Assembly: GCA_035544575.1 (NCBI GenBank)
Contig: DATKEC010000115.1
Location: forward strand, 22,835 to 86,834
Length of the DNA stretch: 64,000 bases
Direction of reading: 5' to 3'
Origin: Acidimicrobiia bacterium
Lineage (GTDB): Bacteria; Actinomycetota; Acidimicrobiia; Spongiisociales; ZC4RG35
In this document: positions 1 to 64,000 of the stretch, piece by piece
Layout of the letters: every line of letters starts with the position of its first letter
How positions within the stretch are numbered: position 1 is the stretch's first letter
Notes under the pieces: generated by a model
Told to the model about the DNA's origin: nothing
What the model saw: only the letters and a program-made list of their open reading frames with translations
The model's database searches: none
Position numbers and translations under genes: made by a program

Positions 1-675
1 CGCCACGATTTCGTCCGGCTCCCGGTTGACTGCCGGCGCCAAAGATCTGAGCCTCGCCGCGACCGACGTCGCGACATTCACGTCACCGAAGCGATACGGC
101 TCGGCTGCGATCACGCTCAGCGCCTGGTCGGCGGTCTCAGCCGCCCCGAGGACGAGGTCGGCACCAGCCTGCACGAAGCAGGAGCCCGCCACCGCACCTG
201 CCACGGCGGCAGCCGCCACGGCGGTCGCCGCGTCGAGGTGGGTCACGCGGGAGGCGTTGACTGCCGACGACACGAGCGCCGCCGGATCCCGTCGGTGGAA
301 GACCCCGATCGGCACACTGCGTGCGGCCGGCTCCGAAGACGCCAGCGACGACACGGTCGGGTTCGCCCGCAATGCCGACTTCAACCACTCGTTGAAGGCG
401 GCCGAGCATCCGCGGTAGGTGAATCGGCCTTCCTCGCCGCCGGCCAGTTCCAACAGACGTCGGGCATAGACATCGCGTTCGACGGTGTCGTGAAGGAGCA
501 GGTGATACGCCAGGACGATGGAAGCCTGGGTGATCGCCGAATACGACGTCGGCTCCGCCCCGCCGGCCACGTCCCCGGCCGCAGCCGCCAGCAGCGCGCC
601 GGCGCCACCGTCGACGGAGAGGGAGAACAATGGATCGTTGGGATCGGCCGCCACCGGCGACTTCTCGATCGTCAT
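1..675 (-). CDS. ADP-ribosylglycohydrolase family protein, N-terminal ~225 aa; gene runs off the left edge
   Basis: Manual minus-strand translation from the ATG (cat at 673-675) is stop-free to position 1: MTIEKSPVAADPNDPLFSLSVDGGAGALLAAAAGDVAG..AITQASIVLAY..AFNEWL..AARSVPIG..SRVTHLDAATAVAAAAVAG. The order of GxxLGxAxGDxxG, TQ, FxxW and TH motifs matches the DraG/ADP-ribosylglycohydrolase fold. It is absent from the ORF track because it is open at the edge. The overlapping track ORFs 26..418(+) and 137..685(-) are Ala- or Arg-rich low complexity. Confidence 0.5.
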   Translation of the reverse strand, partial: MTIEKSPVAADPNDPLFSLSVDGGAGALLAAAAGDVAGGAEPTSYSAITQASIVLAYHLLLHDTVERDVYARRLLELAGGEEGRFTYRGCSAAFNEWLKSALRANPTVSSLASSEPAARSVPIGVFHRRDPAALVSSAVNASRVTHLDAATAVAAAAVAGAVAGSCFVQAGADLVLGAAETADQALSVIAAEPYRFGDVNVATSVAARLRSLAPAVNREPDEIVA

Positions 676-756
676 GTGCAGACAACGTAGTGCCGACGCG
701 ACCGGATCAGCAGTCTTCTGACCGACACCAGCCGGACCGTTACTGTTCGGCGCCAC

Positions 757-1683
757 GTGACATCGGTCCTGCTCATCGCCAACCCGGCTGCCTCCCAGTT
801 CACCGGCGGACTCCACCGAACGGCGATGCGAGTTCTGGGTCGCGCCCACGATGTGCGAGCGATCTGGCCCCAGAGTGCCGAACACGCTCGGATCGCGGCC
901 CGAGACGCCGTGCGTTCCGGTACGGAACTGGTCATCGCGATGGGCGGGGACGGAATCGTCCACCACGTCGCACAAGGCCTGGTCGACACCGACGGGATCC
1001 TCGGGATCATCCCCTCGGGGACCACGAATGTCGTCGCCCGGCTGATGGGCATCCCGTCGAAACCGAAGGACGCCACCAACCTGCTGGCCGAGGATCATGA
1101 CACCATCGCCGCTCCCACCGTCGCGGTTTCGGCGACGGGACCCGACGGGGCGTGGTCGGCTCGGGCGATCTTCTCACTCGGAGTCGGCCCGGACGCACAG
1201 ATCGTGGCGGTTGCCGAGACCGAGCCGTACCGCAAGTATCGCTTCGGTTCCATCCATTACGCACGCACCGCGCTGGGTGTCGTCTGGCGCGATCTCCGCA
1301 AGCGAAAACCCGACCTGACGATCTCGACGCCGGCCGAGCGTCTGGGTATCGGAGCGATGGTCCAGTTCCACCAGGCATACACATACTTCGGTCGCATCCC
1401 GCTGCGACTCGATGCCATGGAGCCCGATCCGATGTCGGTGCTCACCATCGAAAAACTCCCCATCCGGCGGGCCGGCGCCATCGTCCGCAAAGCGGCCACG
1501 GGATCACTCGAAGACGTCAGAGGATTGACGGTCGACCGCCGGGTCAGCGAGTTGATCGTCACCGCAGGCTCTCCAACCGACGTCCAGATGGACGGCGAGC
1601 ACTACGGCCTCGTGTCGACGCTGACGGCTCGCGCCGTTCCCGCCAGTCTCCGTCTGGCCGTTCCTCCAGCTTCCGACGACTGA
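757..1683 (+). CDS. Diacylglycerol-kinase catalytic domain lipid kinase (YegS/BmrU-like)
   Basis: 308 aa; DAGK_cat motifs ..VIAMGGDGIVHHVAQGL..GIIPSGTTNVVAR.. Confidence 0.75.
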   Translation: MTSVLLIANPAASQFTGGLHRTAMRVLGRAHDVRAIWPQSAEHARIAARDAVRSGTELVIAMGGDGIVHHVAQGLVDTDGILGIIPSGTTNVVARLMGIPSKPKDATNLLAEDHDTIAAPTVAVSATGPDGAWSARAIFSLGVGPDAQIVAVAETEPYRKYRFGSIHYARTALGVVWRDLRKRKPDLTISTPAERLGIGAMVQFHQAYTYFGRIPLRLDAMEPDPMSVLTIEKLPIRRAGAIVRKAATGSLEDVRGLTVDRRVSELIVTAGSPTDVQMDGEHYGLVSTLTARAVPASLRLAVPPASDD

Positions 1684-1698
1684 TGGCCGCCAGCCCGG

Positions 1699-2523
1699 TC
1701 AGACGATGTCGCCGCGGTACACCGTCATGTGCGGGAACGGGATCTCGATTCCTTCTTCGTCGAGGCGATTCTTGATCCGGCGCAGCGCCTCGCGCTTGAC
1801 GAGCCAGCGATCCTCCGCCCCGACTTTGAGACTCGCCCGGATCGTGACGGCCGAGTCAGCCAGTGCGTCGACACCCAGCACCTGGGGATCCTCGAGGATG
1901 AGGCTCCCCCACTCCTCGGTCTCCTTCATGCCCACGAGAACCTGGGTGATGACCTCGATGACGCGATCGACCGATTCCTTGTAGGCCACGCCGATGTCGA
2001 GCACCACCAGGGCGAACTCCTGAGTCAGGTTGGTGGTGACGGTGATCTCGCCATGGGGCACGTAGTGGACGTTGCCATCCAGGTCCCGCAACACCGTGAT
2101 CCTCGGCCGGATGTCGACGACTGCCCCTGCCACGCCCGCCACCTTGACGACATCGCCGATGTGGTACTGATCCTCGGCGAGGATGAAGAATCCGCTGATG
2201 ACGTCCTTGACCAGGCTCTGAGCGCCGAAACCCACCGCCACCCCCACCGCCGAGCCGACCGCGACGAGAGGCGTCAGCGGCAGGCTCCACACTGCCGCGA
2301 TCATCAACACCAGAACGGCCACCAGGACCACGATCAGGAGACGTCGCGCCATCGACCACAGCGTGCGGGCTCGGGCACCGACCTCCGGGCCTCTGCCGTC
2401 CATGCGATCGATCGTCTTGTTGGCGACGCGAGCGGCGGCCAGCCACAGGACGACGATCCCCACAAACACGATCGTGGTCTGGACCACCGCGGTCACGTTG
2501 TCGCTGAAGAACGTCTCCATCAC
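1699..2523 (-). CDS. MscS-family mechanosensitive channel
   Basis: 274 aa; N-terminal TM helices then the MscS beta domain (..LAEDQYHIGDVVKVAGVAGAVVDIRPRITVLRDLDGNVHYVPHGEI..); converges on the lipid kinase with a 15-nt gap. Confidence 0.85.
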   Translation of the reverse strand: MMETFFSDNVTAVVQTTIVFVGIVVLWLAAARVANKTIDRMDGRGPEVGARARTLWSMARRLLIVVLVAVLVLMIAAVWSLPLTPLVAVGSAVGVAVGFGAQSLVKDVISGFFILAEDQYHIGDVVKVAGVAGAVVDIRPRITVLRDLDGNVHYVPHGEITVTTNLTQEFALVVLDIGVAYKESVDRVIEVITQVLVGMKETEEWGSLILEDPQVLGVDALADSAVTIRASLKVGAEDRWLVKREALRRIKNRLDEEGIEIPFPHMTVYRGDIV

Positions 2524-4034
2524 TGTCTCTCCTCGTAGCTCTGAACGGCCAGCATGAGTTCGGTGTGGGCGGCGCCGGGCGCAGATCGCGCCCGCAGCGT
2601 CGTCCTCAGCGGCCGCCCGACCCGGCGCTCCAGTTCGGCCGACACCAGTGTGGACGTGGCGTCGCGGCGGCCGGAGAGTGCGGCCTGCACGCGGGTGTTC
2701 GCCGAGCGACGCGCCACCGCGCGGATGCTGCCGATGACAGCGCCGGCGGCGGCGGCGAGTGCCACACCCACCGCCACTTCACCCTCCGAACGCCAGGAAT
2801 CGACCGTCATCGCCACACCGATCAGCATCGCCATCACCGCCGCATAGGACGGCATCCGAACCCGCCACCACCAAGCCGGCGCGGCGTCGAGCTCCGCGAC
2901 AGCGGTGGCGCCGATGGCGAGGGCTGCTGCTGCCACCTCGTCCTCCAGCTGGTTCTGGGTGACCGCCAGTTCGGTCCGCGTGGCGAGGTCGAGACCGCGG
3001 GCAGTTTCGTCGACCAGCCGACGGATCGGCTCGGCGGCCGAGGCGGGCACAGAAGCGCCTGCGGCAGTCACCGACGCCGCAAATCGCCTGGACCCGAACC
3101 ACGCCCCGATCTGGGCAGCGTCCCGGGACGCCACCAACTCGGCCGAGTTTGCCAGCTCCGCGTCCACTGCCTCCGCCACGGCAGCGGTGACCTCGTTCCT
3201 CGCCTCGATCCACCGCTCGGTGAATCCGGTTCCGCCCGGTCCACCCACCGGGCCGACGAGACGGTCCGCCGAGGCCACCAGCTGGTCGACGATTCGACGC
3301 GACACCACCGATTCGGTCGATCCCAGACGGCGGATCGCCGCCACGACCTCCTCGACACCGACAACCAGCCCGCTGGGCGGATCCCCGGCACTCAGGACGA
3401 TCTCCGGCTCGTCGATCCCGTCGGCAACGAGGGATCGGCGCAGGTCGGCACGGAGGGCACCTTGATCGCCCGGTGCCACCCGGTCGATCTGGTTCAGAGC
3501 GAAGATGAAACGATCGGCGTGGTCCGCCAGCGGTCGGAGGTGGTCCCGATGCAGGCGCGCATCCTGGTACTTCTCGGGATCGAGCACCCAGACAACGGCA
3601 TCCACCAGGGGGAGGATGCGGTCGACGGTCTGGCGGTGGTCCGTCACGACCGAATCGGTGTCGGGAAGATCGATGACCGCGAGCCAGGGATGGTCATCAT
3701 GGGCGACCCGGCAGGTCACACCGATGTCGTCGAGGAGCCGGGTGACGCCAGGCTCCGGATTGGCAGGGATCCAGGCGACTGGCTCAGAGGTGGTCGGGCG
3801 GCGGGCTCCGGGGGGCGAAACCTCTTCCCCCGCCAGTGCATTGAGGAGCGAGGACTTGCCCGAGCCGGTTCCACCCGCCAACGCCACCACGATGGTTTCA
3901 CCCAGGTACCCGGCGCGACGTCGGGCGGCCCTGCCCACTTCTGCCGATTCTTCGAGAATGTCGGTTTCGACCACGCCGACGCACGACGCCACCAGCCGAT
4001 CGTGGAGGTCCAGAAGCTCGCGCAGGTCAGGCAC
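2520..4034 (-). CDS. Dynamin-like GTPase (DLP), downstream member of a pair
   Basis: P-loop GGTGSGKSS, G2 RPTT, G3 DLPDTD, G4-like NQID, then a long helical region with a hydrophobic segment (AAVMAMLIGVAMTV). The likely GTG start at 4034 overlaps the upstream stop (GTGCCTGA), which supports this start over the in-track ATG at 4127. The 4-nt overlap of the Ser-rich stop with the MscS gene suggests an operon. Confidence 0.6.
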   Translation of the reverse strand: MPDLRELLDLHDRLVASCVGVVETDILEESAEVGRAARRRAGYLGETIVVALAGGTGSGKSSLLNALAGEEVSPPGARRPTTSEPVAWIPANPEPGVTRLLDDIGVTCRVAHDDHPWLAVIDLPDTDSVVTDHRQTVDRILPLVDAVVWVLDPEKYQDARLHRDHLRPLADHADRFIFALNQIDRVAPGDQGALRADLRRSLVADGIDEPEIVLSAGDPPSGLVVGVEEVVAAIRRLGSTESVVSRRIVDQLVASADRLVGPVGGPGGTGFTERWIEARNEVTAAVAEAVDAELANSAELVASRDAAQIGAWFGSRRFAASVTAAGASVPASAAEPIRRLVDETARGLDLATRTELAVTQNQLEDEVAAAALAIGATAVAELDAAPAWWWRVRMPSYAAVMAMLIGVAMTVDSWRSEGEVAVGVALAAAAGAVIGSIRAVARRSANTRVQAALSGRRDATSTLVSAELERRVGRPLRTTLRARSAPGAAHTELMLAVQSYEERQ

Positions 4035-5700
4035 CGGCGTATTCCTCCAGTGCGGTCGCGACGTCGTCGCACGCGTCGCGCAGCCGACGGGCGTCGTCGA
4101 GGTCGTCGAGGGCAGCTGCCAGCACACGCCGATGATGGTCGGTGGCGGCGACGACAGCCGCTGTCAGGCGTTCGGACAGCAGCGATCGGGCAGAGCGCGC
4201 CAGACGGTTGGCGGCGGCCGAGCCGAAGAGCCGCTCGAGCAGCGTCTGCTGGGCAGCCGCGGCACCGGCCGCCACGCCCATCTCCGCGCCCGTCAAGCCC
4301 CCGGTGGCCGCGAAGACTCCGAGCAGCACCAGGGTGGCTGTGGCGTTGATTCCGACGGCGGCGACGCGGGTGAGTCGATACCGGCCGCGCCCCGCCTCTG
4401 CGACGAGGGCCACGACCTCCGCCCGCCACGAGTCGATCGATTCCCTGAGGTCCGCTCGGATCCCGCTCCACTCGGGGGCTATCTCTTCGAGTAGGGCGGA
4501 TCCGGACCGTGACAACGACCAGGCGAGGTCGATCGACGTGCATGCCTGCTGCGCTCGGCGCAGACCCAGCTCGACCAACTCCTCCGCCACCTCCAGATCG
4601 ACCCGGGCCACGCGGTCCTCTGAGATCGAGCGCCGGGAGAACACCGCGTCGGTCAGCTTGCCCCAGCTCCGTTCGACCAGAGAAGCCAGGTCCGACACGC
4701 CCACCAGCCGCTGCCATCGCTGCACGACCTCCTGTCGCACGAGCTCGCCGCTTTCGAGCCGAAAGTCGATCTCGGCCCGCTGGGCGGCGACCGCTTCGTC
4801 GATGACCGACTCGAGACTCGCTCCCTCGGCCGCTTGGTCCTCGACGGCGGTCGCCAGTTCGCGTCCGACCGCGACGGCGTGTCGTACCGAGGACGCCACC
4901 CCCCGTGCGGAGACCGACGTGTGGTCCGCCGCGATCGTTTCGAGTCGGCGAGCCAGCCGGCGAAGGGCATAGCCGTGCAGCCGGCCGTCACCGCGCACGC
5001 GTTGCTCCTGGATCACCACGATGTCGTCGGCGGAGTCGATTCCCCGAACGCGGGCATCGCGCAGCAGACCGGCGAGATCAACGACTGCGCCTGAGGCTCG
5101 ACGGGTCGCACGGTTCATGACCACCATCACATCGAGCGAGCGTTCCGTGAGGTCACCCAGTACGTCCCAGGGCACGGCATCGGCGTACCGCTGGGGGGTC
5201 GTCACGGCGATCGCCACATCCGCGGCTTCGAGGATGGCCGTCGTCTGGGCACGGTGGTCCTCGGCGATCGAATCGATGTCGGGGGTGTCGACGATCGCGA
5301 TCGAAGAGAGAACAGGATGGTCGTCGGCGACCACCTCGACCGGTCCGGATGCCGCCAGCATCTCCTCGACGATGTCTGCGGAGCGGTGGTGCACCCAGAC
5401 GACGGCGCGTCGAGTGGTCGGACGCAGCACACCGGCTTCCGAGATCGGTCGGCCCACCAACGTGTTGACGAGCGTCGACTTGCCGCTGCCGGTTGGTCCG
5501 AACACGGCCACGACGACGGGGTGGGCCGGCTCGGCCAGCCGCGGTTCGAGATAGCGACGCAGGATCCCCATGAGATGAGCCTGACGCGCCAGGCGACCCG
5601 ACTGCGGTTCGGAGGGCAGCCCGAAACCCACGGCTTCGGCCGCGTCGGCGAGTGTGTCGAGCTCGGCGCGGAGACGGGCCTGGGGAGCAATGGTGGACAT
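4027..5700 (-). CDS. Dynamin-like GTPase (DLP), upstream member of a pair
   Basis: 557 aa; P-loop FGPTGSGKST, RPTT, IVDTPDID, NRAT, then a long alpha-helical stalk and a C-terminal hydrophobic paddle (VGINATATLVLLGVFAATGGL); the architecture resembles IniA/IniC- or DynA-type bacterial DLPs. Confidence 0.6.
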   Translation of the reverse strand: MSTIAPQARLRAELDTLADAAEAVGFGLPSEPQSGRLARQAHLMGILRRYLEPRLAEPAHPVVVAVFGPTGSGKSTLVNTLVGRPISEAGVLRPTTRRAVVWVHHRSADIVEEMLAASGPVEVVADDHPVLSSIAIVDTPDIDSIAEDHRAQTTAILEAADVAIAVTTPQRYADAVPWDVLGDLTERSLDVMVVMNRATRRASGAVVDLAGLLRDARVRGIDSADDIVVIQEQRVRGDGRLHGYALRRLARRLETIAADHTSVSARGVASSVRHAVAVGRELATAVEDQAAEGASLESVIDEAVAAQRAEIDFRLESGELVRQEVVQRWQRLVGVSDLASLVERSWGKLTDAVFSRRSISEDRVARVDLEVAEELVELGLRRAQQACTSIDLAWSLSRSGSALLEEIAPEWSGIRADLRESIDSWRAEVVALVAEAGRGRYRLTRVAAVGINATATLVLLGVFAATGGLTGAEMGVAAGAAAAQQTLLERLFGSAAANRLARSARSLLSERLTAAVVAATDHHRRVLAAALDDLDDARRLRDACDDVATALEEYAGA

Positions 5701-5712
5701 CCGTACCCGATT

Positions 5713-5786
5713 GTGACACGAGCCCGGTTCGGCCGATTCGGGCGCGGTGGGGATTCGATCGCGTTGTGCGGCGAATTCGTGTCACA
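5713..5786. promoter_or_regulatory. 9-nt inverted repeat (TGTGACACG .. CGTGTCACA) in the divergent promoter region between the GTPase operon and the PD-(D/E)xK gene
   Basis: tgtgacacg at 5712-5720 and its exact reverse complement cgtgtcaca at 5778-5786, with a 57-nt spacer, inside the 107-nt intergenic region 5701-5807. Confidence 0.3.
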
Positions 5787-5807
5787 CCCCTCCGATACGT
5801 TGCGAGG

Positions 5808-7076
5808 ATGACCGCAGCAGAACTCACCCAGGATGCCGTGACCGCCGTCGTCGACATCGACGAGAGTCGCGTGATCATCGAATCCCTGGTATCCGACGAT
5901 CCGGCGGTAGTTGGCGCGCTGTCCCGGCTGGCCGCCGACAGCCGCCCGGAAGCAGTCCGGCGGATGCTCGGGATCGGAGCGCGTGCGATCGTCGAAACCG
6001 CGGTTGGGATCGATCTCGCCGCGATCGATCAACGTGTGCTGCAGGCCATCGAACAAGCAACCGGGAGTGCCGAAGCCCGGGTCCGCCAAATCGTCACGGA
6101 CGCCGAAGCGGTCATGCGAACCTCGCTCGATCCCGACACGCGCACGTCAGCCATGGCGCGGGCGATCGCCGAGTTCGAGGCGGTGAGCGCTTCCGTCGCC
6201 CGGTCGATCGACCCGGCCAGAGCCGACTCCCACGTCGCGTTCCTCCTCGGTTCGCTGACGGCCATGTTGGGTCCTGGAGGCGAACTCGAGGAACGCCTGA
6301 CCGCCGCACTCGACCCGGCGAACGAGGGCTCCGGGCTGGCAGCACTGCGACGCGATGTCGAGCGGCGATTCGGCGAGATGCGGGATCTCATCGCCGAACA
6401 GCGCGGCCGGCGCTCGGAGGCCGACGTCGGCACTCAGAAAGGCTTCGAGTTCGAAGACATCCTCGAGCGCCGCCTGCGCGAGCTCGCCCGCCCGATCGGC
6501 GCCGTCGTCACGCGGACTTCAGACGTCATCGGCTCGGTGGGAGGCTGCCTGGTCGGCGACTTCGTCGTCACGCTCCAGAACGGGTCAGCCATCGTCGTGG
6601 AGGCGAAGAACACCAGGTCCATTGGCCTCGGAGGCTCCGGGGGCATCCTCGCAGAACTCGACAGAGCCTTGTCGAATCGCCGCTCGGCGGTTGCCATCTG
6701 CGTTTCTGCATCCGCGGCGTTCCCCGCGGAGGTAGGAGCCTTCGGCGTCTACGGGAATCGCATCCTCGTCGTCGACGATGGCGAGGGTTCACTGCTCGAG
6801 GTAGCGCTCCGGTGGGCGACCCTGGCGGCGACTGCGTCGGAGCGAACCGGTGCAGATGTCGACGTGGCGAGGGTTCTCGAGGTGACGGATCGGGTTCGCC
6901 GGCTCGCCCAGTCCTTTTCGACTCATCGCCGGGCACTCACCGACAGCATCGAGTCGATCGGACGTGTCCGCGAAGGCCTCGACGACATGCGCCGCGATCT
7001 GCTGACTCAGATCGACGAGATCGATTTCGAGCTCGAAAGAGGGGCTGTCGACCTGAAGGTCGTGAACGGTCAGTGA
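5808..7076 (+). CDS. Hypothetical protein with a C-terminal Mrr-like restriction-endonuclease (PD-(D/E)xK) fold
   Basis: Start set at ATG 5808 (MTAAELTQ..) rather than the Arg-rich in-track start at 5652. The C-terminal region GTQKGFEFEDILERRL..GAVVTRTSDVIGSVGGCLVGDFVVTL..GSAIVVEAKNT carries the GxFE, D and ExK signature of Mrr_cat/NucS-type nucleases. The N-terminal ~260 aa are helical and of unknown function. Confidence 0.5.
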   Translation: MTAAELTQDAVTAVVDIDESRVIIESLVSDDPAVVGALSRLAADSRPEAVRRMLGIGARAIVETAVGIDLAAIDQRVLQAIEQATGSAEARVRQIVTDAEAVMRTSLDPDTRTSAMARAIAEFEAVSASVARSIDPARADSHVAFLLGSLTAMLGPGGELEERLTAALDPANEGSGLAALRRDVERRFGEMRDLIAEQRGRRSEADVGTQKGFEFEDILERRLRELARPIGAVVTRTSDVIGSVGGCLVGDFVVTLQNGSAIVVEAKNTRSIGLGGSGGILAELDRALSNRRSAVAICVSASAAFPAEVGAFGVYGNRILVVDDGEGSLLEVALRWATLAATASERTGADVDVARVLEVTDRVRRLAQSFSTHRRALTDSIESIGRVREGLDDMRRDLLTQIDEIDFELERGAVDLKVVNGQ

Positions 7077-7951
7077 ACCGCCGCCGCCATGGCTGGTCCG
7101 ATCTCGGGATGGGTGAAGCCAAAGCCAGTCTGGCTGAGAACCTCCGGCACCACGCGCTTTGATTCGAGCAGCAACGCGTTGGCGGCGCCGGCGCCCAACA
7201 CCGCCTCGAGGAGGAGCCTCGGCGTGGGAAACCACGACGGGCGTCCCATGGCCGCTCCGAGCGCCGTCATGAACTCGGAGTTGCGCACCGGGTTGGGCGA
7301 AGCGAGGTTCACCGGCCCCCGGATGCCGCCGGTGTCGAGGACATGGAGGATCGCCCGAATTTCGTCCTCAAGGCTGATCCAGCTCCACCACTGTCGTCCC
7401 CCGCCGATCCGGCCTCCGACGAAGAAGCGAAACGGCCACATCATCTTGGGGAGGGAGCCTCCGGAGGAATCGAGCACGAGCGAGCTCCTCAGGTGCGCCA
7501 CGCGTGCTCCGGCCGCCACCGCCGGAGCCGCCGCCGTCTCCCACGCCTGGGTCACCCGTGACATGAACCCGTCTCCGGGCGGTTCGGACTCAGTCAGGAG
7601 ATCCTCACCCCGATCCCCGTAGAAGTCCATGCCGGAGGCAGTCAGCAGCGTCGGTGTGGACGCCTTGGCGACGGCCCGGGCGATGAGGTCGGTGCCATCC
7701 ACTCGAGATCGCATGATTCGCGCTTTCTTGGCCTTCGTCCACGGTGGAAGAATGGATTCTCCCGCCAGGTGGACGACGGCGTCGACTCCATCGAGGGCGT
7801 CGTCGTCGATTCGTCCGGCGGCGATGTCCCAGCCCGGGTTCGGGTCGTGGCCGCCCCGCCGCAGCGGGACGGGGGTGTCGCCGCGGGCGGACAAGGCGTC
7901 GGACAATGCCGTTCCGATGAAGCCGGTCGCACCCGTGATCAGTACTCGCAT
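7070..7951 (-). CDS. TIGR01777-family epimerase (NAD-binding Rossmann domain plus DUF1731)
   Basis: MRVLITGATGFIGTAL.. in 293 aa; C-terminal ..FTHPEI.. region. Confidence 0.8.
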   Translation of the reverse strand: MRVLITGATGFIGTALSDALSARGDTPVPLRRGGHDPNPGWDIAAGRIDDDALDGVDAVVHLAGESILPPWTKAKKARIMRSRVDGTDLIARAVAKASTPTLLTASGMDFYGDRGEDLLTESEPPGDGFMSRVTQAWETAAAPAVAAGARVAHLRSSLVLDSSGGSLPKMMWPFRFFVGGRIGGGRQWWSWISLEDEIRAILHVLDTGGIRGPVNLASPNPVRNSEFMTALGAAMGRPSWFPTPRLLLEAVLGAGAANALLLESKRVVPEVLSQTGFGFTHPEIGPAMAAAVH

Positions 7952-8079
7952 GAGGGGTTCCTCTCTCTGACGAAAGACGCTATGTCCGGACCGGGTTGAG
8001 TGGTAATCCGCCTCGGAGTCGCCTAACGGGCTCCTACCCCTATCATCGGGTGCCGTCCCCGGGGTTCGCTTCTTTCACC

Positions 8080-9975
8080 ATGTCGTCGATGTCAACACGC
8101 GCCCGCGTCGCCCTGCTCACCGTCACCGCCCTGATCTTCGTGGTCCTGGCGTTGTTCGGCGCCGTGCGCCTGCTCCGCACCGGTGAGATCCTCGGGTCTG
8201 TGAGCGTGGCCGGACATGGTGTCGCCCTCGGTGGTCTGACGCCTGAGGAGGCCGACGAGGCTCTGGCCGTGTTGGAACAGGAATTGTCGATCGATCCTGT
8301 CGTCGTCGACATCGCCGGTGCGGAGGCGACAGTCCTTCCCCAACAACTCGGCTTCGCGCTGGACCGGCCCGCAATGGTCGAAGAAGCGATGCGGCGCGGT
8401 CGAGAGGGGGGCGTATCGGACCAGTTCCGATGGTGGCTTTCTCACCTGTTCGCCACCGACGAACTCGAGCCCAGCGGCTCGGTCGATGAAGCGTCGGTGG
8501 AGGCCGTCCTGACGTTCTGGGACGTCGATGTGGTGGGGAATCCGCCGGTGCCCGGTGGTGTCGTGATCGAGGGTACGACCCCTGTCGCCGTGTATCCCGA
8601 GACCGGACTCCAGGTGGATCGAAGTTCGGCCTCGGACCGCCTGCTGGCCGGAGCCCTCGGACCGCGGCCCGCGACCGTCACTCTCGACACGGCGCTCGCC
8701 AACTCGCGGGTCACACGCGCCGACGTCGATGCAGCCGTCGCCCGGGCTCAACTGTGGCTGTCCTCGCCGGTGCGGCTGTCCGCAGACGATGTGACGATCG
8801 AGTTCTCGGTTTCGGACATGGCGGCGGCGTTCACTTCGACGGTGGTCGAGGGCGTCGTCGAACTCGGGTTCGATCCGGTAGTGATCGCCGGCCTTCTCGA
8901 TGCCCGTCGCAGCGAGCTGGAAGCCCCGCCGGTCGACGCCCGGCTCGAAGTGGACGGGTACCAGGTCATCGTGGTGCCGGGCCGAAACGGAACACTCATC
9001 GACCCGGAGGCGACCGCCGAGGCGCTGGCCGCAGCCGCGTCGTCGGTTCGCCGCCAGGGCGAGCTCCCGTTCGTCGAGGGTGCCGAACCCGAAGTCACGA
9101 CGGCTGAACTCGAGGCGCTCGGAATCGAACACCTCCTTGCCGAGTTCACGACCTATCACCCGTGTTGTCAGAACCGCGTCACAAACATCCATCTGATGGC
9201 CGACATCGTGAACGGGGCAATCGTGGCCCCCGGGGCCATTTTCGGAGTCAACGCCTACGTCGGCCAGCGCACCACTGAGCGCGGCTTCCTGGAGGACGGA
9301 ACCATCATCCAGGGCGAGTTGGTCGAAACGGTCGGCGGCGGCGTGTCCCAATTCGCGACGACGATGTACAACGCTGTGTTCTGGAGCGGTCTCGAGGATG
9401 TGAGCCACCGCCCTCACAGCTTCTACTTCAGCCGCTACCCGGAGGGCATCGAGGCCACCATCTCGTGGCAGCAGCCGGAGCTCGAGTTCCGCAACGACAC
9501 CGATCACGCCATCTGGATTCGGACGGCCTACACAGACACCTCGATCACGGTTCGCATCTACGGATCGAACGACGGTCGCATCCTCGTCGGCGACCATGCC
9601 GGCGGCACGACCAATCTCGGGGTGGTGGCCGAGGGCGGGCCCAACGCCCGCCGCGTGCGCGGATCGATCGGTGACCGCTTCAACCCGACCGAACCGACCA
9701 CCGAACACAGGCCCAACCCCGAACTCGAGGTCGAGGAGACCAACCAGCTGCAGTCACCGGCGCCTGGGTGGACGGTGGTCGTGACCAGGGTGATCGAACA
9801 GAACGGCGCCGAGCGTATGGAGACCTGGACGGTTCGTTACCTGGCGAGACGCGAGATCCTCGAGGTCCACCCCTGCAAGATGCCGGGCGCCACCGTGGAG
9901 TGCCCTGAACCAACGACGACGACGCTGCCTCCTGAAACCACCACCACCCCACCACCCCCCGAAGACCAAGGCTGA
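8080..9975 (+). CDS. VanW-family protein with a Thr/Pro-rich C-terminal tail
   Basis: N-terminal TM helix (ALLTVTALIFVVLALFGAV) and the VanW core (..YHPCCQNRVTNIHLMADIVNGAIVAPGAIFGVNAYVG..); ATG at 8080 was chosen over the in-track start at 7996. Confidence 0.8.
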   Translation: MSSMSTRARVALLTVTALIFVVLALFGAVRLLRTGEILGSVSVAGHGVALGGLTPEEADEALAVLEQELSIDPVVVDIAGAEATVLPQQLGFALDRPAMVEEAMRRGREGGVSDQFRWWLSHLFATDELEPSGSVDEASVEAVLTFWDVDVVGNPPVPGGVVIEGTTPVAVYPETGLQVDRSSASDRLLAGALGPRPATVTLDTALANSRVTRADVDAAVARAQLWLSSPVRLSADDVTIEFSVSDMAAAFTSTVVEGVVELGFDPVVIAGLLDARRSELEAPPVDARLEVDGYQVIVVPGRNGTLIDPEATAEALAAAASSVRRQGELPFVEGAEPEVTTAELEALGIEHLLAEFTTYHPCCQNRVTNIHLMADIVNGAIVAPGAIFGVNAYVGQRTTERGFLEDGTIIQGELVETVGGGVSQFATTMYNAVFWSGLEDVSHRPHSFYFSRYPEGIEATISWQQPELEFRNDTDHAIWIRTAYTDTSITVRIYGSNDGRILVGDHAGGTTNLGVVAEGGPNARRVRGSIGDRFNPTEPTTEHRPNPELEVEETNQLQSPAPGWTVVVTRVIEQNGAERMETWTVRYLARREILEVHPCKMPGATVECPEPTTTTLPPETTTTPPPPEDQG

Positions 9976-10000
9976 CCGCCGCAAATCGAAACCCTGGGTT

Positions 10001-10026
10001 CGCCACCACCTCTGTGGCGGGTTTCT
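10001..10026 (+). terminator. Candidate intrinsic terminator after the VanW gene
   Basis: CGCCAC-cacctct-GTGGCG hairpin followed by GGTTTCT, 26 nt after the VanW stop and between convergent genes; preceded by aaccctgggttc, a remnant of the dispersed repeat tail. Confidence 0.3.
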
Positions 10027-10066
10027 CGCACCGGTTCGGGACGCGGCGAGGCGCGAAGCGGCTACC

Positions 10067-10381
10067 TCACTCCGTGCCGTTGGAATCGGGATAGAACCGG
10101 AAGAAGTCGGCCACGACGCGCTCGGCGACCGAGGCCTTCTCCGCATCCCACCCGGCGAAGCGTCGCACGGCCACCTGATTCGACATCACGAACACGTGGT
10201 CGATGCCGGGATCGTCTTCGAACAAACGCACCGCGAGGCGCCCGGGGAACGTCACCGACCGACGAGCTGCCTCGACCCCGCCATACGCCTCGCCATCCTG
10301 TCCGGCGAGCGTGCGGTCCGTGTCGATCATCAAGATCTTGTCGATGACGGTCGTGTTGTTGATCTCGATCGTCTGTCCCAC
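10067..10381 (-). CDS. Hypothetical small protein
   Basis: 104-aa ORF with coding-like composition between vanW and pyk; no motif recognised. Confidence 0.3.
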   Translation of the reverse strand: MGQTIEINNTTVIDKILMIDTDRTLAGQDGEAYGGVEAARRSVTFPGRLAVRLFEDDPGIDHVFVMSNQVAVRRFAGWDAEKASVAERVVADFFRFYPDSNGTE

Positions 10382-10459
10382 GTGTGATCTCCGTTCGGGT
10401 CGCCGGGATCCTACCCACCCGGTGTCGATGCTCCCGTCGCCGTCCCACTCGTGCCCCGT

Positions 10460-11939
10460 TCAGCGAGAAAAGCCACCAACTTCGGGACTGTCTCGCCCTG
10501 ACTTCTGTGACAACGCTCCCCGATCGCGCTCACCGATGACGTGGATCTTCATCAGGTTCGTCGTCGCCTGAAGGTTCGGCGGTATCCCGGCGACCATCAC
10601 CACCGAGGTCCCCCGATCGCAGATCCCTTCCTTTTCGAGGAATTTCTCCGCGGCAGCAATCATCACGTCGGTGTAATCGCGCCGGCCGAACGGATACGGC
10701 TGCACACCGCGGTACAACGCCATCCGCGCCAGCGTGGAGTCGATGGGGGTGAACCCAACGATCCTGCCCGCTGGGCGGTACTTCGAGAGCAGGCGCGCGG
10801 TGTTTCCCGACTCGGTGAAAGCAACAATCGTCTCGATGCCGAGATCGGCCGCGGCCTGCACCGCCGACCGCGCCACCGCAGAGGCGATCGAACCCCCGAA
10901 GAAATCGACCTCGATGTTCTCGACCTTGTCCACGTCGAGCCCGCGCTCGACCTCTGCACAGATTCTTCCCATCGTCTGCACCGACTCGACAGGGAAATCC
11001 CCCACTGCGGTCTCCGCGCTCAACATCACCGCGTCGGTGCCGTTGAGGACCGCGGTGGCGACGTCGGTGACCTCGGCGCGTGTCGGGCGAGGCGACTTCG
11101 TCATGGACTCCAGCATCTCCGTGGCGGTGATCGAGACGAGACCAGCCGCATTCGTCCGTGCGATGATGTCGGCCTGCACCAGTGGGATGCGTTCCAGCGG
11201 CAACTGCACCCCGAGATCGCCCCGCGCGACCATAGCCCCCGCCGCTTCGGTGAGAATGTCGTCGAGGTTCTGATACGCCAGGGCGAGTTCGATCTTGGCG
11301 ATCACCGGTGCGCCGCCCGCCAGGTCCCGAATCTCCCTGATGTCAGCGCCGGTTCTCACGAAGGATGCCGCCACATAATCCACACCGAGGAGCCGCCCGT
11401 ACTCGAGGTCGGCCCGATCCTTCTCGGTGATCGCGGGAACACGAAGGTTGGTGTCGGGGAACGCCAGACCCTTACCGTCTCCGAGCAGCCCCCCTTGCAC
11501 GACGTGGGCGACGACGTGATCTGATTCGATCGACTCGGCCACCACGTGAATGAGCCCGTCGGCCAACAGGACACGCTCACCCGGTTTGACGTCCTCGAGG
11601 AGGTGCTCGTAGTCGAGGAAGATCTGCGTCGGGTCTTCGGAGAAGTGGCGTCCCGGGACGAGGTGGATCGTCGACCCGGTTGCCAGCGCCACCCGGCCTT
11701 CCGGAAACGATCCGACCCGCAACTTGGGGCCCTGGATGTCCTGGAGGAGTGCGACAACCCGACCCTCGGTTCGCGACGCCTCCCTCACCCAATCGGCCAG
11801 CCGGGAGTGGAACTCGTGATCGCCGTGGGAGAAGTTGAGTCTGGCAACGTCCATGCCGGCGACCACGAGCGCCCGGACCGAATCGGGGTTGGCGACCGCC
11901 GGGCCGAGCGTCGCGACGATCTTGGTGAGACGTTCCATC
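10460..11939 (-). CDS. pyk: Pyruvate kinase
   Basis: MERLTKIVATLGPA..ARLNFSHGDHE.. and C-terminal regulatory domain; start set at the ATG giving MERLTKIV. Confidence 0.9.
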
Positions 11940-11975
11940 AGTTCCCCGCACGCTAGCCAAACTGCGTAAGCGCTT

Positions 11976-12599
11976 TCAGACCCGATCGACGATGACGTCG
12001 GCTTCCGCGAGACGATCCGAAGCAAACACGCCCCTGTCGAGCGCGATCACTCGACAACCGGCTCGACGAGCGGCCGCGATCCCGGGCGGACTGTCCTCGA
12101 TCACCACGCATCGGTCCGGAGGCACTCCGGCCAGGCCCGCCGCGGCGAGGTACAGATCGGGCGCCGGTTTGGGTCTCGCCACCTCGTCGGCGGTCACCGA
12201 CACGCTCAGCAGATGGCCCATGCCCACCGCCCTCAACAACACGTCGAGCCTCCAGCGCAGTCCGTTCGTGGCCACGGCGATGGGGACCTGTGATCGCTCC
12301 AAACGCTCGACGAGTTCTATGGAGTCGGGAAATGCTGACACCCGCGAGGCGATGCGCTCGAACGCGAACTGGGCTTCGAGTTCCAATGCCACCGGGTCCA
12401 GACCCAGGATCGGAGCGTATCGCTCGGCCACCATGGTCTCGGTTCCGCCGATCGACTCGGCGAAGTCGGACTCCTCCAGGGCGTGTCCGTGGCCGGCCAA
12501 TGTCTCAGCCCATGCCGAGTAGGAGACCGGCTCGGAGTCCACCAGGACACCATCGCAGTCGAACAGGACGGCGTCGGCCTCCAGCCCGTGGAGCTTCAT
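11976..12599 (-). CDS. HAD-IA family hydrolase (beta-phosphoglucomutase-like)
   Basis: DxDGVLVDSEP motif I, KPAPD, and a C-terminal GIAAARRAG..D motif; its 4-nt overlap with the gatB stop region suggests co-transcription. Confidence 0.75.
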   Translation of the reverse strand: MKLHGLEADAVLFDCDGVLVDSEPVSYSAWAETLAGHGHALEESDFAESIGGTETMVAERYAPILGLDPVALELEAQFAFERIASRVSAFPDSIELVERLERSQVPIAVATNGLRWRLDVLLRAVGMGHLLSVSVTADEVARPKPAPDLYLAAAGLAGVPPDRCVVIEDSPPGIAAARRAGCRVIALDRGVFASDRLAEADVIVDRV

Positions 12600-14049
12600 C
12601 CCAGTTTGGCGACGAGCAACTCGTTGACAGCCCGAGGATCGGCCTTGCCCTGGGTGGACCGCATCACCTGACCGACGAGGAACCCGACCACTTTCGACTC
12701 GCCATTGCGATATCGCTCGATGGCGTCTGGGTTGGCAGCCAAGACTTCGTCCACGGCTCGTTCGACCTCCGACGTGTCGGTCATCTGGATCAGATCGCGA
12801 GCCGCTGCCACCTGGCGGGGATCGCCCTCGCCACGCATGACACCGTCCAGGACGTCCTTGGCCGCCGACGCCGAGACCGTGCCGTCGTCGACCATCCCGA
12901 CCAATCCGGCGAGTTGGGCACCCGTGATCGTCAGAGGTGACCCCTGTTTGCGCAGCCAGCCCGTCACCTCACCGGTCACCCAGTTGCCCGCGACCCGGGC
13001 GTCAGCGCCAGCCGCCAGGGCGTCGTCGAAGAGCTGCCGGAGGTCAGGTGCAGCGTCTGCCAGCGCCTGGGCGACGTGATCGTCGACACCCTGGGCGAGG
13101 TAGCGAGCGCGGCGTGTGGCGGGAAGTTCCGGCAGTTGGGCGGCTATCTCCGACCTCCACGCCTCATCGATCACGATCGGGGTGAGGTCCGGTTCGGTGA
13201 AGTACCGATAGTCCGAGCTCCCCTCCTTCGTGCGCATCCCCTGGGTGATTCCGGCCTCCTCGTCCCAGTGGCGGGTCTCCTGGACGAGCGTCCCACCGCC
13301 TTCGAGCTCGTCTACCTGGCGCCGGATCTCGTGGGTCACGGCCCGCTCCAGGGAGCGGAACGAGTTCATGTTCTTGATCTCCACCTTGGTGCCGAGTTCG
13401 CTGCTCCCGCTCGGGCGCACGGACACGTTCGCGTCGAACCGGATCGATCCTTCCTCCAATCGCGCGTCGGAGACGCCCAACTCGGCCACGACGGCTCTGA
13501 GTTGCTGGGCGTAGGCCTTGGCCTGGGCCGGAGTCCGGATGTCGGGACGCGAAACGATCTCCACCAGGGGCACTCCCGACCGGTTGAAGTCGAGAAGGGT
13601 CTCGGTGGCGGAGTGAATTCGACCCCCCTCGCCGACATGAAGCGACTTGCCGGTGTCTTCCTCCTGGTGGGCCCGTTCGATCCCGACACGCACGGTCTCG
13701 GTGTCGATGTCGACGTCGAGCCAGCCGTCATGGCACACGGGAATGTCGAACTGGCTTATCTGGTAATTCTTGGGCAGATCGGCATAGAAGTAGTTCTTGC
13801 GGTGGAAGACAGACTCAGGACTGATCGTGCAGTTGAGGGCGAGCCCGATCAGTGCGATCCACTCGATCGCCTGCTGGTTGGGGACCGGCATCGCACCCGG
13901 CAAGCCGAGGCAGGTCGGGCAGACGTCGACATTGGGTTCGCCCCCGAACCCGACGCGACATCCGCAGAACATCTTCGACTCCGTTCGCAACTCGACATGG
14001 ACTTCGATTCCCATGACCGCTTCCCATCCCGATGGTGGCTGCCACGTCA
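12596..14049 (-). CDS. gatB: Asp-tRNA(Asn)/Glu-tRNA(Gln) amidotransferase subunit B
   Basis: ..WEAVMGIEVHVELRTESKMFCGC.. N-terminus with a GatB/YqeY C-terminal domain; the GTG start overlaps the gatA stop (GTGA). Confidence 0.9.
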
Positions 14050-15513
14050 CGCTGGAACCTCGACCATGCGAGGACGGGCGCTGAAGCCGGCCTGGCGCTC
14101 TACTTCGGCTGCCACCCGGAACATCGTCGGCTCCGCCAGGGCCGGCGCCATCACCTGCAGACCGATCGGGAGGCCTCCGCTGTCGAGTCCCACCGGGACG
14201 GTCATCGCCGGGTGACCCGCCAGATTGGACGGGATGTTGCACACGTCGGACAAGTACATGGCCAGAGGATCCGAGGTCTTGGCGTCGAGTTCGAAGGCAA
14301 CCGTCGGGCTGGTGGGCGAGACGAGCACCTCCACCCTCTCATAGGCGCGGGCGAACTCTTGCTTGACCACAGTCCGCACCTTCTGCGCCTGACCGTAGAA
14401 GGCGTCGTAGTACCCCGCAGAGAGGGCGTACGTCCCCAACAGGATGCGGCGGGTGACCTCGGGCCCGAAACCTTCCGCCCGCGTCCTCGCCATCATTTCT
14501 TCGGCTGTGGCCCCAGGAACACGCAGTCCATATCGAATCCCATCGAAGCGGGCGAGGTTGGCCGACGCCTCGGCGGGGGCGATCAGGTAATACGTCGACA
14601 GCGCCAGATCACAGGTCGGTATCGACACTTCGACGACCTCGGCGCCGGCATCGGACAGTCGATCCAGCATGGCCCGGTTGGCGGAGATCACCTCGGGCTC
14701 GTAGCCATCCCCATCGAGTTCCCTCACCACCCCGATCCGCAGCCCGGCCACGCCCCGATCGAGTTCGGAGAAGACGGCGGGATAATCGCCACGCCATGAC
14801 GTGGCGTCGAGCGGATCGTGGCCGGCGATCGCATCGAGGACGGTCGCCGCATCCGCCACGGTTCGTGTGAACGGTCCGATCTGGTCGAGCGATGACCCGA
14901 ACGCGATCAGCCCGTACCGCGAGACCAGCCCATAGGTGGGCTTGACGCCGACAACTCCGCACAGCGCCGCCGGTTGGCGGATCGATCCGCCCGTGTCCGA
15001 GCCGAGCGCCGCCAATGCCGAGCCTGCTGCCACCGCGGCAGCCGAGCCACCCGAGGATCCACCCGGAACCCGCGCCGGCTCCCAGGGGTTTCTGGTCGGT
15101 CCATACGCCGAGTTCTCGGTCGACGAACCCATCGCGAACTCGTCGAGGTTGGTCTTTCCCGTGATCACCGCACCGCCAGACTTGAGACGACTCACGACGG
15201 TGGCGTCGTATGGCGGGTGATATCCGGCGAGGATCTGCGACGAGCAGGTTGTCTCCACACCGCGGGTGCAGAGGTTGTCCTTGAGGGCGATCGGAATGCC
15301 GTCGAGCGGTCCGAGCGGTGCGCCTGCCCGGAACCGCTGGTCGGCCTGGGAGGCGGCTGTACGGGCGCGGTCGGCGTCCAGCGTGAGGTAGGCGTGAAGT
15401 TCGGCTTCGGTGCGCGAGGCGCGTTCGAGCACGTCTTCGAGCAGTTCGCTGGCAGTGAGCGTCCCGGCACGGAGTTCGGCAGCCGCGGACGCGATGGTGA
15501 GATCGGCGTGACT
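14047..15513 (-). CDS. gatA: Glutamyl-tRNA(Gln) amidotransferase subunit A (amidase signature)
   Basis: Amidase signature [14 protein letters not shown]; the GTG start lies 7 nt after the gatC stop. Confidence 0.9.
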
Positions 15514-15520
15514 CACAGCT

Positions 15521-15811
15521 TCAGTCCTGGTCGAGCGCAGGTGGCACAACGAAGTAGCCGTCGCGCGCCGACGGTGCCTGGGACAGCACCTCGTCCCGAT
15601 CGAGCGATGGCCGTACCTCGTCGGGGCGGAACGTGTTTGTCATACCGAGCGGATGGGCGGTGGGCTGGACACCGACGGTGTCGAGTGCCTGCACTCGGGC
15701 CGCGTGCTCGAGGATGACTCCCAACTGGCTGCGATAGGTCTCGAGGTCGGTCGGTGAGAGATCGAGGCGTGCAAGGCGCGCCACGTGAGCGATGTCGATG
15801 TCGATCGGCAT
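15521..15811 (-). CDS. gatC: Glutamyl-tRNA(Gln) amidotransferase subunit C
   Basis: [24 protein letters not shown].., about 97 aa, upstream of gatA. Confidence 0.85.
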
Positions 15812-15876
15812 GGGTCGGCAGTGTAGGGAGCGACCGGACCGCGAGATCCGGCGTATATCGTCCACCGGTGCGCTGG

Positions 15877-16158
15877 ATGCTCGGAGTCACGACCCTCATC
15901 TTGCTGGCGGGCGCCGGATTCGCGTGGAACGGCGGAGACTCCGGGATCGCCGGCCTCCTGGCTCGTGTCGGTGCCGTGTTCGCCGCGAGCTGGATCGCTC
16001 ATCCGGCGCTCGTGAGATTGGACCGCAGAACGATCTGGCTGCTGGTGGTGGGAGGTCTCGTGGTGTTGGTGCGCCCGCGGGCAGCCTTCGTCGTTCTTCC
16101 CGTCATCGCGATCTTCGCCCGAACTGCGCAAGTCCGGGAGGACCCGGCCGACAGGTAG
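15877..16158 (+). CDS. Small hypothetical membrane protein
   Basis: MLGVTTLILLAGAGFAW..two predicted TM helices, divergent from gatC; the in-track ORF starts earlier at 15754 inside gatC. Confidence 0.4.
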   Translation: MLGVTTLILLAGAGFAWNGGDSGIAGLLARVGAVFAASWIAHPALVRLDRRTIWLLVVGGLVVLVRPRAAFVVLPVIAIFARTAQVREDPADR

Positions 16159-16161
16159 GCC

Positions 16162-16383
16162 ATGCCGCCTACGTCTCCGGAACACAATCACTACCGCACG
16201 CTCGGCCTCCGTGTCGGCGCCCCGATCTGGGACGTGGAGGAGGCTGCCGCCCGCCTGATCATCCAGGCCGCGTCAGTCCGGGATTATTTCCGGGTCGACC
16301 AGCTGGAAGAGGCTCGCCACTGGTTGACGACGCCGGCTCTCCGGGCGTTCCACGACGAGAAGCTCGACGAAGCCATTCATTGA
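16162..16383 (+). CDS. Small hypothetical protein
   Basis: 73-aa ORF starting 4 nt after the previous stop; weak resemblance to a J-domain fragment (HYRTLGL..VEEAAARLI) only. Confidence 0.25.
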   Translation: MPPTSPEHNHYRTLGLRVGAPIWDVEEAAARLIIQAASVRDYFRVDQLEEARHWLTTPALRAFHDEKLDEAIH

Positions 16384-17429
16384 ACCGGGTCCTCGGTCAA
16401 GGCTCGCCGCAGCGCCGTGAACGTCTCCTCGATCTGCGACATCGCCACGTACTCGTCCCGCTGATGCGCTTCGGAGGCCTGTCCGGGACCGAAGTTGACG
16501 GCCGGGATGCCGTACTCGCCGAGACGGGCCACATCGGTCCAGCCCTGCTTTGCCGCCAGTTCGGCGCCGGCTGCCGCAGCAAGTCGACCAACGAAGGGGT
16601 GTGACACCGAGACGGGACCGGCTGGTGCCACATCGACGATGTCGACCGAGTCGGCCCCAGTGGCCGCCTGGTGAACGACTGCGATGGCGTCGTCCACGCT
16701 GCGGTCGGGACTGAACCGGTAGTTGAGGTTCAACTCGAAGCGGTCCGGTATGACATTGCGAGCGATACCGCCGGCCGCCATCGTCACCGACATCACTTCG
16801 CGGTATTCGAGACCGTCGATGAAATGGGGTTCCGGCTCGCGGAGGTGCATCTCAGCCAGCCACTCGCCTGCCTTGGTGACAGCGTTCTCTCCCCACCACG
16901 GGCGAGCGGAGTGAGAACTCCTTCCCGAGAACGTCACGGCGGCGTTGATCGAACCGTTGCACCCGACCTGGATCTGGCCGTCGGATGGCTCGAGCACCAC
17001 GGCGAATTCCGCATCGGTCAGCCACCCCGTTCCGTCGAGCAACGGCCCGAGTCCGTTGCCGTCTGCAGGTCCCTCTTCGCCGTCGTAGAAGATGCCGACC
17101 ACCGAGTACGGACCGGCGACCACGTCGCGGTCTTCCAGAAGGTGGATGATGACGGCGAGGCCGCCCTTCATGTCTGCTGCCCCGAGTCCGTGCAGCTTGC
17201 CGTCGACGATCGTGGCCGGTCCCTGTCCTTGGTAGGGGACAGTGTCGAGATGGCCGACGAGGAGGATCATCGGTCCACCGGTGGGCCGTCCGACGACCAA
17301 TGACCGTCCGATCCGATGCTCGTCCATGCCTTCGAGGCGCCCAGCGACGGCCTCGACGATCGCGGTCTCATCACCGGTGACCGACGGTATGTCTACCAGC
17401 CAGGCGGCCGTCTCCACCAACGAGGTCAC
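16377..17429 (-). CDS. dapE: Succinyl-diaminopimelate desuccinylase (M20 peptidase)
   Basis: M20 motifs ..LLVGHLDTVP.., ..DMKGGLA.. and ..FGPG..AHQRDEYV..; a 4-nt overlap with dapD links the genes. Confidence 0.8.
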   Translation of the reverse strand: MTSLVETAAWLVDIPSVTGDETAIVEAVAGRLEGMDEHRIGRSLVVGRPTGGPMILLVGHLDTVPYQGQGPATIVDGKLHGLGAADMKGGLAVIIHLLEDRDVVAGPYSVVGIFYDGEEGPADGNGLGPLLDGTGWLTDAEFAVVLEPSDGQIQVGCNGSINAAVTFSGRSSHSARPWWGENAVTKAGEWLAEMHLREPEPHFIDGLEYREVMSVTMAAGGIARNVIPDRFELNLNYRFSPDRSVDDAIAVVHQAATGADSVDIVDVAPAGPVSVSHPFVGRLAAAAGAELAAKQGWTDVARLGEYGIPAVNFGPGQASEAHQRDEYVAMSQIEETFTALRRALTEDPVQ

Positions 17430-18232
17430 AGCTGAACGCCCAATTCCCGCAGGTGCTCGTTGAGCGCCAGGCGCTCGTCATGACGGTCCTCCCGCCAGCC
17501 GATGATGTACGCGCATTGCAGCTGGACCGTTCCCCCCGGAAAGGTGCGGGGACGGGTCCCCTGGACCACGATGGCGCCGGCCGGCACCTGGGCCCGATAC
17601 TCCACCGGCGTCTCGGTGGTCACATCGATGATCGGGATCGAAGCGGTGATCGTCGTGTTGGCACCGAGCACCGCCCCTTCGCCGATGATCGCTCCTTCGG
17701 TCACGATGCATCGAGACCCGATGAATGCGCCGTCCTCGACGATCACCGGAGTGGCGTTGGGAGGCTCGAGAACTCCGCCGATCCCCACCCCGCCGGCGAG
17801 ATGCACGTTCTTGCCGATCTGTGCGCACGATCCGACCGTCGCCCAGGTGTCGACCATCGTTCCCGCCCCGACATAGGCACCGATGTTGACGAACCCCGGC
17901 ATCACGATCACTCCCGGCTCGCAATGCGCGCCATATCGAATCATTCCGGGCGGAACCACCCGCACCCCCTGGCTGGCGAGGTCGTCCTTCACCGGGATCT
18001 TGTCGTGGAAGTGGAGATCGCCGGCCTCGATCCGCGTCATCTCCCCGAGACGGAAGTACAGCAGGATCGCGAGCTTCAGCCACTCGTTGACCGTCCAGGT
18101 CCCGTCGATCTTCTCGGCAACGCGAAACTCTCCCCGGTCGAGGGACTCGATCGTCCGCTCGACCGCCTCCCGGGCGTCCTCGATCCGCAGGTCGCCGGCG
18201 TACGCCAGTTCGATCGCTTCTCTATCCGACAT
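17426..18232 (-). CDS. dapD: 2,3,4,5-tetrahydropyridine-2,6-dicarboxylate N-succinyltransferase
   Basis: Hexapeptide-repeat left-handed beta-helix (..GAYVGAGTMVDTWATVGSCAQIGKNVHLAGGVGIGGVLEP..); start at MSDREAIELAYAG. Confidence 0.88.
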   Translation of the reverse strand: MSDREAIELAYAGDLRIEDAREAVERTIESLDRGEFRVAEKIDGTWTVNEWLKLAILLYFRLGEMTRIEAGDLHFHDKIPVKDDLASQGVRVVPPGMIRYGAHCEPGVIVMPGFVNIGAYVGAGTMVDTWATVGSCAQIGKNVHLAGGVGIGGVLEPPNATPVIVEDGAFIGSRCIVTEGAIIGEGAVLGANTTITASIPIIDVTTETPVEYRAQVPAGAIVVQGTRPRTFPGGTVQLQCAYIIGWREDRHDERLALNEHLRELGVQL

Positions 18233-18369
18233 CGACCACCTCACCGTCTTGCGTCCTGGAGCGTAGGTTGGCGCCGCTCCGGTCCATCGACGGAACCCCA
18301 TTTTCGAAGCAGGGTCCACCCGCGCTCCGTACGATCCCACGGGAAGGCCGAGCACCGACGAGGAGCACC

Positions 18370-19566
18370 ATGGCAGATCATCCCCTGCGAGCCTCAGTAG
18401 ACCTCCTGTTCCGGAGCGCACTCGTGATCTTCCTGGTGACGATCGTCATCGGGATCCTCAACGGTCTCGACGTGTGGGACCCGACCCGCGAACTGATCCT
18501 CACTCATGTCCACGCCGGGACGCTCGGCTGGATCACCCTGTCTGTGATCGGGGTGGCCCTCCTGATGTTCGGCGAGACCGCGGACAGCAAAGCGGTGCAG
18601 GCAGCGCGGAACATGTCGATGGGGCTCGTCGCGGCCACCGTGCTGTACGTGGTCGCCTTCGCGACGACAACCGGGATCCTCCGCCCCGTCGCAGGGACAC
18701 TGATGCTCGTTGCGATCGTCTGGGCTTTCGTCTGGACGGCCGGACGATGGAGCTCTACGCCGAGAACGGTCCCGGCTCTCGCCCTGTTCCTCGCCATGAT
18801 CTCGCTCGTGATCGGTGCCGTGCTCGGTGTGATTCTCGGTTTGTTCATCGCCCGTGGCGAGGTGCCCGGACTCGACGCCGAGACGGCAGCCAATCTCGGT
18901 GGTGCCCATCCCCCGGCGATGCTCACCGGCTATCTCCTCCTTGCCGGAATCGCGGTGGCCGAGTGGCGGCTGTCGGATCGTCAGGCGATGACCTCCGAAT
19001 CGAAGCTGGGTGCCGGTACCGCATGGATCCTGTTCGCCGCCGGAATCCTCTTCAACCTCGCGTTCATCCTCGACATCGAGGCGCTCATCCAGGTGGCGTC
19101 CCTGCTGCAGGTGATCGCGGTGATCGCGTTTGTGTCAAGAATGTGGCGTTTCCTCACGCCGGCCGCCTGGCGGGGCGCCGGTGTCTCCGTGTACGCCAAA
19201 CTCGCCGTCGTGTACCTCGTCATCGGCGTCGCTCTGTTGGTCTACGTCGTTCAACTCTTCGTGGGTGGAGAATTGAATCCGGAAACGGGCGAGGGTCCGG
19301 TCGGCGTGCTCATTGCGTTCGAGCATGCGATGTTCCTCGGCGTCATGACCAATGCTCTCTTCGCGGGCCTCGCCCTCGGGCTCGCTTACGACACAGCCCA
19401 GCGGGCGGTGGTGTGGAGTGTGAACGTCGGGTTGGCCGGGTTCCTCGTCGGGCTCGTCACCGATCAGCAGGTGCTGAAGCGCATCGCCACGCCGATCATG
19501 GGCCTCGCCTTGATCATGGCCGTCGTGGTGTTCCTGCGACCACGACGGGTGACAGCATCCGGCTGA
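18370..19566 (+). CDS. Polytopic membrane protein (about 10-12 TM) with conserved His residues, possibly NnrS-like
   Basis: ATG at 18370 preceded by GAGGAG; helices throughout; His motifs LTHVHAGTLGW and AFEHAMFLGV. Confidence 0.55.
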   Translation: MADHPLRASVDLLFRSALVIFLVTIVIGILNGLDVWDPTRELILTHVHAGTLGWITLSVIGVALLMFGETADSKAVQAARNMSMGLVAATVLYVVAFATTTGILRPVAGTLMLVAIVWAFVWTAGRWSSTPRTVPALALFLAMISLVIGAVLGVILGLFIARGEVPGLDAETAANLGGAHPPAMLTGYLLLAGIAVAEWRLSDRQAMTSESKLGAGTAWILFAAGILFNLAFILDIEALIQVASLLQVIAVIAFVSRMWRFLTPAAWRGAGVSVYAKLAVVYLVIGVALLVYVVQLFVGGELNPETGEGPVGVLIAFEHAMFLGVMTNALFAGLALGLAYDTAQRAVVWSVNVGLAGFLVGLVTDQQVLKRIATPIMGLALIMAVVVFLRPRRVTASG

Positions 19567-19955
19567 GGGTCTTTGTCTGCGCCTTGGGGATCGCAGCGGT
19601 GGCATGCGGCACAGCACCGTCGGATCCGGACATGGCCGGAGGACGCGAGATCTTCCCCACGTGCGCGGCGTGCCATGGCGTCGATGGCACCGGTGGCGCA
19701 GGGCCCGCACTCACGTCCGTTCGCGACACCTTCCCGGACTGCGACACCCACATCGAGTGGATCCGGCTCGGCTCGGAACGCTGGAAGGCCGAAGTCGGGC
19801 CTGCGTACGGCAGCCAGGACAAGCCCGTGGACCACGTGATGCCTCCCTTCGGTCACCTCGACGACCAATCGCTGGGCAGGATCGCGATGTACGAGCGGGT
19901 CCGATTCGGCGGAGGCGACCCCGACGCTGAGAGGGGCGCCTGCGGGCTCAGTTGA
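19558..19955 (+). CDS. Class I c-type cytochrome, probable lipoprotein
   Basis: ..RVFVCALGIAAVACGTAP.. lipobox (AVAC) then the CAACHG heme-binding motif; encoded in the C-terminal part of the artefactual track ORF 18474..19955. The start is non-ATG and uncertain (CTG/TTG near 19558-19585) and overlaps the stop of the upstream membrane-protein gene. Confidence 0.55.
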
Positions 19956-20016
19956 GCCGCCACCGCGCTCCAAGCACTCGGCGACCGCATGGATTCACCG
20001 TCACACCACGTGGAGT

Positions 20017-21168
20017 TCAGGTAGCCAGGACTGCGATGACCTGCGCTGCGGCCGCCTCGCACTCGTCGACAGTCGGTACGAGAGCCAGCCGCAGATGGCC
20101 CTCTCCGCCGGGCCCGAACGCCCGTCCAGGAGAGACCACGATCCCCGCTTCGAGCAACCGTTCTGCGGCCACCAGGTCATCGTCGACTTCGAGCCACACG
20201 TAGAGACCTGCGTCCGATCCGACCACCTCGAGGCCCGCGGCTGTGAATGCGTTACGAAGGATCCGGCGTTTCGCGGTGAAGACTGCCCGCCGGTCCGCCG
20301 CGTGAACGTCGTCGGACCATGCCGCCGCGGCCGCGGCCTGTGTGTACTCGGGAGCGGCAGTCCCCGTCGCCGTGCGCAGCATCGCCAGAGCCGCGATCGC
20401 TTCGGGGTCGCCGACGATGGCACCCGTGCGGTAGCCGGTCATGCCTGACCGCTTCGACAGACTCAGGAAAGAAAGCACGCCTCGCGATCCCTCGCCCGCC
20501 ACCTCCAGCACCGAGGCGGGTGCCTCGTCCTCGTACAGGTCGGCATAACACTCGTCGGCGCACAAGAGAGAATCTGCTTGGCGACAGCGCTCGACGAACT
20601 CGGCCAGCACCTCGGCGGGGGTGACCGAACCGGTCGGGTTGTGGGGAGAGCACACCCACACGATCCGGGCCGAGGCCCACTCCGAGGCGGCGATGTCACC
20701 TGGACGGAACACGAAGTCGCCTGACATCGGAATCGCCACCCCCCGGGCACCGGCCAGCCGCGCGCCCCGCTCGTAGATCGGATACCCCGGTGTGGCCCAC
20801 ACGATCGAGTCGCCCGCCGCGCGATCCACGAACGCGAGCGGAGTCGAAAAGATCGCCTCCTTCGAGCCCGTGGTTGGCATCACCTGTGTCGCGGGGTCGA
20901 CGTGGACACCGAAGCGACGCCGCACGTAGCCCGAGATGGCTGCGCGCAACTCCGGTGTGCCTCTCGTCGTCGGGTATTGCGAAACGGACGGCACGGCCGA
21001 ACGGAGGGCGTCGACGATGAACGGGGGCGTCGGCTCGCGGGGATCACCGATCGAGAAGTCGACGAGAGGCAGTCCACGGGCGCGCATGTCACGCGCCAGG
21101 TCTTGGACTCGCGTGACCGGATTCCCGCCGAGATCATCGAGGACGGGGTTGCGCCGCATGCGCGGCAC
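20017..21168 (-). CDS. dapC: PLP-dependent aminotransferase (succinyldiaminopimelate aminotransferase-like)
   Basis: Class I/II aminotransferase fold with ..SLSKRSGMTGYRTG.. Lys motif; located close to dapD and dapE. Confidence 0.75.
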   Translation of the reverse strand: MPRMRRNPVLDDLGGNPVTRVQDLARDMRARGLPLVDFSIGDPREPTPPFIVDALRSAVPSVSQYPTTRGTPELRAAISGYVRRRFGVHVDPATQVMPTTGSKEAIFSTPLAFVDRAAGDSIVWATPGYPIYERGARLAGARGVAIPMSGDFVFRPGDIAASEWASARIVWVCSPHNPTGSVTPAEVLAEFVERCRQADSLLCADECYADLYEDEAPASVLEVAGEGSRGVLSFLSLSKRSGMTGYRTGAIVGDPEAIAALAMLRTATGTAAPEYTQAAAAAAWSDDVHAADRRAVFTAKRRILRNAFTAAGLEVVGSDAGLYVWLEVDDDLVAAERLLEAGIVVSPGRAFGPGGEGHLRLALVPTVDECEAAAAQVIAVLAT

Positions 21169-21173
21169 GCTAC

Positions 21174-22475
21174 TCAGGAGATCAAACCGCAGGGCGGCGT
21201 GTGGAGGTACCCCCAGGCTCGGAGCAGCATCTTCAGGGCGCCGATCCGGCTGAGTTCCTCGGAAGGATCGAGCCCCCTGGGATCACAGGCATCGATCTGC
21301 CCACGCGTGTGGAGGAAGGTGATGGCTTGGCTCGGGTCGAGGACGAGTTCCGGATGGAGGGCGGCCACGATGAGCTGGGCGACCTCGCCACGCGTCACGG
21401 GCTGGTCGCACATCGGCGGCTGCGCGCAGTCGGCGCGCGCGCTCAGATACGTCTCCGGGTCGAGAATCGGATCCATCACGTTGAAGTAGATGTAGGGACC
21501 GGTGTAGTCGCCGGTGAGACCGGTGATCCACCCTCCCACGGCAACCCGGGTGGCGACCGCCCCAGGGCAAGCCATCACACCCCACGTGTCGCACCACGAC
21601 GGGAGACCCAGCGCGGTCGCGGTGTCGAAGATCACCGCTGAGGTTTCGGCGTCGTAGTCGATGTGCGCCCCGGCAAAACGGGCGTCGAGCGGGAGGTCGA
21701 CAAGGGCCGGGTGGGCTCGCCGCTTGGCTGAATACAGGCTTGGCCCAGGGTCGATCGGCTCGCCCCACGGAGTGCGCAGCTCGAAGTGCAGGTGCGGCGG
21801 GCCCCCTTCGGCGTTGCCCGAGTCGCCGATCCACCCGATCAGTTCGCCCTGCTCCACCCGATCGCCTTGCGCCAGTCCCGGGCGAATGCCGACTCCCTTG
21901 CCGTCGTTCGTGCCCACGGTGTCGTTGTTGAGGTGGACATACATCGAAAGCCAGCCATCGTCATGGCGCACCGAAAGCCAACAGCAGTCCCCTGGGGCGT
22001 CACGGACCGTCGACACGGTGCCGGATCGCACGGCGACCACCGGCGTCATCTTCGGGGCCAGGATGTCGACACCCGCGTGCAGCCTCCCGCCACCGTCGCG
22101 GGGTTCTCCGAAGAGCGACCAGCCGGGCGCGCCACCGCCGACGACCGGGAAGACCATGCGATACACGTATGAACACACCGGAGGCGGAGGAGTCCAGGTT
22201 GTGTCCTCCACCGGTGGTGGTGGTGGTGGTGGTGGCGGCGGTTCGGCCGGGGGAGCGTCCGGGGGTGGGGGCGGATCGGGAGGAGGTTCGACCGGCGGCT
22301 CTTCTGCGGGAGGGGGGGCGTCCACCTGCGGTACCGGCGCGACATCCCCGGCCCCCACCGCCGGGGGCTGGATCGACGTGAATGTTCGGGGGGAACACGC
22401 CGCGGCAGCTTCCGGCGCAACCGGAATCAGCGCGGCGACGAGCACCAACCCCACCCAGGCTCTTCGCACCGACAT
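21174..22475 (-). CDS. Secreted M23 (LytM) metallopeptidase with a Pro-rich linker
   Basis: Signal peptide MSVRRAWVGLVLVAALIPVAPEAAAAC, PPPPPP-rich segment, and M23 motifs HAGVDI..HLHFE. Confidence 0.8.
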   Translation of the reverse strand: MSVRRAWVGLVLVAALIPVAPEAAAACSPRTFTSIQPPAVGAGDVAPVPQVDAPPPAEEPPVEPPPDPPPPPDAPPAEPPPPPPPPPPVEDTTWTPPPPVCSYVYRMVFPVVGGGAPGWSLFGEPRDGGGRLHAGVDILAPKMTPVVAVRSGTVSTVRDAPGDCCWLSVRHDDGWLSMYVHLNNDTVGTNDGKGVGIRPGLAQGDRVEQGELIGWIGDSGNAEGGPPHLHFELRTPWGEPIDPGPSLYSAKRRAHPALVDLPLDARFAGAHIDYDAETSAVIFDTATALGLPSWCDTWGVMACPGAVATRVAVGGWITGLTGDYTGPYIYFNVMDPILDPETYLSARADCAQPPMCDQPVTRGEVAQLIVAALHPELVLDPSQAITFLHTRGQIDACDPRGLDPSEELSRIGALKMLLRAWGYLHTPPCGLIS

Positions 22476-22535
22476 GAAGGTAGACCGTCGATGCCGATCT
22501 GTCGATGGCCAATCTCGAGCCGGCGTCCCGTGGAA

Positions 22536-22563
22536 CCCAGGGTTAGATCGGACGTATACGTCC
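22536..22563. repeat. Dispersed palindrome-containing element, copy C (reverse orientation)
   Basis: cccagggttagatcggacgtatacgtcc is the exact reverse complement of the 61611-61638 copy; contains the perfect palindrome GGACGTATACGTCC (22550-22563); sits in the divergent intergenic region 22476-22649. Confidence 0.7.
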
Positions 22564-22649
22564 ATTCTGGCCCGCGGAATGGGGTACGGCGGCGAGTCGC
22601 GACCCTTGGCTGTCGGCTTCGCACCGGAAGCGATCTAGCCTGGCTCGCC

Positions 22650-23045
22650 GTGCCCTATCGCCTCATCTACATCGGTCTGGGAGCACTCGCCCTGGCCGTC
22701 GTCGCTCTCGCCCTCGCATTCGGTGGCGGCGGCGACGCGATCGAGCTGCCTGAACCCGTCGAATCGGTTTATCCGCTACCCGGCGACGCAGTCCTCTTGC
22801 AGGCGTTCGTCGAAGTCGACATGGCCGTGGGCTACACCGTCGACATCTATGTGGACGGATTCCTGGTGCCTGCCAACGAGGTGAACGTCGTGGAGGCGAC
22901 GGGTGTGTTCCGCTGGGCTCCGTCGCCCGCCAGCCTCTACATGGACGCCTGGACCCCGGGTGAACACACGGTGCGCATCGTCTGGGACACCGTGGTCGGT
23001 CTGCCAGACCGGGGCGAGTTCACATGGACCTTTCGGGTGCAATGA
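22650..23045 (+). CDS. Small membrane-anchored protein of unknown function
   Basis: GTG start; N-terminal TM LIYIGLGALALAVVALALAF then a ~100-aa extracytoplasmic domain; the in-track ORF start at 22491 would read through the palindromic element. Confidence 0.4.
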   Translation: MPYRLIYIGLGALALAVVALALAFGGGGDAIELPEPVESVYPLPGDAVLLQAFVEVDMAVGYTVDIYVDGFLVPANEVNVVEATGVFRWAPSPASLYMDAWTPGEHTVRIVWDTVVGLPDRGEFTWTFRVQ

Positions 23046-23083
23046 CCGGACAGCCCCGCCGTTGATCTGATCCGCCGGAGCCA

Positions 23084-25585
<2,502 letters not shown>

Positions 25586-25623
25586 ATCCTTCAACCGGAC
25601 GCTGCGAGCGCCGATAGGGGGGG

Positions 25624-26703
25624 ATGGACGCAACGATCGTCTCGATCCTCGCCGTGACGGCCGGCCTCACGGCATCCCTCGTCGTCGTGCTGGCTGTCGT
25701 CAAGTTGTTCCACCGGGAGATCGAGCGTTACCGCGGTGTCCGCACGGCCTACTACACCTCCGCCGTCGGCGAAATGTTGAGCCGCGGAGTCCTTCCCAGC
25801 CGACCCAGGCAGGGATGGGCCGAAGACCCACTTTTCCACGATGCCGTCGCGGACTATCGCCTGATGGTCACGGGCGAGGACCGCCGGTTCGTCGACTCCC
25901 TCGTCGACAAGCTCGGCATCGGCGACATCCTCGTGACACGGGCCCGGCGCCGCTTCCCCCGCTCCACGCGGTTGCGGGCTGTTTCGAGCCTCGTCGATCT
26001 GGCGACGCCTGCTCATACCGCGGCATTGCAGACGATGATCGACGATCCGAATCCCCATGTCCGGGTCCACGCCGTGCGCGGCCTGGCGAGGGTGGGCGAC
26101 ACCGGCGCCGTCTCACACATCCTCGACATCGCCACGCGGGTCAAACCGTGGGAGGCAGCCCGAACTGCGGACGCACTGGTGGAGATGGGCGCCGACGCCG
26201 TTGAGCCGGTCATCAACTGGGTCGAGCACGAGCGGTCGAAGGCCTTTCCGTCGGTCGACGTCGTTGCCCTCTCCGGCCGACTCCTTGGGCTCATCGGCGA
26301 CGAAAGAGCCGAACCCGTCCTCATCGCTCTGCTCGGATCCGACCGACCGGACTGGCGCGTGGCTGCGGCATCCGCTCTCGAACACGCCGGCACGGACATG
26401 TCCGTCGAGCCGCTCCGGGTGGCGATCCATGACGACGACTGGCGGGTTCGCGCCCGAGCGGTCGTTGCGCTCGGCGCGATGGCCGACGACGTGGCCATCG
26501 AAGAGATCGCCCAACTCCTGACAGACCGCCAATGGTGGGTCCGTCAGAACGCGGCCGGCGCCCTCACCCAACTGCCCGGAGGGACCGACCGTCTCAAGGC
26601 GGCGCTCGAAGGCTCGGACCACTTCGCAGCTGACGCCGCCCTCAATCAACTCACGATCTCTGGAGCCCTCTCCGAGCGGCGCCCCCTCCCGAGCCGGACC
26701 TGA
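25624..26703 (+). CDS. HEAT/PBS-lyase repeat protein with an N-terminal TM helix
   Basis: Repeated ..VRxxAxxALxxxGD.. units (NPHVRVHAVRGLARVGD; DWRVAAASALEHAG; DWRVRARAVVALGA; QWWVRQNAAGAL). Confidence 0.7.
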   Translation: MDATIVSILAVTAGLTASLVVVLAVVKLFHREIERYRGVRTAYYTSAVGEMLSRGVLPSRPRQGWAEDPLFHDAVADYRLMVTGEDRRFVDSLVDKLGIGDILVTRARRRFPRSTRLRAVSSLVDLATPAHTAALQTMIDDPNPHVRVHAVRGLARVGDTGAVSHILDIATRVKPWEAARTADALVEMGADAVEPVINWVEHERSKAFPSVDVVALSGRLLGLIGDERAEPVLIALLGSDRPDWRVAAASALEHAGTDMSVEPLRVAIHDDDWRVRARAVVALGAMADDVAIEEIAQLLTDRQWWVRQNAAGALTQLPGGTDRLKAALEGSDHFAADAALNQLTISGALSERRPLPSRT

Positions 26704-26705
26704 CC

Positions 26706-28112
26706 GTGCACACCTTCCTCGCAGTGTCATCCCTGGTCGTGCTCGTCTATTACCTGGCCTACCAGGTGACGATGCTGGTCTTCACCGTCGGTTCTGCCGC
26801 GGTGCTCGGCAAGGAACGCATGATCGCCCGCTACGGGCGAATCGAGGACATGCTCACATCCGACCTCGCTCCCCCGGTCTCGATCGTCGTCGCCGCGTAC
26901 AACGAGTCCGCCGGCATCGTCGAAGCGATCACGTCGATGTCGATGGTTTCATATCCCCGGTTCGAGATCGTCGTGGCCAACGACGGATCGACCGACGACA
27001 CCCTCGATCGGCTGATCGACGCCTTCGACATGTTCCCGGTGCCCTACCCGGTGCGGACGAACATCGACACCGCACCTGTCCGCCAGGTCTACAAGTCCCG
27101 CAAACCGATCGCCCTGACCGTGGTTGACAAAGAGAATGGCGGAAAGGGCGACGCGCTCAACGTGGCCATCAACACTGCCCGTTATCCCTACGTCATGGCA
27201 ACCGATGCCGACGTGATCATCGACGGCAAGGCTCTCGTTCATGCCATGCGCCTCGTCGCCGAGGACCGCGACCGAGTCGTCGCCGTGGGAGGGAACATCC
27301 GTCCCCTCAACGGTGCCACCGTGACCCACGGACACGTCGTCGAAGCGGGAGTACCGAAGTCGCTGATCGAGCGATATCAACTGCTCGAGTACGTCCGCGC
27401 TTTCGTCGCGACGCGGCCGTTCTGGTCGGCCATCAACGCCCTGCCGCTCGTTTCGGGGGCATTCAGCCTGTACAAGCGGGACGCGGTCGTCGACGCCGGA
27501 GGTTTCGCTTCGGGGCACATGGGCGAAGACATCGACCTGACGATGCGGATCCACCGCCATTACCGCAACGCCAAGATCCCCTACAAGATCATGTACTCGC
27601 CCTCGGCGATCGTGTGGACGGAAGTGCCCACGACCCGCGCGGTCCTGCGACGACAACGCATCCGCTGGCACCGCGGGCTCATGACAGCCGTGCGCGACTT
27701 TCGGTCGAGCATCTTCAATCCGCGTCACGGCGCGGTCGGGATGCTGTCCTGGCCCACGATGGTGTTCTTCGAGTTCGTCGCACCCGTGGTCGAACTGTTG
27801 GGGTACGTGTTGATACCGATCGCGATGTTGGTGGGAGCAGTCGACCCGATGCAGGTCCTGGTGCTCTTCGTCATCGCCCTGTTCGTCGGCACCATCACCT
27901 CGCTCTTCGCTCTGCTGCTCGATGAACGCTACGGATACTTCAACGACCCTCGCGAGACGTTGCAGCTCTTGACGATCTGCTTCGTCGAGAACCTCGGACT
28001 ACGCCAGATGACCGTCTGGTGGCGCGTCCGAGCCATGCATCGGGGACGTCAAGACAAAGCGTGGGGGAACATGGAGCGACGCGGAGTCAGGACGATCGCC
28101 AAGGCGGGCTGA
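26706..28112 (+). CDS. Family-2 processive beta-glycosyltransferase (PgaC/IcaA/NodC-like synthase)
   Basis: N- and C-terminal TM helices; DxD region; QRIRWHRG (Q(R/Q)xRW) motif; starts 3 nt after the HEAT gene stop. Confidence 0.8.
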   Translation: MHTFLAVSSLVVLVYYLAYQVTMLVFTVGSAAVLGKERMIARYGRIEDMLTSDLAPPVSIVVAAYNESAGIVEAITSMSMVSYPRFEIVVANDGSTDDTLDRLIDAFDMFPVPYPVRTNIDTAPVRQVYKSRKPIALTVVDKENGGKGDALNVAINTARYPYVMATDADVIIDGKALVHAMRLVAEDRDRVVAVGGNIRPLNGATVTHGHVVEAGVPKSLIERYQLLEYVRAFVATRPFWSAINALPLVSGAFSLYKRDAVVDAGGFASGHMGEDIDLTMRIHRHYRNAKIPYKIMYSPSAIVWTEVPTTRAVLRRQRIRWHRGLMTAVRDFRSSIFNPRHGAVGMLSWPTMVFFEFVAPVVELLGYVLIPIAMLVGAVDPMQVLVLFVIALFVGTITSLFALLLDERYGYFNDPRETLQLLTICFVENLGLRQMTVWWRVRAMHRGRQDKAWGNMERRGVRTIAKAG

Positions 28113-28132
28113 CCGGCTTCGGGTCGACGCGA

Positions 28133-29182
28133 TCAGGCCGAGACGATGATTCCTCCACCGAGCACCTCGTCGCCGCGGTAGAAGGCTGCCGTCTGGCCGG
28201 GAGCGACTGCCACCTGCGGCTGAAGGAACGTGACCGTGGCCTCCCCGTCCCAGACGGCCTCTGTTGCATCTCCATGCGCCCGATACTGAACGAGAACCTG
28301 CTCTGCCCCGGCCAGCGGTCGATGGGTCCAGGCGATGTGATCGAGGGCGATCGATCGGGTCGCCAGATGCTCCCTGGTGCCGATGGTCACGGTCCGGTTC
28401 GGAGCGTCGACGCCGACGACGAAGTGAGGCTCACCGAGAGCCACACCCAGTCCTCGCCGCTGACCGACCGTGAAACCCGCCACACCCTCGTGGGTTCCGA
28501 CCTGGCGACCGTCGGTGGTCATCACGGCCCCGGGCTCGAGGGCTTCGGGAGCCTCGTCCCGCAGAAACGCCCGGTAGTCGCCCCGGCCCACGAAGCAGAT
28601 GTCCATGCTCTCGGGCTTACGCGCCGTCCGCAGACCGAGATCCGCCGCGATCCGACGCACCTGATGCTTCTCCAGGTCTCCCACGGGGAACCGTACGCGG
28701 GCGAGCTGGTCCTGTCCGAGCATTGACAGCACGTAGCTCTGATCCTTGGCCGAGTCGACTCCCCGGCGCAGGCGGTACCGGCCACCGTGACGATCGACCC
28801 TGGCGTAGTGACCGGTCACGACGGTCTCGCAACCGAACTCCGCCGCCTGTTCGAGGAGCCGGGAGAACTTGACGGTGCGGTTGCACTCGACGCACGGGTT
28901 GGGAGTTCGACCCGACAGGTAGTCGCTGACGAAACCGTCGATGACGCCGCGGGAGAAATCCTCGGTGTAGTCGAGGACGTAATAGGGGATGTCCAACTGG
29001 GCCGCCACCCGGCGCGCGTCCTCCGAGTCCGACACCGTGCAACAGCCGGCCGTCGGCATCTCGCCGTTTGGTCCGGCCCACAGCTTGAGAGTGACGCCTG
29101 TCACGTCATGGCCATCAGCCACCATTCGGGCCGCCGCGACCGACGAATCGACTCCGCCCGACATTGCGACGAGGACCTTCAT
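28133..29182 (-). CDS. mnmA: tRNA-specific 2-thiouridylase
   Basis: MKVLVAMSGGVDSSVAA PP-loop and a C..C pair; the ATG overlaps the upstream stop (ATGA). The track ORF is artificially extended by an Arg-rich N-terminus. Confidence 0.9.
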   Translation of the reverse strand: MKVLVAMSGGVDSSVAAARMVADGHDVTGVTLKLWAGPNGEMPTAGCCTVSDSEDARRVAAQLDIPYYVLDYTEDFSRGVIDGFVSDYLSGRTPNPCVECNRTVKFSRLLEQAAEFGCETVVTGHYARVDRHGGRYRLRRGVDSAKDQSYVLSMLGQDQLARVRFPVGDLEKHQVRRIAADLGLRTARKPESMDICFVGRGDYRAFLRDEAPEALEPGAVMTTDGRQVGTHEGVAGFTVGQRRGLGVALGEPHFVVGVDAPNRTVTIGTREHLATRSIALDHIAWTHRPLAGAEQVLVQYRAHGDATEAVWDGEATVTFLQPQVAVAPGQTAAFYRGDEVLGGGIIVSA

Positions 29183-30285
29183 GCGAGGACTCTCGCCGCG
29201 TCCAGCACGGCTCGCGCCGCCTGCTCGGACTCTTGGAGCGTCGAGTTCCATCCGAACGAGAACCGCAGGTGCTCGCGGGGCGCCTCCACCCCCATCGCCG
29301 CCAGCACGTGGGAAACGGTGTTCGCTCCGGACTGGCAGGCGGAGGCCGAGGACGCCGCCACGCCGCGCTGGTCGAGCTTCACGAGCATCGTCTCGTTGCG
29401 TTGTCCGACGAGTCGCAGATGGGCGTGCTGGACCAGGCTGTACTCGGCGGGCACGGTCCGCGTTGCCCTGGGGCCGAGGAGGCTCTCGAATTGAGTCCGA
29501 ATTGCCTCCACCCGGATCCGAAAGGCATCTCGCTCGGCCACTGTCAGTTCCACCGCCGCCGCCAGGCCGACTGCGCCGGCCACGTTGTGTGTGCCGGACC
29601 GCCGACCGAGTTCCTGACCGCCACCGTGAACGACCGGCTCGAGTTCGACCCCGTCTGCCGCGTAGAGCACACCGACGCCTTTCGGCCCCCCGAACTTGTG
29701 GGCGGCGAGCGACAACAGGTCCACGGAGTCGACCCCGACGTCCTCGCTGATGAATGCCTGAACCGCGTCGCTGTGGAGCAAGGTCCGCCCGGCCAGCCGA
29801 TCGTTCAGCTCCCGGATGGGCTGCAGCGTCCCTGTCTCGTTGTTGGCCCACATCACCGAGACGACTCGCGTGTCGCGGGTGACTGCGCCGACGAGTTCAT
29901 CCGGGTCGACCCGGCCGATCGGATCCACACCGACCACGCTCACCTCTCCACCCAGGCGCCGGACGAACTCGGCGGACTCGAGCACCGCTTCGTGCTCGGA
30001 CGCCACCGTGACGACTCCACCGACGCCGCCCGCGAGAGCGGCACCCTTGACGGCGAGGTTGTCCGCCTCCGTTCCTCCGCTGGTGAAGATCACCTCCCGG
30101 GGATGACAACCAAGGGCTGCGGCAACTCGCTCCCTGGATTCCTCGAGTGCGTTCTTGGCGCGCCGGGACACCTCGTGGGATCCGGAGGCGTTCCCGAAGT
30201 TGTCCGAGAAGAAGGGCTCCATCGCCGCGAGGACCTCCGGCCGCATCGGCGTCGTGGCCGCATGATCGAGGTAGATGGCTGTCAC
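29179..30285 (-). CDS. iscS: Cysteine desulfurase (class V aminotransferase, IscS/NifS-like)
   Basis: ..LLSLAAHKFGGPKGVGVLY.. PLP-Lys and ..SSASAC.. active-site Cys loop. Confidence 0.88.
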   Translation of the reverse strand: MTAIYLDHAATTPMRPEVLAAMEPFFSDNFGNASGSHEVSRRAKNALEESRERVAAALGCHPREVIFTSGGTEADNLAVKGAALAGGVGGVVTVASEHEAVLESAEFVRRLGGEVSVVGVDPIGRVDPDELVGAVTRDTRVVSVMWANNETGTLQPIRELNDRLAGRTLLHSDAVQAFISEDVGVDSVDLLSLAAHKFGGPKGVGVLYAADGVELEPVVHGGGQELGRRSGTHNVAGAVGLAAAVELTVAERDAFRIRVEAIRTQFESLLGPRATRTVPAEYSLVQHAHLRLVGQRNETMLVKLDQRGVAASSASACQSGANTVSHVLAAMGVEAPREHLRFSFGWNSTLQESEQAARAVLDAARVLA

Positions 30286-30342
30286 GAGAGCAATGATCGC
30301 AGACCGGCCGGACTGTTCGGCTGGTCCGCCTCTCGGGAAGGC

Positions 30343-30891
30343 TCATCGGAGGTCGTCGGGACGGAGGTGACGGGTGCGGCCCGGTGTCTCCACCGACCAC
30401 ACCGCGCCACGCAACCGGGTGACGCGGGCATGTGCGGAGCGGACCGGCTCGGGCGCGACCGCCGCGACGACCGCAACGGAGTCGGGGAAATCGGCGGGAA
30501 GCGGTTCTCGTTCCCTCGCCTGTTGGCGCCAAACCGCTCGCAGAGCCCTCCCGGTGATCTGGCCGGCGAGGGCCATCCTCGCCAATTCGCTGCCCTCTGC
30601 CGGGAACGGCGCCAAACGCACCGAAGCCACCGCACCTCCAAACCGACCCGAGGATTCCTCGAGGGTGAAGCCGACGGTGATCACCAGCTCGGAACGCCGT
30701 CGCAGCAGGTCATAGCGCAGCTCCCAGCGAATCGAGCGGCCGGCTGAGTCGCATCCATCCTCGGTGCCGATCCTCCACACGGCCAAGCCTGGCTCGAGAT
30801 CCCGGGCGATCGCGTCGGCCGCCCTCAGTGCCTGGGCAGACGTACATGCTCGGGACAGGTCCGGGATCGGGACGAGAGACTGGTCGATCAT
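30343..30891 (-). CDS. Hypothetical protein
   Basis: 182-aa ORF abutting the pepA stop (4-nt overlap); no motif recognised. Confidence 0.35.
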   Translation of the reverse strand: MIDQSLVPIPDLSRACTSAQALRAADAIARDLEPGLAVWRIGTEDGCDSAGRSIRWELRYDLLRRRSELVITVGFTLEESSGRFGGAVASVRLAPFPAEGSELARMALAGQITGRALRAVWRQQAREREPLPADFPDSVAVVAAVAPEPVRSAHARVTRLRGAVWSVETPGRTRHLRPDDLR

Positions 30892-32339
30892 CCGGCCATC
30901 GACGATGCCAGCTCCACGAGCGTCCGGACCCCGTAGCCCGTTCCGCCCTTGAGGATGTAATGCTCGGTGTCCTCGACATATGCCGGTCCGGCGATGTCGA
31001 TGTGGACCCAGGGCTTGTCCTTGACGAACTCCTCGAGGAACAGCGCCGCCCCGATCCCCCCGCCGTATCGGATCCCGAAGGTGTTTTTCACATCGGCCAC
31101 GCTCGACTCATTCCACTTGCGGTAATCGGCAGGCATCGGCAGGGTCCATGCCCTCTCGCCGGCGCTGTCGGCGGCATGCTGCACACGGTGGGCGAGGTCG
31201 TCGTCCCGGGCGTAGATCCCGGCGATCTTCGGACCGAGCGCCACCTTCGTCGCTCCGGTCAACGTGGCGACGTCGACGATCAGGTCGCACTCGGTCTCCG
31301 AGGCGAGACAGAGGGCGTCGGCCATGACCAGCCTCCCCTCGGCGTCGGTGTTGCCCACCTCGACCGTCGTCCCGTTGCGGTACGTGATGACGTCGGACGG
31401 ACGCTGGGCGCCGCCTCCGAGGAGGTTCTCGGCGAGCGCCAGGTAGGCGGTCACTTTCGTCTTGACGCCGAGACGAGCGATCGCCACGACGGCCGCCGCC
31501 ACCGCCGCGGCTCCGGCCATGTCCGACTTCATGGTCGCCATGAACTCCGAGGACTTGATGTTCAAACCGCCGGAGTCGAAGACGATCCCTTTGCCGATGA
31601 GCACGAGGTGGGCCTTGGCTCGGCGCGGCGTGTACTCGAGCCGCATCATCGCCGGGACCCGTTCAGACCCGCCGCCCACTGCCAGGAGCCCGGTCATGCC
31701 GTGGTCGACCAACTCGTCGCCCGACCAGATCTCATATGCGATTCCGGCACGCGCCGCAACGGATCCCACTCGCTCGGCCAAAGCGGCCGGCGCTTGGGTC
31801 TTGGGTGGCTCGTTGACGAGATCCCGAGCGAAGCACACCATCGACACCACCGCCGCGGCGTTCTCGGCGATCGTCGGAAGATCCTTCGGTCCCCCGATGA
31901 GTTCGATCTCCAATGCAGCACGGGCTTCAGCCTTCGACTTGTAGGTTTCGAACACGTAGTCCGCCAGGGCGATCCCCTCGAGTACCGCGCCTGACGCCCC
32001 GTCGAGATCGACTCGATGCAGCGTCGTCGCCACCACCCGAGCCTTCGGCGCCGCTCGCTTACCGGCACCGGCCGCAGCGCGGAGGCCCTCGAGGTCGAGA
32101 TCGGAACCGAGTCCGACGATCACCACCTGCGCCGGCCCGGAACCGGTCGGGTTGGGCAGGGTCGCCGTCTGGCCCGCGTCACCGTCGAAACCGGCCTTCT
32201 CCAAGGCACTGTGTGCCCATCTACCGATCGCCTTCAGTATCGCGTCGGTGCCCGCGGCGGGGCGCCGTCCGGGATACATTCCGACGATGACGGCATCCGC
32301 CGAAGCGGTGGTGAACGACCGAACGTTGCGGGCTTGCAT
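30888..32339 (-). CDS. pepA: Leucyl aminopeptidase (M17)
   Basis: ..NTDAEGRLVMADAL.. and ..ATLTGA.. M17 motifs; start at MQARNVRSF; the track ORF carries a spurious 183-aa N-terminal extension. Confidence 0.88.
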   Translation of the reverse strand: MQARNVRSFTTASADAVIVGMYPGRRPAAGTDAILKAIGRWAHSALEKAGFDGDAGQTATLPNPTGSGPAQVVIVGLGSDLDLEGLRAAAGAGKRAAPKARVVATTLHRVDLDGASGAVLEGIALADYVFETYKSKAEARAALEIELIGGPKDLPTIAENAAAVVSMVCFARDLVNEPPKTQAPAALAERVGSVAARAGIAYEIWSGDELVDHGMTGLLAVGGGSERVPAMMRLEYTPRRAKAHLVLIGKGIVFDSGGLNIKSSEFMATMKSDMAGAAAVAAAVVAIARLGVKTKVTAYLALAENLLGGGAQRPSDVITYRNGTTVEVGNTDAEGRLVMADALCLASETECDLIVDVATLTGATKVALGPKIAGIYARDDDLAHRVQHAADSAGERAWTLPMPADYRKWNESSVADVKNTFGIRYGGGIGAALFLEEFVKDKPWVHIDIAGPAYVEDTEHYILKGGTGYGVRTLVELASSMAG

Positions 32340-32414
32340 CGAGCTCCTCAGGCGATTGTCGGCCAGGATACGAGCAGATGCACCTCCCTCGACCCACCGG
32401 GGACGTGGTGCGGA

Positions 32415-33230
32415 GTGAACGTCCGCACGGCGATCATCTCCTTGCTGGTCGGCACGTTCGTGCTCGTGGCGCTCGTCTGGACCTTCCAACGGCGGTTGAT
32501 CTACTTCCCGGCGGCGCTCACCCCCACCGCCGTTCCATCCGGGGTCGAAGCCGTCTCGTACACCACCGAGGACGGTGTCACGCTTGACGCCTGGTACCTG
32601 GCCGCGGCAGACGAAACCCATGGGACGGTGATCGTCTTCAACGGGAATGCCGGGAACCGCGCCGGCCGCCAGCCGCTCGGCGAGGCACTGCGCGTCAACG
32701 GCTTCTCGGTGCTGCTCACCGATTACCGGGGGTACGGCGGCAACCCCGGTCGGCCCACCGAACAAGGGCTGGCGGCGGACGCCCGGGCGGCGCTGGCCTA
32801 CGTGCGCGGCCGCTCGGACACAGTCCCGGATGCGATCTTCTACTTCGGGGAGTCGCTCGGGGCAGCCGTGGCGATCGGGCTCGCACACGACGATCCCCCC
32901 GCCGCGCTGGTCCTGCGGTCGCCGTTCACCTCACTGATCGACATCGCCGGCACGCACTACCCGTTTCTCCCCGCCTCGATCCTGCTGAGGGACCGATATC
33001 CCAACCTCGACCTGATCGGCGCCATCGATGTCCCGCTCTTGGTGGTGGCCGGCACGTTGGATCAGATCGTGCCGATCGACCAGAGCAGGCGGGTCCTGGA
33101 AGCGGCCGCCGGATTCGCTCGGCTGCTGGAACTGCCGGATGCCGATCACAACGACGCTGAGCTCGCCTCCGGGGACCGCATGATCGCCGAGGTAACCGGG
33201 TTCCTCGTCGGCAATGTCCCCCGAAAGTGA
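32415..33230 (+). CDS. Alpha/beta-fold hydrolase
   Basis: N-terminal TM helix, GESLGAAVA nucleophile elbow, and C-terminal D..H. Confidence 0.7.
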   Translation: MNVRTAIISLLVGTFVLVALVWTFQRRLIYFPAALTPTAVPSGVEAVSYTTEDGVTLDAWYLAAADETHGTVIVFNGNAGNRAGRQPLGEALRVNGFSVLLTDYRGYGGNPGRPTEQGLAADARAALAYVRGRSDTVPDAIFYFGESLGAAVAIGLAHDDPPAALVLRSPFTSLIDIAGTHYPFLPASILLRDRYPNLDLIGAIDVPLLVVAGTLDQIVPIDQSRRVLEAAAGFARLLELPDADHNDAELASGDRMIAEVTGFLVGNVPRK

Positions 33231-33265
33231 GGCGTGCCGCCACCGGCCACACCAGGATTGCTCGG

Positions 33266-33706
33266 ATGTATGAGGCGATGTTGGAAGTGGCAAAGACCGA
33301 GGCCCGCAGCGGGCGGGACTCCGGTGGCATCCCGATCGGTGCCGCGCTCTTCGGACCAGACCGCGAGTTGTGGGGAGCGGGTCACAACCGGCGCGTGCAG
33401 GACGGTGATCCGACGATCCACGGCGAAACCGCGGCCTTCCGAGCAGCAGGACGGCGGCGCAGCTACCGCGGCACGACGATGGCCACGACGTTGTCCCCGT
33501 GCTGGTACTGCTCGGGTCTGATACGACAGTTCGGAATTTCGAGGGTCGTCATCGGAGAAGCCACGACATTCGTCGGCGGTCACGAGTGGCTGGCAGCTCA
33601 CGGAGTCGAGATCATCGTCCTCGACGATGCCGATTGCATCGAGATGATGCGCGACTACGAGGCTGCCCACCCCGACGTGTGGGCCGAGGACATCGGCGCG
33701 GACTGA
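33266..33706 (+). CDS. CMP/dCMP-type zinc deaminase (tRNA adenosine or guanine deaminase-like)
   Basis: HGETAA ... SPCWYC zinc-binding motifs. Confidence 0.75.
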   Translation: MYEAMLEVAKTEARSGRDSGGIPIGAALFGPDRELWGAGHNRRVQDGDPTIHGETAAFRAAGRRRSYRGTTMATTLSPCWYCSGLIRQFGISRVVIGEATTFVGGHEWLAAHGVEIIVLDDADCIEMMRDYEAAHPDVWAEDIGAD

Positions 33707-33716
33707 CGGCTGGCCC

Positions 33717-36557
33717 CTACCGCGCCAGCCAGTCACGCGCTCGAGTCAGAAACGCTCGCGGCGTCATAGCTGCCCCCTCGGCCCGCAGCCGTGCCGCCTC
33801 CTGGGCACCGAGCACCGCGACAAGCCGGGAGGCCATCTCCTCGAGAACTGATGTCCGGGGGATCACTGATTCGACGGGGAATTCGACGGACTCGGCGCGT
33901 CCCAGCGCCACCGTCGCCTCGAGGTACCGGTCGGCGGCGTCCAGGGCGATCGCGATCGCATCGAGGGTGCGCGGCAGCGCGATCTCGTGCATCGGCAGTT
34001 GATCGAAGCGATCGATGACCTCGACGAGGCGGGTTTGTGCGCTCTCAACGATCCCGAGTGCCGCTTCTGACTGGGACAGAGCCCGGATCGAGGTGGCCCA
34101 GCAGAAGACATCGCCGAGGTCATCGAGTTGGTCGGCTGCCTGTGTGAGATGGATCGCGGCCTCCTCGGGCTGATCGCGCAGCTTCAGGATCATCCCGAGG
34201 TTCATCCGGGCATGGGCTTGCCAGTGTTCGGCCCGAACCTCTTCGAAGATCTCCACCGCCCTGCGGAGATCAGCGACGCTGCGGTCACTGACGAATCCGT
34301 GCCCGCCGATGCCCTCGAAGAGAGAGGCGCCGAGCATCGCCCGATCACCAATGCGCTCGAAGCTGGTCGTCGCTACCTCCGAGTGCTCGCGCACCTGCTC
34401 ATCGGTGGTGGGTAGGTACGCACTCAGGATCAAGTTCACGAATGCCGTGTCCCACGCCGGTTCCCACCATCGCGGCTCCGGAGCCTCGGCCAGCACGCCT
34501 CGGGCGTCGACGAGATGCCCGAGGTACTCGGGATCCGTGGTGGCGTGTCTGATCGCGGCGCCGACCGCCAGTTCCATGCGACCGATCGCGTTCGGGTCCC
34601 TCGATTGCTGTGCCAGTTCCAGGCCGCGGCGCGCGTGCTCGATCGCCGCCGGACTGGTGATCTCTGCTCCCATGAGCGCTGTCACGTGCCAGACCTTGAT
34701 CCGACCGAGCAGCTCGGCCGGTTCCGAACGCTCGAGACCTTTCAGACAGGTGTCGATCGCCTCCAGTTGCAAACCGGAGTGCACCCAGTACACGAACAGG
34801 TCGAAAGCCATCGAGAAGTAGTTGTCGAGGCGGTTCGAAGCCAGCAGCGTTTCGAACGCAAGGCGGATGTTGTCGTAGTCGGCATCGATCTGGTGATCCC
34901 ACTCGACCTGGGCGGGACCCCGGGTGTATGGGGCCGCCACGGCGACCCAGGCGACGAAGTGACTGGCGTGGGCATCCTGCACCTCCGCCACCTCACCCGC
35001 CTCCTCCAGACGGCGACCGGCGTATTGCCGGATCGGTTCCAGCATGCGAAAGCGAACAGCGTGCTCGTGCCGCACCGGCACGACCAGCGACTTGTCCACC
35101 AACGAGTCGAGCAGATCGAGTACATCGCCGGAACCGGGCTTCCCCACCGCTTCGGCGGCTGCGAGGTCGAAGCCCCCGCGGAACACGGACACACGACGGA
35201 ACAGCTCGCGCTCAGCAGACGCCAGCAGATCATGGGACCAATCGATGGTTGCCTCGAGCGTGCGGTGGCGAGGCAACGTCGACTTCGTCGAGCCCGTCAG
35301 AATCTGAAACGACTCGTCGAGTCTGGCGGCGAGTTCCGTCGCAGAGAGACTTCTCAGCCGAGCCGCCGCCAGCTCGACACCCAGCGGGATTCCGTCGAGC
35401 CGTCGACAGATTCGTTCGATCGCGCGCCGGTCCTCCGGCCCGGGATCGAAGTCAGCCACCGAACTCGCCGCCCGGTCGAGGAAGAGCTTCACCGAGTCGG
35501 CCGTGCCCGAGCCGCCCTCATCGGGCACGCCGAGAGGCGGAACCGCCAACAACGACTCCCCCTCGATACCGAGAGACTCGCGCGACGTCGCCATCACGCG
35601 CACATTCGGGGCTCCCTCCAGGATCAGGCGGATGTCCGAGGCCGCTCCCTCGAGCACGTGCTCGCAATTGTCCACGATCAGCAGCAGCTGGCGTGACCAG
35701 AGATGGCGAACGACCACTTCCTCGATCGATGCGTGCTCACCGGGACGAAGCGAGAACACGTCACCGATGGCTGTCATCACCAGCGCGGGAGACGAGAGGG
35801 TCGCCAACTCGACGATCCAGACGCCGTCGGCGAACGAAGAGAGCGAGACTCGGCCTGACTCGACGGCAAGCCGGGTCTTGCCGGTGCCACCGGCCCCGGC
35901 GAGAACGACCAGCCGGGCCGACTCCAGCCGCCGGGTGATCTCTGCCAGCTCGCGTTCGCGCCCCACGAACGACGAAAGAGGCTCGCCGAGATTGGTGGGC
36001 TGGATCCGCGGTGTGCGGAGTTCCGCGGTGACCGCCCAGGGATGAGACACCTCGAAGAGGCGCTCGGCCTCGGACATGCCCGACAGGCGGTGTGCCCCAC
36101 GATCGATGAGGTCGACCCCACCGCCGATCCGCGACTTCAAGAGCTCCGTGGTGACCGACGAGACCAGCACCTGGCCGCCGTTCCCAGCCGTCATGACACG
36201 GGCTGCACGATTCAGCGTCGGACCGAAGTAGTCGCCGTCCCGTTCGTCGGCGGTGCCGGTGTGGATCCCCATGCGCACCCGGATGGGCGGTCCCGGCCAT
36301 TGTGCCGACATCAGCCGGCGCTGGATCTCGACCGAGGCATCGAGTGCATCACCGGGGTGCTGAAACGCGATGGCGAAGGCATCGCCGGCCGTCGAGAACA
36401 CGTACCCGCCGTGTTCGGATGCGACGTCGCGGCAGAACGAATCGTGCAGCGCGAGACTCGCCGCCATGCCCGACGGGTCGGACTCCCACGCGGACGTCGA
36501 GTCTTCGACATCGGTCATGAGGAACGAAACCACGCCGCTCGGGTATCCAGCAGTCAT
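33717..36557 (-). CDS. Class III nucleotidyl cyclase domain - STAND/AAA ATPase - TPR protein
   Basis: N-terminal cyclase motifs FLMTDVEDST .. STAGDAF .. RMGIHTG .. GPTLNRAARV; Walker A LAGAGGTGKTRLA; long helical TPR-like C-terminus; no HTH detected. Confidence 0.8.
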   Translation of the reverse strand: MTAGYPSGVVSFLMTDVEDSTSAWESDPSGMAASLALHDSFCRDVASEHGGYVFSTAGDAFAIAFQHPGDALDASVEIQRRLMSAQWPGPPIRVRMGIHTGTADERDGDYFGPTLNRAARVMTAGNGGQVLVSSVTTELLKSRIGGGVDLIDRGAHRLSGMSEAERLFEVSHPWAVTAELRTPRIQPTNLGEPLSSFVGRERELAEITRRLESARLVVLAGAGGTGKTRLAVESGRVSLSSFADGVWIVELATLSSPALVMTAIGDVFSLRPGEHASIEEVVVRHLWSRQLLLIVDNCEHVLEGAASDIRLILEGAPNVRVMATSRESLGIEGESLLAVPPLGVPDEGGSGTADSVKLFLDRAASSVADFDPGPEDRRAIERICRRLDGIPLGVELAAARLRSLSATELAARLDESFQILTGSTKSTLPRHRTLEATIDWSHDLLASAERELFRRVSVFRGGFDLAAAEAVGKPGSGDVLDLLDSLVDKSLVVPVRHEHAVRFRMLEPIRQYAGRRLEEAGEVAEVQDAHASHFVAWVAVAAPYTRGPAQVEWDHQIDADYDNIRLAFETLLASNRLDNYFSMAFDLFVYWVHSGLQLEAIDTCLKGLERSEPAELLGRIKVWHVTALMGAEITSPAAIEHARRGLELAQQSRDPNAIGRMELAVGAAIRHATTDPEYLGHLVDARGVLAEAPEPRWWEPAWDTAFVNLILSAYLPTTDEQVREHSEVATTSFERIGDRAMLGASLFEGIGGHGFVSDRSVADLRRAVEIFEEVRAEHWQAHARMNLGMILKLRDQPEEAAIHLTQAADQLDDLGDVFCWATSIRALSQSEAALGIVESAQTRLVEVIDRFDQLPMHEIALPRTLDAIAIALDAADRYLEATVALGRAESVEFPVESVIPRTSVLEEMASRLVAVLGAQEAARLRAEGAAMTPRAFLTRARDWLAR

Positions 36558-36640
36558 CGGCGGGGAGGGTACAGAACATCGGACTCCGGCGGCTGTCGAT
36601 GGATTGTGGGTGCTCCATGTCCGTTTGTAGCCTCGCTCCG

Positions 36641-37084
36641 ATGGCGAAGATCACTCAGCACGTCGACATCACCGCACCGCTCGCCGACGTTTGGCAGGCG
36701 GTGTCGGACCTCGCCACACATGATCGGTGGATGGCCGACGCGGAATCGATCGTGTTCCTGTCCGATGCCCGGTCAGGCGTTGGCACGGTCATGCAGGTCC
36801 GCACGGTGGTCGGGCCTTTCCGCACCACCGACGTGATGGCAGTGACTGAGTGGGACGACGGCCGTGCCATCGGCGTGTCACATGAGGGATTGGTCGAGGG
36901 ATCGGGCCGCTTCACCTTGTCTCCGGTGGCGGGTGCCACGAGGTTCACCTGGACCGAAGAGCTGACGTTCCCTGCGTGGCTGGGGGGCGCGGTGACGGCC
37001 TTCCTCGCCAAGCCGGTGCTCGGCTTGATCTGGCGACGCAACCTGGCGGGCCTGAAGGCCCGCCTCGAAGCGGACAGCTCCTAA
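36641..37084 (+). CDS. SRPBCC (polyketide cyclase/START-like) ligand-binding protein
   Basis: MAKITQHVDITAPLADVWQAVSDL..W.. pattern; about 147 aa. Confidence 0.7.
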   Translation: MAKITQHVDITAPLADVWQAVSDLATHDRWMADAESIVFLSDARSGVGTVMQVRTVVGPFRTTDVMAVTEWDDGRAIGVSHEGLVEGSGRFTLSPVAGATRFTWTEELTFPAWLGGAVTAFLAKPVLGLIWRRNLAGLKARLEADSS

Positions 37085-38391
37085 CGGCGACGCCGACGCC
37101 GACGCCGCTCGGCCTGGCTCACACTCTTGACCTCGGGAGGTGGGGGCGGGGCCCAACCGGTGAGATCGTCCAGGCGTTCGTCGTTGGAGAACATCTTCAC
37201 GATGGGTTCGTTGAGACCGGCCTGGCGCATGATCGTCTTGGCCATGTCGTGCTGGTCCCACTCCACCAATGTGACCACCAATCCCTCCTCGCCCGCCCGG
37301 GCCGTCCGGCCCGATCGGTGAACGTAGACCCGCGGATCGTCCGGCGGCTCGTAGTGGACGACGATGTCGAGACCGTCGATGTGCAGGCCACGGGCGGCCA
37401 CATTGGTGGCGACCAACACCGGCAGGGTGCCGGCGACGAACCGGGAAAGGGTCTTCTCTCTTTGCGCCTGGGGGATGTCGCCGTGGATCGCCGAGGCGTT
37501 GACGTCGGCGTCGCGTAGCGCCTTGGCGAGATAGTCGGCGTCGCGCTTGGTTCGGGTGAACACGATCGTTCGCTGGTACTGCGCCGCGATCCTCGCCACG
37601 ATGTCGGGCTTGTCGACGCGGTGGGCCTCGATGAAACGGTGCACCGACGTCTCCACCATGACCGTGTCGGACTCGACCTCGTGGCTGATCGGATCCGTCA
37701 TGTACTTGTGGACGATGTTTCTCACCTGATAGTCCAGGGTGGCCGAGAAGAGCATCGTGTGATGATTCCCGCCGACGGCCCGCATGATCTTGTGTACCTG
37801 CGGCAGGAAGCCCATGTTCGCCATCTCGTCGGCCTCATCGATCACGACGGTCTCGACAGAGTCGAGAATCGCCGCCTTGCGGTCGACGAGGTCGATCAGG
37901 CGCCCGGGCGTCGCCACCACGACCTCCGCCCCGCCCTTGAGCAAGTCGATCTGGTCGCCCATCGACACCCCGCCGTACACCGAAACCATCTCGAAACCGC
38001 GAGCCGTCACGAAAGGTTCGAGCGCCTCTGCGACTTGCGAGCACAGCTCGCGGGTCGGCACGAGAACGAGGGCGGTCGGGCGCTTGGGAGCGGCGTCCAC
38101 CAGGCGCTCGACGAGAGGCAATCCGAACGCCAGCGTCTTGCCCGAGCCGGTCTTTGCCTTGCCCAGCACATCCAGGCCCTGGAGAGCGTCGGGAATGACC
38201 AGGGTCTGGATCGGGAACGGGGAGGTGATCCCCTGTCTGTTGAGGATCTCGGCGAGATCCGCGGCGATTCCGAGGTCTTGGAAGGTCGTGGTGTCGAGGG
38301 TTTCTTCGGCGGCGGTGGTCACGTTGCTCCTGGCTGGCTGCGATGCTCGATCCCCGGATGGGAGAGCGGCTGGGAGTCCCCAGCTCGCCAT
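37081..38391 (-). CDS. DEAD-box ATP-dependent RNA helicase
   Basis: Q motif, AKTGSGKT, VIDEADEM, SAT and HRSGRTARAG motifs, and an RRRRRR tail. Confidence 0.9.
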   Translation of the reverse strand: MASWGLPAALPSGDRASQPARSNVTTAAEETLDTTTFQDLGIAADLAEILNRQGITSPFPIQTLVIPDALQGLDVLGKAKTGSGKTLAFGLPLVERLVDAAPKRPTALVLVPTRELCSQVAEALEPFVTARGFEMVSVYGGVSMGDQIDLLKGGAEVVVATPGRLIDLVDRKAAILDSVETVVIDEADEMANMGFLPQVHKIMRAVGGNHHTMLFSATLDYQVRNIVHKYMTDPISHEVESDTVMVETSVHRFIEAHRVDKPDIVARIAAQYQRTIVFTRTKRDADYLAKALRDADVNASAIHGDIPQAQREKTLSRFVAGTLPVLVATNVAARGLHIDGLDIVVHYEPPDDPRVYVHRSGRTARAGEEGLVVTLVEWDQHDMAKTIMRQAGLNEPIVKMFSNDERLDDLTGWAPPPPPEVKSVSQAERRRRRRRR

Positions 38392-38483
38392 TCAGGTTAC
38401 CCCCTGACGGGCCTCGACCCAGCATTGGGCATGCTCGGCGACTCCGCGCGTGCGCGGCCACCGGGCCGCTCCTCGCGAACCGC

Positions 38484-39251
38484 TCACTCTCCCTTGAAGT
38501 TCGGCTCCTTCTTCTCGATGAAGGCGGCCACACCTTCACGGGCGTCGTTCGTCCAGAACGACTCCTGGAACGCGGCGGCCTCGATCTCGAGGGCGTCGTG
38601 CATCGGACGACCATGCCCGCCGTTGATCGCCTGCTTGGCGGCGGCGATGCCGAGGGTTGGCCCCGCCGCCCATTTCTTGGCTGCCTTCATCGTCTGGTCG
38701 AACAGTTGATCCGAATCGAACACCCGATCGGCCAGACCGATCGACAGCGCCTCGGCTGCATCGACGAAACGGCCCGTGTAGACGATGTCCTTGCACTTCT
38801 GATATCCGACGAGCCTCTGCAATCGCTGCGTGCCACCCGCCCCGGGGATGATCCCCAGTTTGATCTCCGGTTGACCCACCTGCGCGTCGGTGGCCAAGAA
38901 ACGAAAGTCCGTTCCCATGGCCAGCTCCAACCCGCCGCCGAGGGCGTATCCATGGATGGCTGCCAGAGTCGGCTTCTGAAGCCGTTCGAGACGATCCACC
39001 GCCTTCAGGAGGGTGCCGGCGATCTGCTCGTCGCCACCAGACTCGTAGACGGCCTGAAATCCCTTGATGTCGGCACCGGCCGCGAAGTGCGGCGTTCCGG
39101 TGACGACGACGGCTCTGATCGAGGCGTCCTCGCAGCGCCCGAACGCCTCATGCAGATCCGAGCTCAGTTCCTCTGAGAGCGCGTTGACGGGCGGTCGGTT
39201 GAGCCGGACGACGGCGACCGATCCGTCAGTACTGAAATCGACCAGCGACAT
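38484..39251 (-). CDS. Enoyl-CoA hydratase/isomerase (crotonase)
   Basis: ..AAIHGYALGGGLELAM.. crotonase signature. Confidence 0.85.
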   Translation of the reverse strand: MSLVDFSTDGSVAVVRLNRPPVNALSEELSSDLHEAFGRCEDASIRAVVVTGTPHFAAGADIKGFQAVYESGGDEQIAGTLLKAVDRLERLQKPTLAAIHGYALGGGLELAMGTDFRFLATDAQVGQPEIKLGIIPGAGGTQRLQRLVGYQKCKDIVYTGRFVDAAEALSIGLADRVFDSDQLFDQTMKAAKKWAAGPTLGIAAAKQAINGGHGRPMHDALEIEAAAFQESFWTNDAREGVAAFIEKKEPNFKGE

Positions 39252-39304
39252 CGGGCTTCCTCCAAATGACGGCGACCGGCGACGAGGCTAGCCGTGCCCT
39301 GCTG

Positions 39305-40930
39305 TCAGGTCCGTGCCCGCAGGTCCACTCTCCGGATCTTGCCCGAGACCGTCTTGGGGAGTTCGTCGATGAACTCGACCTGCCGAGGGTACTTGTAGGG
39401 CGCGGTCGTGTCCTTGACGAGAGCCTGGATCTCAGCGGCGAGATCCTCGGACGGTTCGTGGCCGGGACGGAGCACGACAAAAGCCTTCACGACTTCCCCT
39501 CGCTCCGGGTCGGGCACACCGATGCAGGCCACCTCCTGGACCGCGGGGTGTTCCATGATCACGCTCTCGACCTCGAAGGGACCAATGCGATAGCCGGCGG
39601 AGATGATGACGTCATCGGCCCGGGAGACGAACCAGAAGTAGCCCTCCTCGTCGACGTATGCCCGGTCGCCGGTCAAGTAGAAGTCCCCGAGGTGTGCAGC
39701 ACGTGTGGCCTCGGGGTCTCGCCAGTACTCGACGAACAACCCCACCGGCCGATCCGGCTTCACCTTCACGGCGATCTGACCCTCGTTCCCCGGAGGCAGG
39801 GGCCGACCGGCCTCGTCCACGACAAAGACGTCGAAACCGGGCGTCGGTTTGCCGAGGGACCCGGGCTTGATCGGCATGCAGGGATAGTTGGCGAGGAGGT
39901 TCACCGTCTCGGTCTGGCCATAGCCGTCGTGGATCTCGGTGCCCGTCGCCGCCTTCCAGGCGTGAAACGTCTCGGGGTTCAGCGCCTCGCCCGCCGCCAG
40001 GCAGTGCCGGAGCGTGGAGAAGTCGAAACGGGTGAGGTCTCGAGTCACGAAGTTGCGATAGATCGTGGGAGGGGCACAGAAGACGGTCACCCCGTGGTCG
40101 ACGATCATCCGCAGCATCTGATCGAAATCCGGCTTTCCCCGGGCGTTCCATGCCATCACGGCAGCACCCATGGTCCATTGTCCGAAGAGCTTCGACCATG
40201 CAGCTTTCGCCCATCCGGTGTCGGACACGCCCCAGAAGACATCTTCCGGACCGAGGTCCTGCCAGAAACGGGCAGTCACTTGGTGGCCGATGCCGTAGGA
40301 CGCCTGGGTGTGAAGGACCATCTTCGGATTACCCGTCGTCCCGGACGTGAAATAGATCAGCATCGGATCCGACGAAGCGGTCACGTCCGCGGGAAGCGAT
40401 GCGTCCCCGGCGCCGTCGCGGGCGGCATCCCCGTCCACCCAATCTTCGGCCGGTCCTCCCATGACGATCAGCGTTCGCAGGGTCGGACAGGCATCACGGA
40501 TGGAATCCACGACCGCGGCACCGTCGACGTCGGCGACTGCCACCGACGCGCCCGCCTTGTTGATCCGATAGGCGATGTCTTTGCCCTTCAGCTGGGTCGT
40601 CCCCGGCATCGGTATGGCACCGAGCTTGATGGCACCGAGCATCACGTCGTACCAGCCGATGACCCGGGGGAGCATCAAGAAGATCCGGTCGCCCTGGCGG
40701 ACACCGAGCTCCGAAAGCGCCCGACCCATCCGTGTCGACCGTGACGCCAGATCACCGAAGGTGTAGTCCTCGGCTATCGACCCGTCGGGCGAGACCATCC
40801 GCAGCGCCAGCTTGGACGGTTGTTCTGCCGCGCGGCGATCGACCACGTCGACCGCGGCATTGAACCGTTCCGGCACTTCGAGCCGGAACGAGGAGCGGGC
40901 GACATCGTAGTCGGCCATGTTGGCCATCAT
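39305..40930 (-). CDS. AMP-dependent acyl-CoA synthetase
   Basis: ..YFTSGTTGNPKMV.. AMP-binding motif and ..GDRAYVDEEGYFWF.. Confidence 0.85.
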   Translation of the reverse strand: MMANMADYDVARSSFRLEVPERFNAAVDVVDRRAAEQPSKLALRMVSPDGSIAEDYTFGDLASRSTRMGRALSELGVRQGDRIFLMLPRVIGWYDVMLGAIKLGAIPMPGTTQLKGKDIAYRINKAGASVAVADVDGAAVVDSIRDACPTLRTLIVMGGPAEDWVDGDAARDGAGDASLPADVTASSDPMLIYFTSGTTGNPKMVLHTQASYGIGHQVTARFWQDLGPEDVFWGVSDTGWAKAAWSKLFGQWTMGAAVMAWNARGKPDFDQMLRMIVDHGVTVFCAPPTIYRNFVTRDLTRFDFSTLRHCLAAGEALNPETFHAWKAATGTEIHDGYGQTETVNLLANYPCMPIKPGSLGKPTPGFDVFVVDEAGRPLPPGNEGQIAVKVKPDRPVGLFVEYWRDPEATRAAHLGDFYLTGDRAYVDEEGYFWFVSRADDVIISAGYRIGPFEVESVIMEHPAVQEVACIGVPDPERGEVVKAFVVLRPGHEPSEDLAAEIQALVKDTTAPYKYPRQVEFIDELPKTVSGKIRRVDLRART

Positions 40931-41004
40931 GCCCTCCGCGGCGAAGCTTCCATCGACGCCGAGAATATTGGACAGCCAGACGCTGTGTGTCTCCGTGGAG
41001 ACGT

Positions 41005-41380
41005 TCAGTGGCCCGACGCGACCTCGGTCACGTTGGGGCGACGCGCGTCAGAGGCGCGCTGCTCGCTCGGAGCGCTCCAGGACTTCACGACGCGGTAGAC
41101 CGCGTACGTGGCGATCAGTCCGGCCACAGTCAGCATCCCGGCCTTCTTGCGGCGCTTGCGACGCTCCGACGGCAGCAGCGCCAACAAACTCGATCCCGCC
41201 TTGCTGACGGAGTCGCTGATTGCTTTGCCAGCTTCCTTCAGGAGATCTTCGGCATCGTCTTTGCGGTCGGCATACAGGTCCGTTGCCGCTTCGGTCAGAT
41301 CCCCGAGGGCGCGCTCTGCGGCCTTGGTGGCTGCCTCGAGCGCCCGCTCGGTCTTCTTGGTGACGGTATCCACCTTCATG
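41005..41380 (-). CDS. Hypothetical coiled-coil protein with a C-terminal TM anchor
   Basis: MKVDTVTKKTERALEAATKAAERAL.. with GGAGGAG-like SD; RKRRKK then a TM helix. Confidence 0.4.
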
Positions 41381-41524
41381 GCTTTCCTTCTTTCGCCTGG
41401 TGAGTGATACCCAGCGGGCGCGACGTTGACACACGCTTTGCCCGATTTCTTCACGATTTCCTCACGAGTGGCCCACAGCTCCCAGGTATGAACCGCACCG
41501 TGACCGGGTACCTCACCCTCACGC

Positions 41525-42070
41525 ATGCGACACGCCGAGCACCACCTCCCAAATGACCTGAACGCGCCTGCCCGGAGCCGGCGTCTGGTCGAGGGTTGGA
41601 CGAGGAATCACCCTCGGCGTCATGAGATCGTCCTGGCCGTGAGCGAACTCGTCGCGAACGCAGTGACGCACGGTTCTCGACACTCGCCTGGCGCCGGCGT
41701 GACGCTCTCAATTGCCAAGGACGACACCTACCTGCGGGTCTGCGTCGCGCAACGTGGTCCTCCCTTCCAACCCGAGTTCGCCGGCCCCTTCAGTGAACCT
41801 CGAGGTCTGACGATCGTCGACCGGGGGGTTGACCGATGGGGCATCGACGAACACGACGACATCGTCGAGGTGTGGTTCGAGGTCGACGACGCGAGCCCCG
41901 CGGATCCGGCAACCGCCCTGCTCGCTGACGGTACTCTGGCGCCTAGCCACCGAACCGAACAGCGGGTCGAGAAAAGTGATCGGACCTATATTCGAAGTCG
42001 AGACCGTCGAGCGAGGCTCGCGGCGTCAGGTCGTCGTCCGGGGCGAGATCGACCTCAAGACTGCCCCTGA
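41525..42070 (+). CDS. RsbW-like anti-sigma factor / partner-switching Ser kinase (HATPase fold)
   Basis: ..EIVLAVSELVANAVTHG.. N-box, ..GLTIVDRGVDRWGI.. and VWFEV; its 3' end overlaps the STAS gene by about 100 nt. Confidence 0.65.
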   Translation: MRHAEHHLPNDLNAPARSRRLVEGWTRNHPRRHEIVLAVSELVANAVTHGSRHSPGAGVTLSIAKDDTYLRVCVAQRGPPFQPEFAGPFSEPRGLTIVDRGVDRWGIDEHDDIVEVWFEVDDASPADPATALLADGTLAPSHRTEQRVEKSDRTYIRSRDRRARLAASGRRPGRDRPQDCP

Positions 42071-42311
42071 ACTCGACGAGGCCCTCGATGGCCTGAAAGC
42101 CGATCCCCTGGTCGTGGACATGACCGACGTGACCTTCATCGACTCGACCGGTCTTCGTGTCCTCGTGATGGCGCGCAGCAGGGTGGAAGGCGACGGAGGG
42201 CGCTTCGTCGTGTGCGCCGCCGATGGCTCGGCCGTCGTGCGCACCATGCGCCTCGCCGGTGTGGCGTCCGACTTCCACGTAGTCGCCAGCTGCGACGAAC
42301 TCCCGGAGTGA
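41969..42311 (+). CDS. STAS-domain anti-sigma-factor antagonist
   Basis: ..QVVVRGEIDLKTAPELDEAL..VVDMTDVTFIDSTGLRVLV..; GTG start inferred. Confidence 0.7.
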
Positions 42312-43411
42312 CCGACACCTCGCCCGCGGACAACGACGGGGTCGTCGTCGAGATCAGACTGTTTCCGAGCCTCCGCGCTCCCTTCGTCGCCCGGCGTATC
42401 GTCGGATCGCTCATCACCAGCGGTCCCCGACTCCGGGCGATCGATGCTTCCCTCCTCGCCGGGGAGATCACGACGCTCGTGATCACCTCTGAACGGCCAG
42501 CCACGCTCAAGCTCGTCGAATCGGGACGGAGCATTCGGGTGGCGATATCCACCGACGAGGGTCCGATCGGGGAACCAGATGCCATCGTCACGGCGCTCCT
42601 GAACCGAGTCGCCGACCGGTGGTCGGCAGACGACTCGCTGTGGTTCGAGATCGATCTCATCCGGCGCCAAGATCTCAGCGAACTCCCCGACAACGATCTC
42701 TTCGGGCTGCTTCCTAACGACCGCGACGCGCGTGACGAGCTCTTCGAGCGCTACGCGGGGTTCGCGTCGGCGATGTCCCGGCGGTTCGGCGCCAGCCGGC
42801 AACGAGGCACCGACCTCGAACAGGTCGCACTGCTCGCACTCGTTCGCGCCATCGAGCGCTTCGATCCTGGCGTCGGCGTCAAGTTCACGAGCTTTGCCGG
42901 GCCATGGATCTCGGGGGCCCTCAAGCGACACCTCCGTGACCACGGCTGGTCGATGCGCGTGCCGCGCTCTCTCAAAGACGGATCGCTCGCTGTGAAGAAG
43001 TCGGCGGGCGAACTCGCCCAGGAGTTGGGCCGGGAGCCGACCCCCCAGGAGCTCGCGGTTGCCCTCGACATGGCGGTCGATGACGTTCTCGAGGCGATGT
43101 TGGCCAGCGACGCATACTCACTGACATCGCTGGACGCGCCGGCACCCAGCAGCGAGACCGGAAGCCTCGGCGAACTCATCGGCGTCGTGGACTCCGATCT
43201 GGCCACCGCCGAAGAGTGGCCGGCCATCGAAGCGGTGCTCGATCGCCTGAGCGACCGTGAGCAGCAGATCCTCTATCTCCGCTTTTTCGAGGATCTCACG
43301 CAGGCCGAAATCGCACCGCTCGTCGGCGTCTCCCAGGTCCATGTGTCTCGATTGCTCGAGAAGTCCCTCGAGCGGGTACGCAACCTGCTCGAGGATCCAG
43401 CCGGCGACTGA
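42307..43411 (+). CDS. Group-3 (SigB/SigF-like) sigma-70 factor with an N-terminal degenerate RsbW-like extension
   Basis: The GTG start overlaps the STAS stop (GTGA). The N-terminal ~125 aa are HATPase-like (..VVVEIRLF..LLAGEITTLVITS..IRVAISTDEGPIG..VADRWS..LWFEIDL) but with the N-box Asn replaced by Thr. Regions 2 to 4 of sigma follow (DELFERY..DLEQVALLALVRAIERFD..LSDREQQILYLRFFEDLTQAEIA..SQVHVSRLLEKSL). This is a single uninterrupted ORF. Confidence 0.7.
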
Positions 43412-43435
43412 GAGCAGACGAACAGGAATCGGAAT

Positions 43436-45235
43436 TCACCCGGCGTTTGAGAGATCGCCTGTGCCAGCAGCGGGTCCTTCCAGCGCGACGATCAACACTG
43501 CTGCGTCGTCCAGCTGTCGGGGTCGCGACTCGATGAGTGAATCGGCGAGATCGTCCGCATCGGTTGTCGCAGCAGCCAGGCTCGCGGCCAGCGCCTTCAC
43601 ACTCTGTTCGATGTCGGCGCCGCCTCTCTCCTCGACGAGGCCGTCGGTGAAGAGCACGATCTGCCACGGCGGGACGAGAGTGATGACCGCCTCTGAGTAG
43701 CCCCCCTCGGAGGAGACGCCCACGGGCGAGCCCAGCGCTCCCGCCAGCATCTCCACGCCCGCCCCGTGGCGCACGAGACCCGGAAGGTGGCCGGCCCGGG
43801 TGTACACCAGCTGGTTGCGTGCGAGGTCGAGCAGGCCATGAAAGATCGTTGCCATGGTGTCCGAACCGCGCAGTGCCGCATCGAGCCGGGCGATCTGGTG
43901 AGAAGGGGACGGCTCCTCGGCCGCCAGGGCGATTCCGCGCAGCAGGTTGCGTGCCTGAGCCATCTGGGCGGTGGCGGCGGCGCCGTGGCCCGCGACATCT
44001 CCGATCGTGAGGGCGACCCGGCCGTCACTCACGTGGTACACGTCGTACCAGTCACCTCCGGCGCGCGTGAACTCCGAGGCTGCGTCGTACCGGGCGGCGA
44101 TCCGAACGCCTTCGACATCTATGAGCCTCGCGGGCAGAAACCATTCGAAAAGGCCCGCGGCGAGCTGGCGGTGTTCGTCGAGCGCTCTGGCTCGTTCCCG
44201 GGCTGCACCCACCGCGGCAAGTCCGGCGAGTACCGAGACGGCGAGCAGCGCGGTCAGACCGACGGTCTGCAGCAGCCTCATCGTTTCCGCCGATGACCGC
44301 AGATCGTCTGTGGTCGTCACCAAATCGGACTCGACGATGTCACCCAGGCTCCGAAGCGATGCCAACCGCTCCGACGCGGCCTGGAACCACACGCCGGGGT
44401 CGACGCGCTCGTCTCCCGTCCGGAGCGAGGCAAGCATCGCGCTGACGTCGTCGGTGTTCATCGCACTCAAAAAATCACCGACACCAAACGCGATCGCGTC
44501 GACCTCGATGAACCTGAGGGAAGAGAGATTGGTCCGCGCCTCCTGCTGCAGCAGCAACAGCCGGACGATCTCGTCCTGACCCAACGGCTCCCCCTCGGCC
44601 AGAACGCCCAGGACAACATCGCGTTGGCGTGCGAGGGCCTCGCCCGTTTCGAGGAGCCGCACCTCTGCTCTCACCCGGGCAGAAAGCGGTGAGCCGGCGG
44701 CGACACCCTCCACCCTGCGGGCACTGGAAATCACCACGCTGATGACCGCCGAATACGCCTCGACAGTGGAGCCCTCGCGAAAGCGCAGCGTGGCATCGCG
44801 CAACTCGTTCAGCGGTTCCGTCGCTTCGTCGATGTCAGCCAGCACGGGAGGTCCGTTGTCATCGACGATCGAGCCGCGCACCTGCCACTCGGCGCGCAGG
44901 CGGTCGAGCGCCTGATCGGTGCTTTCCTGAGCGGTCACATAGGACTCCCGGATCTGCACCGACGAGTTCGTCAGCCACATCTCGGCGACCCCCCTCTCGT
45001 CCTGGAGCGCTTCGACCGCGTCACGCAGCCGCGCCGCGAGATCGACGGCGATCCCGCCGCGCTCGACCATCTCCACCCGATCCTCTCCGCTGCGCACCCC
45101 GACAACCGTGACGACCGCAACTCCCGCCACAGTCAGGACCGCGAACACCACGGTGATCCACACCCGTCCCAGATTCCTGTCGCCGGGTGCGAGCAGCCAG
45201 CGCTGTTGGCCGGGGGATGGATCTGCTGGGAGCAC
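43436..45235 (-). CDS. Membrane-anchored sensor PP2C (SpoIIE/RsbU-type) phosphatase
   Basis: N-terminal TM, extracytoplasmic/linker region, and a C-terminal PP2C domain (..GDVAGHGAAA..LFTDGLVE..); converges on the sigma gene. Confidence 0.75.
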   Translation of the reverse strand: MLPADPSPGQQRWLLAPGDRNLGRVWITVVFAVLTVAGVAVVTVVGVRSGEDRVEMVERGGIAVDLAARLRDAVEALQDERGVAEMWLTNSSVQIRESYVTAQESTDQALDRLRAEWQVRGSIVDDNGPPVLADIDEATEPLNELRDATLRFREGSTVEAYSAVISVVISSARRVEGVAAGSPLSARVRAEVRLLETGEALARQRDVVLGVLAEGEPLGQDEIVRLLLLQQEARTNLSSLRFIEVDAIAFGVGDFLSAMNTDDVSAMLASLRTGDERVDPGVWFQAASERLASLRSLGDIVESDLVTTTDDLRSSAETMRLLQTVGLTALLAVSVLAGLAAVGAARERARALDEHRQLAAGLFEWFLPARLIDVEGVRIAARYDAASEFTRAGGDWYDVYHVSDGRVALTIGDVAGHGAAATAQMAQARNLLRGIALAAEEPSPSHQIARLDAALRGSDTMATIFHGLLDLARNQLVYTRAGHLPGLVRHGAGVEMLAGALGSPVGVSSEGGYSEAVITLVPPWQIVLFTDGLVEERGGADIEQSVKALAASLAAATTDADDLADSLIESRPRQLDDAAVLIVALEGPAAGTGDLSNAG

Positions 45236-45313
45236 ACGAAGACGCTAGCGAGGCGACGCTCCGGCATCGATGGCCCGTGCGACGAGCCATCGGCCGGCCT
45301 CCGGCGGTGTTCG

Positions 45314-48043
45314 CTACGGACTCTTGCGGACCACAGCGGGGAGGTCGTCGATGGACGGGAACCAGCCCTGGCGCACCGGCTTGACCCGGATCCGGGCATC
45401 CACGACCCGCACCCCGTTCCCGGGCTCGAGAACCATCACCGGATTGAGGTCCATCTCGGTGATCTCCGGAATCGCCGAAGCCAAGGCGGAGATCCGCAGG
45501 ATGGTGTCGACGACGGCGTCGACATCCCCAGCAGGGAAACCCCGATATCCGTCCAGGAGCCTGGCTCCCTTGATCTCTCGCACGATCTCGCGGGCATCCA
45601 CGTCCGTCAGAGGCGTCAGCCGAAACGCCACGTCCTGCAAGAGTTCGACGTACACGCCGCCGAGCCCATAGACGACCAGCGGTCCGAAGTTGGGGTCTTC
45701 GGTCACCCCGATCAACACTTCATGGCCACCTTTGACCATTTCCTGGACCAGCACGCCCTCATGTTCGGCCACCGCCGCGGTCACCGACGCGAACCCAGCT
45801 CGGACGGCCTCTTCACCGACGACGTCGAGCAGCACGCCTCCGACATCGGACTTGTGAAGGGCGGATTCCGAGATCACCTTCAAGACGACCGAAGCTCCAA
45901 TCTCCCGAGCCGCCTCCACGGCCTCGTCCGGCGTCGTGACAGTCCTGGATTTGGGGAGGCTGAGCCCGAATGCCGAAAGGACGGCCTCGGTCGCGGTCGG
46001 CTCGAGCCACGCTCCCTTTTCGCCGGCGCGGGCGAGGACGTCACCCACGACCGCGCGGGCCACGCCAACCTCGATGCCGGACAGTGGCGGAACCTCCCCG
46101 GGGTCTCGCAGCAGCCACTCTCCATAGCCGACCGAACGCGACAGCGCGATCGCCGCAGACTCCGGGAAGGAGTAGGTCGGAATCGCGACTCGCTCAGACC
46201 GGAGGAACGCGGCGGCAGTGTCCGATTGCATGAAGACCGAAAGGAGGGTGGTTGGACCGTCATAGCTCTCAGCCGCGATGCGCAACGCAGTCGCCACCTC
46301 CTCCACGCCGGCATCGGAGGTCGGCACGTAGATCACGAGCAGGGCATCCACCTCCCCGCTCTCCAGGATGGTCGACACGACGTGGGAGAACTGCGCTGCT
46401 CCCGCGCCGGCGATCATGTCCACCGGGTTGCGGAAGGACGCCTCCGCCGGGAGCTTCGCACGCAACGCGTGTTGAGTCGCATCCGAGAGTTCGGGGATGT
46501 TCAGACCGTTGGCCTCGAGCGCATCGGCCGCCAGGATGCCCGGGCCGCCGGCATTCGTGACGACGCCCACCCGGCGTCCTTTCGGAACAGGTTGAGTCGA
46601 CAGCAACGACCCCACCGCAAAGAGCTCCTCGAGAGTATCCACACGGATCACCCCCGTCTGGCGGAACAGAGCATCCACCGCCACATCGAGTGACGCCAAG
46701 GCGCCGGTGTGCGACGACGCCGCCCTGCTGCCCGTTGTCGTCCGCCCAGACTTCACAGCCACGATCGGCTTCTTGCGGGCGACCCTGGGTGCGATGCGGG
46801 CAAACCGTCTCGGCGAGCCGAACGACTCGAGGTAGAGCAGGATTACGTCGGTCTGCGGATCGTCCTCCCAGGCCATCAGCAGGTCGTTGCCCGACACGTC
46901 CGCCTTGTTGCCGACCGAAACGAATTGACTGATCCCGAGCCCCGAGCGCAAGGCATATTGGAGGATTGCGATGCCCAAGGCGCCGGATTGTGACGACATG
47001 GCCACGTTGCCGGCGGGTGGGTAGACCGGTGCGAATGTGCCGTTGAGGTTCACCGATGGTGCCGTGTTCAGCAGTCCCATGCAGTTCGGACCCACCATCC
47101 GCATCCCGGCGTTGCGGACGAGGTCGAGCAGTTCGGCCTCGAGATCAACGCCGTCGCCTCCGATCTCGGAGAACCCGGCGGAAATCACAACCAGACCGCG
47201 AACGCCCGCCACGTCGCACTCGCGAACCACCTCGAGCACCTGCGCGGCCGGGACCACGATGAACGCCAAGTCGACGGTGTCAGGGACGTCGACGATCGAC
47301 GGATACGCCCTGACCGCGTTGACCACCTGGGTGCGGGGATTGACCGGGTAGAGGGTGCCCGTGTACCCGGTGTTCAAGAGGTTCCGGAAGAGGGTGTTGC
47401 CGATCGAGCCTTCGCGGGTGCTCGCGCCGATCACCGCGATCGCACGTGGGAAGAACAGCGGGAGAACTGAAGCGGTCACCGCGCGCCGCTCTCGCTCCTC
47501 TGCCCGGGCGCGGGCATCGTCGGTGTATGCGACGGGGAAGTCGACCGTGAAGATCCCGTCCTCGACCGTTCGCTTGAGTTCGTAACCGGAGTTGCGGAAC
47601 ACCCGCATCATCTGAACGTTCTCCGGCAGGACGAAAGCCCGGAATCCCGAGATGCCGTGATCGCGGGCGTAGGCGGTGATGAGTTGCAGGAGCGAGGTCC
47701 CGATGCCGTGACCCTGCATCTCGTCCGTGACCGAGAACGCCACTTCGGCCCGCGCGGGATCGTCCGGTTCGGCGTCATACCTCGCCACGCCCACCATTCG
47801 ACCGTCGAAGAGCGCGACGAGCGCCATTCGGGTCGAGTAATCGACCGTCGTGAAATATGTCACCTCTTCGGGGTCGAGCGAAGCCTTGACGCGGAAGAAG
47901 CGGTAGTACCGGCTCTCCGGGCCGAGTCGCTCGAAGAAGTCGACGAGGAGATCGGCGTCGGCGGGCGTGATGGGACGCACCCGAACGGTCTGGCCGCTGC
48001 GGGTGACGATGTCGAGTTCGTATTCGGACGGATAGTCGGCCAC
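45314..48043 (-). CDS. Pat-type protein lysine acetyltransferase (N-terminal GNAT + NDP-forming acyl-CoA synthetase/CoA-binding + ATP-grasp)
   Basis: GNAT motif ..VTDEMQGHGIGTSLL.. at the N-terminus, then CoA-binding ..IAVIGAS.. and ATP-grasp domains; the domain order is the actinobacterial PatA type. Confidence 0.8.
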   Translation of the reverse strand: MADYPSEYELDIVTRSGQTVRVRPITPADADLLVDFFERLGPESRYYRFFRVKASLDPEEVTYFTTVDYSTRMALVALFDGRMVGVARYDAEPDDPARAEVAFSVTDEMQGHGIGTSLLQLITAYARDHGISGFRAFVLPENVQMMRVFRNSGYELKRTVEDGIFTVDFPVAYTDDARARAEERERRAVTASVLPLFFPRAIAVIGASTREGSIGNTLFRNLLNTGYTGTLYPVNPRTQVVNAVRAYPSIVDVPDTVDLAFIVVPAAQVLEVVRECDVAGVRGLVVISAGFSEIGGDGVDLEAELLDLVRNAGMRMVGPNCMGLLNTAPSVNLNGTFAPVYPPAGNVAMSSQSGALGIAILQYALRSGLGISQFVSVGNKADVSGNDLLMAWEDDPQTDVILLYLESFGSPRRFARIAPRVARKKPIVAVKSGRTTTGSRAASSHTGALASLDVAVDALFRQTGVIRVDTLEELFAVGSLLSTQPVPKGRRVGVVTNAGGPGILAADALEANGLNIPELSDATQHALRAKLPAEASFRNPVDMIAGAGAAQFSHVVSTILESGEVDALLVIYVPTSDAGVEEVATALRIAAESYDGPTTLLSVFMQSDTAAAFLRSERVAIPTYSFPESAAIALSRSVGYGEWLLRDPGEVPPLSGIEVGVARAVVGDVLARAGEKGAWLEPTATEAVLSAFGLSLPKSRTVTTPDEAVEAAREIGASVVLKVISESALHKSDVGGVLLDVVGEEAVRAGFASVTAAVAEHEGVLVQEMVKGGHEVLIGVTEDPNFGPLVVYGLGGVYVELLQDVAFRLTPLTDVDAREIVREIKGARLLDGYRGFPAGDVDAVVDTILRISALASAIPEITEMDLNPVMVLEPGNGVRVVDARIRVKPVRQGWFPSIDDLPAVVRKSP

Positions 48044-48125
48044 GGGCCGAACCTACTCGCTGGCGCCTGGCCGCCCCAGGGCCGAAAGCGCTTTTGCCAC
48101 GCGAAACGTCACGTTTTTGTGTCGC

Positions 48126-49505
48126 TCATTCGCTAAGAAACTGGGCGGCGGCGGTCTCGGCGGCGGTGGCGTCGGAATCGGTGAGGGTGTGGTCCGAGTA
48201 GCGGGCTTCCTCGAAGACCTCGGTCACCCGTCCGAGACGGCGATCCGCCACCCGAGCGGAGAACTCGCGGGGGGTCTCGGGTCCACGCGGCGGGTCGTGT
48301 GTGGTCGACACGACGCCGATTGCCCTTCGGTACGCGGCAGCGATACGGCGCCGGATCGGATCGGGCGGATCCCAGACCCTGAGCGCCGCCGGGGTCCCGC
48401 CCCCACCTGCCGTGTCGGGAACTTCGCCAGCTCGGGCGCGGCGCCCGAGGATGCGCCGAATGACCTTCCAAGCTGAGGCCACGAGATCGACGAGCACCAG
48501 CCAGATCAACCGAACAACTCCTCGAACGCCGAGCCTGTTCGCGGGCTCCCCGCCGGACACGCCCGCCCGGCGATTCCTCGCCGCCATCACCACAAACCCG
48601 AAGACGAGGGCGAGGAGCGCCCAGAGGGCGACGTCCCCCACCCACTGGGGAGCGGGTTCGGGCGACGCGAGATCCGGAACCGGCGGTTGTACCACCTCGG
48701 GTGAGTCCGACGGCGCCGACGGGGTGTCGAGCGCGTTCCGAATCCCGACCGCCCGAGCCGCCACCCAGTCTCCAAAGGGTCCGGTCAACCCGAGCGCCCG
48801 AACCGCGACCGTGGTGACACCGGTGGGAACCAGTCCGATCAGGAACGCGACGACGCCGATCGCTCCGACGGTGACGAACACCGAGCGAGCCCAGCGACCA
48901 GCCACGACGGCATCGACGTCCACCCCGTCCCTCCTCCACCGGTGCTGTTCTGCGCGCCTCGCAGCCAGGCCCACGGCGACGAGACCCACCACGAAGTATG
49001 CGAATGGCGCGAGCGACCACGTCGGCGCGGCGCCTCGGGCAAGGTCGACCAGACCGTCGACCCCCACCGCGCCGACTGCCGCGCACCAAACGCTGACGAG
49101 ACCGACGGCCATCATGCGGATACGGAGCCGCTGCACAGGCGTCATCCCGTCGGTCAGTTCGATCGCCCGGTCGATCGCGTCGACATCGGTCAGGGTGGCG
49201 TTCACCAGCGCCCACACAGTGAATCCCACAGCCGCCGCCACGGCGAACTCCACTGCATGGACGGAACCGGTCAAGACCTGCAGGATCAGCACGCCGCCCG
49301 GTATCGCAACGAGTTCGATCCGGCGCCAAACCCGTACCGCTTCAGGGTTGGTGCCGGCGGCGTCGACCCGATCAGGCAGCACGCCTGTCCCGACGGCGAT
49401 GGCCGCCGCCATGCCGCCGACCAGCCACCCACGCGTGGCCGGACTGGCGGAAGCCACCGACACCCCAGCCAGTGCAGCGAGGAGGCCGAGAGTGACTGCG
49501 GTCAC
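48126..49505 (-). CDS. DUF4129-domain membrane protein
   Basis: Multiple TM helices and C-terminal ..REFSARV..EEARYSDH.. The GTG start overlaps the DUF58 stop (GTGA); the in-track start is 49577. Confidence 0.6.
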   Translation of the reverse strand: MTAVTLGLLAALAGVSVASASPATRGWLVGGMAAAIAVGTGVLPDRVDAAGTNPEAVRVWRRIELVAIPGGVLILQVLTGSVHAVEFAVAAAVGFTVWALVNATLTDVDAIDRAIELTDGMTPVQRLRIRMMAVGLVSVWCAAVGAVGVDGLVDLARGAAPTWSLAPFAYFVVGLVAVGLAARRAEQHRWRRDGVDVDAVVAGRWARSVFVTVGAIGVVAFLIGLVPTGVTTVAVRALGLTGPFGDWVAARAVGIRNALDTPSAPSDSPEVVQPPVPDLASPEPAPQWVGDVALWALLALVFGFVVMAARNRRAGVSGGEPANRLGVRGVVRLIWLVLVDLVASAWKVIRRILGRRARAGEVPDTAGGGGTPAALRVWDPPDPIRRRIAAAYRRAIGVVSTTHDPPRGPETPREFSARVADRRLGRVTEVFEEARYSDHTLTDSDATAAETAAAQFLSE

Positions 49506-50665
49506 AGTTCGACCATGTCGGCAAGCCGGGCGACCGACCGGATCGGCACACCCACTTCGCGCATCTCGTCCTCCCATTCACCCCGGTGCTGTTCGCTCGC
49601 GGTGACGATCGCGGTCATCGAGATGCCGAGGCGGGCGAGTCCCATGGCAGCCAGCACGTGTTCGCGGGCCAACACGCCGGCGAACAGCACGACCGAAGAG
49701 CCAAACCCGAGCCCTGACGGGTCGAGCAGCGCAGTGCCATCCGCCTCGACCGAGATGTCGGCTCGGGCCAACCCTTCGAGGATCGTCGTCAACCGATGTT
49801 CGTCTCGCCCGGGCGTCACCTCCCCCACGGTTTCCTCGCCGGTCGGGACGTCACGTCCCGCGATGCGGAGACCCACAGCTTCGCGCCGCACCGTGACGAG
49901 ATGATGGGCGATCGACGCGGCGGCGGTCACCGCCAGCTCCGCCGATCGCCGCCGGCCGGGCGCAGGATGTGAATCCCGCGTGAGATCGACCGCCAATACG
50001 ACCTCGCGCGCCACACCGGGATGATGCTTCTTCACGAGGAGATCGCCGCTCGCCGCGGACGCAGTCCAATGGATCGCCCGGAACGGGTCTCCTGGCTGGT
50101 AGTCCCGCACGCCGACAACGCGGGTCGGATCGGCGTAGAGCGGAACGGATGTGGGGATGAGCGGCAACGGCGCTCCGGCCGCGACGGTGAGATCCTCGAG
50201 CGAGACGATGCGCGGATAGACGAGGATGGTCTGCGACGGGACCAGCGTCGCCTGGACGCGCCTGAGCCCGAAGGAGTCACCGGTCGCGACCGTCGTGGGG
50301 CCGATTCGGTGCAACCCCCTGGCGGTGGCCGAAAACGACGCCACGTGGGTTCGGGCCCGACCGGGGTCGAGTGACGTGACCCAGCGCGTGCTCGGTCCGA
50401 GCGAGAAGGGAATGCTGTCGGTGAGTCGCATCCACGGCACGCGGCGTGGCCCGATCACGCGCAGAGTCACGTCGACCACGTCGCCGAACATCGCCCGATC
50501 CGGAGTCGATCTGGTGACGGACACGCCGTCGAGCTGGCGCGGCGGAAGCCACCAACTCGTCACTGCCCAGCCGGCCAGCAGCACCGCGACTCCAACTGCC
50601 GGATCGACACGGGTCACCAGAGCGATGAGAACGACTGCCACCGCCGGACGGAGCAGCCGGCGCAT
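49502..50665 (-). CDS. DUF58 (vWA-like) protein
   Basis: N-terminal TM helices; ..DYQPGDPFRAIHWTASA.. DUF58 core. Confidence 0.7.
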   Translation of the reverse strand: MRRLLRPAVAVVLIALVTRVDPAVGVAVLLAGWAVTSWWLPPRQLDGVSVTRSTPDRAMFGDVVDVTLRVIGPRRVPWMRLTDSIPFSLGPSTRWVTSLDPGRARTHVASFSATARGLHRIGPTTVATGDSFGLRRVQATLVPSQTILVYPRIVSLEDLTVAAGAPLPLIPTSVPLYADPTRVVGVRDYQPGDPFRAIHWTASAASGDLLVKKHHPGVAREVVLAVDLTRDSHPAPGRRRSAELAVTAAASIAHHLVTVRREAVGLRIAGRDVPTGEETVGEVTPGRDEHRLTTILEGLARADISVEADGTALLDPSGLGFGSSVVLFAGVLAREHVLAAMGLARLGISMTAIVTASEQHRGEWEDEMREVGVPIRSVARLADMVEL

Positions 50666-50666
50666 T

Positions 50667-51608
50667 TCAGCCGATCTCGACCGTGTCGACGATGGAGGCC
50701 AGGACCTGGCGCGAGGTGAGACGGCGCAAACGGGCGTCGGGATCGAGCACGATCCGGTGCGCGAGCACGGGCTCGACGAGGCTCTTCACGTCGTCGGGAA
50801 GGAGAAAGTCCCTGCCATCCATGGCAGCCTTGGCACGTCCGGCGGCTCCGAGAGCCATCGACGCTCTCGTACTCGCCCCGAGCAGCAACGAATCGTGCTC
50901 GCGGGTCCTGCGGACGATCTCGACGATGTACCGGGCGACGGTCGAGTCCATGTGGACGCCGTCGACCGCGTCCATCGCGGCCAGGAGTTCGGAAGCACCC
51001 GTCACGACCTCCACCTCCCCGGCGGCGCGATGCCGTGACGAACGGGTGACGAGTTCGGCCTCTTCAGCCGGTGCCGGGTACCCGAGGGACGACGACAGCA
51101 GGAACCTGTCGAGTTGAGCTTCGGGCAGGGGAAACGTCCCTTCGAACTCGACGGGGTTCTGGGTCGCGACGACCAGGAACGGCTCGGCGAGGGAGTGGCT
51201 CGTACCGTCGACAGTGACCTGGTTCTCCTGCATCGCCTCCAGGAGAGCCGCCTGTGTCCTCGGAGTGGCCCGGTTGACTTCGTCGGCGAGCACGACTCCA
51301 GCGAATACGGGGCCGGGTCGGAACCGGAAGGAGGCGTCTCTCGGGTCGTACACGTTCACCCCGGTGATGTCGTTGGGCAGCAGATCGGGCGTGCACTGGA
51401 GTCGGCCGAACTCGAGACCGAGTGCCATCGCCAGGCTGCGGGCGAGCATCGTCTTTCCCGTTCCCGGCACGTCGTCGACCAACACGTGACCCCGCGCAAG
51501 GCAGGCCACGAGGAGCAGATCGATCTGGGGGCGCTTTCCGAGGATCATCCGCTCGACGGAGTCTCCGATCCGTCGGGTGAGGCCGGCAACGGCTGCGACG
51601 TCCGTCAC
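50667..51608 (-). CDS. MoxR-family AAA+ ATPase
   Basis: ..ILGKRPQIDLLLVACLARGHVLVDDVPGTGKTMLARSLA.. ; the GTG start overlaps the aceK stop (GTGA). Confidence 0.85.
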   Translation of the reverse strand: MTDVAAVAGLTRRIGDSVERMILGKRPQIDLLLVACLARGHVLVDDVPGTGKTMLARSLAMALGLEFGRLQCTPDLLPNDITGVNVYDPRDASFRFRPGPVFAGVVLADEVNRATPRTQAALLEAMQENQVTVDGTSHSLAEPFLVVATQNPVEFEGTFPLPEAQLDRFLLSSSLGYPAPAEEAELVTRSSRHRAAGEVEVVTGASELLAAMDAVDGVHMDSTVARYIVEIVRRTREHDSLLLGASTRASMALGAAGRAKAAMDGRDFLLPDDVKSLVEPVLAHRIVLDPDARLRRLTSRQVLASIVDTVEIG

Positions 51609-53356
51609 CGGTTGCCCAATCGCACTTCGTCGCGGTAGGCAAAGATCTCCATGCGCTTGCCTTCCGCCCGGAGCTGCTGCCAGCGCTGCCATGTCACGGG
51701 GTCGAAGAGATCCGAGTGCTTGGCCTCGAAGACCTCACGCAGCCGGCCCTGAAGCCCGAGGAAACTCCGGAACTCCTCCGGGAACACATCGTCGGGCCCG
51801 ATCGGGAACCACGGTTCCGCGGACATCGTGTCCTGGGGATCGTCTGAATCGGGAAGCGCCCGGAAGCTCACCTCCTCGAGGGTCTGTAGCTCGTCGTAGT
51901 CGTAGAAGACGACCCGGCCATGGCGGGTCACCCCAAAGTTCTTCATCAGCATGTCTCCAGGGAAGATGCCGCTGGCGGCCATGTCCTTGATGGCGAGGCC
52001 ATAGTCGTCGATCGAACGCTCGGCATCGGCCGGGCGCGCCTCCTTCAAATACACGTCCAGTGGCGTGACCCGTCGTTCGACGTATGTGTGACGGATGGTC
52101 ACCGTGTCGCCGTCGACCTCCACCGAGCGGGAACACTGCTCGACGAGATAGTCCAGGAGACCGGGGTCGAAGCGTTCGCGGGGAAGCGTCAGGTGTTCGA
52201 ATTCCTGGGCGTCGACCAACCGACCCGCCCGGTCATGCCGGAAGACGAGTCGATATCGATTCAACACCCGATCCCGGGTGACCTGCTTCGGCGCGCCGAA
52301 ACGATCCCGGATCACCTTCAGGACGATGTCGAAGCCCGGCAGGGTGAACACGACCATCACCAGCCCCGGCGTACCGCGGGTGGTGACGAAGCGGTCGGGC
52401 GCCACCGAGAGGTGACGGCGGATCTCGCGGTAGAGCTCGGTCTTTCCGTGTTTGACGTAGCCCAGTGAGATGTACAACTCGGCGGTGCGCTTCCGCGGCA
52501 TCAGCGTCCCGAGGAAATGGACCAACGGCTGGGGACCGACGACGTTCACGAAGAAGTAGCTCCGGGTGAAGCTGAACAGGATGCTGACGTCGTTCTCGGT
52601 GAGCAGGACCGCATCGACCCGCACTCCGTCGGCAGCGTGGGCGAGCACCAGGACGACAGGGACCACCTGGGATCCCGACGAGACCCGAGCGACGATCGCC
52701 GCACCCGAACCGCGGAAGAAAAGGGGTACCACCACGTCAGCGCTGTCGATGTTGCGCAGTCCACCGACGGTCGCGAGACGATCGGCGATCCTGTCCCCCG
52801 CCAGGGCGGCGTCCTCTTCGAGGGAACGCCATGCCGCCGCGAGACCGGTGTCGCGGAGGATCTGGGCAACGAGGGCGGCGGCGGATCCGGGCGAGTGATA
52901 GGTGCGGAACACCGGCGTCGTCACGCCAGGAGCCACCACATCGGAGTCCACGAACTCGATCCGTGGATTGACGCCGACGGTCGTGAAGATCTTACGGGTG
53001 ACCGAGTTGAAGAAAGTCTCGGCCAGCTCGGTGTCAGGTCGGGTCGAAACCAGCACGGCGTAGACCGCCTTCATGCCCGCCCACACCATCGGATCGTGAT
53101 CCCTGGCTTCGAGAGTGTGGCGGAGGCGGTCGGCGGTGTCGGCCGCGGCCCGGGCGTACAGATCCAGGCGCTCGACGTGATCGGCGGCCAGTCCGGCCCA
53201 GTCCCGAGCTTCGAAGCGATGCCTCGCCCGCCGGGTGACGATCAGATGGCGGTCTGCGAGCTCGGACCACGCGGAAGCGACTGCCTTGGCGCCCAGACCC
53301 GCCAAGCGGGAGTCGCTCAGATCTGCGCCTGCGGCTCCGGAGGAGGATGCGGTCAT
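51605..53356 (-). CDS. aceK: Isocitrate dehydrogenase kinase/phosphatase
   Basis: Colinear similarity to E. coli AceK (..TAELY..LGY.KHGKTE.YRE.., LVMVVFTLPGFD.V.KVI.DRF, FPGDML.KNFGVTRHGRVVFYDYDE, EPW..I.P.DVFPEEF); start at MTASSSG, with AGGAGG upstream. Confidence 0.85.
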   Translation of the reverse strand: MTASSSGAAGADLSDSRLAGLGAKAVASAWSELADRHLIVTRRARHRFEARDWAGLAADHVERLDLYARAAADTADRLRHTLEARDHDPMVWAGMKAVYAVLVSTRPDTELAETFFNSVTRKIFTTVGVNPRIEFVDSDVVAPGVTTPVFRTYHSPGSAAALVAQILRDTGLAAAWRSLEEDAALAGDRIADRLATVGGLRNIDSADVVVPLFFRGSGAAIVARVSSGSQVVPVVLVLAHAADGVRVDAVLLTENDVSILFSFTRSYFFVNVVGPQPLVHFLGTLMPRKRTAELYISLGYVKHGKTELYREIRRHLSVAPDRFVTTRGTPGLVMVVFTLPGFDIVLKVIRDRFGAPKQVTRDRVLNRYRLVFRHDRAGRLVDAQEFEHLTLPRERFDPGLLDYLVEQCSRSVEVDGDTVTIRHTYVERRVTPLDVYLKEARPADAERSIDDYGLAIKDMAASGIFPGDMLMKNFGVTRHGRVVFYDYDELQTLEEVSFRALPDSDDPQDTMSAEPWFPIGPDDVFPEEFRSFLGLQGRLREVFEAKHSDLFDPVTWQRWQQLRAEGKRMEIFAYRDEVRLGNR

Positions 53357-53404
53357 GCCGAGAGATTGCAGGCCGCAGCCATCAGCCGCAAGCGCGCCAA
53401 CGCC

Positions 53405-53420
53405 GAAACGCGATCGAAAC
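53405..53420. promoter_or_regulatory. GAAAC-n6-GAAAC direct repeat, a candidate GlnR-type box, in the divergent aceK/amt promoter region
   Basis: gccGAAACgcgatcGAAACgcgatg, 96-111 nt upstream of the amt ATG; resembles the b-sites of actinomycete GlnR boxes. Confidence 0.25.
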
Positions 53421-53515
53421 GCGATGGCTCCCGACCCGCAACAGGCGCATAACGAGACCGCAAACGAAGGTCCATACGTTGACTGGGTCCCCATACACAG
53501 ACACTGGAGGAACAA

Positions 53516-54844
53516 ATGCGGAGACGACTACTGACATTTGGCGGCCTGACCGCCACGGCCCTCTTCGGTCCGTTGGCGGGCACCGCGCTGGCCCAGAGCG
53601 TGGAAGAGGTGGCGGTGGCACTCGACAACGTCTGGGTTGTCGTCGCCGGCATCCTCGTCATGTTCATGCAACCCGGCTTCGCACTCGTCGAAGCGGGCTT
53701 CACGCGTGCCAAGAACACGGCGAACATCGTCATGAAGAACTTCATGGACTTTGCCGCAGGCGCCCTCATGTATTGGGCCGTCGGCTTCGGCCTCGCATAC
53801 GGCGGATCCACGATCGGCGGATACATCGGGTATGGCGAGTTCTTCTTCAACAATCCGGCGCGTTCGGTCGAATGGTTCTTCCAGGTGGTCTTCGCAGCGA
53901 CCGCGGCGACGATCGTCTCGGGAGCCATGGCAGAGCGGACGAAGTTCTCCGCCTATCTGATCTACACACCGTTCATCACCGGGTTCATCTATCCCATCGT
54001 CACCCACTGGACGTGGGGTGGCGGCTGGCTCGCCGAGCTCGGGTACTACGACTTCGCCGGTTCGGGGATCGTCCACATGGTGGGCGGCGTCGCCGCCCTC
54101 GCCGGGGTCCTCGTGCTCGGGCCGCGCATCGGCAAGTACGACGAGAACGGCAACCCGCTGCCGATCCCCGGCCATTCGCTGATGCTCGGCGCGCTCGGTG
54201 TGTTCATCCTCTGGTTCGGTTGGTATGGCTTCAACGCTGGATCCACCCTGGCGGCAGTCGGAGCGGACTTCGCCACCGTGGCCGTCACGACGACGCTGGC
54301 GGCAGCGGCGGGGGCGATCGGAGCGATGACCACCGCATGGGCGAATCGTTCCTTCGGCCGGCCCGACCCGGGAATGACACTCAACGGCGCCCTCGGAGGA
54401 CTCGTGGGAATCACCGCTGCGCCCGACATCATTCCCACGCACTTCGCGGTGCTGGTGGGACTCGTGGCAGGCTTCGTCGTCGTCCAGGGGATGCTGGCCA
54501 TCGAGAAGGCAGGCATCGACGATCCGGTCGGGGCGATCACAGTGCATGGGCTGTGCGGCATCTGGGGTGTGCTCGCTGTGGGGATCTTCGGGGCCGATGT
54601 CGGGTTCCTCAACGGGGGTGGGTTCAGCCAGATCGGCTACCAGATCATCGGCATCCTGGCGATCGGTGGCTGGGCATTCGTCACCTCGACGATCGTGTTC
54701 CGGGGTCTCGATGCGGTGATGGGGCTTCGAGTCTCCGCAGAAGAAGAACTCGCCGGCCTGGACAGGGTGGAACACGGCGCCGCCGCCTATCCGGAGTTCA
54801 TGGAACAGATCGCCGACCCCCGCCAGCTGGATCCGATCTCCTGA
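53516..54844 (+). CDS. amt: Ammonium transporter (Amt family)
   Basis: Signal peptide; ..VMFMQPGFALVEAGF..; GGAG RBS; about 11 TM helices; no glnK downstream. Confidence 0.9.
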   Translation: MRRRLLTFGGLTATALFGPLAGTALAQSVEEVAVALDNVWVVVAGILVMFMQPGFALVEAGFTRAKNTANIVMKNFMDFAAGALMYWAVGFGLAYGGSTIGGYIGYGEFFFNNPARSVEWFFQVVFAATAATIVSGAMAERTKFSAYLIYTPFITGFIYPIVTHWTWGGGWLAELGYYDFAGSGIVHMVGGVAALAGVLVLGPRIGKYDENGNPLPIPGHSLMLGALGVFILWFGWYGFNAGSTLAAVGADFATVAVTTTLAAAAGAIGAMTTAWANRSFGRPDPGMTLNGALGGLVGITAAPDIIPTHFAVLVGLVAGFVVVQGMLAIEKAGIDDPVGAITVHGLCGIWGVLAVGIFGADVGFLNGGGFSQIGYQIIGILAIGGWAFVTSTIVFRGLDAVMGLRVSAEEELAGLDRVEHGAAAYPEFMEQIADPRQLDPIS

Positions 54845-54914
54845 GCAGGTCCCTTCGCCGGCGGTCGGCGACGATTGCGTTGGGTGGGTCTCCACACGGA
54901 GGCTCACCCGACGT

Positions 54915-54938
54915 GGCTGAGTCGTCTCGAACTCAGCC
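54915..54938. terminator. Candidate hairpin in the convergent gap after amt
   Basis: GGCTGAGT-cgtctcga-ACTCAGCC, an 8-bp stem with no U-tract. Confidence 0.2.
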
Positions 54939-55445
54939 CACGGGCCGGCGGGACGCCACGTCGTAGATCCGCAACGATCCGCCGTCGGACACGATGAGAT
55001 TGGCCGGGTTGATCCACATCCGATCTCCCAGCTTCTCGAGCGCTTCATCGAGCCGGCGGCGGTCGACCACCTCGGGACATTGGACCGTGACAAGTCCGGC
55101 CCGGTCGACATCGTGAAGGACACGGTCGTCCTCGACCCATTTGACCGCCTCGGTGACCGCCATCCCTACGGCGAGCACATCGTGGGCGGAATCGACGAAC
55201 TCCTCGACCATGTCGTCGATGAGTGCCACCAGCGCCCCGTCGGGCACCGGTTCGTCGAAGAACACCACCGTGCTGATGTGGGGGGCGAGATCCCGCATTC
55301 GCCGCCGGAGCGTTGGGACGTGCACGTTGACCGACGGTCCGGTGCCATGGTCACCCACAACAGCGAAGGCTTCCACCCTCCCATCACCCGCAACGAGATG
55401 GAGTTGGCGCGCCGAGAACGGGCGGAGCATATGAAGGCCGGACAT
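54933..55445 (-). CDS. Hypothetical protein
   Basis: 170 aa from the ATG at 55445 (the track uses a TTG at 55475); GC3-rich, coding-like composition; divergent from ispD. Confidence 0.35.
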   Translation of the reverse strand: MSGLHMLRPFSARQLHLVAGDGRVEAFAVVGDHGTGPSVNVHVPTLRRRMRDLAPHISTVVFFDEPVPDGALVALIDDMVEEFVDSAHDVLAVGMAVTEAVKWVEDDRVLHDVDRAGLVTVQCPEVVDRRRLDEALEKLGDRMWINPANLIVSDGGSLRIYDVASRRPVG

Positions 55446-55500
55446 GGCTACAAGATTAGGAGTTCGAGACGCCAAGTCGGTGCGGCGGTAACGTCACACG

Positions 55501-56217
55501 ATGGCCACCGTCGCGATCGTTCTCGCCGGGGGAAGCGGGTCCCGCGTACAACGCGACGTGAACAAGGTGTTCTTGCCGTTGGGGGATCGCGAGATGCTCG
55601 CTTACTCCCTCGACACGATGGATCGTTCACCACTCATCGACGAGGTCATCCTCGTGGTGCGCGACGAGGACCGCCCCCTCGCCGAGCGGCTCATCTCCGA
55701 AGCGGGCTGGGCCAAGCTCGTCGCCGTCGTCACCGGCGGTGAGAGTCGCCATCAGTCCGAGTGGCACGCGATCGCATCGGTGGCCGATGGCATCGACGGA
55801 GGGCGGGTCGACATCGTCGTGATCCACGATGGTGCCCGACCGTTCATGACCGCTGAGATCCTGGCCGCCACCATCGAGGCGGCGCGGCGCAGCGGCGGCG
55901 GTGTCCCCGGTCTCCCGATCGAAGGCCCCATCTACGAACGGAGGGGCGAATCCGTGTTGGTCGCACCCCACGCCAAGCTTCGGCGGATGCAGACCCCGCA
56001 GGCATTCCAGGCCGCGCCTCTTCTCGCGGCACATCGCGCCGCCGAGGCCGAGAACAGCGAAGGAGTCGACACGGCCGCGACAGCCTCCCGCCACTCCGAG
56101 ATGTCGGTCGAGGTCGTCCCCGGCGATCCCCGCAACATCAAGGTCACGTTCGTCGAGGACATCTTCCGGGCCGAGGAATACGCGGCGAGCTTCAACCGGG
56201 GGGCGTGGGCGGGCTGA
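55501..56217 (+). CDS. ispD: 2-C-methyl-D-erythritol 4-phosphate cytidylyltransferase
   Basis: ..AIVLAGGSGSRV..NKVFLPLGD.. and ..VVIHDGARPF.. Confidence 0.88.
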   Translation: MATVAIVLAGGSGSRVQRDVNKVFLPLGDREMLAYSLDTMDRSPLIDEVILVVRDEDRPLAERLISEAGWAKLVAVVTGGESRHQSEWHAIASVADGIDGGRVDIVVIHDGARPFMTAEILAATIEAARRSGGGVPGLPIEGPIYERRGESVLVAPHAKLRRMQTPQAFQAAPLLAAHRAAEAENSEGVDTAATASRHSEMSVEVVPGDPRNIKVTFVEDIFRAEEYAASFNRGAWAG

Positions 56218-56263
56218 GACCTTCGGCGGCAGGAGCGCAGGGGCTTTCCGCGCCTGCGAGGCG

Positions 56264-56350
56264 GTGCCCGGGGTGGGATTTGAACCCACACGTCCTCTCG
56301 GACAGGGGGGTTTAAGCCCCCAGCGTCTGCCAGTTTCGCCACCCGGGCCG
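56264..56350 (-). tRNA. tRNA-Leu (anticodon UAA)
   Basis: GCCCGGG acceptor stem, anticodon stem GGGGG/CCCCC with loop CUUAAAC, long variable arm, T-loop GTGGGTTCAAATCCCAC, discriminator A; CCA is not encoded. Confidence 0.85.
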
Positions 56351-56372
56351 GGCAGGACTCCGAGTATCACAG

Positions 56373-57233
56373 TCAGAGACCGGCGACGACGCCATCCAAC
56401 AGGTCCCGCTCGCTGACCGTCACCGTGACCGCGTCGAGACGCCGCATCGTCTCGCGGGCAATGACTGCCCCGGCGAGGATCACCGGAGCACGCGCCGGGT
56501 CGAGCCCGGGAAGCGCTGCCGTCTCCTCGACCGTCAGACCGGCCAGGCGGACCACGAGCCGGTCGATGACCACACGGTCCAGCTTCTCGTCGTGGACCGA
56601 CCCGCTGCGTTCGCGGGCGATCCCAGCCAACGACGTCCATGTACCTGCCACACCGATGACCGAAACTCCGCCGGGGAGTTCCACCTCCTGGAACAGACCC
56701 TCCACGTGCTCGATGGCCGTTTCGACGGCTTCGTAGGACACGGGTCGCACCGGAAGCAGGCGATCGGTCAGCCGCACCGAGCCGATGTCGATCGAAACCG
56801 CCTGGATGCGGTCGGTCCGATACACGAACTCGGTACTGCCGCCGCCGATGTCGACGACGATGAGATCCCCCTCCCGGCCACGGGCGGCTCCCGCGAATGC
56901 GAGTTCTGCCTCCTCGATCCCGGAGATCATCTGCGGACGCACTCCCAACACGTCCTCGCTCCGGTCGAGGAATTCTTCGCGGTTCGAGGCGTCGCGGGTG
57001 GCCGAGGTCGCCACCGCCCGCCGGCGCTCCGCCCCGTGTCGCTCGCACAATCGGCGGAACTCGTCGAAGACGTCGAGCGTCCGGCAAATAGCGTCCTCGT
57101 CGAGCCGCCGGTTGGCGTCCACCCCGCGCCCGAGGCCGGTCACTCGGGCGACACGCACCAGGTCCTCGCCTGTATCGTCCACGACGAGCAATCGCATCGA
57201 ATTGGTGCCGATGTCGATCGCCGCCCGCGCCAT
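56373..57233 (-). CDS. ppx: Ppx/GppA-family exopolyphosphatase
   Basis: MARAAIDIGTNSMRLLV.. and ..VVDIGGGSTEFV.. Confidence 0.85.
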   Translation of the reverse strand: MARAAIDIGTNSMRLLVVDDTGEDLVRVARVTGLGRGVDANRRLDEDAICRTLDVFDEFRRLCERHGAERRRAVATSATRDASNREEFLDRSEDVLGVRPQMISGIEEAELAFAGAARGREGDLIVVDIGGGSTEFVYRTDRIQAVSIDIGSVRLTDRLLPVRPVSYEAVETAIEHVEGLFQEVELPGGVSVIGVAGTWTSLAGIARERSGSVHDEKLDRVVIDRLVVRLAGLTVEETAALPGLDPARAPVILAGAVIARETMRRLDAVTVTVSERDLLDGVVAGL

Positions 57234-57242
57234 ACGACGAAC

Positions 57243-57748
57243 CTACCGGGGTTCCCGCCACGCCGGGTTGGCGGCTCCGGCGACCACACAAGGGATGGTG
57301 CAGTTCAGCGGCTCGACCCACGGCGCCACCATCCGTCCCACCGGGTTGTCGTTGGCGGCGGCGTGATCGGCGTAATGGGCGTGCAAACACTTGATCCCTG
57401 TGCGCGCCCCGCCGACTCCCCCGCTCGGAACCGGGGACGCCCCAGGCGGCACCACGGCGTCGCGATCCGCGGCGTATCGCCGATGCGCGGCTTCGAGTTC
57501 GAGCGCGAAGTCGGAATCTGCCTCTGCGTGACGCTCCATCGCCCTCACTCCCCCACTGGCCTCCAGACGTCCGATGCGGATCGACGCCAGCGGACAGCTC
57601 AGCCAGAAGCGGGTCGGGAAGGGCGTCCCGTCATCGAGAATCGGGGGGACCGCCGCCACGACCGGCAGGCCGAGCGGACATCGAGCGACGACCGCGGACT
57701 CGGCACGAAGTGGACGGCGGATCTGGGCTTCCAGATCGGCGCGGTCGG

Positions 57749-57752
<4 letters not shown>
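57243..57752 (-). CDS. DUF501-domain protein
   Basis: Typical position between ftsB-like and ppx; ..CLHAHYADH.. Cys/His cluster; the GTG start overlaps the ftsB-like stop (GTGA). Confidence 0.6.
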
Positions 57753-59544
<1,792 letters not shown>

Positions 59545-60038
59545 TCAGAACTCGAGCGGCAGACAGGCGATCCTGCCGTCCGCGGCACCGTCCGGGCGGG
59601 TCGGACTTTCGTGGATCACGACCGACCTCGCCCCCGCCGCCGGGATCTCGAAGTCGGCGATCGCCACCGCATGACCGGTTCGACCGTTCGTCACGGTGAA
59701 GTCGAGCCAGACTTCGTTCTCTGCGGTCGTCCCCACGCCACCGGTGTTGTAGTGGCCGAGGGCAGCCAGACCGTTGCCCGCCACACACGGTCCGACATGA
59801 ACGTGTGCCCCGAACGTACGGCCCACCACACCCTCTCCGAGGTCCTTGACGTTGAGACGAACGACGGTTCGTCCGTTCTGGACGGTCGCAGACGCCACCG
59901 CCCAAGCCCCATCGGTGGCGTCGGCACTGGCGCGCACGTCCGTCAGCGATCCCCGAAAGAACGTGCCCGGTCCAGCCAGCACGGGGATCGTCGTGAGGAC
60001 CACCATGCAAGCACCGAGGAGCCACACCAACCCTTGTC
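59545..60038 (-). CDS. Cu/Zn superoxide dismutase-like secreted protein
   Basis: GGGAGGAG SD 8 nt before the ATG; signal/TM LVWLLGACMVVLTTIPVLA; GAHVHVGPC .. SVVIHE...DG..GRIACLPL pattern. Confidence 0.5.
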
Positions 60039-60156
60039 TGTATCGCATTTCATTCTCCTCCCGCAACGGGTCGTTGCGATACCGAACAGACGTGTGTCCG
60101 GAGCGAGATGGGTGACGCGTCACCCGCCAAAGGGTCGGGGTTCGTCTCCATGGCAG

Positions 60157-60714
60157 ATGACGGCTGTCGCCTTCGCCGAATGGATCTCCGCCGACGCCTG
60201 GGAGGCTGGGTGGACGCGCGCTGAAGTGGATCAGATCGTGGGCCACCTCTTCGAGGCCGAGGCACGCAACCTCGTGCGTCTCGCCCGCTTCTTCGTCGAT
60301 GACCGCGACGCCGCCGAAGATCTGGTGCAGGAGGCATTCATCCGACTGGCTCGATCGATCCACCGGATCAAGAACCCTCACGCCGCCCCGGCCTACCTGC
60401 GCTCGATCGTGCTCAACCTGGCGCGCGATCACAATCGCCGCGGCCTCGTGTCGCTTCGACACCGGTTGTCAGCCGAGCCGCCGGCGGGCGGTCTCGACGA
60501 CGGGCTCGAGTTGGCAGAAGACCAGCAGCGGGTGATCGAGGCGCTGCGCGGCCTTGCGCCGGGGCAACGGAACTGCCTGGTGCTCCGCTATTACATGGAA
60601 TTGTCGAACCCCGAGATCGCCCGCACGCTGGGGGTCTCGGTGAACACGGTCAAGACCCAGATCCAGCGGGGCATGGCGGCGCTGGAGCAGGTGTTGGAGC
60701 GGGGCGAGGAATGA
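60157..60714 (+). CDS. ECF (group 4) sigma-70 factor
   Basis: Region 2 ..EDLVQEAFIRLA.. and region 4 ..CLVLRYYMELSNPEIARTLGVSVNTVKTQIQRG..; the track ORF (58957..60714) is extended far upstream. Confidence 0.8.
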   Translation: MTAVAFAEWISADAWEAGWTRAEVDQIVGHLFEAEARNLVRLARFFVDDRDAAEDLVQEAFIRLARSIHRIKNPHAAPAYLRSIVLNLARDHNRRGLVSLRHRLSAEPPAGGLDDGLELAEDQQRVIEALRGLAPGQRNCLVLRYYMELSNPEIARTLGVSVNTVKTQIQRGMAALEQVLERGEE

Positions 60715-61331
60715 CAACGCTCGAACGCCGCCTCAGCGAAGCACTGCAGTCCGGGGCCTCGGCCACGCGTCCCGCCCCGGATCTCTTCGAGCGGGTCACC
60801 GCCTCGATCGAGGACGACCGGAGGCGCCGCCGCATCCTCGCGCGCGGTCTCGGCGTCGGCGTCGGCGTGCTGGCGTCGCTCGGTTCACTCGGGTTCGCAC
60901 TGTCGACACACACGAACGGGAGGTTGGTCATGCCCTGGTGGGCACTGGAACTCATCGCAACGGTGGTCCTGATCGGAATGGCGCTGTGGCTAGGGCCCTT
61001 CATCAAGCGGTTCGGACGGGCGTACGCGGCCGACGTCTTCCGTGCGAACCCTCGCACCGGCAAGTCCTACATCGTGCTGACGGACATCGTCTACTACCTG
61101 ATCTTCACGGCCTACATCCTCTTCACGATGCGCTTCGAACGCGAGCCGGGATGGGGGTCGGCGGTCAACGCGGATCAGGCCCAATTCGCGGTGTTCCGAG
61201 TGGCGGGGATCCTGTTGATCATCGGGGTCCTGCACGGGTTGAACATCGTGCTGATGCCGGTGCTCGGCCGCCTCTTCTCGCTCAACCGCCGACTCGATTC
61301 CCTGAACAGGACCGACGGTGTCGAAGACTGA
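60711..61331 (+). CDS. Putative membrane anti-sigma factor
   Basis: ATGA overlap with the ECF sigma stop; cytoplasmic N-terminus then several TM helices. Confidence 0.45.
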   Translation: MTTLERRLSEALQSGASATRPAPDLFERVTASIEDDRRRRRILARGLGVGVGVLASLGSLGFALSTHTNGRLVMPWWALELIATVVLIGMALWLGPFIKRFGRAYAADVFRANPRTGKSYIVLTDIVYYLIFTAYILFTMRFEREPGWGSAVNADQAQFAVFRVAGILLIIGVLHGLNIVLMPVLGRLFSLNRRLDSLNRTDGVED

Positions 61332-61596
61332 CGACGAACGCCTCGGCCTCGGATGGGAGGTCTGGTTCCTCGTCTCGATGCTGGGGGCCGGCGGCCTGGC
61401 CGCGTTCGTTCTGCTGAATGTGATGGGGTTGGCGTTCGACCCCGTTGCCTCGAACTCGATCCTGGCGCCGGCACGTGCCGTCCCGAGTCCTGGTCTCGAC
61501 CTCGGGCGCTTCATACTCGGCTGCTCGGGCGCGATCGCGTGCGCCGCGTTCGTGATCAGCCTCATCCGCTCGACCGACTGGCACCCCGCCCCCTGA
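61318..61596 (+). CDS. Small hypothetical membrane protein
   Basis: The GTG start overlaps the previous stop; two TM helices. Confidence 0.3.
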   Translation: MSKTDDERLGLGWEVWFLVSMLGAGGLAAFVLLNVMGLAFDPVASNSILAPARAVPSPGLDLGRFILGCSGAIACAAFVISLIRSTDWHPAP

Positions 61597-61606
61597 TCCG
61601 CGGGCC

Positions 61607-61641
61607 AGATCGGACGTATACGTCCGATCTAACCCTGGGTT
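61607..61641. repeat. Dispersed palindrome-containing element, copy A
   Basis: AGATCGGACGTATACGTCCGATCT is a 24-nt perfect palindrome followed by aaccctgggtt; 11 nt after the stop of the + gene. Confidence 0.7.
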
Positions 61642-61646
61642 TGTTT

Positions 61647-61680
61647 GGACGTATACGTCCGATTCAGCCCTCGGTTTGGG
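61647..61680. repeat. Dispersed palindrome-containing element, copy B (tandem with copy A)
   Basis: ggacgtatacgtccgattcagccctcggtttggg; its tail overlaps the last codons and stop of mazG. Confidence 0.65.
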
Positions 61681-63082
61681 ACTTGGCGTGCTCCCAGCGA
61701 GCGTCGAGTTCGGCCAGGGAGAGACCCGAGAGGTCGCCCTCGGACTCCATGACCCGGAAGCGGGCCTCGAAGCGGTGGCTGGCAGCGCGCAATGCCAGCT
61801 CTGGTTCGACCCGGAGGTGGCGTGCGATGTTGACCACCGCGAAGAGCAGATCACCGAGTTCGTGGTCGATCGCGACCTCGTCGCCGGCGCGCATCGCCTC
61901 GCCCAGTTCGCCGAGTTCCTCGGCCACCTTCTCGAAAACCGGGTGAACCGCGGGCCAGTCGAATCCCACCGTGGCCGCCTTCCGCTGCAGCTCCGCGGCC
62001 CGGGCCAGCGAGCCGAGTGACGACGGAACTCCCGCCAGGGCCGACCCCGGCGTCCCGCCACCCTTCTCGGCCGCCTTGATCTCGTCCCAGTTCGCCTTCA
62101 CCGTCTCGGCGTCGGCGGCGTCCACCTCGCCGAACACGTGCGGGTGCCGTCTCACGAGCTTGCGGCGCAGCGTCTCGGCCACATCGGTGATGTCGAAGGC
62201 CCCGCCCTGTTCGGCGATCGCGGCGTGGAACAGGACTTGCAGGAGAACATCCCCCAGTTCTTCTTCGACCTCGGCGAACGCGCCGAGGTCGTCCGGGTCG
62301 CCCGCCGTGGCCGCGATCGCGTCCGTCAGCTCGGCGGTCTCCTCGAGCAGGTAGCGAACGAGGCTCTCGTGGGTCTGTGTCCGGTCCCACGGGCACTCCC
62401 GACGCAAACGAAACATCGTCTGGACTGCACCGGTCAGCCCGCTCGCCGCCACCGGCACGAACACCGACGTCCGGAGACCGGCCAGGTCGGCCGGCAATTC
62501 GGCTGATGGTCCCGTACGCACCTGCTCGTCCCGGGCCCCAAGGCCGGCCACCACCGTCACCGCGTGATCCTCCGGTAGCGCCCTGTCGAGGCGGGCCAGC
62601 GTGTCGGCGAGAATCTCGGGACGGTCCAGGTGGCCGATGACGGTCGGAACGTCGAAGACGAGCACCGAGGGCAGGTGATGGGCGTTGAGGAGCTGGAAAC
62701 CGTCCGCCAGCGGGTCGATTCCGAAGCGCTCGAAGATCAGGTCGAGAAAGGACTCGGCGGGATGGATTCGAGCCTCCGACGACCGGGCCTTGATCCTGGC
62801 CACCGCCAGCTCGCCCACGGTGGGACTTCCGGGCACCGCATACACGACCGGCGCGGCGGCCAGCACGCGGTCGGCGATGGCGGCATAGACATCGTCGAAG
62901 GTGTCCGAGGCCTCGTACAGGTCGTCGCAGGTGATCACGTCACGGATCGCCGCCAGCTGAGATGCCGCCGGATGCTGCAGGGTGCGGACGATGACGGTCC
63001 GTCCCAGGTCCGTGAGCATTTCGCGCACCGCGGCATGTACGCGGTCGAGATCGCCGGGACCCAGCCCGACGATGTCGATCAT
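61664..63082 (-). CDS. mazG: MazG nucleoside-triphosphate pyrophosphohydrolase fused to an N-terminal tetrapyrrole-methylase-like domain (YabN-type)
   Basis: MIDIVGLGPGD.. methylase-like N-terminus and tandem MazG EExxE repeats ..LLEETAELTDAI.. / ..VAEELGELGEAM.. Confidence 0.85.
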   Translation of the reverse strand: MIDIVGLGPGDLDRVHAAVREMLTDLGRTVIVRTLQHPAASQLAAIRDVITCDDLYEASDTFDDVYAAIADRVLAAAPVVYAVPGSPTVGELAVARIKARSSEARIHPAESFLDLIFERFGIDPLADGFQLLNAHHLPSVLVFDVPTVIGHLDRPEILADTLARLDRALPEDHAVTVVAGLGARDEQVRTGPSAELPADLAGLRTSVFVPVAASGLTGAVQTMFRLRRECPWDRTQTHESLVRYLLEETAELTDAIAATAGDPDDLGAFAEVEEELGDVLLQVLFHAAIAEQGGAFDITDVAETLRRKLVRRHPHVFGEVDAADAETVKANWDEIKAAEKGGGTPGSALAGVPSSLGSLARAAELQRKAATVGFDWPAVHPVFEKVAEELGELGEAMRAGDEVAIDHELGDLLFAVVNIARHLRVEPELALRAASHRFEARFRVMESEGDLSGLSLAELDARWEHAKSQTEG

Positions 63083-64000
63083 GCGGGTGGCTGGACGGCC
63101 GGGAACGGATCGGTGACCCAGGTGCCGTATTCGGCGTCGACGGTCACATCGGCGGCGGTGACGACCTCGAGCAGCCACTCCTGGACGAGGCTCCCGCCCC
63201 GCTCGGCATCCATCGCCGTACGCAGCTCGGCTTCGACTTCCTCGAACGGACGCGTCGTCCGCTCGGTGACGAGGATCAGGTGATAGCCGAACTGGGATCT
63301 GACCGGCCGCGTGGTCTCATTGAGGGGCGCCTCGTAGGCACCGAGCTGGAACTCGGGCACGTATTGGCCGAGGGAGGTGCATCCCAGCTCGCCGCCATTC
63401 GGCGCGGTCCCGTCGGTTCCGACATCCATCGCCACCTCGGCGAAGGTCTCGCCACCGTCGATACGCTCCTTGGCGGTGAGGGCCTCCTCCTCGGTCTCGA
63501 CGAGGATGTGGCTGACGCAGGCCTCGGTGAGTTCGAAGAGCCGGCCGTCGTATCGAGCCTCGAGCGCCTCATCCGTGATCGGACCGGCCTCAGCGATCAG
63601 GGCCTCCTCGACCGCGGTGGCCACGAGCTGCTGGTGGGCGATGCGGTAGATGCGCTCGTCCGTGAACCCGTTCTCCTCGAGGAAGTCCTCGTAGGACAGT
63701 CCTCCGCTCTGAGAAACGACCTGTTCTTCGAGCTCGGCACGTCGAGCTTCGATCTCCTCTGGTGTGAAGGTGATACCGAACTGCGTGTCGGCGACCTGGA
63801 TGACGATCAACTCGACGATCGTGTTCCTGAGATTCTCGGCGAACTGCTCGACGGGCACCGCGCCCAGATCGCTGGAGTAGAGCGCCTCCACCTCCGACGA
63901 CGTCACCTCGGCGCCGTTCACGGTGGCAACGATCGCGCCTGACCCACCACAGGCCGCCAGCACCAGGCCGAGCGCGGCGGCACGAACAAACGTCTTCTTC
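63079..64000 (-). CDS. Parvulin-type peptidyl-prolyl isomerase lipoprotein (PrsA/SurA-like), N-terminus beyond the right edge
   Basis: ..KKTFVRAAALGLVLAACGG.. lipobox read through to the window edge; PpiC domain ..FGYHLILV..; 4-nt overlap with the mazG start. Confidence 0.7.
   Translation of the reverse strand, partial: KKTFVRAAALGLVLAACGGSGAIVATVNGAEVTSSEVEALYSSDLGAVPVEQFAENLRNTIVELIVIQVADTQFGITFTPEEIEARRAELEEQVVSQSGGLSYEDFLEENGFTDERIYRIAHQQLVATAVEEALIAEAGPITDEALEARYDGRLFELTEACVSHILVETEEEALTAKERIDGGETFAEVAMDVGTDGTAPNGGELGCTSLGQYVPEFQLGAYEAPLNETTRPVRSQFGYHLILVTERTTRPFEEVEAELRTAMDAERGGSLVQEWLLEVVTAADVTVDAEYGTWVTDPFPAVQPPA

What the first reader, a model, noticed from the sequence alone, without database searches (positions are those of the whole stretch)
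2520..7076. Translationally coupled dynamin-like GTPase pair divergently paired with an Mrr-like PD-(D/E)xK nuclease-fold protein
Two large GTPases (557 aa and about 505 aa) are joined by a GTGCCTGA start/stop overlap. Both have P-loop, RPTT and DxPD motifs followed by a long helical stalk and a hydrophobic paddle, the architecture of bacterial dynamin-like proteins (IniA/IniC or DynA type). They share a 107-nt promoter region with a divergent 422-aa protein. Its C-terminus has a clear GxFE..GDFVV..VVEAKN (Mrr_cat-like D/ExK) signature and its N-terminal half is uncharacterised. Pairing a membrane-remodelling GTPase pair with a nuclease-fold protein is not a described operon type and is suggestive of a stress or defence module. 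The co-regulation is inferred only from the divergent arrangement.
Basis: partly seen in the sequence, partly recalled or inferred. Interest (0 to 1): 0.55.

Follow-up and report, generated by a model that had tools for sequence, protein, structure and literature searches.

The report
Dynamin-like pair beside unrelated nuclease gene
Two coupled dynamin-like membrane GTPases and a neighbouring nuclease-fold protein are all real, but they look like two separately controlled neighbours in a conserved housekeeping stretch of an Acidimicrobiia chromosome, not a joint stress or defence machine.

Summary
Two dynamin-family GTPases, 557 aa (4027-5700, minus strand) and 504 aa (2520-4034, minus strand), overlap by GTGCCTGA. 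A mechanosensitive-channel gene is coupled to them too. A divergent 422-aa protein (5808-7076) has a genuine PD-(D/E)xK nuclease core with invariant E216, D251, E265 and K267. It is a divergent full-length relative of DUF2130, not Mrr_cat.

The "stress/defence module" reading is only partly supported. Every locus that carries the nuclease gene has the GTPase pair directly next to it: 61 of 61 genome loci, in two orientations. The reverse fails. Of 58 informative metagenome loci with the GTPase pair, 36 lack the nuclease, and 9 of those lie in the same syntenic block. The surroundings are housekeeping genes (gatB, gatA, ligA, pyk), and the nuclease matches no defence-system model.

The two units have different promoters. 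The GTPase operon has an extended -10. The nuclease gene has a very strongly conserved TGTCAC-N10-TAnnnT element 6-7 nt before its ATG. Its geometry matches the mycobacterial PafBC "-26 element" DNA-damage promoters. This hints that the nuclease is a separately induced, leaderless stress gene.

Distant relatives of the nuclease sit in mobile or defence-like contexts without dynamins. Interest is moderate to low.

The parts
4027..5700 (-). GTP1: first dynamin-like GTPase, 557 aa. It has a G domain, a helical stalk and a Gly/Ala-rich hydrophobic hairpin ('paddle') at about residues 440-492.
   Evidence: Translation. Pfam Dynamin_N 44.1 bits against a cutoff of 27. AF2 pLDDT 84.9. Foldseek top hits BDLP 2j68 (E 5e-9) and IniA 6j72. 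Identical public protein named 'dynamin family protein'.
2520..4034 (-). GTP2: second dynamin-like GTPase, 504 aa, GTG start, with a C-terminal hydrophobic hairpin (WWWRVRMPSYAAVMAMLIGVAM...).
   Evidence: Translation. Pfam Dynamin_N 36.4 bits. Gene call with the same 8-nt overlap.
4027..4034 (-). GTGCCTGA start/stop overlap that couples translation of GTP1 and GTP2.
   Evidence: Sequence read. GTP1 and GTP2 abut within a few nt in related loci.
1699..2523 (-). MscS-type mechanosensitive channel gene. Its start (GTG 2523 or ATG 2520) overlaps the GTP2 stop codon, making it the third gene of the operon.
   Evidence: Sequence. Pfam MS_channel_2nd, MS_channel_3rd and MS_channel_1st. The same position after GTP2 is seen in L001, L002, L062, L076 and others.
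5710..5718 (-). Putative extended -10 promoter of the GTPase operon (TGTCACAAT on the minus strand), 9 nt before the GTP1 ATG. The mRNA would be leaderless or nearly so.
   Evidence: The TGn + (G/C)A(C/G)AAT element 8-10 nt before the ATG recurs in the GTP1 upstream regions, including loci that lack the nuclease gene. ACAATC is the most frequent 6-mer (48 of 103 regions). Function is inferred.
5780..5801 (+). Conserved promoter of the nuclease gene: TGTCAC ('-26 element'), N10, then TACGTT (-10). It lies 6 nt before ATG 5808, so the mRNA would be leaderless.
   Evidence: Present in 64 of 65 genome loci and 86 of 92 upstream regions. TGTCACA is the commonest 7-mer de novo. In 1.58 Mb the full pattern precedes only this gene (78 cases) and one small ORF (6 cases). 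The geometry equals the PafBC motif tGTCgg(N10)tA(N3)T (PMC8635444). Function is inferred.
5808..7076 (+). 422-aa DUF2130-superfamily protein. It has an N-terminal beta-hairpin and helical region (1-205), a PD-(D/E)xK nuclease core (about 212-343; E216, D251, E265, K267) and a C-terminal long helix (353-412).
   Evidence: DUF2130 link. Called as a 422-aa gene in an independent assembly.
7070..7951 (-). NAD-dependent epimerase/DUF1731 gene, convergent with the nuclease gene and overlapping its end by 7 nt. It is a neighbour, not part of the unit.
   Evidence: Pfam Epimerase + DUF1731. ORF coordinates and sequence.

Best explanation
The region contains two independent transcription units. They are neighbours because they belong to a vertically inherited syntenic block of Acidimicrobiia chromosomes: DAGK - MscS - DLP - DLP - nuclease - epimerase - VanW - pyruvate kinase.

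Unit 1 is a three-gene operon, GTP1-GTP2-MscS. It is read from an extended -10 promoter as a leaderless or near-leaderless mRNA, and overlapping stop and start codons enforce equal production. By analogy with BDLP, IniA/IniC, Cj-DLP1/2 and DynA/DynB, the two dynamin-like GTPases would form a hetero-oligomer. That oligomer would insert its hydrophobic hairpins into the cytoplasmic membrane and use GTP to tether, fuse or sever membrane. The coupling to a mechanosensitive channel points to membrane-integrity or osmotic-stress maintenance. This step is inferred.

Unit 2 is a monocistronic, leaderless gene for a soluble, probably coiled-coil-dimerised, Mg-dependent PD-(D/E)xK nuclease of the DUF2130 superfamily. 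Its promoter has no -35 hexamer. Instead it has a near-invariant TGTCAC element at -28 to -23, the architecture of activator-dependent 'sigma adaptation' promoters such as those bound by PafBC. The nuclease is therefore most likely switched on by a dedicated stress signal, DNA damage being the best guess, and acts on DNA. This step is also inferred.

Nothing requires the nuclease and the GTPases to work together.
For: - Gene identities.
- Operon coupling.
- Housekeeping context: gatB, gatA, ligA, mnmA, pepA, pyk.
- Block synteny in 71 genome loci.
- Separate promoters. The nuclease promoter is conserved in 86 of 92 upstream regions and is unique to this gene plus one small ORF in 1.58 Mb. The GTPase promoter is conserved even where the nuclease gene is absent.
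- In five genome loci (L036, L038, L039, L053, L066) the two units are convergent. Each keeps its own upstream region, and the nuclease keeps its motif.
- The GTPase pair occurs without the nuclease in 36 of 58 informative loci. These include syntenic loci where the epimerase or a RecB-like gene abuts GTP1.
- Distant full-length relatives of the nuclease (hhalign probability 100%) lie in mobile or defence-like and DNA-enzyme contexts with no dynamin nearby.
- The PafBC motif and its -26 geometry come from PMC8635444.
- Acidimicrobiales possess a pupylation locus, the locus that encodes PafBC in mycobacteria (PMC3511204; PMC5656591 abstract).
Against: - The nuclease gene is never found away from the GTPase pair: 61 of 61 genome loci and 22 metagenome loci.
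- No gene is ever inserted between them, although other junctions of the block vary by 0-3 genes. This is more than the block's average conservation.
- In compact spacers the nuclease's TGTCAC element lies only about 20 nt upstream of the TG of the GTPase promoter's extended -10, so one regulator could affect both.
- The DNA-damage reading of the promoter is untested. The second gene with this promoter is a small Cys-rich ORF followed by an MFS transporter gene, not a repair gene.
- Bases 5-6 of the element are AC, not the mycobacterial gg.
- No recA or uvr promoter from these organisms could be examined.
Confidence: 0.55

Rival explanations
1. The nuclease is a dedicated partner of the dynamin-like pair, forming a membrane-DNA module. 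The DLPs would recruit or activate the nuclease at the membrane, for example at the septum, at sites of membrane damage or at incoming DNA. Lineages without the nuclease would have lost an accessory subunit.
For: - Strict one-way adjacency in 61 of 61 genome loci and 22 metagenome loci, in both divergent and convergent arrangements, with no insertion between the genes.
- In compact spacers the two promoters are close together back to back.
Against: - The DLP pair is complete, similarly conserved and similarly promoted in many loci without the nuclease.
- The promoters are of different classes.
- The orientation is not fixed.
- The whole block is syntenic, so adjacency is expected without function.
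- Other members of the nuclease superfamily never sit next to dynamins.
- The nuclease has no membrane segment.
Confidence: 0.2
2. The three genes form an anti-phage or anti-plasmid defence system, an Eleos/Leo-like dynamin system with a nuclease effector.
For: - Weak PADLOC hits of both GTPases to LeoA and LeoBC (E 4e-7 to 2e-4), confined to short N-terminal stretches around the P-loop.
- B. subtilis DynA contributes to phage defence (PMC12998192).
- Distant relatives of the nuclease lie near methyltransferases, Bil genes, helicases and ATPases on mobile elements and haloarchaeal megaplasmids.
Against: - The gene order is fixed within a conserved housekeeping block across 71 species-level genomes.
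- GC content in the region is even.
- No mobile-element genes were seen nearby.
- The nuclease matches no PADLOC or PHROGs model.
- The Leo matches cover only short N-terminal stretches.
- The GTPases commonly occur without the nuclease.
Confidence: 0.05
3. The 422-aa protein is not an active nuclease. It would be a coiled-coil scaffold or DNA-binding protein that retains the fold.
For: About two thirds of the protein is helical or coiled-coil. No biochemical data exist for any DUF2130 member: PMC3424549 lists the function as unknown.
Against: All four catalytic-motif residues (E216, D251, E265, K267) are invariant in the close family. G-x-FE, GD and (E)AK are invariant or nearly so in relatives at about 25% identity. 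This is the pattern expected for a working active site.
Confidence: 0.1

Closest known systems
Paired bacterial dynamin-like proteins (Nostoc BDLP, Mycobacterium IniA/IniC, Campylobacter DLP1/DLP2, Streptomyces DynA/DynB)
   Same: - The G domain is recognised by Pfam Dynamin_N.
- The helical stalk and hydrophobic membrane hairpin are present, and the best structural matches are BDLP and IniA.
- The two paralogues sit in one operon, the commonest arrangement for bacterial DLPs (PMC6104087 abstract).
   Different: - No detectable sequence similarity to any solved DLP (phmmer against the PDB, E up to 1).
- The G3 motif is an invariant DTPD, whereas the canonical form is DxxG (the canonical form is from my own knowledge).
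- The operon continues into an MscS channel gene.
- TM-scores are low (0.2-0.37) because the domain arrangement differs.
DUF2130 (Pfam PF09903 / COG4487), a PD-(D/E)xK family of unknown function
   Same: - Full-length architecture of a helical/coiled-coil region plus a PD-(D/E)xK core with G-x-FE, GD and ExK.
- 17 of 42 orthologues give weak PF09903 hits.
- Distant full-length relatives pass the Pfam threshold (P0345 43.8 bits, P0287 33.3 bits). They align with this family at hhalign probability 100% over 392 columns.
- The family is listed as PD-(D/E)xK with unknown function in PMC3424549.
   Different: - The window protein itself gives no PF09903 hit at E up to 1.
- The orthogroup is chromosomal, syntenic and restricted to Acidimicrobiia-type genomes.
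- It carries a special conserved promoter that the distant relatives lack.
PafBC-dependent (RecA-NDp, '-26 element') promoters of mycobacteria
   Same: - A GTC triplet sits 12 nt upstream of a TAnnnT -10 element, with no -35 hexamer and a very short or absent leader.
- The mycobacterial consensus is tGTCgg(N10)tA(N3)T (PMC8635444). Here the consensus is TGTCAC(N10)TA(N3)T.
   Different: - Bases 5-6 are AC rather than gg.
- The regulator was not identified here.
- The only other gene seen with this promoter is a small Cys-rich ORF upstream of an MFS transporter gene.
- No DNA-repair gene of these organisms could be examined.
McrBC and Eleos (LeoA/LeoBC): GTPase-containing defence systems
   Different: - McrB is an AAA+ GTPase co-transcribed with McrC (my own knowledge). 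Here the GTPases are dynamin-family membrane proteins, transcribed separately from the nuclease.
- The Leo hits cover only short N-terminal stretches around the P-loop.
- The context is housekeeping and vertically inherited.

Membership tests
Bacterial dynamin-like proteins (Pfam Dynamin_N, PF00350) | The G domain scores above the Pfam gathering threshold. | tested here: met
   GTP1 44.1 bits and GTP2 36.4 bits against a cutoff of 27. Homologues carry precomputed PF00350.
Bacterial dynamin-like proteins (Pfam Dynamin_N, PF00350) | Canonical G motifs: P-loop GxxxxGKS/T, switch-I Thr, and G3 DxxG. | tested here: inconclusive
   The P-loop and RPTT are present and invariant. G3 is an invariant D138-T139-P140-D141 in GTP1 and DLPD in GTP2, so Asp replaces the usual Gly.
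Bacterial dynamin-like proteins (Pfam Dynamin_N, PF00350) | A helical neck/trunk (stalk) follows the G domain, with an overall DLP fold. | tested here: met
   AF2 model with pLDDT 84.9 and pTM 0.79. Foldseek probability 1.0 to BDLP, IniA, MxA, Drp1, Mfn1/2 and Cj-DLP1/2. Tested for GTP1 only.
Bacterial dynamin-like proteins (Pfam Dynamin_N, PF00350) | A membrane-binding paddle or hydrophobic hairpin. | tested here: met
   GTP1 has a helix-loop-helix at about 440-492 with invariant Gly/Ala residues. GTP2 has the hydrophobic stretch WWWRV...AAAGAVIGSI. Membrane binding itself was not tested.
Bacterial dynamin-like proteins (Pfam Dynamin_N, PF00350) | GTP-dependent membrane remodelling. | not testable with these tools
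   Requires biochemistry.
PD-(D/E)xK nuclease superfamily | An alpha-beta-beta-beta-alpha-beta core fold. | tested here: met
PD-(D/E)xK nuclease superfamily | Catalytic E ... (P)D ... (D/E)xK residues on helix 1, strand 2 and strand 3. | tested here: met
   E216, D251, E265 and K267 are invariant in 42 homologues. They are also conserved in relatives at about 25% identity.
PD-(D/E)xK nuclease superfamily | Metal-dependent phosphodiesterase activity. | not testable with these tools
   Requires enzyme assays.
DUF2130 (PF09903) | A match to the family HMM above the gathering score of 26.7 bits. | tested here: not met
   The window protein gives no hit at E up to 1. 17 of 42 orthologues give sub-threshold hits, best E 5.8e-4. 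Membership holds only at superfamily level, through P0345 and P0287 and hhalign probability 100%.
PafBC-type (-26 element) promoter | A GTC triplet at about -26, 12 nt upstream of a TAnnnT -10, with no -35 hexamer. | tested here: met
   TGTCAC-N10-TAnnnT in 64 of 65 loci and 86 of 92 upstream regions. Information content is about 2 bits at G, T, C and at the T, A, T positions of the -10. Consensus taken from PMC8635444.
PafBC-type (-26 element) promoter | A PafBC (WYL-domain) activator is present, and the same motif precedes recA/uvr genes in the same organism. | not tested
   No recA or uvr loci and no pafBC from these genomes were within reach. The only related fact is that Acidimicrobiales have a pupylation locus (PMC3511204).
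PafBC-type (-26 element) promoter | Induction by DNA damage. | not testable with these tools
   Requires transcriptomics.
Eleos / Leo dynamin defence system | Full-length matches to LeoA and LeoBC, and a location in variable defence islands. | tested here: not met
   PADLOC hits cover only short N-terminal stretches: residues 63-163 and 60-84 of GTP1, and 40-70 and 47-83 of GTP2. The block is housekeeping and syntenic.

The most novel reading that the evidence does not exclude
The strict adjacency is functional. A DUF2130-type nuclease, switched on through a PafBC-like '-26 element' promoter, would work together with a membrane-bound dynamin-like pair. This would link DNA processing (damage, segregation or incoming DNA) to membrane remodelling in Acidimicrobiia. 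It would also give the DUF2130 superfamily its first functional assignment and extend sigma-adaptation promoters to a deep actinobacterial class.
Probability: 0.15. Interest if true: 0.65.

Novelty: new member of a known kind. Interest (0 to 1): 0.35.

Why it matters
If the ordinary reading is right, the finding still adds three things:
- a distinct, sequence-divergent subfamily of paired bacterial dynamins coupled to an MscS channel;
- a well-defined orthogroup of the uncharacterised DUF2130 nuclease superfamily;
- for that nuclease, a strongly conserved activator-type promoter that gives a concrete, testable handle on when the enzyme is made.

That promoter suggests PafBC-like sigma-adaptation control may exist outside the Actinomycetes. 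It offers a first experimental route into DUF2130 function. The analysis also shows that a divergent arrangement alone was a poor guide to co-regulation here.

Tried and rejected
- Sequence searches of all three proteins against PDB chains gave no useful relatives.
- NCBIfam gave only generic P-loop hits.
- PHROGs gave nothing for the nuclease or six relatives.
- PADLOC gave nothing consistent for the nuclease or its distant relatives.
- Rfam found no RNA family in 1-10000.
- The consensus promoter scan found only one site, inside the nuclease coding region (5851-5878), and did not report either promoter proposed here.
- The 10-nt inverted repeat 5712-5721 / 5777-5786 looked at first like a shared operator. 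The alignments show it is the chance juxtaposition of the GTPase extended -10 (TGTCACAAT) and the nuclease -26 element. The left arm changes to TGCGACAAT or TGGGACAAT in other loci.
- I looked for other genes with the TGTCAC promoter in the 64-kb window and 1.58 Mb of loci to test the DNA-damage-regulon idea. Only a small Cys-rich ORF turned up.
- Motif searches for RecA, UvrA, UvrB and DnaE2 in the held DNA found none.
- Look-ups of two window ORFs to extend the context failed, probably because of start-codon differences.
- The afdb50 fold library was unavailable.
- No phage homologues were found.
- I rejected the idea that the RecB-like nuclease in L136 replaces the DUF2130-like gene. It is a regular block member in 68 loci, most of which also have the DUF2130-like gene.

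Full report
**What is there.** The window is high-GC DNA (64-69% GC, evenly distributed). Its proteins match Acidimicrobiia metagenome-assembled genomes.

On the minus strand, ORF 4027-5700 encodes a 557-aa protein. It is 100% identical to a public protein that NCBI names "dynamin family protein" (P0121). The next gene starts at GTG 4034 and ends at 2520, giving 504 aa. Its start and the upstream stop form GTGCCTGA at 4034-4027. An independent assembly calls the same 8-nt overlap.

A third gene, an MscS-type mechanosensitive channel (1699-2523), begins at a GTG or ATG that overlaps the stop codon of the second GTPase. The operon therefore has three genes.

On the plus strand, after a 107-nt spacer (5701-5807), lies the 422-aa gene 5808-7076. 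The independent assembly also calls it at that length.

**The GTPases are dynamin-like.** Both pass Pfam Dynamin_N above its gathering score (44.1 and 36.4 bits against 27). An AlphaFold model of the first (pLDDT 84.9, pTM 0.79) has a G domain, long stalk helices and a helix-loop-helix at about 440-492. That hairpin is made of invariant Gly/Ala residues.

Foldseek places the model with BDLP, IniA, MxA, Drp1, mitofusins, Cj-DLP1/2, SynDLP and LeoA at probability 1.0. At sequence level no solved dynamin is detected, so this is a divergent subfamily. One oddity is that the G3 motif is an invariant DTPD rather than DxxG. Paired DLP genes in one operon are the commonest bacterial arrangement (PMC6104087).

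**The 422-aa protein is a PD-(D/E)xK protein of the DUF2130 superfamily.** By itself it gives no Pfam, NCBIfam, PADLOC or PHROGs hit. In an alignment of 42 homologues, E216, D251, E265 and K267 are invariant.

Seventeen of 42 orthologues hit DUF2130 weakly, and nine hit PDDEXK_15. A profile search of 1.84 billion representatives finds 2206 relatives, 1423 of them at E up to 1e-10. Distant members share the whole architecture (hhalign probability 100% over 392 columns). Two of them pass the DUF2130 threshold. DUF2130 is a recognised PD-(D/E)xK family of unknown function (PMC3424549). "Mrr_cat-like" is therefore only a fold-level description.

**Is the pairing conserved?** Starting from the nuclease, a scan of one genome per species found 71 loci, nearly all labelled Acidimicrobiia or unclassified bacteria. 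Wherever the contig extends far enough (61 loci), the GTPase pair is the direct neighbour. It is divergent in 56 loci and convergent in 5, and no gene is ever inserted between them.

The whole block is syntenic in the same loci: DAGK, often MscS, DLP, DLP, nuclease, often epimerase, often a RecB-like PDDEXK_1 gene, VanW and pyruvate kinase. Adjacency alone is therefore weak evidence of shared function.

The reciprocal test used the GTPase as the starting point in metagenome contigs. Of the 80 loci:
- 22 have the nuclease next door;
- 36 have at least 1.4 kb of upstream DNA and lack it;
- 22 are too short to judge.

Nine of the 36 are in the same syntenic block. In L102 and L150, for example, the epimerase gene abuts GTP1 exactly where the nuclease gene would be. 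The GTPase pair therefore does not need the nuclease.

**Distant relatives of the nuclease.** They are found among small unannotated ORFs and genes for DNA methyltransferases, DUF87/TrwB ATPases, Bil proteins and PLD-family proteins. On haloarchaeal megaplasmids they lie beside helicases, AAA ATPases, and VWA and MBL-fold proteins. None has a dynamin neighbour. This supports a nucleic-acid function for the superfamily and a mobile-element history. It does not support a general dynamin-nuclease partnership.

**Regulation.** The spacer contains two different promoters.

Immediately upstream of the nuclease ATG is TGTCACAC-N8-TACGTT, followed by 6 nt and then the ATG (5780-5801). The same structure, TGTCAC-N10-TAnnnT followed by 6-7 nt and the ATG, is present in 64 of 65 genome loci and 86 of 92 upstream regions. 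It persists at protein identities down to about 38%.

TGTCACA is the most frequent 7-mer when no motif is assumed. In 1.58 Mb of held DNA, the full pattern in front of an ORF occurs 84 times. Seventy-eight of these are this gene. Six are a 44-63-aa Cys-rich ORF upstream of an MFS transporter gene in six loci. The mobile-element paralogues lack the motif.

The geometry is a GTC triplet at about -26, 12 nt before a TAnnnT -10, with no -35 hexamer. [quoted passage not shown] Acidimicrobiales have a pupylation locus (PMC3511204), and that locus encodes PafBC in mycobacteria (PMC5656591). I could not reach any recA or uvr promoter or any pafBC gene of these organisms. The DNA-damage reading therefore remains an inference.

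The GTPase operon instead has TGn + (G/C)A(C/G)AAT 8-10 nt before its ATG. This looks like an extended -10, leaderless-type promoter, and it is conserved whether or not the nuclease gene is present. In the convergent clade the two units share no spacer, and the nuclease keeps its motif. The 10-nt inverted repeat in the window's spacer is simply these two elements facing each other.

**Context.** The rest of the window encodes GatB, GatA-type amidase, NAD-dependent DNA ligase, MnmA, leucyl aminopeptidase, pyruvate kinase, AceK, a DEAD-box helicase and similar functions. No mobile-element or defence genes were seen. No Rfam family is present in 1-10000.

**Conclusion.** The proposed dynamin-nuclease stress/defence module is not established. 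The best-supported picture is two independently promoted units that are neighbours within a conserved chromosomal block:
- a DLP-DLP-MscS membrane-maintenance operon;
- a separately controlled, probably stress-induced, DUF2130-type nuclease.

The never-broken adjacency seen from the nuclease's side keeps a functional link alive at roughly one chance in five. Defence is unlikely. The most interesting by-product is the near-invariant -26-type promoter, which offers a testable entry into the function of the DUF2130 superfamily.

Noticed in passing
window 5780-5801 (+); the same element in L001-L070 and L078-L156: A near-invariant promoter, TGTCAC-N10-TAnnnT followed by 6-7 nt and the ATG, precedes the DUF2130-like nuclease gene. 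It matches the geometry of mycobacterial PafBC '-26 element' promoters and implies a leaderless mRNA.
   Followed up: partly
L011 2025-2213(-), L034 3363-3515(-), L041 3276-3431(-), L047 ~2516-2677(-), L050 3133-3285(-), L070 2275-2406(-): A second copy of the same promoter drives a 44-63-aa Cys-rich ORF (C-x4-C-x2-C, always ending in Ala-Ala). The ORF lies upstream of an MFS/ATG22-like transporter gene and divergent from the DAGK gene. It is absent from the window and has no Pfam match.
   Followed up: partly
window 2518-2523: The MscS mechanosensitive-channel gene start (GTG 2523 or ATG 2520) overlaps the stop codon of the second GTPase. The dynamin-like pair is therefore translationally coupled to a channel gene, and the same order is seen in several related loci.
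   Followed up: partly
GTP1 residues 138-141 (window about 5278-5289, minus strand) and GTP2 DLPD: The G3 (switch II) motif is an invariant DTPD/DLPD, whereas dynamins usually have DxxG. The normally conserved glycine is replaced by aspartate across the subfamily.
   Followed up: no
L136 4950-5738(+), L110 2577-3368(+), and 66 other loci next to VanW: A 262-aa Cas4/RecB-like PDDEXK_1 nuclease with a C-terminal Cys cluster is a regular member of the same syntenic block in 68 loci. Many genomes therefore carry two different nuclease-fold genes side by side. It is absent from the window's subclade.
   Followed up: partly
L005 about 3040-3150 and L006 about 7800-7960 (spacer between GTP1 and the nuclease gene): Heptamer tandem repeats, (GACGAGC)n and (CTGGCTG)n / (CAGCTAC)n, have expanded inside the divergent spacer in two related genomes. 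Neither promoter element is disturbed.
   Followed up: no
L158 (Haloferax lucentense pSVX82-3) and L159 (Halobaculum litoreum plasmid): Full-length homologues of the nuclease (25-29% identity) occur on haloarchaeal megaplasmids. Their neighbours include DEAD/DEAH, SNF2 and UvrD helicases, AAA ATPases, and VWA and MBL-fold proteins, which look like uncharacterised DNA-targeting gene clusters.
   Followed up: no
window 7070-7076: The nuclease gene and the convergent epimerase/DUF1731 gene overlap by 7 nt at their 3' ends.
   Followed up: no
window 53528-55123(-) and 55627-57390(-): Two large ORFs (531 and 587 aa) have no Pfam match at E up to 1e-5. I did not check whether they are real genes.
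   Followed up: no
L118-L153 (74-78% GC metagenome contigs): A more distant clade of the same GTPase pair (about 32% identity) occurs in very high-GC organisms, with none of the block's neighbouring genes and no nuclease. The pair is therefore much more widespread than the Acidimicrobiia block.
   Followed up: no

Follow-up and report, generated by a model that had tools for sequence, protein, structure and literature searches.

An RsbW-like domain without its ATP-binding motifs is fused to a SigB/SigF/SigG-type sigma factor in Acidimicrobiia and may form a partner switch within one polypeptide

Partner switching among STAS proteins, RsbW-type proteins, PP2C phosphatases and sigma factors is a textbook form of bacterial stress and developmental signalling, in which the parts are normally separate proteins. 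The stretch analysed here, hereafter the window, comprises 64,000 nt of contig DATKEC010000115.1 from an Acidimicrobiia bacterium, and all coordinates are positions within it. On its forward strand lie the gene for a free-standing small RsbW-like protein of the HATPase_c_2 family (41525..42070, 181 aa), the gene for a STAS anti-sigma-factor antagonist (41976..42311, 111 aa) and a fusion gene that joins an RsbW-like pseudokinase domain to a SigB/F/G-type sigma factor (42308..43411, 367 aa), followed on the reverse strand by a convergent gene for a candidate sensor phosphatase with NIT and PP2C (SpoIIE) domains (43436..45235). The order of the STAS gene and the fusion gene is that of the canonical rsbV-rsbW-sigB and spoIIAA-AB-sigF operons with the last two genes merged. 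A SigF/SigB-like promoter look-alike upstream of the operon (GGTAT-N16-GGGTAC, 41485-41511) is not conserved in orthologous loci, and was dropped as evidence of autoregulation.

The STAS protein matches the Pfam STAS and STAS_2 families as well as TIGR00377 (6e-19, 67.9 bits, above the cut-off of 53.45), and carries a DSTG motif with a candidate phosphorylated serine, Ser57 (codon 42144-42146); the D-S-[STA]-G motif is kept, serine included, in all six loci checked. Translational coupling of its gene with the sigma gene is apparent from the sequence: the STAS stop codon (42309-42311) and the GTG start of the fusion (42308-42310) overlap as GTGA. This arrangement was seen directly in the window and in the related loci L001 (L002 being the same contig), L009 and L010, and for L012 and L015 it was deduced from the coordinates of the gene calls. 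In L014 there is no STAS gene directly upstream of the fused sigma gene. From this GTG a single uninterrupted reading frame extends to the stop codon at 43409-43411, in agreement with the first-pass annotation except that the start, given there as 42307, was one base too early. An Acidimicrobiia MAG at NCBI encodes an identical protein, 367 aa long and starting at the same codon. Initiation further upstream, at an in-frame GTG at 42212, was rejected: it would add an Arg-rich segment that overlaps the STAS gene in another reading frame, and both the NCBI record and the orthologues begin at the 42308 position. The further claim that no internal start separates the two halves also holds, the only in-frame ATG, GTG or TTG codons after the start being GTG at aa 58 and aa 78, both within the N-terminal domain, and ATG at aa 156, which falls inside sigma region 2; a stand-alone sigma product is therefore impossible from any start.

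A merger of adjacent rsbW and sigB genes through a sequencing or assembly frameshift, or through stop loss, in a metagenome-assembled genome might be suspected from canonical operons, where the two genes adjoin and often overlap, and from the neighbouring free RsbW-like reading frame in the window, which is apparently without its stop codon. A survey of orthologues speaks decisively against such an artefact. The same N-terminal extension and continuous architecture recur across independent Acidimicrobiia assemblies, in at least 89 relatives, 332-442 aa long, counted among the best 120 matches (37-96% identity; NCBI, ENA, JGI and Logan assemblies), and 10 further fused representatives occur in a library of 1.8 billion proteins. 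The linker is conserved in both length and sequence, and there is no usable internal start codon. Conservation of the fusion across many independent assemblies therefore means that it is no frameshift artefact, a reading which the comparative data refute and to which we attach practically no probability. A narrower search with the alignment of the N-terminal domain recovered 5 GTDB loci, all from Acidimicrobiia MAGs, a set in which the taxonomic range is under-sampled, and a rough neighbour-joining tree of the sigma part does not choose between one fusion event and several.

The sigma part of the fusion carries sigma region 2 (42740..42949, forward strand, aa 145-214; Pfam PF04542, 1.3e-13), region 3 (42992..43180, forward, aa 229-291; PF04539, 7.7e-15) and region 4 (43235..43381, forward, aa 310-358; PF04545, 1.3e-15), all three scoring above their gathering cut-offs. 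The top NCBIfam family is SigBFG (TIGR02980), matched over aa 139-361 and profile positions 2-226 of 227 with 218.9 bits, which does not reach the curated cut-off of 234.35. The best relatives in the PDB are 8x6g_H, annotated as an RNA polymerase sigma factor, and 1l0o_C, the sigma chain of the SpoIIAB complex, and region 4 is homologous to the sigma-4 fragment of Mycobacterium tuberculosis SigF that was crystallised with RsbW (8jzt_A; 3.5e-13, aa 294-362). From these profile matches the sigma part is treated as a divergent member of the SigB/SigF/SigG group-3 sigma factors (TIGR02980).

The domain that precedes it (42335..42661, forward strand, aa 10-118, about 110 aa) has the RsbW/SpoIIAB fold without an ATP lid or G2 box. 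No Pfam or NCBIfam model, PF13581 included, matched aa 1-128 at E<=1; a few fused relatives (P0052, P0053, P0056, P0092, P0097 and P0118) have precomputed PF13581 matches. A word-indexed homologue search, a method insensitive to this domain, returned 0 matches with the domain alone and 15 with its profile, and a full HMMER scan returned 18,165. BLASTP aligned the domain with the upstream HATPase_c_2 protein over 122 aa (E 3e-7, 26% identity), placing SELVANAV of the latter opposite GEITTLVI, and a profile built from the fused N-terminal domains matches the same upstream reading frame at E 5e-16. In a profile-profile comparison (hhalign) with 40 free small proteins, all but one of them PF13581 matches (39), the fused domains scored a probability of 99.9% (E 5e-32). 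The AlphaFold model of aa 1-122 (pLDDT 91.8) predicts the order beta-alpha-alpha-beta-beta-alpha-beta-beta, and with this domain as the Foldseek query against the PDB ranks 1-16 were RsbW, UsfX or SpoIIAB without exception (TM 0.64-0.77), the nearest solved relative being M. tuberculosis RsbW/UsfX (sequence profile E 0.008; fold E 2e-5). Together these comparisons provide firm grounds for regarding the domain as homologous to the HATPase_c_2/RsbW family. The first-pass annotation is thus upheld in its description of a HATPase-like domain of RsbW topology fused to a complete SigB/SigF-type sigma factor with regions 2 to 4.

Its proposal that the ATP-binding Asn has been lost is likewise borne out. 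In alignment with SpoIIAB and RsbW the N-box is degenerate (E53-I-T-T-L57, 42464..42478, forward strand), Glu53 being kept and Leu57 standing in place of the Asn of the Mg-ATP site. The G1 box (DxGxG), the G2 box and the ATP lid are all missing, as is the G-x-G-L motif; in the AlphaFold model only about 9 residues join the strand at 75-82 to the helix at 92-101, and a leftover D-E-G at aa 83-85 is not conserved across the clade. The N-box Asn is retained in 6 of 89 fused relatives versus 123 of 132 free homologues (93%), and in 8 of the 99 domains of a wider fused set (about 8%), a pattern that fits a kinase function turning dispensable after the domain was tethered. The domain as a whole is nearly matched in conservation by sigma region 3, mean pairwise identity in the close clade being 47% for the domain and 51% for that region. 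The sole invariant residue of a 54-sequence alignment of the domain is Arg29 (42392..42394, forward strand), which aligns with an Arg of M. tuberculosis RsbW and with SpoIIAB Arg20, a residue that reportedly contacts both sigma-F and SpoIIAA.

Between the two halves lies a short, conserved linker (42662..42721, forward strand, aa 119-138, IRRQDLSELPDNDLFGLLPN) that leads into sigma region 1.2/2 and is conserved in length and sequence among the fused relatives; it is predicted with confidence (pLDDT 87-90) and is a conceivable processing site. Pro-sigma-E and pro-sigma-K of Bacillus and Streptomyces SigH are processed sigma factors, and the N-terminal domain might similarly be an inhibitory pro-domain that is cleaved at the linker for activation, leaving STAS an accessory role only. 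N-terminal processing of SigB-like sigma factors has been reported in Streptomyces (PMC9205884), which offers a precedent. The neighbourhoods of related loci hold no conserved protease gene, however, the full partner-switching set of a STAS protein with its Ser, a PP2C phosphatase and an RsbW-like protein points to a reversible switch, and cleavage would not require conservation of the partner-binding Arg, so that we consider proteolytic activation quite improbable.

The free-standing RsbW-like protein (Pfam PF13581, 5e-12) consists of a domain at approximately aa 9-131 and a 57-aa tail overlapping the STAS gene; its orthologues are about 123 aa long, and the window's reading frame appears to have lost its stop codon. 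It had been described as a canonical RsbW-type kinase encoded just upstream. That a separate RsbW-like protein is encoded there is correct, and its N-box (SELVANAV) keeps both Glu and Asn and is accompanied by a G2-like R-G-L, but "canonical" was an overstatement, the G1 Asp being Gln in alignment with SpoIIAB. In nine related loci the same position is His, Asn, Gln or Tyr, so that the Asp is absent in ten of ten loci versus present in 116 of 132 unlinked homologues. Of the 14 distinct loci examined, 12 have a free HATPase_c_2 gene near the fused sigma gene, and its position and strand differ among loci, in contrast to the tightly coupled STAS gene. In L015, neither this gene nor a PP2C gene is within reach of the STAS and fused sigma genes, both of which are present.

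The candidate phosphatase places a NIT (nitrate/nitrite-sensing) domain (Pfam 2.4e-19) between two hydrophobic segments, followed by a PP2C domain (SpoIIE, 4.4e-37). The NIT-PP2C gene is syntenic in L001/L002 and L009, and a PP2C gene adjoins or lies near the fusion in the window, these loci and L003, L010, L011, L013 and L014, the last five having PP2C proteins of other types.

These features are best accommodated by a model, held with middling confidence, in which a group-3 (SigB/SigF-type) sigma factor acquired its cognate RsbW-type anti-sigma factor as an N-terminal fusion that then lost its ATP site, giving a partner switch that operates in cis. The tethered pseudokinase domain would bind in cis to the sigma domains and keep the factor away from RNA polymerase; unphosphorylated STAS would bind the same surface of the domain, around Arg29, and free the sigma part, so that the partners are exchanged inside a single polypeptide. 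Two enzymes would set the phosphorylation of STAS at Ser57: the membrane NIT-PP2C phosphatase, whose input is probably extracellular nitrate or nitrite, and a kinase. The likeliest candidate for the kinase is the free RsbW-like paralogue two genes upstream; its proposed activity is uncertain because the G1-box Asp is absent in all ten loci. The first-pass annotation had offered auto-inhibition or a decoy site for STAS as the role of the domain; the evidence bearing on these proposals is indirect and consists of the conserved Arg29, the coupling of the STAS and sigma genes, and a nearest solved relative, a mycobacterial RsbW, in which the Asn is likewise absent. L015, with neither a free RsbW-like gene nor a PP2C gene close by, and L014, where no STAS gene directly precedes the fusion, fit the model poorly. 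The full-length model of the fusion has a pTM of 0.55, and a linker of about 10-20 residues may limit the reach of the domain to sigma-3 or sigma-4. Two further points count against the simple cis model. It does not explain the conservation of Glu53, the catalytic base of active kinases, and it does not reproduce the stoichiometry of SpoIIAB, which inhibits sigma-F as a dimer, 2:1.

An alternative is an asymmetric heterodimer, in which the fused ATP-dead domain and the free protein pair as the two protomers of an anti-sigma unit resembling the SpoIIAB dimer, the free protomer keeping its N-box and supplying nucleotide binding or kinase activity. SpoIIAB, seen in PDB 1L0O, one of the fold matches of the N-terminal domain, functions as a dimer, in a 2:1 ratio to sigma-F. 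The free gene lies alongside the fused sigma gene in most loci, as noted above, and its product is atypical in having kept the Asn and invariably lost the G1 Asp, which suggests co-adaptation. Binding of one RsbW to another is known from the contact between RsbW3 and RsbW1 in M. smegmatis (PMC7693655). Against these considerations stand L015, with its STAS and fused sigma genes and no free partner nearby, and the variable position and strand of the free gene, unlike the STAS gene, and we regard the heterodimer as rather unlikely. Taken further, this reading would have RsbW split into two obligate complementary halves, one welded to sigma and ATP-dead, the other free, N-box-bearing and without the G1 Asp, which with STAS would form an asymmetric 1:1:1 switch, and, on a broader view, tethering would repeatedly make the kinase dispensable and lead to a single-polypeptide partner switch; that wider proposition is put forward as a doubtful one.

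A different role for the N-terminal domain, that of a protective decoy, would make it no inhibitor at all. As a mimic of an anti-sigma factor it would titrate either the free RsbW-like protein, which the operon encodes and which could be the real anti-sigma factor, or STAS, or else act as a docking site that brings STAS to sigma. It would then resemble RsbW3 of M. smegmatis, an RsbW homologue without kinase activity that binds the anti-sigma factor RsbW1 and thereby antagonises it, which sets a precedent (PMC7693655), and the fused domain has retained its partner-binding Arg while losing all ATP motifs. The domain nevertheless occupies the position of the cognate anti-sigma factor in canonical operons, its nearest relative of solved structure is an anti-sigma factor in complex with sigma-4, and a 1:1 fusion to each sigma molecule would leave a free anti-sigma factor largely pointless; we find this role unlikely.

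If the cis partner switch is correct, a single-polypeptide partner switch would be undescribed for group-3 sigma factors; a literature search of partial coverage found no description of an RsbW-like::SigB/F/G fusion. A conserved lineage with an anti-sigma module covalently attached to its sigma factor would be a natural experiment on which role of RsbW, binding or kinase, stays needed once local concentration is fixed, and over 90% of fused members have lost the ATP site. The NIT-PP2C input suggests a nitrate- or nitrite-responsive regulon of general-stress type in uncultured Acidimicrobiia. A compact, self-contained switch made of STAS and one polypeptide could also serve in synthetic circuits.

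Parallels with known systems are instructive both for what is shared and for what is rearranged. Bacillus SpoIIAB and RsbW (1L0O, 1TH8, 6M36) have the fold of the N-terminal domain (TM 0.70-0.77) and share the operon logic of STAS, anti-sigma and sigma, and the equivalents of SpoIIAB Arg20 and Glu46 are conserved here. These proteins phosphorylate their STAS partner and have an ATP lid together with complete N, G1 and G2 boxes, whereas the fused domain has neither the Asn nor G1, G2 or lid; they are also separate polypeptides, and a SpoIIAB dimer acts on one sigma factor. Closer, and likewise actinobacterial, is mycobacterial RsbW (UsfX, Rv3287c), the top sequence-profile and fold match, which in M. 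tuberculosis similarly lacks the N-box Asn (DEVCTRLIR) and for which there are crystal structures in complex with SigF sigma-4 (8jzt) and with RsfB, a STAS protein (8ih8). M. smegmatis splits the two roles: RsbW1, devoid of kinase activity, is an anti-sigma factor, and phosphorylation is left to a separate paralogue, RsbW2 (PMC7693655). The fusion extends this finding that anti-sigma and kinase roles are divisible between paralogues. Mycobacterial RsbW/RsbW1 is a free protein of about 140 aa acting in trans, unlike the sigma-fused domain described here. M. tuberculosis Rv1364c (RsbU-RsbW-RsbV, 3ke6) also gathers partner-switching modules in one chain, combining phosphatase, kinase-like and STAS domains, but differs from the fusion in having no sigma factor; its RsbW-like domain is a weak fold match to the N-terminal domain (rank 27) and a sequence match to the free paralogue. 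ECF sigma factors such as ECF41 and ECF42 (reference cited in PMC4598750) likewise carry, within the sigma polypeptide, a regulatory domain that substitutes for a separate anti-sigma factor, but these are group-4 factors with C-terminal extensions of unrelated folds (SnoaL-like, TPR) and without STAS/PP2C partner switching. A counterpart in design is sigma-SsdA of Actinoplanes missouriensis, an actinobacterial SigB/F/G-type sigma factor with a fused partner-switching module. Its authors, in 2023, called it unique and the first sigma factor to carry a domain of this kind (PMC10733313). The present fusion complements it, since in sigma-SsdA a STAS domain is fused at the C terminus and the RsbW-like domain resides on the partner SipA, whereas in the Acidimicrobiia the RsbW-like domain is fused at the N terminus and STAS is free.

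The fusion gene (42308-43411, + strand) is one uninterrupted reading frame, open from 42212, whose supported GTG start (42308-42310) shares the sequence GTGA with the stop of the STAS anti-sigma-factor antagonist gene (42309-42311) and whose stop codon (43409-43411) gives a 367-aa product. The first-pass annotation had described this overlap correctly and set the start one base early, at 42307. A deposited Acidimicrobiia MAG protein of 367 aa is identical, with the same start, and close relatives also start there. The only in-frame ATG, GTG or TTG codons before sigma region 2 are GTG at aa 58 and aa 78, both within the RsbW-like N-terminal domain (N-domain), and the next, ATG at aa 156, is inside region 2, so that no separate sigma factor is translatable from this gene and, as first proposed, no internal start divides the two halves. 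For this single-chain product, a pro-sigma factor activated by proteolysis is an improbable reading. The sigma part has regions 2 to 4, as annotated, with Pfam matches to Sigma70_r2 (aa 145-214), r3 (aa 229-291) and r4 (aa 310-358). Its best NCBIfam family is SigB/SigF/SigG (TIGR02980), nearly the whole model being covered at 218.9 bits, slightly under the cut-off of 234, and its best solved relatives are 8x6g_H, labelled just 'RNA polymerase sigma factor', and 1l0o_C, the sigma chain of a SpoIIAB complex; it also matches the sigma-4 fragment of M. tuberculosis SigF crystallised with RsbW.

The N-domain is a member of the RsbW/SpoIIAB branch of the GHKL fold, on which four independent tests agree. 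It has no Pfam or NCBIfam match at E<=1, and a word-indexed homologue search with it alone returned nothing; because the same database holds relatives 96% identical at full length, negatives of such searches for short divergent domains are untrustworthy. BLASTP aligns it with the separate HATPase_c_2 protein encoded upstream (26% identity over 122 aa, E 3e-7), SELVANAV of that protein lying opposite GEITTLVI. A profile of 54 fused N-domains matches the same upstream ORF (E 5e-16) and, in a search of 1.84 billion proteins, recovers 18,165 representatives, most of them free-standing at 115-160 aa; 39 of 40 taken from these matches carry PF13581, and profile-profile comparison of the N-domains with those 40 gives 99.9% probability (E 5e-32). 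Against PDB sequences the six best profile matches are all anti-sigma factors, M. tuberculosis RsbW (E 0.008) and SpoIIAB. An AlphaFold2 model of aa 1-122 (pLDDT 91.8, pTM 0.85) has RsbW, UsfX and SpoIIAB chains as its top 16 Foldseek hits in the PDB (TM 0.64-0.77, E 2e-5 to 1e-3), bearing out the fold first assigned to the roughly 125-aa domain. We regard the identification of the parts as secure, with very high confidence.

The N-terminal extension is widely shared among relatives, 89 of the best 120 database matches (332-442 aa, 96% down to 37% identity to the window protein) aligning across N-domain, linker and sigma part, and an exhaustive profile search adding 10 fused representatives. 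The 89 come from NCBI, ENA, JGI and Logan assemblies, those named being Acidimicrobiia or Actinomycetota MAGs, and five loci, each from Acidimicrobiia, came out of a narrow scan across GTDB species genomes. A fusion created by misassembly is excluded by these comparative data.

Loss of the Mg-ATP asparagine, claimed at the outset, holds on alignment with RsbW and SpoIIAB: Glu53 corresponds to SpoIIAB Glu46, and Leu57 to the Mg-ATP ligand Asn50. Only about nine residues separate the strand at 75-82 from the helix at 92-101, so that the ATP lid and the G2 box are both missing; alignments of the fused clade show no conserved G1 Asp. The N-box Asn is present in 8 of 99 fused domains, and among free homologues in the same match list in 123 of 132, with the G1 Asp in 116 of 132. 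A rough tree of the sigma part places the handful of fused proteins whose N, G1 and G2 boxes are intact (P0052, P0053, P0056) outside the large clade that lacks the Asn, which suggests that ATP-site degeneration came after fusion. Within the clade, mean pairwise identity is 47% for the N-domain vs 51% for sigma region 3, and given this similar conservation the domain is under selection and is no decaying remnant. Arg29, the sole invariant residue of the N-domain alignment, aligns with an Arg of M. tuberculosis RsbW and with SpoIIAB Arg20, which contacts both sigma-F and SpoIIAA. A role for such a domain as decoy or antagonist is unlikely. The N-box Glu, catalytic base of active GHKL kinases, is kept at Glu53 (42464-42466) in 81 of 89 fused domains, with Asp in seven more, despite the lost Asn and ATP site.

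The free RsbW-like gene (41525-42070, +), two genes upstream, encodes a 181-aa ORF with a PF13581 match (5e-12) and the N-box Glu and Asn. A separate RsbW-type protein thus stands as annotated; 'canonical' overstates it as a kinase, since its G1 Asp is replaced by Gln, and nine related loci have His, Asn, Gln or Tyr at that position. The free partners in the window (41745-41765) and in related loci L001, L003-L005 and L007-L011 all keep the N-box Asn and all lack the G1 Asp, in contrast to unlinked small homologues (116 of 132 with it). Free and fused paralogues hence seem to have lost different ATP-site motifs. An asymmetric heterodimer, the fused domain paired with the free paralogue, is a fairly unlikely alternative to the mechanism proposed below. 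In the window the free ORF continues past its domain end (about aa 131) into an Arg-rich 57-aa tail that crosses the intergenic gap and runs 95 nt into the STAS gene (41976-42070) in a different frame; orthologues end 9-28 aa past the domain (123 aa in L001), and loss of a stop codon or an error in sequencing probably accounts for the tail. A GGTAT-N16-GGGTAC element (41485-41511, +), 14 nt before the ATG of the free gene, resembles SigF/SigB-type promoters; orthologous loci do not conserve it, so it may be chance.

The free RsbW-like, STAS (41976-42311, +) and fusion genes, with a convergent fourth gene for a NIT-PP2C phosphatase with two hydrophobic segments (43436-45235, -), are syntenic in L001/L002, on one contig (69% identity), and L009 (44%). 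STAS lies directly upstream, overlapping the sigma start, in the more distant L010, L012 and L015; L014 has no adjacent STAS gene. The free HATPase_c_2 and PP2C genes vary in place among other distant loci, and L015 has neither in the stretch seen. Another HATPase-like ORF (113-119 aa), the third and yet more degenerate, without a Pfam match, stands between STAS and the sigma fusion in L003 (3583-3942, about 58 nt before the sigma gene), L011 (3660-4004) and L013 (3163-3504); in L011 and L013 its stop overlaps the sigma start. The canonical operon order is rsbV-rsbW-sigB, and because STAS followed by the fusion is this order with the last two genes merged, the fused domain by position descends from the cognate anti-sigma factor. 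The nitrate/nitrite-sensing NIT domain lies between the two hydrophobic segments, suggesting that the phosphatase responds to nitrate or nitrite outside the cytoplasm; PAS-PP2C, GAF-PP2C or plain PP2C replace it in more distant loci. Adjoining the module is a gene (45314-48043, -), syntenic in L001/L002, for a 909-aa Pat-like protein with GNAT acetyltransferase, ADP-forming CoA-ligase and ATP-grasp domains.

The most likely explanation, to which we give about even credence, is a tethered kinase-dead anti-sigma domain released by unphosphorylated STAS. The N-domain would hold the sigma part inactive in cis until displaced by unphosphorylated STAS. Two enzymes would control STAS phosphorylation, the NIT-PP2C sensor phosphatase and a kinase, probably the free paralogue. 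The D-S-x-G serine is kept in all six STAS proteins checked; the full-length fusion model has a pTM of 0.55.

In the literature searched, no account was found of a group-3 sigma factor that bears an RsbW-like domain at its N-terminus, and the architecture appears unstudied; it is visible in databases, since some fused relatives carry precomputed Pfam matches for both domain types. Fusions within partner-switching systems are known, including Rv1364c and REC-RsbW proteins such as TciR (PMC12826045), as are ECF sigma factors that carry fused regulatory domains, a reference cited in PMC4598750. Sigma-SsdA has a C-terminal STAS domain and was described in 2023 as the first sigma factor to carry such a module (PMC10733313), whereas the window protein has an N-terminal RsbW-like one. 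In M. smegmatis the anti-sigma factor RsbW1 has no kinase activity, RsbW2 is the kinase and RsbW3 acts as an antagonist (PMC7693655). M. tuberculosis RsbW, like the N-domain, lacks the N-box Asn, and structures nevertheless exist of its complexes with SigF sigma-4 and with the STAS protein RsfB; these mycobacterial cases are precedents that support the proposed tethered kinase-dead anti-sigma domain.
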